A stretch of 5,466 nucleotides of DNA, taken from positions 1-5,466 of the IMG/VR virus record IMGVR_UViG_2675903538_000015. The stretch is one strand, 5' to 3'. The position numbers and the translations under genes are program-made. This document shows, piece by piece, positions 1 through 5,466 of this stretch (the first letter of the stretch is position 1; every line of letters starts with the position of its first letter). The notes beneath the pieces are model-generated. The model was given only the letters and a program-made list of their open reading frames with translations, did not search any database and was not told where the DNA came from. The stretch comes from a virus. Its lineage: Duplodnaviria; Heunggongvirae; Uroviricota; Caudoviricetes.

Positions 1-321
1 GAAGCGTATTGCCAGGACATTCCCGCGCCACTGAAACGCCTTCTTCCTGACTATAAACGGATGGAAGAAAAAATAGACGCCGTAATCCGTGAGAAATACG
101 GGTTACCCCCAGTTATGAGTACACCCGTGAAATATGCCGATCTCATCATGCTGGCAACCGAACGCCGCGATCTCGGGCTTGATGATGGCTCTTTCTGGCC
201 TGTACTGGAAGGTATCCCGGCAACAGAGATGTTCAACGTGATTCCACTGGCTCCGGGCCATGCCTACGGGATGTTTATGGAACGTTTTAACGAGTTATCG
301 GAGTTACGCAAATGCGCATGA
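1..321 (+). CDS. Hypothetical prophage early-region protein, 5'-truncated by the window edge (C-terminal fragment)
   Basis: Frame 1 is open from base 1 with no stop until TGA at 319-321, so the gene starts upstream of the window; the ATG at 61 is probably internal. Stop overlaps the next gene's start region. No confident family assignment from sequence alone. Confidence 0.55.
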   Translation, partial: EAYCQDIPAPLKRLLPDYKRMEEKIDAVIREKYGLPPVMSTPVKYADLIMLATERRDLGLDDGSFWPVLEGIPATEMFNVIPLAPGHAYGMFMERFNELSELRKCA

Positions 322-662
322 ATGTTTTCGAAATGGAAGGGTTTCTTCGCGGGAAATGTGTACCACGAGATCTGAAAGTGAATGAAACAAATGCTGAGTA
401 TCTGGTGCGTAAATTCGATGAAGTACGTGCTGAGGCTCGCAACGAGGGTATTAACTATACCGCAAGCCGTCTTGCTGCGGCTTTCAATCACGGATTTATC
501 AATAAGTCTTTACGTGAAGTTTTCGACGTTACACGCATGATTCTGTCAGCGAAAGAAGAGTTGGCTAATGAACCACACCCGATTGATGGCCTGTCCGGTG
601 AATATGCGGAGAAATCCCTAGAAGAATGGGCGGAACAGCTTCGCAAAGGAGGCAACCAGTGA
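312..662 (+). CDS. Hypothetical phage protein (116 aa), function unknown
   Basis: ORF with ATG at 312 (alternative ATG at 318 forms an ATGA overlap with the upstream stop at 319-321); GGAG at 300-303 upstream. Stop TGA 660-662 overlaps the GTG start of the next gene. Acidic, helical-looking sequence; no recognisable catalytic motif. Confidence 0.6.
   Translation: MRMNVFEMEGFLRGKCVPRDLKVNETNAEYLVRKFDEVRAEARNEGINYTASRLAAAFNHGFINKSLREVFDVTRMILSAKEELANEPHPIDGLSGEYAEKSLEEWAEQLRKGGNQ
645..652 (+). promoter_or_regulatory. Shine-Dalgarno (AAAGGAGG) for the Ea22-like gene
   Basis: Near-consensus SD 6 nt upstream of GTG at 659-661; lies inside the 3' end of the upstream CDS, consistent with translational coupling. 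Confidence 0.6.
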
Positions 663-1357
663 GCGAGATTAACTATCAGGCTCTGCGACTGGCGGCAGAA
701 AATGCAACACCAGGCGAATGGTGTGCTGATGACTACCATGGAGTAATTGCCGATGCCGGACTGAACGCCAATTACTACATAGCATCATGCTCAGGACCGG
801 ATAATCGCTCCAATAAACGATTCATAGCCGCAGCCAATCCGGCTACCGTGCTGGCACTGCTGGATGAGAACGAAAGCATGTGCCGCGACCTCATTGCTCG
901 CAATGGTGAGATTGAAGGGCTTCGAAAACTGGTTGCTGAACTTGAGGAGACAAAATCAAAACTCAACGAGCAGCGTGAATATTACGAAGGTGTTATCTCG
1001 GATGGAAGTAAGCGTATTGCTGAACTGGAGAAAAGCGAAGAGCAACTCATCAGCGAGCGAGATCATGCTGAGTCTGCTTTAGCTGATATGTATTTTGCAG
1101 CAACCGGGGATAGGCCGGAGTGGAGCAACTTGTTCGGCTTTTCAGATGCTGTAGATGCCGTGGTTGACAGAATTGCTGATTTAGAAGCTAAACAGCCATC
1201 GCCAGTAGTACCGGAAGGACTGATTAAAGCGGTGCGTTTTTATGAACAGGTAAAACGTGAGAACCCGCCAGTCGAAACAGGGGCATGGAAAGACGCTGTT
1301 GACTGGGTGCTCAAAGAGGCTTGCCAGGCTGTAAACATTGGCATCAAAGGAGAGTGA
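659..1357 (+). CDS. ead/Ea22-like family prophage protein with central coiled-coil
   Basis: Translation from GTG 659 begins (V/M)SEINYQALRLAAENATPGEW and contains FIAAANPATVLALLDE, a pattern I recognise from lambdoid ead/Ea22-like proteins, followed by a Glu/Leu/Lys-rich heptad-like segment (LRKLVAELEETKSKLNEQREYYEG...ELEKSEEQLISERD). The six-frame track starts at ATG 626 in the same frame, but GTG 659 has the much better SD. Ends TGA 1355-1357. Confidence 0.7.
   Translation: MSEINYQALRLAAENATPGEWCADDYHGVIADAGLNANYYIASCSGPDNRSNKRFIAAANPATVLALLDENESMCRDLIARNGEIEGLRKLVAELEETKSKLNEQREYYEGVISDGSKRIAELEKSEEQLISERDHAESALADMYFAATGDRPEWSNLFGFSDAVDAVVDRIADLEAKQPSPVVPEGLIKAVRFYEQVKRENPPVETGAWKDAVDWVLKEACQAVNIGIKGE
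1341..1357 (+). repeat. 17-bp direct repeat copy 1 (GCATCAAAGGAGAGTGA) at a gene junction
   Basis: Exact 17-mer identical to 1835-1851. It encodes the C-terminal -IKGE* of the Ea22-like protein and contains the SD (AGGAG) for the downstream gene. Confidence 0.85.
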
Positions 1358-1359
1358 GA

Positions 1360-1851
1360 ATGCAAATTTCACCGGTTACTCTTCGTGTTGCGAAGGCGTT
1401 TATATCCAGACATCACCGACACAATAAACCACCTGTTGGGCATAAATTCAGCATTGGTCTGATAAATGATGCCGGAGAATTGATAGGTGTGGCGACAGCT
1501 GGTCGACCTGTTGCACGACATTTGGACGATGGATTAACGCTTGAAGTAAATCGCACATGTACCACAGGAGAACGCAACGCTAACAGCGCGCTTTATGGTG
1601 CTGTCTGGCGGGCAGCAAAGGCTATGGGTTATCAACGTTGTATTACGTACACCCAGGCAGATGAATCAGGAGCATCTCTTCGCGCTGCTGGTTTTGTTCG
1701 TGTGAAAGAGCTTCCTCCAAGAAAAAGCTGGGCGGAATCAAGCGTCGCCCTGCGGAGTAAACGCGATCCGGTCGGAAACGGTGGTATTCCTCGTGTGCTC
1801 TGGGAAATCAGGAGAATGAGTACCACTGGCATTCGCATCAAAGGAGAGTGA
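1360..1851 (+). CDS. Hypothetical protein (163 aa) with GNAT-like acyltransferase-fold features; function unknown
   Basis: ATG at 1360, 7 nt after GGAG at 1349-1352; the track's 1321 start is an in-frame upstream TTG inside the preceding gene. The C-terminal half (NANSALYGAVWRAAKAMGYQRCITYTQADESGASLRAAGFVRV) resembles the GNAT motif A/B region (small-residue loop, then ...LY...GF). The N-terminus carries a basic His-rich patch (ISRHHRHNKPP). Ends -IKGE*, TGA 1849-1851. Confidence 0.65.
   Translation: MQISPVTLRVAKAFISRHHRHNKPPVGHKFSIGLINDAGELIGVATAGRPVARHLDDGLTLEVNRTCTTGERNANSALYGAVWRAAKAMGYQRCITYTQADESGASLRAAGFVRVKELPPRKSWAESSVALRSKRDPVGNGGIPRVLWEIRRMSTTGIRIKGE
1835..1851 (+). repeat. 17-bp direct repeat copy 2 (GCATCAAAGGAGAGTGA) at a gene junction
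   Basis: Exact copy of 1341-1357; again encodes C-terminal -IKGE* and the SD for the following gene (ATG 1853). Confidence 0.85.
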
Positions 1852-1852
1852 T

Positions 1853-2368
1853 ATGGCGTTAACACACCACGAACTCTGTCAGATTGCGTACAAGTTCCTT
1901 AAGCGCAACGGGTTCAAGGTTTGCTTTCATGACCGCTTTGTTGCTGTAACCAGTACCGGAGAACAGCCAGATGCTATGGGATTCAGAAATTCAGCATCAT
2001 GCCTGATAGAGGCGAAGTGTTCTCGTGCTGACTTGTTGGCAGATAGAAAAAAGCGTTTCCGTAAAAATCCCTCACTTGGCATGGGCGACTGGCGATTCTT
2101 TATTAGTGAGCCGGAAATTATTTCAGTTGAGGATTTACCTCCCGGCTGGGGATTACTTCACGTTGTTAACGGAAGAGTACGGAAAGTACATGGATGGCCC
2201 AGGGGTAATTGCTGTTGGGGTAATCCTGACGATAAGCCATTTACCGGGAATAAGCAGGTTGAATGCGATTACATGTTATCTGCATTAAGGCGCATGGAGC
2301 TAAGAGGACACCTTAATGAAATATATGACGGTGTAATTGTTAATAAGAAAGAAGGAAACGCAGCATGA
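1853..2368 (+). CDS. Putative PD-(D/E)xK nuclease-fold protein (171 aa)
   Basis: ATG 1853 is 6 nt after GGAG 1843-1846. The translation contains ...TGEQPDAMGFRNSASCLIEAKCSRADL..., i.e. an acidic residue, then PD, then about 12 residues, then E-A-K. This matches the spacing of the restriction-endonuclease-like PD-(D/E)xK core. Stop TGA 2366-2368 overlaps the next ATG (ATGA). Confidence 0.6.
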   Translation: MALTHHELCQIAYKFLKRNGFKVCFHDRFVAVTSTGEQPDAMGFRNSASCLIEAKCSRADLLADRKKRFRKNPSLGMGDWRFFISEPEIISVEDLPPGWGLLHVVNGRVRKVHGWPRGNCCWGNPDDKPFTGNKQVECDYMLSALRRMELRGHLNEIYDGVIVNKKEGNAA

Positions 2369-3408
2369 CCACTTTAACCGACAAAGAACTGATTAAAGAA
2401 ATCAGAGAGCGAATCGGCAGCCTGGACGTCCGAGACAATATTGAGCGTCGGGCTTATGAAATTGCTCTGGAATCGCTGGAAGCAGAACCAGTTGCTTATA
2501 TTTTCAAACATCCGGCCGGGAAATTATTCTGGGCTTTAACGGATGAAAGCAATAAAGAGCAACCGGACGTTATTCCTGTTTATGCTGACTCACCTGCGCC
2601 GGTTGTGCCGGATGAAATAGACGTAAACGATGTACCAAGGGCGGTGACATATTTCAAGACACACAGAGATTGTTACGCAGATGGCTGGAACGCCTGCCGC
2701 GCCGCCATGCTTCAGTCCGGAAACTTTCGGGAAAACAAGAATTCGTCAACCAATAATTTTCGGGAAATCGCGGAAACGTCAACCAACTATCCGGTAATTC
2801 CTAGTGAGGTGTTGTCCGCAATCCGGGAGGTTGCCAAGATTCGTGCCGATTTCGATGATTTTGACGGTGACAGGCGAGGTATCGGTGATTGTCTGGATGA
2901 GGCCGAGCAAGAGCTTATCGTTACCATTAACAAATATGCCAGTCAGTTGGCAGCAGAACCGATAGCGACTAATGACGTTCGAGAGCAGCAGACAGCCGTT
3001 CCGCCAGTTCCGGAAATACAGGATGATGTCGCGCAAGCAATTGAAAATCTCAAGCAGAAGTTAGTGGAATGCAATCGCTATAACTACTGCGCAGATGCAG
3101 TTAAAGGCGTAGAGGATGCCTGCCACGCTGCCATGCTTCAGGGTAGCCAACCTGTAAGCCAAACTTACAAGTTGCCAGTTAATACACCTTGCCAAGATGC
3201 GCCAGCCCATATCTGGCTGCAAACGGCTGGAGTATGGCCAGAAGATGGCGAGTTAAGTGAATTAACGTGGTGCAGCCACAATCAGCACCATGATGACACG
3301 CTATATGTTCGAGCTGACCTTGTGAATGGCAACTCTCCGGTAACTCCGGATAGTTGGATAAGCTGTAGTGATCGAATGCCGGACGACAGGCAGGAGGTGA
3401 ATCAATGA
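2365..3408 (+). CDS. Hypothetical prophage protein (347 aa) with an internal duplicated Cys-containing motif
   Basis: ATG 2365 follows GAAGGA at 2350-2355. Two copies of a related segment occur: CYADGWNACRAAMLQ and YCADAVKGVEDACHAAMLQ, with a 22/24 nt match at 2692-2715 versus 3118-3141. A low-complexity NFRENKNSSTNNFRE linker lies around 2724-2780. The C-terminus ends ...PDSWISCSDRMPDDRQEVNQ*. Stop TGA 3406-3408. Confidence 0.7.
   Translation: MTTLTDKELIKEIRERIGSLDVRDNIERRAYEIALESLEAEPVAYIFKHPAGKLFWALTDESNKEQPDVIPVYADSPAPVVPDEIDVNDVPRAVTYFKTHRDCYADGWNACRAAMLQSGNFRENKNSSTNNFREIAETSTNYPVIPSEVLSAIREVAKIRADFDDFDGDRRGIGDCLDEAEQELIVTINKYASQLAAEPIATNDVREQQTAVPPVPEIQDDVAQAIENLKQKLVECNRYNYCADAVKGVEDACHAAMLQGSQPVSQTYKLPVNTPCQDAPAHIWLQTAGVWPEDGELSELTWCSHNQHHDDTLYVRADLVNGNSPVTPDSWISCSDRMPDDRQEVNQ
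3392..3397 (+). promoter_or_regulatory. Shine-Dalgarno (AGGAGG) for the small hydrophobic ORF
   Basis: Consensus SD 7 nt upstream of ATG 3405; embedded in the 3' end of the upstream CDS. Confidence 0.5.
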
Positions 3409-3488
3409 GCTGGCCTGATGCAATCGTAACTCTGGGGGTGGTATTCGCAGCAGCGTTTGTTGTGTTCTCGATTTGTCGATGGGGATAA
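3405..3488 (+). CDS. Small hydrophobic peptide (27 aa, MSWPDAIVTLGVVFAAAFVVFSICRWG), predicted single transmembrane helix
   Basis: Not in the ORF track because it is too short. ATG 3405 overlaps the upstream stop (ATGA) and is preceded by a perfect AGGAGG; TAA 3486-3488 lies 4 nt before the next gene's ATG. Core of about 18 uninterrupted hydrophobic residues flanked by D and R/W. Confidence 0.45.
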   Translation: MSWPDAIVTLGVVFAAAFVVFSICRWG

Positions 3489-3492
3489 CCAC

Positions 3493-3735
3493 ATGTTCGC
3501 TTTGATTCAACGCGGTCAGATATACACGGACAGAGCTGGATACCCCGTGGTGATTACTCGCATCACTGAGCACTCAGTGTTCTTTCGACGGATGGACGGA
3601 CGCTCCGGGCGGGTACGCATTGGTGAGTTAAACTGCCTGTTCGAACATATTGACCACCAGGAGTACCGCAAAATTCTCGCGGACACTGAGCAGGAAAAGC
3701 ACCTGAAAAAATTACGAGCCATAAAAAGGAAGTAA
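3493..3735 (+). CDS. Small hypothetical phage protein (80 aa), basic C-terminus
   Basis: Probable start at ATG 3493 (the track's 3457 start is an in-frame TTG upstream). Sequence MFALIQRGQIYTDRAGYPVVITRITEHSVFFRRMDGRSGRVRIGELNCLFEH... resembles small beta-rich prophage proteins found near integrases, possibly a DUF4222-like family; this is recalled, not verified. Ends TAA 3733-3735. Confidence 0.55.
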   Translation: MFALIQRGQIYTDRAGYPVVITRITEHSVFFRRMDGRSGRVRIGELNCLFEHIDHQEYRKILADTEQEKHLKKLRAIKRK

Positions 3736-3738
3736 AGA

Positions 3739-3828
3739 ATGAATAAAGCATTTGAACGATGGGTCCACCAGCGTTACGGCAATCGCTATGACCTGACGCG
3801 AGATGTTGACGGCTTCTACTGTCGTTAA
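3739..3828 (+). CDS. Possible small ORF (29 aa, MNKAFERWVHQRYGNRYDLTRDVDGFYCR), or the 5' part of a disrupted small gene
   Basis: ATG 3739 is 6 nt after AGGAAG (3727-3732). The frame stops at TAA 3826-3828, but the same frame continues for 14 more codons (VVKRMFEVWCHCRG) to TGA 3871-3873. Very short; coding status uncertain. Confidence 0.2.
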   Translation: MNKAFERWVHQRYGNRYDLTRDVDGFYCR

Positions 3829-3891
3829 GTTGTGAAGCGAATGTTTGAAGTGTGGTGCCACTGCCGTGGATGAAAATTTTATGAGGTTGGC

Positions 3892-4146
3892 ATGCAGACA
3901 ATCATCTATCAGATAACCCCCAGCAAATGGTGTACGGAGAGAGTCCTCATTGCATCAACAGGGCTAAAGCCTGGCACCATTGAGCGGGCAAGAAGAAAGT
4001 CATGGATGCAGGGAAAAGAATACCGCCATTACGCTGTAGAAGGTGATCCGGGGCACTACAGTGAATGCCTGTACAACATCGAAGAAATTATGCGATGGAT
4101 CGAAAACCAGAAACAACCAGGTGCCAAAAATGCAAGTTCCGGTTAA
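3892..4146 (+). CDS. xis: Putative excisionase / Xis-like DNA-binding protein (84 aa)
   Basis: Sits immediately upstream of the integrase in the same orientation. Small protein with Trp/Arg/Lys/Tyr-rich pattern (...SKWCTERVLIASTGLKPGTIERARRKSWMQGKEYRHYAVEG...YNIEEIMRWIEN) typical of winged-helix excisionase-like proteins. GAGG at 3884-3887 upstream of the ATG; TAA 4144-4146. Confidence 0.6.
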   Translation: MQTIIYQITPSKWCTERVLIASTGLKPGTIERARRKSWMQGKEYRHYAVEGDPGHYSECLYNIEEIMRWIENQKQPGAKNASSG

Positions 4147-4179
4147 CCTGTTAATGCTCCTGGACGTCTGGGAGGTTTA

Positions 4180-5466
4180 ATGAGTAACGCATCATACCCG
4201 ACAGGCGTTGAAAACCATGGCGGATCACTCCGCATATGGTTTCACTATAACGGCAAACGTGTCAGAGAAAACCTCGGTGTTCCTGACACCGCCAAAAACC
4301 GGAAGATCGCAGGTGAACTTCGCACTTCCGTTTGTTTTGCAATCAGAATGGGGAGTTTCGACTACGCCGCGCAGTTCCCTAATTCCCCTAACCTGAAACA
4401 CTTTGGCTTGGGGAAAAGAGAGATAACAGTTAAGGCACTTTCGGAAAAATGGCTGGACCTTAAGAAAATAGAGATAGGAAGCAATGCATTCAGTCGGTAT
4501 CAATCCGTAGTGAGAAACATGCTTCCTCGCATAGGGGAAAAACGTCTTGCTTCGTCTGTAACAAAGGAAGATTTACAGTTTATCAGGAAAGATTTGTTAA
4601 CCGGGTATCATAATCTCTCTAATGGAAAAACAACGCCGGTTAAAGGGAGATCGGTAGTTACGGTTAATTACTACATGACGACAATTGCAGGAATGTTTCA
4701 ATTTGCTGCTGATAACGGCTATATCGGGTCAAACCCATTTAACGGGCTGACACCATTAAAGAGATCAAGAACAGAGCCAGATCCGCTCACGCGTGACGAA
4801 TTTATTCGCTTTATTGATGCCTGTCACCATCAACAAACGAAAAACCTGTGGTCCTTAGCAGTATACACAGGCATTCGTCACGGTGAGCTAATAGCTCTCG
4901 CCTGGGAGGATATTGATTTAAAAGCTAAAACAATGACTATCCGTCGTAATTATACAAAACTAGGGGAGTTCACTCTACCAAAAACAGAGGCGGGAACTGA
5001 TCGTGTTATTCATCTTGTTCAACCAGCTGTTGATGCCCTGAAAAGCCAGGCTGAAATGACAAGGTTTGACCAGCAATATCAAATTGATGTCAAACTGCGG
5101 GAGTTCGGACGCAGCACAAGCCATGAATGCACGTTTGTTTTTAATCCGCAACTGGTGAAAAAATGCCAGCACGTCGGCCACCACTATAAAGCAGATTCCA
5201 TCAGAGATTCCTGGGCATCTGCATTAAGGCGAGCAGGACTGCGGCACAGAAAAGCCTATCAGTCTAGGCATACTTATGCCTGCTGGGCATTATCGGCAGG
5301 AGCGAATCCAAGCTTCATAGCAAACCAAATGGGCCATGCAAATGCACAAATGGTATTCAACGTTTACGGCGCATGGATGGAAGATAACAATATCGGGCAA
5401 ATAGAACTACTCAATAAGCAGTTGACAGAGAGTGTCCCATACATGCCCCATAGAGCCAGACTCTGA
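4180..5466 (+). CDS. int: Phage-type tyrosine site-specific integrase (428 aa), complete
   Basis: GGAGG at 4171-4175 upstream of ATG 4180. Box I-like GIRHGELIALAWEDIDL; box II-like AYQSRHTYACWALSAGANPSFIANQMGHANAQMVFNVYGAW, with the predicted nucleophilic Tyr at codon 5365-5367 (TAC). Stop TGA 5464-5466 is the end of the window. Confidence 0.9.
   Translation: MSNASYPTGVENHGGSLRIWFHYNGKRVRENLGVPDTAKNRKIAGELRTSVCFAIRMGSFDYAAQFPNSPNLKHFGLGKREITVKALSEKWLDLKKIEIGSNAFSRYQSVVRNMLPRIGEKRLASSVTKEDLQFIRKDLLTGYHNLSNGKTTPVKGRSVVTVNYYMTTIAGMFQFAADNGYIGSNPFNGLTPLKRSRTEPDPLTRDEFIRFIDACHHQQTKNLWSLAVYTGIRHGELIALAWEDIDLKAKTMTIRRNYTKLGEFTLPKTEAGTDRVIHLVQPAVDALKSQAEMTRFDQQYQIDVKLREFGRSTSHECTFVFNPQLVKKCQHVGHHYKADSIRDSWASALRRAGLRHRKAYQSRHTYACWALSAGANPSFIANQMGHANAQMVFNVYGAWMEDNNIGQIELLNKQLTESVPYMPHRARL

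Follow-up and report, generated by a model that had tools for sequence, protein, structure and literature searches.

The modular theory reportedly goes back to Susskind and Botstein in 1978, and conserved boundary sequences, or linkers, are said to have been described by Clark et al. in 2001 for HK620 and the nin region. Such lambdoid boundary sequences are short, are conserved between unrelated modules and have been proposed as sites of homologous exchange. The element examined here resembles them in overlapping a stop codon together with the signals that start translation of the following gene. It differs in forming the 3′ terminus of ea22 (whose 5′ end has a second joint), in being translated as a protein C-terminus, in having been copied onto unrelated cargo genes, which so become bracketed by repeats, and in existing as distinct versions in different phage pools.

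Morons, the extra genes of lambdoid phages such as HK97 and HK022, classically carry a promoter and a terminator of their own. The concept is summarised in PMC3029335, and the Mom-like unit described below resembles it as an optional accessory gene between two genes that adjoin each other in related phages; in contrast to morons, the unit is expressed via the operon and the Shine-Dalgarno (SD) sequence of the junction, and direct repeats mark its limits. Integron cassettes offer a third likeness: single genes without promoters line up in an array, with a conserved sequence prone to recombination behind each, as exemplified by a plasmid prophage (L125). Unlike in integron cassettes, the repeat here is coding sequence plus SD, there is neither attC nor IntI, and exchange presumably proceeds by general or phage homologous rather than site-specific recombination.

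A repeat at two gene junctions

The window is the whole stretch of DNA analysed, 5,466 nucleotides of IMG/VR virus record IMGVR_UViG_2675903538_000015. The features on which the argument turns all lie on the + strand:

643 to 662, + strand: 5′ junction of the ea22-like gene, AAAGGAGGCAACCAGTGAGC; the stop of the open reading frame (ORF) at 312 to 662 overlaps the GTG start at 659
659 to 1357, + strand: Ea22-like gene, 232 codons, ending ...NIGIKGE-stop (Pfam Ead_Ea22 PF13935, E 2.2e-23)
714 to 1825, + strand: exchanged block of ea22 body, copy 1 and cargo, replaced in the sibling prophage L328; its right end abuts copy 2
1336 to 1357, + strand: repeat copy 1 in its 22-nt extended form, the last codons and TGA of the Ea22-like gene; contains 1341 to 1357
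1360 to 1851, + strand: cargo, XF1762-family Mom-like GNAT-fold protein of 163 aa (NCBIfam, PHROG, fold search)
1816 to 1851, + strand: non-native C-terminal extension of the cargo, MSTTGIRIKGE-stop, joined to the native end ...VLWEIRR
1826 to 1851, + strand: repeat copy 2 in its widest form, CTGGCATTCGCATCAAAGGAGAGTGA, an ea22-type tail; contains the perfect 17-mer at 1835 to 1851
1853 to 2368, + strand: downstream gene, 171 aa, P7 Upf89.0 family (phrog_9263, 1e-120; note on Stx2-1717 gp06)

The preliminary description had reported a perfect 17-bp direct repeat at both junctions of a single gene, and we confirm it: GCATCAAAGGAGAGTGA occurs twice on the + strand of the whole window, at 1341-1357 and 1835-1851, with no third copy in the window even when 3 mismatches are allowed, and none of 200 dinucleotide-preserving shuffles of the window yields the pair. 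Allowing one mismatch, a G/C difference at 1340/1834, lengthens the repeat to 22 nt (21/22 identical, 1336-1357 versus 1830-1851) with a spacing of 494 nt, and among the direct repeats of the window only the 17-bp pair sits at gene junctions. Each copy had also been said to encode -IKGE, a stop codon and the SD of the following gene, and both ORF ends and both AAGGAG motifs bear this out. TGA at 1355-1357 closes the Ea22-like ORF while AAGGAG at 1347-1352 serves the ATG at 1360, 7 nt further on; TGA at 1849-1851 closes the 163-codon ORF while AAGGAG at 1841-1846 serves the ATG at 1853, 6 nt further on. The claim that the repeats precisely bracket a 492-bp coding sequence was right about its size and needs correction in one respect, since copy 2 lies within the 3′ end of that coding sequence and the repeat unit is therefore 494 bp. 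In its widest form copy 2 agrees with most other ea22 gene ends over 26 nt and has the same sequence as the 3′ end in lambda ea22 and in many further ea22 genes; the agreement reaches 30-31 bp where the spacer base and ATG are shared as well. ATTCGC and ATTGGC flavours of the element occur. Read directly, the element shows no dyad symmetry and is not palindromic.

The upstream protein scores 83.8 bits against PF13935 (cut-off 27), and in an E. coli ARS-C301 prophage that is 99.8-99.9% identical the gene is annotated ead/Ea22-like. The Ea22 proteins compared by Dydecka et al. 2020 all end in K/R-G-E, a '+GE' tripeptide whose significance was stated to be unknown (PMC7093339). The IKGE terminus here carries the same residues, and the motif is found in non-Ea22 genes as well. 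To judge from the nucleotides, '+GE' can be explained at the DNA level, with AAA-GGA-GAG-TGA being the SD (AAGGAG) and stop of the conserved junction element. The nearby Int has a lambda-type arm-binding domain and a Phage_integrase domain. The gene downstream of the cargo belongs to the family found most often directly after the element among the loci sampled (cluster D0, 23 occurrences).

A Mom-like cargo with a foreign tail

By fold prediction and profile matches, the bracketed gene encodes an XF1762-family GNAT with phage Mu Mom as its best structural match. The protein hits NCBIfam XF1762_fam (NF045478) at 6.1e-61 over residues 3-136 (204.5 bits, cut-off 50) and the Mom-like phrog_1384 at 4.7e-42. 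Foldseek with its AF2 model (pLDDT 84.5) ranks Mu Mom (8bv8; E 1.3e-8, TMq 0.72) first among PDB entries, with GNAT acetyltransferases next. Sequence searches of the PDB, whether started from the protein or from a profile of 50 sequences, returned nothing relevant; Mom was reached by fold search alone. A literature search for 'XF1762' was likewise unproductive. The cargo's score against Pfam PF25680 (Mom), 23.5 bits, falls below the gathering score of 27.1, although precomputed PF25680 matches exist for many close relatives. PHROG and NCBI annotators label relatives Mom-like. Mu Mom is a GNAT-fold protein that carries out Gly-tRNA-dependent N6-carbamoylmethyl-adenine DNA modification (PMC13219725, PMC7261163), and its catalytically important residues are S124, R151, R111 and H58/Y59 (PMC13219725). 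Aligned by hhalign, the two give only a weak match (E 0.012, probability 3.5%), in which the invariant H19 falls opposite H58 and R65 opposite R111, and S124 and R151 find no place. Mom and the cargo also differ in length (231-241 aa against 163 aa, of which ~152 are native), at ~10% identity, and in that the cargo lies in an early operon and Mom in a late one. No com-like regulator gene is present, the gene upstream of the cargo being Ea22-like, and the Mom-like activity of the cargo is a predicted one. A second Mom-like paralogue with a native stop, suspected in another locus (L011), was rejected as a chance match inside a 26-codon ORF.

The last 10-11 codons of the cargo, copy 2 included, are foreign to its family. 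Its homologue in ZF40 terminates ...LWEVRR, close relatives end 1-3 aa past WEIRR, and a K/R-G-E/D tail is seen in only 5 of 120. In the AF2 model the final strand runs from 145 to 151, and pLDDT is low over the tail. One joint, AGGA(G/T)AATGAGTACC(A/G)CTGG(C/T)ATTC, is common to all E. coli cassettes, and the join between native end and tail looks clearly illegitimate. Dropping one A from AGGAGAATGAGT would bring back the native AGG-AGA-TGA stop; a joint just after M153 is equally likely, given close relatives that end ...RRMK.

The same cargo lies between other perfect repeats, of 23, 26 and 31 bp, in Klebsiella, Salmonella and a metagenomic prophage. These repeats equal the tail of the local upstream gene. 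Across four lineages the tail of the cargo co-varies with that of the upstream protein, and the copies that bracket it are identical in nucleotides, synonymous sites included. The Klebsiella variant is itself widespread (107 unique contexts), and the Klebsiella and E. coli versions never occurred together in the sampled loci. Comparison of these copies points to two phage pools with two versions of the element, each internally uniform, the cargo tail following the local one.

The element as an ea22 gene end and a site of mosaic joints

Lambda ea22 itself terminates in the element, GCTGGCATTCGCATCAAAGGAGAGTGA. Our first set of loci was gathered by exact match to the 17-mer, a selection bias only partly offset by an independent sample of 80 Ea22-like genes chosen by N-terminal similarity alone; there the exact 17-mer stands at the end of 38 genes and variants with 1-5 mismatches at the end of 12 more, and the next start codon is usually 1 nt past the stop. 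Scanning IMG/VR with the 17-mer gave at least 120 loci in at least 118 unique contexts, with both flanks differing in 85% of context pairs and flank similarity lost after 0-19 nt on the left side of the element and 0-8 nt on its right side. When tabulated by flanking genes, as had been proposed, the 17-mer closes more than 100 distinct ORFs and is followed directly by at least 26 gene families, and as a single copy it ends more than 100 ordinary ea22 genes. It occurs in the exo-xis/ea region and also as nin-region copies. A scan of species-representative genomes served as a control only, since its matches are mostly chance ones plus lambda contamination: outside lambdoid contexts the 17-mer was seen 75 times in 596 Gb against 69 expected by chance.

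The repeat is thus the canonical 3′ junction of the ea22 family, lambda's included, with nothing special to the Mom-like cassette. As far as the nucleotides tell, it is near-uniform across the lambdoid phages of E. coli, Shigella and Salmonella, lambda among them, while both flanks are mosaic. The ea22 5′ junction at 643-662 is a second conserved joint and the left bound of the ea22 module; with up to 3 mismatches it occurs 153 times, in 134 of 215 sources, between ~41 upstream and ~43 downstream sequence types. We found no description of this particular junction element in the literature, the sequence itself included.

The polymorphism predicted for an insertable and deletable cassette is present. 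Phage EC.W1-9 has an exact empty site, with the same Ea22 end, one copy and the same downstream gene, and among the 60 complete E. coli genomes that best match a synthetic empty-site query, 55 sites are empty, 4 filled and 1 alternative. The alternative occupant, in E. coli 214-4, is a different small ORF between degenerate copies at the same place. Elsewhere, a three-copy array on the plasmid prophage brackets two genes (L125), an HNH ORF lies within the ea22 5′/3′ shell (L117) and 26-bp repeats occur (L126); cargos other than the Mom-like gene have tail fragments only, LRTKGE and LRSIKGE. Presence/absence polymorphism and enrichment of the 17-mer at other gene boundaries were both found, and every comparison that the preliminary description had suggested came out in its favour.

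Alignment ends fall at the same places. Cassette-free Ea22 alignments (n=20) terminate exactly at 1357 and cassette-bearing ones (n=8) begin at 1336-1339; at the other side, cassette alignments stop at 1855-1857 in 19 of 21 cases and downstream-gene alignments from cassette-free loci begin at 1820-1840. Mosaic breakpoints accumulate at both copies (1336-1339/1357 and 1820-1840/1855-1857). The sibling prophage L328, which shares the integrase and integration site, aligns to window positions 1-713 and again from 1826 onward, and between these it carries a different ea22 body with a single-copy end. Relative to L328, block 714-1825 was swapped as a unit, with only the right crossover at copy 2.

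One earlier claim lacks support, that the cassette was recently acquired: the ea22 body, copy 1 and cargo were exchanged together, base composition reveals no anomaly that would mark a foreign origin, and no empty counterpart near-isogenic to this prophage turned up. Lacking such a filled/empty pair, a recent event is not documented for this prophage.

A probable boundary linker and competing readings

We consider it probable that the repeat is a pool-specific gene-boundary linker at the 3′ end of ea22, one that also supplies an SD and a stop. Judged by alignment, the element combines a conserved junction between unrelated flanks, breakpoints coincident with it, and presence, absence and replacement of modules. 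As an instance of phages shuffling genes at short conserved linkers it is clear, though it has precedents. The proposal of module exchange at gene boundaries in lambdoid phages draws support from the empty, filled and alternative sites, the more than 100 contexts and the breakpoints, from which we infer recombination; where similarity ends suggests that crossovers fall within the element and depend on homology.

We envisage an element of ~17-30 bp that would encode the last residues ...GI(R/G)IKGE, a stop and a strong SD for a gene 1-2 nt downstream. It would firstly serve the expression of the next operon gene; secondly, as a brief stretch of shared homology (a 'linker' or 'boundary sequence'), it may be where the recombination functions of phage or host swap modules. 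The XF1762/Mom-like gene was presumably once fused illegitimately to an ea22-type tail, lengthening its ORF by 10-11 codons, and, placed downstream of ea22, it would then be bracketed by two copies. A crossover at either copy could give the cargo new neighbours, and unequal crossover or slippage between the copies could delete exactly 494 bp. Minimal pairing segments are 23-27 bp for Redbeta and 31-34 bp for RecA (PMC3945230). The perfect identity of copy 1 and copy 2, only 17 bp, lies below these minima, so direct recombination between the two should be inefficient; the 26-31 bp common to copy 2 and other ea22 ends reaches the Redbeta range.

A more far-reaching proposal, which we hold only tentatively, is that the ea22 3′ and 5′ junctions may form a dedicated, pool-specific cassette-exchange system in the lambdoid phages of enterobacteria, with linkers of 20-30 bp kept uniform by concerted evolution inside each interbreeding pool and serving as a compatibility barcode while Rad52-type phage recombinases build and reshuffle arrays of small promoterless accessory genes. 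The array genes in such a system would include the Mom-like DNA modifier, an HNH nuclease and small Cys-rich proteins. If true, it would be functionally a recombinase-light analogue of the integron in the early operon.

Somewhat less likely still, the element is conserved for function only, as an SD and stop for translational coupling, with the repeats as passive scars of one unequal illegitimate crossover and modules exchanged by random illegitimate recombination and selection (the Hendrix-type model) rather than through homology of the element. Diverged variants retain the SD-like GGAG and the stop, the next start in element-bearing loci is nearly always 1-2 nt past the stop or overlapping it, the cargo's own tail joint looks illegitimate, and 17 bp is short for pairing. 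Yet bases outside the SD and stop (GCATC, CTGGCATTC) are identical between otherwise unrelated genes, at synonymous codon positions too; lambda retains the element although no gene begins after it; joints formed at random would not keep landing on the two edges of a 17-30-bp island across more than 100 contexts; and two pools have two uniform versions, with the cargo tail matching the local one. Selection on SD, stop and start could alone maintain the 3′ half of the element.

That the C-terminal ...GI(R/K)...GE is a functional peptide module of Ea22 and accessory proteins, for example a degron or docking peptide, would fit the '+GE' shared by all Ea22 proteins compared (PMC7093339) and the co-variation of cargo and upstream tails in four lineages. 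We regard it as improbable, given that the copies agree in nucleotides even at synonymous sites, that the tail is predicted to lack structure and the vast majority of the cargo's family do without it, that other cargos hold mere fragments of it, and that K-G-E is the in-frame reading of AAAGGAGAG, the SD itself.

Target-site duplication by a transposon, homing endonuclease or integron-like cassette has in its favour a direct repeat around a single gene with presence/absence polymorphism, and a repeat that is lineage-specific as a local target copy would be. We give it very little credence and rejected its transposon form: the sole ORF of the unit encodes a GNAT-fold enzyme and not a transposase or endonuclease, the unit ends lack terminal inverted repeats, repeat length ranges from 17 to 31 bp, and the same element is the single-copy end of ordinary ea22 genes. 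The integron form was set aside for want of an attC-type imperfect palindrome and an IntI-type integrase, the nearby Int being of the lambda type. The moron reading was also rejected, the unit having no promoter or terminator of its own: between 600 and 2500 there are 0 promoter-like sites (2.3 expected) and 3 terminator-like sites (1.9 expected), none of them on the + strand after 1851 as a cassette terminator. Coincidence, which we dismiss, could appeal to the frequency of SD-containing sequences at gene ends and to context-free matches about as numerous as the ~69 expected of a random 17-mer in 596 Gb, against which stand the shuffles, the empty sites, the foreign tail and the recurrence of the pattern with different sequences in other lineages.

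For the boundary-linker reading, the locus bears on an old debate, whether phage genomes become mosaic through homologous exchange at short conserved linkers or through illegitimate joining at random followed by selection. Against linkers it is usually argued that none can be found at most boundaries (PMC3029335), and traces of flanking homology have been noted in only about 30% of mosaics (PMC3945230). Here the linker case is clear and abundant and lends itself to experiment, with a 17-31-bp element in more than 100 contexts, pool-specific versions, and exact empty, filled and alternative sites. It also lets the '+GE' terminus of Ea22 proteins be read simply, at the level of the DNA. Finally, it suggests a route by which a candidate anti-restriction gene, the Mom-like GNAT, may travel among the prophages of E. 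coli, Shigella, Salmonella and Klebsiella, Stx phages included.

The repeat and the gene that it brackets

The 17-mer GCATCAAAGGAGAGTGA, which the preliminary description presented as a direct repeat bracketing a single gene, is present at two places in the window, 1341-1357 and 1835-1851 of the + strand, and a third copy does not appear even when three mismatches are allowed. In its extended form the repeat is identical at 21 of 22 nt (1336-1357 and 1830-1851; spacing 494 nt), and this is the only pair of direct repeats found at gene junctions within the window. All window genes lie on the + strand, in an order resembling a pL-type early operon that ends in xis and int.

Features of the window
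659-1357, + strand: Ea22-like gene (Pfam Ead_Ea22, E 2.2e-23)
1341-1357, + strand: copy 1, last codons and TGA of the Ea22-like gene
1360-1851, + strand: cargo gene, 163 codons, its TGA and final codons within copy 2
1835-1851, + strand: copy 2, final codons and TGA of the 163-codon gene
3892-4146, + strand: xis
4180-5466, + strand: int

Both copies contain a TGA and place AAGGAG 6-7 nt upstream of the next ATG (1360 and 1853), in agreement with the proposal that each supplies a stop codon and a Shine-Dalgarno (SD) sequence. The ORF after copy 2 (1853-2368) is intact and, at 171 codons, just as long as the annotated CDS of phages EC.W1-9 and Stx2-1717. In the 99.8-99.9% identical prophage of E. 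coli ARS-C301 (L127), RefSeq gives only a 179-nt 'frameshifted' pseudogene (6654-6832), a call that recurs in many other genomes and is probably an annotation artefact. The EaA/DUF551-like ORF at 2365-3408 contains a 24-nt repeat of 92% identity (2692-2715 and 3118-3141, encoding ...AC(R/H)AAMLQ twice) and, next to it, an imperfect tandem duplication of 32-33 nt within 2722-2786 (NFRE... encoded twice), which suggests that this protein was assembled by module duplication.

The cargo belongs to NCBIfam XF1762_fam (6.1e-61), a large family with 5,640 matches, and to PHROG 1384, 'Mom-like DNA modification protein'. The best solved-structure match of its AlphaFold2 model (pLDDT 84.5) is phage Mu Mom (8bv8, E 1.3e-8, TMq 0.72), with many GNAT acetyltransferases next in rank, so that the original label of GNAT-like fits the predicted fold and Mom-like is the more precise label. 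The Mu protein, itself a GNAT, hypermodifies DNA adenine with Gly-tRNA (PMC13219725). The cargo protein is shorter, is Mom-like by predicted fold and PHROG membership, and would be a candidate for the same reaction; its weak alignment with the catalytic residues of Mu Mom (E 0.012, probability 3.5%) pairs H19 with H58 and R65 with R111 and leaves S124 and R151 unplaced. Close family members are 150-155 aa long and end 1-3 residues past ...VLWEIRR, and the ZF40 homologue ends in ...LWEVRR*. The window protein continues past this family end with MSTTGIRIKGE*; in the model the last strand spans residues 145-151 and the tail is of low confidence. All E. coli cassettes share the joint AGGA(G/T)AATGAGTACC(A/G)CTGG(C/T)ATTC, with point substitutions allowed, and from these sequences we infer that a single ancestral illegitimate fusion joined the gene to an ea22-type tail, and that the product then spread.

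Distribution of the element

The 17-mer is not private to the cassette but common at ea22 gene ends, and phage lambda ea22 itself ends in GCTGGCATTCGCATCAAAGGAGAGTGA (...DAGIRIKGE*). All Ea22 proteins carry a C-terminal '+GE' tripeptide whose significance was explicitly left unexplained (Dydecka et al. 2020, PMC7093339); at the DNA level, K-G-E-stop is AAA-GGA-GAG-TGA, an in-frame SD, AAGGAG, and then the stop. The exact 17-mer was found at no fewer than 120 loci in IMG/VR, and 31 nt around copy 2, used as a query, gave matches in 479 deposited phage records, 366 of them across 80% or more of its length. Phages of E. coli, Shigella and Salmonella and Stx-converting phages predominate among these, and P1/P7-like plasmid prophages are present as well. 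Because circularity was to be avoided, an independent sample of 80 Ea22-like genes was chosen by N-terminal similarity alone; the exact 17-mer ends 38 of the 80 (26 of 53 unique proteins) and variants with 1-5 mismatches end 12 more, with the next ORF usually starting 1 nt past the stop or overlapping it. A second conserved joint marks the 5' boundary of the ea22-like gene (window 643-662, AAAGGAGGCAACCAGTGAGC), where the upstream ORF ends in ...RKGGNQ* and its TGA overlaps the GTG start. Of 215 sources, 134 contain this joint, which occurs 153 times in all; dozens of differing sequences adjoin it on each side, and some occurrences precede non-Ea22 genes.

Among the matches listed, 141 exact occurrences of the 17-mer comprise 118 unique contexts, both flanks differ in 85% of context pairs, and similarity fades over 0-19 nt to the left of the element and 0-8 nt to its right. 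The search for the 17-mer with tabulation of flanking genes, as had been advised, shows at least 26 protein families after the element. Among them are the P7 Upf89.0-like gene seen in the window and dATP/dGTP pyrophosphohydrolase-DUF551 proteins, as well as a zinc-finger protein of ClpX type and several small ORFs. Several ORF types end in the element: when up to two mismatches are allowed there are 205 occurrences, of which 171 close Ea22-linked ORFs, 22 close XF1762/Mom-like genes, 3 the small MKNRKAK... ORF and 2 a 71-aa Cys-rich ORF, with one each for an HNH/AP2 endonuclease, a frameshift remnant and a holin-like ORF, the last probably a chance match.

Empty, filled and exchanged sites

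Empty sites, predicted for related prophages, do exist. Phage EC.W1-9 carries the same Ea22 end, a single copy and the same downstream gene (...aacattGGCATCAAAGGAGAGTGAtATGGCGTTAAC), and a synthetic empty-site query (300 nt from each side) gave single-piece matches of 581-600 bp in 55 of the best 60 complete E. coli genomes, the others being filled (4, +494 bp) or different (1). Alternative genes between repeats, likewise anticipated, were also found: in E. coli 214-4 the same two flanking genes enclose degenerate copies with a 65-codon ORF (MKNRKAK...LRTKGE*) between them, and locus L125, prophage-like and on the 58-kb circular E. coli plasmid pPRO_A-1504-6M-A_3, has three exact copies (1642-2369; spacings 494 and 217) around a Mom-like gene and a 71-codon Cys-rich gene. 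The L125 element also encodes hicAB. At L117, an HNH_3/AP2-domain endonuclease ORF (about 1063-1606, reverse-complement strand) sits inside an ea22 'shell' ordered as ea22-type 5' junction and first codons, HNH body and ea22 tail ...GVAGIRIKGE*.

Breakpoints fall at both copies. Similarity to the window is lost at 1855-1857 in 19 of 21 cassette-bearing loci and begins at 1336-1339 in 8 of the 21; in cassette-free loci, 20 Ea22 alignments stop exactly at 1357 and alignments of the downstream gene start at 1820-1840. The cassette remains 93-99% identical across contexts, in which several Ea22 variants precede it and no fewer than five different genes follow it. When the window is compared with a sibling prophage that shares its integration site, positions 714-1825 (ea22 body, copy 1 and cargo) prove to have been exchanged as a unit. 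The left end of this block lies just past the shared first 713 bases, some 55 bases inside ea22, and the right crossover is at copy 2. In other prophages of E. coli chromosomes (L133, L134), the same Ea22-like gene stands with the element and the same downstream gene in the nin region, where replication gene P and rusA flank them, and the module thus moves between pL and pR operons.

The suggestion that the cassette was acquired recently finds no support: its GC (0.498) is in line with that of neighbouring genes, and it is widespread and somewhat diverged. The whole window arrangement occurs in 1 of 5,426 complete genomes, among which no near-isogenic empty prophage was found.

Cargo relatives in other genera have C-terminal extensions that differ from the E. 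coli one, each a perfect direct repeat of its own genome's upstream gene end.

Repeat versions beside cargo relatives
Klebsiella, 23 bp: CGCCGCTGGCATCAAGGTGGAGG
Salmonella, 26 bp: TGGCATCCAGGTTATCGAAGGAGAAG
Metagenomic prophage, 31 bp, after an Ead_Ea22 gene: TGGCATCAAATTGCAGATCGAGGGGGAGTGA

The Klebsiella-type variant is itself widespread, at 120 or more loci; among the matches listed it has 107 unique contexts, both sides differ in 94% of pairs, and CTGAGTGATG invariably comes next, ahead of diverse genes. No sampled locus combined the E. coli and Klebsiella-type versions. The cargo-tail joint ...ACCAC(C/T)GCTGGCATC is common to the E. coli and metagenomic versions, and the 3' part of the tail agrees with the version of the local pool, a pattern expected if crossovers recur in the element and homogenise it within an interbreeding phage pool. 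Phages Kapi1 and TL-2011a (L128, L130) have a second version of the cargo, different at its 5' end (MVISPITLKAAQEF...), with an upstream junction, GGCATCAAGGAG(T/G)AGTCTGAGTGATG, resembling the Klebsiella version and with the exact E. coli-type 17-mer at its 3' end; the differing linker versions of this hybrid imply a crossover inside the cargo gene. The cargo adjoins the Kiwa defence genes kwaA/kwaB in Klebsiella (L330-L332) and lies two genes upstream of a 664-aa C5 DNA methylase in Salmonella (L333-L335), placing the slot in a defence/anti-defence neighbourhood.

A probable linker for translation and exchange

We consider it probable, as first proposed, that the element is a dual-purpose gene-boundary linker, the best-supported of the readings compared. 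The element would supply a stop and SD for operon expression of whichever gene comes next, and would also be a short homologous joint at which modules swap. A gene with a 3' copy, placed behind another copy, would become a cassette with repeats on both sides; one crossover, at either of the copies, would give it different neighbours, and unequal crossover or slippage between copies would remove exactly 494 bp. For Redbeta the reported minimum for efficient pairing is 23-27 bp, and for RecA it is 31-34 bp (PMC3945230). Copy 2 and most ea22 ends have 26-31 bp in common, which comes up to the Redbeta range, whereas the two copies share only 17 bp, below it, so direct deletion in the window should be rare.

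That the element is conserved for translation only, with illegitimate exchange, is unlikely; it would account for the in-frame SD and stop, but the recurring breakpoints at both copies count against it. A functional peptide tag seems quite improbable, the residues K-G-E being an in-frame reading of the SD itself. Target-site duplication by a mobile element would also yield flanking repeats, and is very hard to credit for an element that closes more than 100 ea22 genes as a single copy. Classical moron, transposon and integron models for the cassette each fail on their own defining features. Chance can practically be set aside, since none of 200 dinucleotide-preserving shuffles of the window gave two copies. 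In a control of one genome per species (596 Gb), 75 of 113 matches lacked any ea22 context, against 69 expected for a random 17-mer; 32 were phage lambda itself, on mostly short contigs of unrelated organisms, and 6 were other lambdoid contexts. The lambda ea22 ends, with lambda's own flanks, occur in 32 species-representative assemblies (Streptomyces, Prevotella, Streptococcus equinus, Piscirickettsia, Bradyrhizobium, Pseudomonas and others; loci L222, L229, L247, L251, L263, L279, L291 and about 25 more) on contigs mostly of about 0.3-1.6 kb, and look like lambda DNA contamination.

Conserved linkers or boundary sequences at lambdoid gene junctions are an old idea, for which PMC3029335 cites Susskind & Botstein 1978 and Clark et al. 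2001, and this literature also stresses that at most mosaic boundaries no such linkers are found. We found no published description of the ea22 3' element, its cargo-gene copies or its pool-specific versions, and therefore regard it as a further, unusually clear instance of this known kind of linker. The locus thereby offers a tractable test system for homologous versus illegitimate recombination.

Follow-up and report, generated by a model that had tools for sequence, protein, structure and literature searches.

The locus considered here raises two questions, namely whether a small open reading frame with a nuclease-like motif, positioned directly downstream of a GNAT-like gene in a prophage accessory region, encodes a genuine PD-(D/E)xK protein, and whether the two genes work as a functional pair, as the original prediction had proposed on the basis of their adjacency. 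The stretch of DNA analyzed, referred to as the window, is 5,466 nt long and represents the early-left (exo-xis) accessory region of a lambdoid, Stx-phage-like prophage. Genes of this region such as ea22, orf60a, orf61 and orf63 affect lysogenisation and induction (PMC3824215, PMC7093339), and a modelling paper on exo-xis mentions no nuclease.

Layout of the window

All genes in the window lie on the + strand, in the following order: the 3' part of a deoxynucleotide monophosphatase gene (61-321), an unknown ORF (312-662), an Ead/Ea22-like gene (626..1357; PF13935, E 2.4e-23) of a type that is also seen in the contexts of phages 1717 and P7 and among the upstream ORF clusters described below, an XF1762-family, Mom-related GNAT-like gene (1360..1851, 163 aa from the ATG at 1360), the target CDS (1853..2368), a mosaic gene with an Ea22-like N-terminal module and a DUF551-like C-terminal end (2365..3408), a DUF4222 gene (3493-3735), an excisionase gene (3892-4146) and an integrase gene (4180-5466) that ends at the window edge. 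Overlapping or 1-nt junctions between these co-oriented genes across the window give an operon-like arrangement, and no excess of promoter-like sites was detected within it. The idea that the target is a moron with its own promoter was rejected for want of such a signal.

The prophage of E. coli ARS-C301 is 99.7-99.8% identical to the window, the sole length difference being one unit fewer in ARS-C301 of a 33-nt (11-codon) imperfect tandem repeat at 2722-2787 (..NFRENKNSSTN / NFREIAETSTN..). In that prophage a truncated DUF72 gene abuts the integrase (L093 9808-11533), and the int-xis end of the window is common to 'PPyecE' and Stx1a phages at 93.7% identity; together, these two features point to a yecE-type integration site for the window prophage. 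The mosaic gene encodes 347 aa, and the PGAP annotation of ARS-C301 breaks it into three 'partial' pseudogenes (L093 8026-9027); related loci have 33 different versions of it, assembled from a few alternative N-terminal modules (MTTLTDKELIKEI.. or MITITKGRLLTIKQW..). As for the ORF at 312-662, which shares 37 nt with the beginning of the Ead/Ea22-like ORF (626-1357), its matches to phrog_614 and phrog_368 suggest that it may constitute the C-terminal module of a further mosaic protein of the Ea22 type.

The target ORF carries a conserved PD-(D/E)xK motif

The target ORF is intact, begins with ATG and encodes 171 aa. The predicted start 1 nt past the upstream stop proved exact, with the upstream TGA at 1849-1851 and the ATG at 1853, and at the other end the target TGA (2366-2368) overlaps the ATG of the mosaic gene (2365-2367) within an ATGA. 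The peptide on which the nuclease call had been based, TGEQPDAMGFRNSASCLIEAKCSRADL, comprises residues 35-61 and contains the motif as described, E37..P39-D40-x12-E53-A-K55, with 12 residues separating D40 from E53 (codons 1961-1963 for E37, 1970-1972 for D40, 2009-2011 for E53 and 2015-2017 for K55). This region, E37-Q-P-D40 ... E53-A-K55, spans 1961..2017 and is directly followed by a conserved helix, S57-R-x-D60-F/L-L-A-D64, with codons to about 2044. A short D..ExK pattern by itself could be a product of chance. We do not regard it as such here because it is conserved in two alignments: E37, D40, E53 and K55 are invariant among 36 homologs with at least 59% identity, and among 41 homologs reaching down to 33% identity D40 is still invariant, with E37, E53 and K55 at least 90% conserved. 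The same alignments revealed S57, D60, D64, K67, R70, G78, R81, W99, G100, E137, R146 and R147 as additional conserved positions.

The family to which the target belongs is sizeable, with 308 homologs in the 90%-clustered set and, at E<=1e-3, 2,553 representatives of 50%-identity clusters, including 1,232 at E<=1e-10. Pfam, NCBIfam and PADLOC scans of the target protein yielded no match (Pfam and PADLOC at E<=1), and PHROGs returned phrog_9263 and phrog_631, both of unknown function and corresponding to the family of P7 Upf89.0, in addition to a weak "DNA repair protein" match. Judged from these searches, the target appears to represent a large, phage-borne family that falls outside every Pfam model.

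The predicted fold places the target close to MmcB-like proteins

Searching PDB sequences with the target alone gave noise, and a link to 3dnx emerged only with the family profile and structure comparison. An AlphaFold2 model from the 36-sequence alignment (pLDDT 84.9, pTM 0.80) comprises elements H5-18, E23-26, E41-45, E48-54, H58-64 and E80-85, which conform to the alpha-beta-beta-beta-alpha-beta core of PD-(D/E)xK proteins, with the acidic residue at strand 2 and (D/E)xK at strand 3 supplied by D40, E53 and K55. In this model D40 sits just ahead of strand 41-45, E53 within strand 48-54 and K55 right after that strand, positions from which we surmise that E37, D40, E53 and K55 would cluster in three dimensions. 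Foldseek against the PDB retrieved 3dnx (E 1.3e-5), with structural similarity over the whole chain, and the neighbors in BFVD, a set of predicted viral structures, include several phage proteins named MmcB-like. A family profile built from the diverse alignment also retrieved 3dnx from PDB sequences (E 2.3e-4), with Hjc as a weak match; the profile alignment pairs D40 and E53-x-K55, and then the SRxDFxAD helix, with the 3dnx segment RVDVMG..IECKSSRADFQAD. Thus, the restriction-endonuclease-like fold that had been claimed from the letters of the sequence was upheld by both profile and structure searches.

The family DUF1052/PF06319, which takes its name from Caulobacter MmcB, has 3dnx as its structural representative (PMC3424549) and has earlier been tied to archaeal junction resolvases (PMC1189080). 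When the 41 family members were scanned individually, 23 touched Pfam Hjc weakly (best E 1.3e-4) and 12 touched Pfam MmcB-like, also weakly (best E 2.9e-4). None of these attained a gathering cut-off: for PF06319 (22 bits) relatives scored 13.3 and 17.4 bits and the target had no match at E<=1, and for PF01870 (21.1 bits) the best relative reached 20.5 bits, again with no match for the target. The MmcB-like alternative raised in the original prediction is thus borne out by the similarity to 3dnx and the weak family matches, but it falls short as a formal assignment, with 17.4 bits against the 22 of PF06319. We consider the target to be a predicted PD-(D/E)xK fold protein with MmcB-like/DUF1052 proteins as its nearest characterized relatives and archaeal Hjc as more distant ones, and its family to be a likely sister of PF06319, strictly not a member by the Pfam threshold.

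These relatives differ from the target in several respects. MmcB-like/DUF1052 proteins (PF06319, COG5321; 3dnx, SPO1766; Caulobacter MmcB) have a structure similar to the target model over the whole chain, but the target family scores below their Pfam cut-off. Classical DUF1052 members are chromosomal and mostly alpha-proteobacterial (PMC3424549), whereas the target family is phage-borne, with its close members in enterobacteria. Caulobacter MmcB, a PD-(D/E)XK endonuclease induced in the SOS response, is reported to shield cells from mitomycin C and cisplatin (reviewed in PMC9578287); cross-link protection is known for this MmcB only, and for the target it would be a candidate role, by analogy. 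Archaeal Hjc (PF01870; 1hh1, 1ob8, 2wcw) shares the PD-(D/E)xK core, and its region from helix 1 to strand 3, including PD and ExK, aligns with the target family such that its D and ExK fall on D40 and E53-x-K55. Transfer of function from either MmcB or Hjc is weak since the target has no Pfam, NCBIfam or PADLOC match and its relatives remain below the cut-offs; nuclease activity, substrate and oligomeric state are thus properties that we infer for the family from alignment and model.

The upstream neighbor is a mobile, Mom-related gene

The upstream protein, originally called GNAT-like, is indeed GNAT-like, but this label is generic and the protein is more exactly a Mom-related member of the XF1762 family, as judged by its score against NCBIfam NF045478 (204.5 bits, E 6.1e-61, curated cut-off 50) and its assignment to phrog_1384, Mom-like, in PHROGs. 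Against Pfam Mom (PF25680) it scored 23.5 bits, below the gathering cut-off of 27.1, with a match confined to profile positions 3-124 of 202. Mom is a DNA-modifying GNAT, and that of phage Mu has an essential C-terminal HTH-like insertion (PMC13219725), which the XF1762 protein, given the extent of the match, probably does not have. Mom of phage Mu needs no nuclease partner, and the XF1762 protein is related to it by PHROG and by the sub-threshold Pfam score. A literature search returned no papers on XF1762.

The XF1762 gene behaves as a highly mobile cassette (window 1360-1851; L003 2500-2991; L005 2500-2991; L094-L097). P2-like prophages (UTI89, O145 and others), phage-plasmids and another lambdoid prophage carry it at 97-98% nucleotide identity, and an 87%-identical copy sits in a genomic island, where the next gene is unrelated and encodes 155 aa. 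We considered whether this 155-aa gene could be a divergent homolog of the target and found it not to be homologous. In six of the seven sampled contexts the XF1762 gene is followed by an unrelated 87-aa gene, the product of which (WP_000224227/WP_000224220, MATLTKKERAWLNELQ...; e.g. L003 2993-3256, also L004 and L094-L097) is encoded across the same junction with the same 1-nt gap and gave no match in a Pfam scan. As a candidate partner of XF1762, the 87-aa protein may be preferable to the nuclease, or its gene may simply be another frequent cassette.

The two genes are inherited independently

Among 5,426 complete E. coli genomes, the target gene was found at 1,297 places in 928 genomes, with up to 6 places per genome, and the XF1762 gene at 169 places in 154 genomes; the two were adjacent in 10 records only. 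Accordingly, about 99% of nuclease copies are without XF1762 and about 94% of XF1762 copies are without the nuclease. A similar picture emerged in phages. Of the records in the phage collection, about 147 have a match that begins only at the junction and extends into the target, and none spans both genes, while among 80 IMG/VR loci encoding a protein 97-100% identical to the target, XF1762 was adjacent in one and elsewhere in the flank in one more. The genes flanking the target vary widely across loci, with 24 clusters of upstream ORFs, nearly all ending in ..GIRIKGE, and 33 clusters of downstream ORFs. In phages 1717 and P7 (Upf89.0) the gene just ahead of the target is Ead/Ea22-like, and the same type of gene holds this position in most other phages. 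We also inspected the contexts of seven divergent target homologs with 35-65% identity, and no XF1762 relative was near any of them; the settings included the nin region of a Providencia prophage and, in large phages, runs of small early genes.

In the Providencia prophage (L087 3957-5868), the homolog is 65% identical and has a Dam methylase gene and a Lar-like restriction-alleviation gene on one flank and RusA on the other. Because this homolog lies in a nin region, the target cassette appears to move between exo-xis and nin accessory regions.

The nuclease gene and the XF1762 gene are not a system. The co-occurrence check that the original prediction itself had named as capable of refuting a functional pair or two-gene module went against it, with 10 adjacent occurrences set against 1,297 and 169 places and one of 80 viral loci. 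The accompanying reading of the pair as an anti-defence or exclusion module finds no match in PADLOC-DB 2.0, in which neither protein hits any family at E<=1. A facultative interaction is possible, as ten adjacent occurrences exist.

A 22-nt boundary sequence probably accounts for the adjacency

The junction repeat that had been noted at the start of the target is real. Its first copy (1336..1357, + strand, CATTGGCATCAAAGGAGAGTGA) forms the end of the Ead/Ea22-like gene ahead of the XF1762 gene, and its second copy (1830..1851, + strand, CATTCGCATCAAAGGAGAGTGA) encodes ..IRIKGE* at the end of the XF1762 gene and includes, at 1841-1846, the AAGGAG that is the Shine-Dalgarno sequence of the target; the two 22-nt direct repeats are 95% identical. 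Every border that we compared has the consensus CATTsGCATCAAAGGAGAGTGA in common. In the window these are the two borders of the XF1762 gene, with Ea22 ahead of it and the target behind it; in phages 1717 and P7 it is the border at which Ea22 meets the target, and in the P2-like prophage of UTI89 it is again each of the two XF1762 borders. In 67 of 83 loci this junction stands ahead of the target. It links the nuclease to upstream genes of 24 different kinds, and links XF1762 in turn to other genes downstream.

The junction combines the final ..IKGE codons and the stop of one gene with the AAGGAG that serves its successor, and is read most simply as a gene-boundary sequence prone to recombination. 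The 1-nt spacing and the shared repeat, which had been taken as a sign of coupling between the two genes, are both generic at cassette borders of this region and reflect cassette shuffling and translational coupling, not functional linkage. On this reading XF1762 adjoins the target here because its cassette was placed at two boundary copies, with the Ea22-like gene on one side and the nuclease gene on the other. With respect to Ea22 proteins, the end of the junction, AAA-GGA-GAG-TGA, reads K-G-E-stop and holds the AAGGAG of the next gene. The significance of the '+GE' C-terminal tripeptide of Ea22 proteins has been reported as unknown (PMC7093339), and the boundary sequence offers what may be a simple explanation of these K/R-G-E ends.

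Discussion

Taken together, we believe it likely that the target is a genuine small PD-(D/E)xK nuclease gene that travels as a self-contained, shuffled exo-xis cassette, unpaired with XF1762, with a probable role in cutting branched or damaged DNA. The home of the cassette would be the exo-xis (early-left) accessory region in lambdoid, Stx and P1/P7-type phages, among others, and it would move between genomes via recombination at the conserved 22-nt boundary sequence. From the gene layout, we surmise that the target is expressed by translational coupling in a long same-strand operon, presumably early and alongside recombination functions (Red or nin). The product would be a Mg2+-dependent, probably dimeric, structure-specific DNA endonuclease in which E37, D40 and E53 bind Mg2+ and K55 completes the active site, and whose substrates, cut in the course of early replication and recombination, may be phage DNA that is branched or damaged (junctions, flaps, cross-link intermediates). 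Such an activity could possibly aid a prophage induced by DNA damage, with cross-link processing the more speculative part. Like the target, RusA and Rap/NinG of lambdoid phages are small accessory nucleases in early operons. RusA and Rap belong to folds and families unrelated to that of the target. In the Providencia prophage rusA adjoins the target homolog, and the location of this homolog next to a dedicated junction resolvase argues against a simply redundant resolvase role.

By this account the target family adds an unannotated phage subfamily to a kind of enzyme that is already known, and constitutes no new system. Placing it near MmcB and Hjc provides a concrete, testable enzymatic candidate for the poorly understood exo-xis region of Stx phages, uncoupling it from the Mom-like gene keeps a spurious "new two-gene system" from entering catalogues of defence and anti-defence systems, and the boundary-sequence analysis explains both the exchange of cassettes and why Ea22-type proteins end in K/R-G-E.

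Several other readings were weighed against that of an unpaired nuclease cassette. It is unlikely, in our estimate, that the nuclease acts solo in conflict, whether by degrading host or competitor DNA, by superinfection exclusion or as a counter-defence. The placement of the gene in a hypervariable accessory region, as is typical for conflict genes, its high copy number within single genomes and a fold shared with restriction enzymes and CRISPR-ancillary nucleases are all consistent with such a role; however, PADLOC has no match for the protein, its closest relatives are repair and resolvase families (MmcB-like, Hjc) rather than restriction enzymes, and the conservation of its sequence at 97-100% in 80 loci is unlike that of fast-evolving conflict genes. 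In addition, the gene shows no promoter signal of its own and is co-oriented within the early operon, which makes it probably silent in the lysogen.

A narrower version of the main reading, and one that we hold to be quite unlikely in this specific form, is that damage-induced temperate phages (Stx, lambdoid and P1/P7-type) carry an MmcB-type nuclease that unhooks or processes cross-links and stalled or branched intermediates on the phage genome. If true, replication would be better and, for Stx phages, so would the toxin-linked burst after mitomycin-type induction; the family would then form a phage branch of its own, still unannotated, within the MmcB/Hjc clade, with repair a new role for exo-xis genes.

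PD-(D/E)xK homing endonucleases exist, and the near-identity of target copies amid 24 upstream and 33 downstream gene types, in lambdoid, P1/P7-type and plasmid-borne phages, could be read as the work of a selfish enzyme that cleaves near the boundary sequence and thereby spreads its own gene, hence its constancy among changing neighbors. We find this very unlikely. The XF1762 cassette, which encodes no nuclease, is equally mobile with the same junction, so that recombination at the boundary sequence suffices to explain mobility; moreover, the single-domain model of 171 aa has no evident DNA-recognition domain, and distant homologs lie in ordinary strings of early genes.

The two-gene module, in which the XF1762/Mom-like acyltransferase would mark DNA and the nuclease would discriminate between marked and unmarked DNA as a restriction-modification-like exclusion or anti-defence device, has in its favor the 1-nt gap and shared junction in the window, the kinship of the neighbor to a DNA-modifying GNAT (PMC13219725) and the recurrence of the pair in 10 E. 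coli records and one IMG/VR locus. This proposal is largely refuted by the co-occurrence counts and we give it hardly any credence: nearly all copies of either gene are unpaired, the spacing and junction are generic, XF1762 usually stands ahead of the 87-aa gene, no relative of it was seen in the divergent contexts, and PADLOC matches neither protein. Furthermore, a nuclease that depends on a modifier would be toxic alone, yet this one is solo in more than 900 genomes. A restriction-modification-like scheme was rejected on account of this overwhelmingly solo occurrence. Just as improbable is that the fold is kept without nuclease activity, as a DNA-binding regulator of the lysis-lysogeny decision, for even though PD-(D/E)xK folds sometimes serve non-catalytic roles and other exo-xis genes influence lysogenisation and induction, as cited above, four catalytic-motif residues that are invariant or nearly so are not expected of an inactivated fold.

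Abundance and annotation of the target family

The target gene is carried by 17% of complete E. coli genomes, as well as by many Stx1 and Stx2 phages and P7, and its homologs are usually annotated as "hypothetical protein". More specific labels were also encountered. In E. coli ARS-C301 the target (L093 7514-7692, equal to window 1853-2031) is listed by RefSeq/PGAP as a 'frameshifted' pseudogene, though the 171-aa ORF is intact and identical; the P7 RefSeq record names the homolog 'minor tail protein', and in phage Lys8385Vzw the features under the target match include 'valyl-tRNA synthetase'. We regard the pseudogene, 'minor tail protein' and 'valyl-tRNA synthetase' labels as annotation artefacts. 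In E. coli and Klebsiella, truncated forms of the target are common (protein clusters P0052, 111 aa with 645 members, P0045 and P0081; and phrog_16308, 58 aa), suggesting that some prophage copies may decay frequently.

Follow-up and report, generated by a model that had tools for sequence, protein, structure and literature searches.

Ea22 genes have been described as mosaic, and one Ea22 variant, V2, carries DUF551, which was termed a portable domain (Goddard et al. 2024, PMC10834534); no matching sequence text was found in the supplement of that paper. DUF551 is also present in YfdS of the cryptic prophage CPS-53. The YfdS gene follows homologues of yfdP-yfdQ-yfdR, an arrangement also seen in relatives of the prophage studied here, and YfdS has been linked to H2O2 sensitivity and, jointly with YfdQR, to an inhibited initiation of replication (PMC4776307). 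Rad52-like recombinases have been reported as drivers of lambdoid mosaicism, the minimal pairing segment being 23–27 bp for Red-beta and 31–34 bp for RecA (PMC3945230). A literature search for shuffling within genes of lambdoid phages gave no publication on the gene family described below. The DNA analysed here (the window) is a stretch of 5,466 nt from a viral record (IMGVR_UViG_2675903538_000015), and its gene of interest has the same genome region and early pL transcription as Ea22 of lambda and V1–V3 of Stx phages.

An ORF for a 347-aa protein, reported in an earlier note on this DNA, was confirmed at 2365–3408 on the plus strand, with an ATG start overlapping the stop of an upstream 171-aa ORF (ATGA). 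The gene is intact and is one of the early accessory genes in a lambdoid E. coli prophage; it is located in the pL-side ea/exo-xis region 5′ of xis and int, and belongs to a known, highly mosaic prophage gene family. PGAP names the family 'DUF551 domain-containing protein', and relatives in some phage records are labelled EaA, Upf89.5 or, loosely, Ea22. The search yielded 7997 homologues with E<=0.001. Two PHROG profiles, both labelled as of unknown function, matched the protein: phrog_14306 at aa 106–261 (E=2.2e-84) and phrog_60 at aa 1–255 (E=2e-47); by these profiles, it can be assigned to the mosaic 'body' family of DUF551-tailed prophage proteins (PHROG 14306 / PHROG 60). Sequence profile search against the PDB gave no match at E<=1, NCBIfam gave nothing meaningful for the 347-aa protein, and none of the PADLOC-DB defence profiles matched the window proteins or P0026, a full-length homologue. 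The AlphaFold2 model of P0026, built from a 46-sequence alignment, had a mean pLDDT of 44 and was used for a rough reading of secondary structure only. A nonsense mutation was observed at 3826 in a neighbouring small gene. The features of the region, all on the plus strand, are as follows.

2365–3408, plus strand: intact 347-codon CDS, a mosaic early accessory gene with an ATG start and a DUF551 tail without its core
2365–2490, plus strand: exchangeable N-terminal leader, aa 1–42, ending ...ALESLEAEP
2593–2715, plus strand: cassette 1, aa 77–117, PAPVVPDE + variable middle + GWNACRAAMLQ
2692–2715, plus strand: repeat copy 1, GCCTGCCGCGCCGCCATGCTTCAG, conserved cassette-end block and putative recombination joint
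2722–2787, plus strand: linker of two tandem 33-nt units of 11 aa each, NFRENKNSSTN / NFREIAETSTN
3001–3141, plus strand: cassette 2, aa 213–259, PPVPEIQDD + variable helical middle + ACHAAMLQ
3118–3141, plus strand: repeat copy 2, GCCTGCCACGCTGCCATGCTTCAG, identical to copy 1 at 22/24 nt
3142–3351, plus strand: Module C, aa 260–329, predicted beta-rich, co-occurring with the ACHAAMLQ block in many other proteins
3337–3381, plus strand: 45-nt block encoding PVTPDSWISCSDRMP, 5′ boundary of the DUF551 cassette
3352–3399, plus strand: DUF551 stub (Pfam PF04448), aa 330–345, profile positions 1–16 of 68
3381–3393, plus strand: deletion junction zone GGACGACAGGCAG, with the best-estimate join at the CAG (Gln343) codon, 3391–3393
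3391–3408, plus strand: native 3′ end of the DUF551 gene, Q-E-V-N-Q-stop, holding the AGGAGG of the next gene
3405–3488, plus strand: 27-codon ORF of a conserved family, encoding a hydrophobic single-helix peptide (MSWPDAIVTLGVVFAAAFVVFSICRWG)
3493–3735, plus strand: DUF4222 gene, 80 aa, in the downstream block travelling with the stub

The protein ends in ...DSWISCSDRMPDDRQEVNQ. The earlier proposal that this C-terminus is the start of an incomplete DUF551 domain was correct: 108 of the 120 closest homologues listed continue past it, with approximately 40–65 more residues after WISCSERMP, to ...HWMPLPEPPQE, and precomputed PF04448 matches were present on most of the core-bearing homologues among those listed. 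The typical DUF551 start, W-I-S-x-S-E/D-R-M-P, is found at aa 330–338 (WISCSDRMP), and the beta-strand core and the C-terminal H-W-M-P-L-P-E-P-P are absent. PF04448 scored 21.3 bits against the 347-aa protein over profile positions 1–16 of 68, just below the 22-bit gathering cut-off; the full profile (1–68/68) was matched by P0026 (76.3 bits) and by the protein of E. coli N17 (74.8 bits). DUF551 is a self-contained small beta domain of approximately 68 residues. In BFVD, its neighbours are DUF551 proteins encoded by many unrelated phages, and the domain is autonomous, because several of these proteins are only 64–75 aa long. When the isolated domain was modelled with AF2 (pLDDT 69), the three main strands (residues 21–29, 34–42 and 62–67) were all placed in the deleted part. 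The stub is probably unable to fold, and the protein remaining without the core is presumably still functional.

The window keeps the first ~13 and the last 5 DUF551 codons. Seven homologues end in ...HWMPLPEPPQEVNQ, their last five residues being those of the window, and in full-length relatives ...HWMPLPEPPQEVNQ* is followed by the same 27-codon ORF. Comparison of nucleotide sequences showed that 1) L096, from E. coli N17, carries a complete DUF551, and from GCAGGAGGTGAATCAATGA onward its DNA is the same as that of the window without any difference, across the 27-aa ORF and on into the DUF4222 gene; 2) L016 and L020 read ...CCGCAGGAGGTGAATCAATGAGCTGGCCTGA..., followed by a homologue of the 27-codon ORF; and 3) in all three loci the same CAGGAGGTGAATCA and ATGA overlap precede the small ORF after a full-length DUF551. 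The AGGAGG Shine-Dalgarno sequence of this ORF is at 3392–3397, its ATG (3405–3407) is overlapped by the stop TGA (3406–3408), and its family is always ATGA-coupled to the gene before. The native end and the normal neighbour are both retained, so the DUF551 core was lost from within the gene by an in-frame deletion, and the abrupt C-terminus reflects neither an insertion nor a 3′ truncation.

One in-frame deletion would have removed profile positions 17–68, or 45–61 codons depending on the parental core type, so that a Gln codon ~13 residues from the domain start was fused to the one in the terminal PPQEVNQ; microhomology (CAG or GCAG) is the likely cause. L098 (MPDDKQY...) reads GGACGATAAACAG where the window has GGACGACAGGCAG. 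A full-length parent (CGAATGCCGGACGACAGGCAG followed by a base other than G; ...MPDDRQ and then the core) was not found in IMG/VR or JGI metagenome contigs, so the left breakpoint and the microhomology were estimated from related, not identical, cores. The gene would have kept its own stop codon, which overlaps the start of the 27-codon membrane-peptide gene downstream (ATGA), together with the Shine-Dalgarno sequence, so that downstream translation would be undisturbed.

A single junction is shared by the stub alleles, and it is widely spread. The exact 43-nt junction was present in 75 IMG/VR contigs, and among 5426 complete E. coli genomes, 148 covered at least 80% of a 70-nt probe spanning it. 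Matches to the wider 1436-nt gene region were obtained in 2423 genomes. The stub was common to 29 distinct complete proteins of 27–431 aa, 24 of them at least 134 aa long, the junction being attached to 29 different upstream protein architectures; the 336-aa short form P0001 was found in 303 contigs. The deletion probably arose once and was then carried with the downstream block (27-aa ORF, DUF4222, xis, int), and recombination at upstream joints would attach many N-terminal module sets to the stub.

Within the gene, the 22/24-nt match between 2692–2715 and 3118–3141 (426 nt apart), pointed out in the earlier note, is real and not due to chance, as no such match at <=3 mismatches appeared when the window was shuffled 200 times with dinucleotides preserved. 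The copies encode N-A-C-R-A-A-M-L-Q (aa 109–117) and D-A-C-H-A-A-M-L-Q (aa 251–259). Judged from sequence comparison, the repeat is not a duplicated metal-binding domain; it corresponds to GWNAC(R/H)AAMLQ, the conserved sequence with which a short type of cassette closes at its 3′ side. Such a cassette has ~35–45 residues, consisting of PAPVVP(D/E)E, 15–35 variable residues and then the helix end GWNAC(R/H)AAMLQ; two of them are present in the 347-aa protein, at aa 77–117 and aa 213–259. Literature searches on the peptide motif returned chance strings only. The tandem pair of 33-nt units (2722–2786) is a repeat absent from the list of the earlier note; the closest relatives P0001, ARS-C301 and RM11911 have a single linker unit. 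Tandem Repeats Finder did not report this two-copy repeat, which was below its score threshold, and it was reported by another repeat search.

The protein can be viewed as a series of short modules with linker-coding blocks between them, and these blocks are almost invariant in nucleotides even between unrelated flanking sequences. The 24-nt repeat is one such block, and the blocks would act as homology patches for recombination. The 24-mer was found in at least 120 IMG/VR contigs, in at least 73 distinct upstream and at least 78 distinct downstream 18-aa contexts, counts that come from an exact-DNA search and alone are no proof of DNA conservation beyond the needs of the peptide. In loci not selected for the motif, which were related loci, 115 of 115 motif instances used the same codons, including CTT for Leu. 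Among 150 library representatives, 82 of 203 internal homology end-points were no more than 8 aa away from a motif copy, in positions that make up 14% of the length; homology of relatives also often begins or ends at aa 26–32, within the leader. The 45-nt PVTPDGWISCSERMP block was near-invariant in DNA across 23 upstream and 20 downstream contexts. Behind it, the DUF551 core of relatives is hypervariable with conserved ends: 14 core types with a mean identity of 22% were distinguished in proteins whose upstream 280 aa are 95–100% identical.

Rearrangement at the repeat itself was seen in a relative that corresponds exactly to the window gene with the 402 nt separating the repeat copies left out. 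L002 matches the window at 2460–2715 (99.6%) and 3118–3585 (97.0%), the two matches overlapping by exactly the 24-nt repeat. The two 24-mers of the window have just 12 consecutive identical bases, which is under the published minimal pairing length, so an event of the L002 type may have occurred between better-matched alleles, or may have been an insertion. Phage Rad52-like or RecT recombinases are the likely agents of the shuffling. The whole explanation, in which a mosaic gene with a cassette-end repeat lost its DUF551 core by a single in-frame deletion and the resulting allele spread through upstream joints, builds on the observed gene anatomy, the parental arrangement, the single common junction with its wide distribution, the cassette ends with their many contexts and the variant without the inter-copy stretch, and we consider it highly probable. 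An extension of it would be that the 24-nt GWNACRAAMLQ, PAPVVPEE and 45-nt PVTPDGWISCSERMP blocks are not just passive remnants of mosaicism but are kept as 'universal joints' of a combinatorial cassette system and sized to Rad52-like/RecT pairing, with the core and the ~20–30-residue cassette middles as hypervariable specificity determinants under diversifying selection. We regard this as speculative and rather improbable; if true, variable host or rival-phage targets might be bound, for example, and the window allele would be the 'null' state of the DUF551 cassette.

Several other explanations were considered. The reading of the earlier note, in which an ancestral DUF551 lost its 3′ part when a recombination junction or insertion introduced the 27-codon ORF, would fit an ORF that ends 16 residues into the profile, exactly at a strongly SD-led small ORF. 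However, the synteny check showed this ORF to be the normal downstream neighbour of the full-length DUF551 genes in L096, L016 and L020, where it also follows CAGGAGGTGAATCA and the ATGA overlap, and the last five codons (QEVNQ), the stop codon and the overlap in the window are the native end of such genes with nothing foreign at the junction; this possibility is very unlikely. The hypervariable cores between conserved ends look as if exchangeable, which would suit an ancestral short form with a site that was 'empty' at first and received DUF551 cores as cassettes afterwards. Against this, DUF551 is a single continuous Pfam domain with a profile that includes the conserved ends, it stands alone as proteins of 64–75 aa in distant Synechococcus, Rhizobium, Delftia and Pseudomonas phages, and the stub has a single junction sequence in 148 genomes versus the 2423 matched by the wider region; we hold an ancestral short form to be extremely improbable. 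A polymorphic-toxin-like system was considered and not retained, as no co-variation was seen between the core and the small ORF downstream. A variable C-terminal domain behind a conserved boundary was present (14 core types, 45-nt block), and a co-varying downstream immunity gene was not found in the small sample: L016 and L020 have different cores and the same 27-aa ORF allele, and the stub and the N17 full-length gene have one common allele.

The motif-bearing segments had also been taken for a duplicated module with conserved Cys/His positions. The repeat was upheld, as described above, and the module and metal binding fared poorly. An internal duplication of a folded Cys/His metal-binding domain would explain the 22/24-nt identity, a local alignment of aa 9–117 with aa 152–259 that beat all 500 shuffles, an hhalign probability of 94% over 45 columns (aa 41–120 versus aa 205–262), and the position of both motifs at the C-terminal end of helices in a low-confidence prediction. 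Self-comparison showed, however, no significant similarity of the flanks outside the 8-residue core (134/1000 and 914/1000 shuffles reached the observed score), and without the motif the hhalign probability was 7%. In more than 70 contexts, unrelated sequences precede GWN. One Cys alone is invariant in the motif, Arg mostly takes the place of His253, most contexts lack the upstream Cys, and no set of at least 3–4 Cys/His ligands recurred per copy and across homologues. Near-identical codons beside unrelated flanks point to a shared recombining block and not to an old duplication, which we judge unlikely. Decay of the gene into a pseudogene without remaining function, as the PGAP 'incomplete' flags imply, is a possibility of some weight, though not the favoured one: a whole domain is lost, close copies are flagged partial or pseudo, the nonsense mutation at 3826 lies nearby, and a few stub-bearing loci are cut further, to 27-aa and 185-aa forms. 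Nevertheless, the frame has stayed open here, as it has in most of the 29 stub-bearing architectures, the allele is widespread, the flags come from longer reference proteins (the ORFs of L004, of 336 aa and 171 aa, are uninterrupted), and pairwise dN/dS against relatives over the shared modules was 0.23–0.42, a value that measures the whole family and not the stub lineage alone.

The internal deletion of the DUF551 core has consequences for annotation. Since the 16-residue stub scores near or above the Pfam cut-off (21.3 bits here, 23.8 bits in WP_000628753.1), domain-less proteins are named 'DUF551 domain-containing', and PGAP splits intact ORFs of this mosaic family into 'partial' pseudogene pieces. 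For operon structure, an in-frame deletion can drop a whole domain while stop-start coupling to the next gene is kept, and this preserved coupling may lie behind the persistence and spread of the stub allele. The blocks also provide countable evidence that shuffling of lambdoid accessory genes runs via short nucleotide-conserved segments, and the hypervariable DUF551 core behind a constant body offers a lead toward the function of DUF551 or of exo-xis region proteins.

Compared with known relatives, the window protein is 88–95% identical over aa 1–340 to full-length DUF551 proteins from E. coli/Salmonella prophages and P1/P7-like plasmids (P0004–P0026, 390–408 aa), which have the same modules, both ACxAAMLQ blocks and the same PVTPDGWISCSERMP block; these proteins have a complete DUF551 (1–68/68, about 75 bits), whereas the window protein is without profile positions 17–68. 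Upf89.5 of phage P7 showed 97.3% DNA identity to window 2460–3163. The stub-bearing relatives, including P0001 (336 aa), WP_000628753.1 (210 aa) and an 'Ea22'-annotated gene of PhiR5_1 (252 aa), are identical to the window in the deletion junction, the 27-aa ORF and the DUF4222 gene, but differ in their upstream module sets: P0001 has one 11-aa linker unit and the window two, and in the 210-aa form, unlike the window gene, everything between the two 24-mers is missing. The Ea22-like gene of the window is a separate ORF (626–1357), and PF13935 matched the neighbouring ORF, at 659–1354, with 2.2e-23. The Ead/Ea22-like profile (PF13935) gave no match to the 347-aa protein at E<=1, and the pro-lysogenic role shown for Ea22 is not transferable to it. 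This protein is also different from YfdS, which is a short protein with a complete DUF551, the domain that the window protein has lost.

The window comprises the early leftward accessory ("ea"/exo-xis) region of a lambdoid Escherichia coli prophage, shown in the direction of transcription. Its genes were closely packed, with overlapping stop and start codons in several cases, and were arranged in the following order:

YfdR-like gene, end only
116-aa ORF
Ead/Ea22-like gene, on the basis of PF13935
XF1762/Mom-like gene
1853-2368, 171-aa ORF (phrog_9263, phrog_631), intact in the window
2365-3408 (+), 347-aa ORF, the gene under study
3405-3488, 27-codon ORF
DUF4222 gene
short ORF
excisionase gene (DUF1233)
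tyrosine integrase gene

The nearest complete genomes were those of E. coli strains, in which the prophage adjoins a DUF72 gene, yecN and cmoA. The 171-aa ORF shows a D...E-A-K pattern (PDAMGF...IEAKCS) and weakly matches a PHROG that bears the annotation 'DNA repair protein' (E=0.0046); it might be a candidate PD-(D/E)xK-type nuclease. A 29-aa ORF (3739-3828; phrog_3871, positions 1-29 of 48) was found to be a 44-aa gene shortened by a nonsense mutation at 3826, the codon being TAA in the window and E. coli ARS-C301 and GAA in phage PhiR5_1 and in L002, a locus of E. coli F2_407_2_2.

All features described in the earlier note were present. The 347-aa ORF was borne out, and the two 24-mers (2692-2715 and 3118-3141) had two mismatches and a spacing of 426 nt; 200 dinucleotide-preserving shuffles of the window yielded no match at ≤3 mismatches. 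The C-terminus was DUF551-like, aa 330-345 corresponding in Pfam to profile positions 1-16 of 68 (21.3 bits versus a cut-off of 22). The TGA stop overlaps the ATG of the 27-codon ORF, and AGGAGG lies seven bases upstream. In addition, two tandem 33-nt units at 2722-2787 encode the 11-aa linker repeats NFRENKNSSTN and NFREIAETSTN. The nearest relatives (ARS-C301, RM11911 and P0001, a 336-aa protein bearing the same DUF551 stub) have one hybrid unit, an in-frame difference in copy number. No complete E. coli genome of the collection carried the exact combination of two linker units and stub; the best match was 99.5% identical with a 33-nt gap.

Comparison with the best 120 of 7997 homologues showed that the DUF551 domain is truncated, as had been suspected. 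In 108 of the 120, WISCSERMP was followed by a full core of about 40-65 further residues, up to ...HWMPLPEPPQE; these proteins were mostly 388-424 aa in length with precomputed PF04448 hits, and one full-length form, P0026, matched the whole profile (1-68/68, 76.3 bits). The earlier note attributed the truncation to a recombination junction or insertion. The domain is indeed incomplete, but the mode is a different one: the native 3′ end is kept, and the same 27-codon ORF also follows full-length genes. Seven full-length homologues end in ...PPQEVNQ, the last five residues being those of the window protein. In two of them (loci L016 and L020) the gene ends in the DNA as ...CCGCAGGAGGTGAATCAATGAGCTGGCCTGA, and a 27-codon ORF (MSWPEAFTTVGIVMAAALGLYSICRWW) begins in the same ATGA overlap as in the window. 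E. coli N17 (locus L096) has a complete DUF551 (1-68/68, 74.8 bits), 3′ of which the DNA is identical to the window from GCAGGAGGTGAATCAATGA on, a stretch of identity that takes in the same allele of the 27-aa ORF and extends into the DUF4222 gene. These observations indicate that both ends of a DUF551 gene are present in the window and that the middle is missing.

The C-terminal change is an internal, in-frame loss of 45-61 codons, the number varying with the core type of the parent. It spares the Shine-Dalgarno sequence, the gene's own stop codon and its coupling to the next gene. On the left side of the junction, a relative with MPDDKQY... reads GGACGATAAACAG and the window reads GGACGACAGGCAG, so the join most likely lies between two CAG (Gln) codons. 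This position is deduced from a related core because the exact parent (...MPDDRQ plus core) was not found in IMG/VR or metagenome contigs. AF2 modelling of the domain on its own (pLDDT 69) puts the three main strands entirely within the missing part. Structural neighbours of the model among viral proteins were DUF551 proteins of very different phages, some of only 64-75 aa; thus the domain is autonomous, which argues for loss in the window and against insertion elsewhere.

The exact 43-nt junction was present on 75 IMG/VR contigs, and P0001 alone on 303 contigs. Of 5426 complete E. coli genomes, 148 were matched by a 70-nt junction probe at ≥80% coverage, among them O104:H4 C227-11. Across the 80 loci containing the junction, the ORFs ending in it code for 29 distinct, complete proteins (27-431 aa; ≥134 aa in 24 of them) with varying combinations of upstream modules, all terminating in ...WISCSERMPDDRQEVNQ (WITCS... 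in one variant). The stub was tied to a single 27-aa ORF allele. The simplest reading is one deletion that was afterwards carried along with the downstream block, the upstream part being re-assorted. Further recombination of the stub region is seen in E. coli E110019 (L097, 2495-2617): a junction-region fragment (ATCGAATACCAGGACGCCGCAGGAGGTGAATCAATGA) follows an unrelated frameshifted gene, and the annotation makes the 27-aa ORF the tail of a 40-aa protein.

The 27-codon ORF encodes MSWPDAIVTLGVVFAAAFVVFSICRWG and belongs to a conserved family of small hydrophobic peptides (MSWP[DE]A...SICRW[GW]), mostly overlooked by gene callers. Diverged alleles of 24-27 aa follow at least five different upstream genes, each with its ATG overlapping the prior stop (ATGA) and GGAGG upstream.

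The proposal that the 24-mers mark a duplicated module was not upheld. At the single-sequence level, likeness between the two halves of the protein was confined to an 8-residue core; the observed score was reached by 134 of 1000 shuffles for the 60 residues before each motif and by 914 of 1000 for the 52 residues after it. Profile-profile comparison of the two segments gave 94% probability over 45 columns with the motif and 7% without it. A metal site is likewise not supported, because across contexts a single Cys is constant and Arg usually replaces His. The recurrent unit in many relatives is a cassette that opens with a proline-rich stretch (PAPVVP-D/E-E and variants), continues with 15-35 unrelated residues and closes with G-W-N-A-C-R/H-A-A-M-L-Q. 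The window protein contains two:

aa 77-117, cassette 1
aa 213-259, cassette 2

With two degenerate positions permitted, the 24-mer was found on at least 120 IMG/VR contigs. Its 176 occurrences in the loci examined were preceded by 73 and followed by 78 different 18-aa contexts, and in some cases it lay directly at the protein end. In loci chosen for reasons other than the motif, codon choice was essentially identical in 115 of 115 instances of the peptide motif, down to CTT for Leu, indicating that the block is shared as DNA and not re-invented as a peptide.

The 210-aa relative in L002 gave two matches to the window, to 2460-2715 (99.6%) and 3118-3585 (97.0%), which overlap by exactly the 24-nt repeat; its gene is the window gene without the 402 nt that separate the copies. 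A search of 1.84 billion clustered proteins was evaluated for its best 150 representatives: homology end-points clustered at aa 26-32, 131-140, 211-220, 241-270 and 330-345, and 82 of 203 internal end-points lay in the 14% of the protein that is no more than 8 residues from a motif copy. Megablast matches to phages and E. coli genomes ended at the same places. The 24-nt repeat is a conserved cassette end and behaves as a recombination joint. Similarly, a 45-nt block encoding PVTPDGWISCSERMP was near-invariant over 23 upstream and 20 downstream contexts. The DUF551 cores 3′ of it comprised 14 types with a mean identity of 22%, flanked by conserved WISCSERMP and HWMPLPEPPQE ends, in proteins whose preceding 280 residues were 95-100% identical (P0004-P0120 C-termini; L096 2163-2519). 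According to published work, phage Rad52-like recombinases drive lambdoid mosaicism via short, diverged homologies, the minimal pairing segment of Red-beta being 23-27 bp (PMC3945230). The blocks described here are similar in size, and Rad52-like recombinases are encoded nearby in the prophage relatives; such enzymes may act at these blocks. A 95%-identical full-length copy, P0004 (L011 3001-4188), sits in the nin region instead of the ea region, 3′ of lambda-P-like replication genes and 5′ of NinX and terminase; therefore, the gene family moves between two accessory regions of lambdoid genomes.

The window and most stub-bearing variants have an intact reading frame. Comparison with relatives gave a dN/dS of 0.23-0.42, a ratio that describes the family as a whole. 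PGAP handles core-less copies as partial genes. It splits the intact 336-aa and 171-aa ORFs of near relatives (L004 2489-4011; L001 5489-7002), both uninterrupted frames, into 'incomplete' or 'frameshifted' pseudogene fragments. The 210-aa protein WP_000628753.1 (L002 2891-3523) is named 'DUF551 domain-containing protein' on profile positions 1-16 of 68, at 23.8 bits versus the cut-off of 22, so the first 16 conserved residues alone are able to pass the threshold.

Overall, the earlier observations were sound, and their interpretation was right as to a truncated domain and wrong as to the mode of truncation; a metal-binding duplication is not supported. The gene belongs to a known, uncharacterised and highly mosaic prophage family and has lost the core of its domain by an in-frame deletion; of greater interest are two by-products, the hypervariable DUF551 core and the "joints" at the nucleotide level. 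The 347-aa protein itself falls outside the Ea22 family; published accounts treat DUF551 as a portable domain of unknown function that occurs in one Ea22 variant of Stx phages and in the CPS-53 protein YfdS (PMC10834534, PMC4776307).

Follow-up and report, generated by a model that had tools for sequence, protein, structure and literature searches.

A conserved 27-codon gene for a predicted single-helix membrane peptide in the exo-xis region of Escherichia coli phages

Results

A 27-codon open reading frame between an Ea22/EaA-type gene and a DUF4222 gene

The window (the whole stretch of viral DNA that was analysed, 5,466 nt) carries a very short open reading frame in the exo-xis segment of the phage early region, directly upstream of xis and int. 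The locus comprises the following features.

2365-3408, plus strand: upstream 347-aa mosaic gene of Ea22/EaA type, whose stop codon overlaps the peptide start
3390-3404, plus strand: conserved leader with the Shine-Dalgarno sequence AGGAGG (3392-3397) and a 7-nt spacer to the ATG
3405-3408, plus strand: ATGA start/stop overlap with the upstream gene (ATG 3405-3407, TGA 3406-3408), a candidate translational-coupling site
3405-3488, plus strand: 27-codon gene (84 nt, 27 aa) with the product MSWPDAIVTLGVVFAAAFVVFSICRWG and the stop codon TAA at 3486-3488
3420-3476, plus strand: predicted transmembrane helix, residues 6-24 (AIVTLGVVFAAAFVVFSIC), from Kyte-Doolittle values and a Hessa-scale sum
3493-3735, plus strand: downstream DUF4222 gene, 80 aa (Pfam E=8e-14), with its ATG 4 nt past the peptide stop

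A preliminary description of this DNA had reported an open reading frame with AGGAGG 7 nt upstream, an ATGA overlap with the preceding gene and a 4-nt gap to the next ATG, and each of these elements was found at the positions listed above. The assignment to a phage early region likewise held. The leader at 3390-3404 is at the same time coding sequence of the upstream gene, whose final five codons (for Q-E-V-N-Q) it supplies. In that gene the Pfam match to DUF551 covers residues 330-345 only (profile positions 1-16 of 68), a shortened domain followed by the usual QEVNQ tail; full-length DUF551 proteins end in ...HWMPLPEPPQEVNQ. In a near-identical RefSeq record, the PGAP calls in this upstream region are pseudogene fragments. 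On the downstream side, the GGGGA at 3481-3485, within the last codons of the peptide and 7 nt 5' of the ATG at 3493, may be the ribosome-binding site of the DUF4222 gene.

Scanning of both strands detected AGGAGG-N5-9-ATG once in the window. Shuffled versions of the window contained a mean of 0.21 matches, and because 19% of shuffles had at least one, the motif by itself is not significant. A length of 27 aa is as such ordinary, the window holding 99 open reading frames of at least 20 aa. It is therefore comparative evidence, and not motif or length, that lifts the 27-codon frame above chance. No promoter-like site was found in 2900-4300, no terminator at the open reading frame and no Rfam match in the window at E<=1. 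A stable RNA fold was also absent at the open reading frame, where folding was weaker than in shuffles (z=+1.64). As no promoter was evident, expression of the peptide in the lysogen is doubtful.

Conservation is confined to the Shine-Dalgarno sequence and the reading frame

Homology detected by blastn between the window and divergent E. coli copies ran from the Shine-Dalgarno sequence (window position 3390) through the stop codon (3488/9) and was confined to that interval. Across 103 distinct contexts, mean pairwise identity was 0.35 in the flanks, climbed from this level to 0.58-0.86 over the Shine-Dalgarno sequence (positions -18 to -7), reached 0.7-1.0 over the open reading frame and was down to 0.40 at the first base past the stop codon. 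Integrity of the frame was assessed in three samples picked independently of the body of the open reading frame, in which all 27 codons were intact at 119/120 loci (anchored on an upstream 18-mer), 79/80 loci (anchored on DUF4222) and 192/195 places found by blastn. The length was exactly 27 codons in about 97-99% of copies. Where the length differed but the peptide was preserved, the change kept the frame: a deletion of 6 nt that leaves 25 aa arose twice independently. Frameshifting indels among more than 190 copies were restricted to three or four evidently decayed ones. Decay, counted in three to five copies, took the form of a stop codon at W3 in two copies, which in one of them is TGG>TGA and leaves the upstream stop as it is, a 1-nt deletion in two and an additional G in a G-run in one.

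The coding signature was computed on codons 7-23, which were unconstrained by the search pattern. Entropy at codon positions 1, 2 and 3 was 0.39, 0.28 and 0.75, the third position being about twice as variable, and the NG86 dN/dS was 0.37 in the peptide frame versus 1.0-2.1 in four of the five other frames. Because the copies are phylogenetically related, their counts overstate the number of independent events; a conservative test on a lower-bound count of changes (at least 20, 16 and 31 at the three codon positions) gave a binomial p=0.02. Replacements in the peptide exchanged one hydrophobic residue for another, and G11, A15, A17, S22, I23, C24, R25 and W26 were almost invariant, also in samples not chosen on them. 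The fifth frame, an antisense frame that shares wobble positions with the peptide frame, had a dN/dS of 0.27 and was open in 96% of sequences; the only grounds for rejecting it are that 22 of 52 sequences lack a start codon in this frame and that a start would fall in the non-conserved flank. The frames of the two minus-strand open reading frames listed in the window had dN/dS of 1.2-2.1.

The encoded peptide is thus under purifying selection in the sense frame. Conservation bounded by the open reading frame, the 27-codon length, three-base periodicity and a dN/dS below 1 together make 3405-3488 well supported as a genuine protein-coding gene and not a chance open reading frame, as the preliminary description had proposed. 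Two of the checks which that description had suggested, a comparison of synonymous with non-synonymous changes and of frame integrity in relatives, both came out in favour of the gene.

The gene is a module that moves independently of its neighbours

The surroundings of the peptide gene vary, with at least four kinds of upstream gene, some of them other than DUF551 genes, and at least 10 downstream contexts. A Shine-Dalgarno sequence and a start codon of its own accompany the gene in every junction class, and in all junction types seen its start codon shares bases with the stop of the preceding gene, as ATGA or GTGA. This NTGA overlap occurs at three unrelated upstream junctions, at which the preceding protein ends in ...PQEVNQ, ...ISVEDILR or ...HEEGDK (the last with a GTGA start). 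Because TGA is inherent in the open reading frame (ATG followed by an A-initial Ser or Thr codon), the recurrent overlap amounts to only about three independent junctions. DUF4222 follows at +4 after the peptide stop in 59/182 family copies, roughly one third; in other copies the next element is a hok/sok locus at a distance of about 150 nt, a gene that starts 2 nt further on, or terminator-like hairpins. The mok/hok/sok arrangement at about 150 nt accounts for about 30% of family copies. One DUF4222 gene (at least 99% identity) sits behind two peptide clades that are 59% identical and have different upstream genes. The peptide gene is a module mobile independently of its neighbours. The earlier suggestion of translational coupling on both sides therefore stands for the upstream overlap, present in every junction type, but the 4-nt downstream gap is found only in the DUF4222 third.

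Distribution and annotation of the family

Of 5426 complete E. coli genomes, 1008 (about 19%) had the gene by blastn, at 1350 places in all and often in several copies per genome. Relatives of the peptide were detected by tblastn in 93 phage records, including 933W, VT2-Sakai, BP-4795 and the lytic phage Av-05, and in 181 plasmid records that are P1-type phage-plasmids in appearance. A scan of GTDB species used a pattern with a variable gap, so that its matches were mostly due to chance, in GC-rich genomes; true copies were seen only in E. coli, Shigella flexneri and Escherichia sp., with two further tiny contigs that by appearance are likely contamination. The CPS-53 prophage of E. coli K-12, in which yfdS is a DUF551 gene, was examined and has no copy, and K-12 ribosome-profiling data are therefore unusable, at least for CPS-53.

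The locus had been described as unannotated. This is true here, where an annotation gap of about 85 nt lies at the locus in NZ_CP132983 (RefSeq, 99.9% identical), phage BP-4795 and phage PhiR5_1, but for relatives there are sporadic annotations as hypothetical proteins. Exact 27-aa relatives appear in GenBank as 'putative prophage protein [E. coli 042]', 'bacteriophage protein' and 'hypothetical protein FORC28_2400', and extended forms of 45 and 52 aa have been annotated in the peptide frame. Exact look-up in a collection of 15 billion proteins retrieved four common variants of the peptide and one 40-aa stop-loss form; the variant of the window, MSWPDAIVTLGVVFAAAFVVFSICRWG, was not found there. 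Clustering of the 27-aa proteins with DUF551 proteins of 121 and 185 aa proved to be an artefact of partial and extended calls, with no real fusions. Prodigal has a minimum gene length of 90 nt, which would exclude the 84-nt open reading frame. The ribosome-profiling study of strain Sakai (EHEC RIBOseq) considered open reading frames only if they had at least 30 aa, in keeping with the earlier remark that genes of this kind are missed by annotation. A full-text literature search for the peptide strings gave no match, the supplementary data of the Sakai RIBOseq paper and of the preprint on the Enterobacteriaceae microproteome lack the peptide, and a 27-aa hydrophobic open reading frame is not mentioned in the exo-xis and Ea22 papers examined.

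A short hydrophobic helix with conserved small-residue stripes

The peptide consists of one hydrophobic helix between conserved ends, M-S/T-W-P-D/E-A before it and Y/F-S-I-C-R-W-G after it, with a single charged residue beside the helix at each end. That the product is a single-helix hydrophobic peptide, as first described, agrees with the best 19-residue segment, residues 6-24, whose Kyte-Doolittle mean, on this crude scale, was 2.63 here and 2.0-2.1 in other variants. A crude Hessa-scale sum was -1.85 kcal/mol for the variant of the window and +0.2 to +1.6 kcal/mol for commoner variants, and in view of these slightly positive values membrane insertion is plausible rather than certain. Small residues form two conserved stripes down the length of the helix, G11-A15-L18-S22 and A6-A13-A17-V20-C24.

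The peptide had no significant match in Pfam, NCBIfam, PADLOC or the PDB, only weak and non-significant matches in PHROGs, and no match to toxin, holin or defence families. The match to phrog_4612 (E 0.004-0.05) remained weak even with N-extended forms, and this family was judged unrelated. A lipoprotein signal peptide was rejected on inspection, the N-terminus being acidic and Y-S-I-C not being a lipobox, and membership of DUF551 (PF04448) was rejected as well, since the peptide lies in a different frame and DUF551 proteins stop at QEVNQ before it.

Discussion

On balance, we think it somewhat probable that the gene encodes a single-pass inner-membrane peptide of the early-left operon, which is translationally coupled to the preceding gene and acts by helix-helix contact with a membrane partner. 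With no promoter of its own, the gene would depend on transcription of the early-left (exo-xis) operon, which reads towards xis and int and in which it takes an internal or distal place, and as a product of this operon the peptide would therefore be made on infection or prophage induction. Ribosomes would initiate on it either directly at the strong AGGAGG or, having terminated on the Ea22/DUF551-type gene, by reinitiation at the ATGA overlap. The short acidic N-terminus (M-S/T-W-P-D/E) is probably periplasmic and the C-R-W-G end probably at the cytoplasmic face. The conserved small-residue stripes (G11xxxA15..S22; A6/A13/A17/C24) are the reason to propose that the helix packs against another transmembrane helix, which could belong to a membrane protein of the host or the phage or to other molecules of the peptide itself. 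The role of the peptide might lie in exclusion, in the timing of development or in modulating a transporter or sensor. Operon transcription, coupling, topology and partner binding are inferred, the last two from the sequence pattern. Known bacterial small membrane proteins act by packing against partner helices, as opposed to non-specific membrane damage.

The closest parallels in kind are the enterobacterial single-pass small membrane proteins that bind larger membrane proteins, such as KdpF, AcrZ, MgtS, CydX, PmrR and MgrB. Like these, the peptide belongs to the 25-50 aa class, has one hydrophobic helix with short polar ends and small-residue packing motifs, and would share the tight operon coupling that is frequent in the group, whose members are also routinely missed by annotation. 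Unlike them, it is phage-borne and mobile, with neighbouring genes that vary, whereas the members of the group are chromosomal and linked to the gene of the partner; nor is there any sequence relationship. Against the KdpF model (TIGR02115), the consensus variant reached 14.7 bits, below the cut-off of 26.85, and the variant of the window had no match.

An alternative that we regard as unlikely, though the strongest of those considered, is that the peptide damages membranes or kills the host, forming pores or disturbing the bilayer in the manner of type I toxins or small holin-like proteins. It would thereby cause depolarisation or a division block, effects that the preliminary description had also considered, or would contribute to lysis timing. 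The very hydrophobic single helix would suit this, as would its size, which is near that of type I toxins (DinQ 27 aa, ShoB 26 aa, TisB 29 aa), and its two faces of conserved small residues, which could allow self-association. Like Hok/Gef type I toxins, among them hokW of 933W, it is a small hydrophobic membrane peptide from the same prophage regions, and about 30% of copies lie upstream of mok/hok/sok as noted above. However, it matches neither the Hok Pfam family nor any other toxin family or PADLOC entry, and about 70% of copies have no hok. Translation of type I toxins, Hok/Gef among them, is typically under tight repression; a perfect and accessible Shine-Dalgarno sequence with coupling at a constitutively co-translated operon position is the opposite of this. 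No antisense RNA and no Rfam match was found over the open reading frame, and no Hok-type folded silent mRNA with an overlapping sok, the region being less structured than shuffles. In 933W, the sok RNA (1626-1800) begins 44 nt past the stop codon of the open reading frame at 1581 and is a separate element. The N-extended 45-aa form gave a weak PHROG holin match (E=0.07), but such holin matches (E 0.07-0.1) were limited to artificially extended sequence and were the only ones to holins or pinholins. The position of the gene, flanked in the early region by the Ea22/DUF551 gene and xis-int, is outside the lysis cassette and away from endolysin and spanin genes. Each helix flank has one charged residue only, and about 19% of E. 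coli genomes have the gene, frequently in multiple copies, without an obvious antidote.

It is less probable still that the frame is translated for the sake of translation and the peptide itself has no function, either because translation averts Rho-dependent polarity or hands on ribosomes, or because the segment is a lambdoid recombination linker. The tight upstream overlap together with a 2-4 nt downstream gap in many contexts would fit such a role, and so would the position of the module exactly at mosaic junctions, exemplified by the near-identical DUF4222 gene behind divergent peptide clades. Yet the amino acids themselves are constrained, as seen in the dN/dS of the peptide frame, the hydrophobic replacements and the near-invariant residues, and so is the length of 27 codons. 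Many copies precede terminator-like hairpins or a gene 150 nt off and so have nothing to couple, and third-position periodicity is not expected of a pure DNA linker.

That 3405-3488 is not a gene, but a chance frame within a conserved RNA element, a protein-binding site or a minus-strand gene (a 90-aa open reading frame spans 3301-3573), we consider very improbable. The abundance of short frames in the window and the frequency of the Shine-Dalgarno motif in shuffles would allow it, as would the one open antisense frame with low dN/dS and a long antisense open reading frame annotated across the region in one old record (Stx2 phage II). Against it stand conservation that runs from the Shine-Dalgarno sequence to the stop codon, frameshifts limited to the few evidently decayed copies, the lack of an Rfam match and the weak RNA fold, the high dN/dS of the listed minus-strand frames and the antisense frame that is so often startless. 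Least credible of all is a C-terminal membrane anchor, formed by programmed frameshifting near the ATGA that would fuse the DUF551/Ea22-type protein to the helix: the peptide frame continues without a stop for some codons 5' of the ATG, annotated extended forms reach 45 and 52 aa and 27-aa and DUF551 proteins share 90%-identity clusters, but the clustered DUF551 proteins end in ...PQEVNQ without the peptide and are linked via partial or extended calls, no slippery heptamer precedes the upstream stop, and the gene has unrelated upstream neighbours and its own start codon and Shine-Dalgarno sequence in all junction classes.

The preferred reading, a membrane peptide with a membrane partner, may be compared with two further groups of phage proteins. 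Superinfection-exclusion and injection-blocking proteins such as T4 Imm, HK97 gp15, lambda SieB and P22 SieA are likewise phage-encoded inner-membrane proteins from outside the structural and lysis modules; unlike the peptide, they have 60-190 aa and several are expressed from the prophage, and none is known to be related to it in sequence. The exo-xis genes of lambda and Stx phages (orf60a, orf61, orf63, orf73, ea22, ea8.5) share its region and the same early-left transcript, but their products, unlike the peptide, are soluble. The exo-xis region influences the lysis-lysogeny decision (PMC3824215, PMC7093339, PMC8614690).

More tentatively, and with less confidence than in a membrane partner as such, we raise the possibility that the gene represents a mobile family of 27-residue transmembrane microproteins which bind a specific host inner-membrane protein and thereby alter superinfection, lysis-lysogeny or the induction of Stx prophages. 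A DNA-entry transporter, a sensor kinase or a protease would be examples of such a target. The carriers of such a family would be Stx and other lambdoid phages, P1-type phage-plasmids and some lytic coliphages.

The peptide gene is absent from RefSeq annotation, Pfam, NCBIfam and PADLOC although about 19% of complete E. coli genomes have it; its carriers include the Shiga-toxin phages 933W and VT2-Sakai. Since it is below the usual length cut-offs, the module of Shine-Dalgarno sequence and 27 codons is a clean test case for small-gene finders. It is located in a region, exo-xis, that is already known to affect lysogenisation and prophage induction. If its target is a host membrane protein, this would be a new phage-host interaction and the 27-aa peptide a compact probe of that target, and if the family does consist of microproteins that act on such a protein, the peptide would be a missing component behind unexplained exo-xis phenotypes.

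The peptide ORF and its setting

The ORF, its Shine-Dalgarno sequence (SD), the ATGA overlap with the upstream stop and the 4-nt downstream gap, as read from the window, all lie where the preliminary description placed them:

2365-3408, +: upstream 347-aa ORF, whose TGA overlaps the peptide-ORF ATG as ATGA
3392-3397, +: AGGAGG (SD), 7 nt 5' of the ORF ATG
3405-3488, +: 27-aa peptide ORF, 84 nt, product MSWPDAIVTLGVVFAAAFVVFSICRWG, stop TAA
3493 (ATG), +: DUF4222 gene, 80 aa, 4 nt past the peptide TAA (Pfam E=8e-14)
3892-4146: xis
4180-5466: integrase

AGGAGG-N5-9-ATG occurs once in the window (both strands scanned). Shuffled sequences contain it in 19% of cases, and there are 99 ORFs of at least 20 aa in the window; local features by themselves therefore prove nothing.

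With 99.9% identity to E. coli ARS-C301 (NZ_CP132983), the window represents the early-left (exo-xis) end of a lambdoid prophage; its genes run in the order Ea22-like, XF1762-family, 171-aa gene, mosaic Ea22/DUF551, small ORF, DUF4222, 29-aa remnant, xis and integrase. NZ_CP132983, phage BP-4795 and phage PhiR5_1 annotate nothing in the approximately 85 nt that separate the DUF551-type gene from DUF4222. The peptide is thus unannotated there as first described, and sporadically annotated among its relatives: identical 27-aa relatives exist as a few dozen deposits named 'putative prophage protein' or 'hypothetical protein'; 45-aa extended calls are also present in RefSeq (e.g. WP_423274943.1). 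No curated family contains it (Pfam, NCBIfam, PHROGs, PADLOC and PDB searches), it is absent from the paper texts searched and supplements checked, and the exo-xis literature makes no mention of it. The Sakai ribosome-profiling study left out ORFs below 30 aa.

Several neighbouring genes are themselves irregular. The 347-aa ORF is a mosaic of Ea22/EaA-type repeats, with the motif GWNACRAAMLQ twice, and an internally deleted DUF551 domain keeping profile positions 1-16 alone, fused to the usual QEVNQ tail; in NZ_CP132983 PGAP breaks the same sequence into three pseudogene pieces despite a frame open throughout. The 29-aa ORF (3739-3828) begins 4 nt past the DUF4222 stop and aligns with positions 1-29 of the 48 in phrog_3871 (E=1.5e-18). 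Its BP-4795 counterpart (ORF3) has 44 aa, and annotation treats the window form as a pseudogene truncated at the C-terminus; this is another small exo-xis gene, apparently shortened in this prophage. The 171-aa ORF (1853-2368), without a match in Pfam or PADLOC, is intact in the window and PhiR5_1 and labelled 'frameshifted' in the near-identical RefSeq record, and the XF1762-family protein (1321-1851) scores below threshold against the Mom family (PF25680, E=4e-5).

The conserved unit runs from SD to stop codon

In diverged E. coli copies, blastn alignments span query positions 6 to 104/105, from the SD to the stop codon. Aligned at the start codon, 103 distinct contexts of 264 nt had a mean pairwise identity of approximately 0.35 in the flanks, 0.58-0.86 at -18 to -7 (the SD) and 0.7-1.0 over the ORF, falling to 0.40 at the first base past the stop; the conserved unit is therefore the ribosome-binding site plus 27 codons.

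As the first pattern scan had imposed both ORF ends, the census was redone with anchors free of that constraint.

Integrity of the peptide ORF by anchor
Upstream 18-mer CAGGAGGTGAATCAATGA: 119/120 intact at 27 codons; exception, one with the Trp3 codon turned into a stop (W3stop)
DUF4222 protein: 79/80 intact; exception, one extra G in the G5 run
blastn, all fetched loci: 192/195 intact; exceptions, an in-frame -6 nt, one stop-loss (40 aa), one nonsense
C-terminal motif: 19 further loci

The C-terminal-motif loci included N-terminal variants (W3R, P4S/T, GTG start), two in-frame 25-aa forms and three decayed copies (a W3stop, and a 1-nt deletion in each of the other two). Frameshifts and stops are rare among related copies: approximately 97-99% are intact overall, and peptide-preserving indels are multiples of three. 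Among the rare decays, W3 became a stop twice independently (loci L130 and L318) and codon 2 lost 1 nt in L324/L329; the extra G in L303 (1412-1417) is possibly a sequencing error. W3R and P4S/T variants recur.

Coding signature

Coding tests were limited to codons 7-23, the stretch free of search-pattern constraint. Entropy by codon position 1/2/3 was 0.39/0.28/0.75, and Nei-Gojobori dN/dS was 0.37 in the ORF frame, and four other frames gave 1.0, 1.5, 1.2 and 2.1. Counting changes as states minus one per column, a purposely cautious measure, gave 20/16/31 by codon position (p=0.02). Of the 84 nt, 26 differ between the window variant and the commonest variant, 14 at third positions, and replacements kept hydrophobic residues hydrophobic. 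We consider it very probable that the ORF is a real, translated gene.

The antisense frame sharing wobble positions also gave a low dN/dS (0.27) and is mostly open. An antisense gene was rejected: 22 of 52 sequences have no start codon for it within the module, and its start would have to fall in non-conserved flanking DNA. In Stx2 phage II (AP005154, 301-1050, minus; L235), an annotated 249-aa antisense 'ORF C38' extends over the peptide gene, taking in the last part of the Ea22-type gene and the first part of the hok locus; it is probably an over-annotation, because the substitution pattern gives that strand no support.

A nucleic-acid element fares poorly: Rfam gave no match in the window at E<=1, RNA 3380-3500 folds worse than its shuffles (z=+1.64), and in 933W the sok RNA, starting 44 nt past the peptide stop, is a separate element. 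As to fusion, no slippery site for frameshifting is present, and DUF551 proteins in the peptide's database clusters end at QEVNQ and do not contain the peptide.

Distribution and neighbours

Searching with the peptide (tblastn) recovered full-length 27-aa relatives in 933W, the lytic Vequintavirinae phage Av-05, ArgO145 and 'Actinobacillus' phage pPE4, at 52-63% identity to the window peptide and 81-100% to the consensus variant of the family. The ORF is unannotated in each of these four phages and its ATG overlaps the upstream stop as ATGA; the flanking genes on both sides vary from phage to phage. With window 3385-3495 as blastn query, the module was found at 1350 places in 1008 of 5426 complete E. 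coli genomes (150 on plasmids). It is also present in 93 phage records and in 181 plasmid records (155 Escherichia, 25 Salmonella, 1 Klebsiella). These plasmids are mostly non-mobilisable replicons of approximately 95-100 kb, with a DNA polymerase III theta (hot-like) gene near the module in the one example inspected, and we take them to be P1-type phage-plasmids.

A scan of 185,579 species representatives gave true copies in E. coli, Shigella flexneri and an Escherichia sp. alone. Tiny contigs of Xanthomonas pisi (L201, 431 bp) and Acinetobacter idrijaensis (L223, 369 bp) match E. coli phage versions of the module exactly and are most likely contamination. The pPE4 locus (PP818812.1, 'Actinobacillus phage vB_Apl-pPE4', 1440-1950; L007), from a phage deposited with Actinobacillus pleuropneumoniae as its host, agrees almost completely in DNA with ArgO145 over the approximately 140 nt compared (upstream gene end and peptide gene) and directly past the peptide stop matches 933W instead, with a Hok-family gene annotated downstream; its host assignment or source purity may be questionable.

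Upstream genes comprise the full DUF551 type (ending PLPEPPQEVNQ), the window's truncated form, a 933W-type protein and two families with the C-termini ISVEDILR and HEEGDK, the latter with a GTGA overlap. Downstream, DUF4222 follows at +4 in 59/182 copies and mok/hok at about +153 in approximately 56/182; other copies have a 77-aa gene at +2 or are followed by terminator-like hairpins. The peptide gene is therefore tied to no single neighbour, and is always positioned so that ribosomes ending the upstream gene can restart on it. Of the coupling on both sides proposed earlier, the upstream overlap held in every context and the 4-nt DUF4222 gap only in those 59 copies.

For approximately 30% of family copies, a mok/hok/sok type I toxin-antitoxin locus lies about 150 nt downstream of the peptide gene's end (933W, 1501-1950, L004; also L007, L009, L020 and others), and in ArgO145 a convergent type II-like toxin/antitoxin pair follows. 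Two peptide clades just 59% identical (L254 and L263 versus L236) precede DUF4222 genes that share at least 99% identity, which places a recombination breakpoint at or just past the peptide stop codon; the upstream junctions differ too.

Predicted product and possible mode of action

The best 19-residue hydrophobic stretch, residues 6-24, has a Kyte-Doolittle mean of 2.6 in the window, in line with the transmembrane helix originally predicted, and 2.0-2.1 in other variants. A membrane-inserted single helix is thus the probable form of the product, with the N-terminus presumably outside and the C-terminus inside by the positive-inside rule, since the N-end is acidic and Arg25 lies close to the C-end. 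Both ends are conserved (M-S/T-W-P-D/E-A and Y/F-S-I-C-R-W-G); in samples unselected on them C24, R25 and W26 are nearly invariant, C24 never being altered and R25 and W26 in just 3/120 copies. Two stripes of conserved small residues, G11-A15-L18-S22 and A6-A13-A17-V20-C24, lie approximately 150 degrees apart on the helix, and positions between them vary.

No promoter-like site was found within window 2900-4300, suggesting that the ORF is transcribed within the long leftward early transcript, from which it would be expressed early, with ribosomes ending the upstream gene restarting through the start/stop overlap. We conclude from these sequence features that the product is likely a translationally coupled, early-expressed, single-pass membrane microprotein. 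Because the helix has two packing faces, it might associate with a membrane partner's helix or with itself instead of causing non-specific damage; action through specific packing with a partner is a tentative reading. The main rival, a toxin (one possibility raised in the preliminary description) or pore, is unlikely: the gene lacks any toxin-type regulation, has a strong SD and is carried at a high rate.

The family, uncharacterised and essentially undescribed, belongs to a well-known kind, small membrane proteins carried by phages. Unsurprising in kind and indicating no particular function, the finding is nonetheless solid, widespread and relevant to Stx phages.
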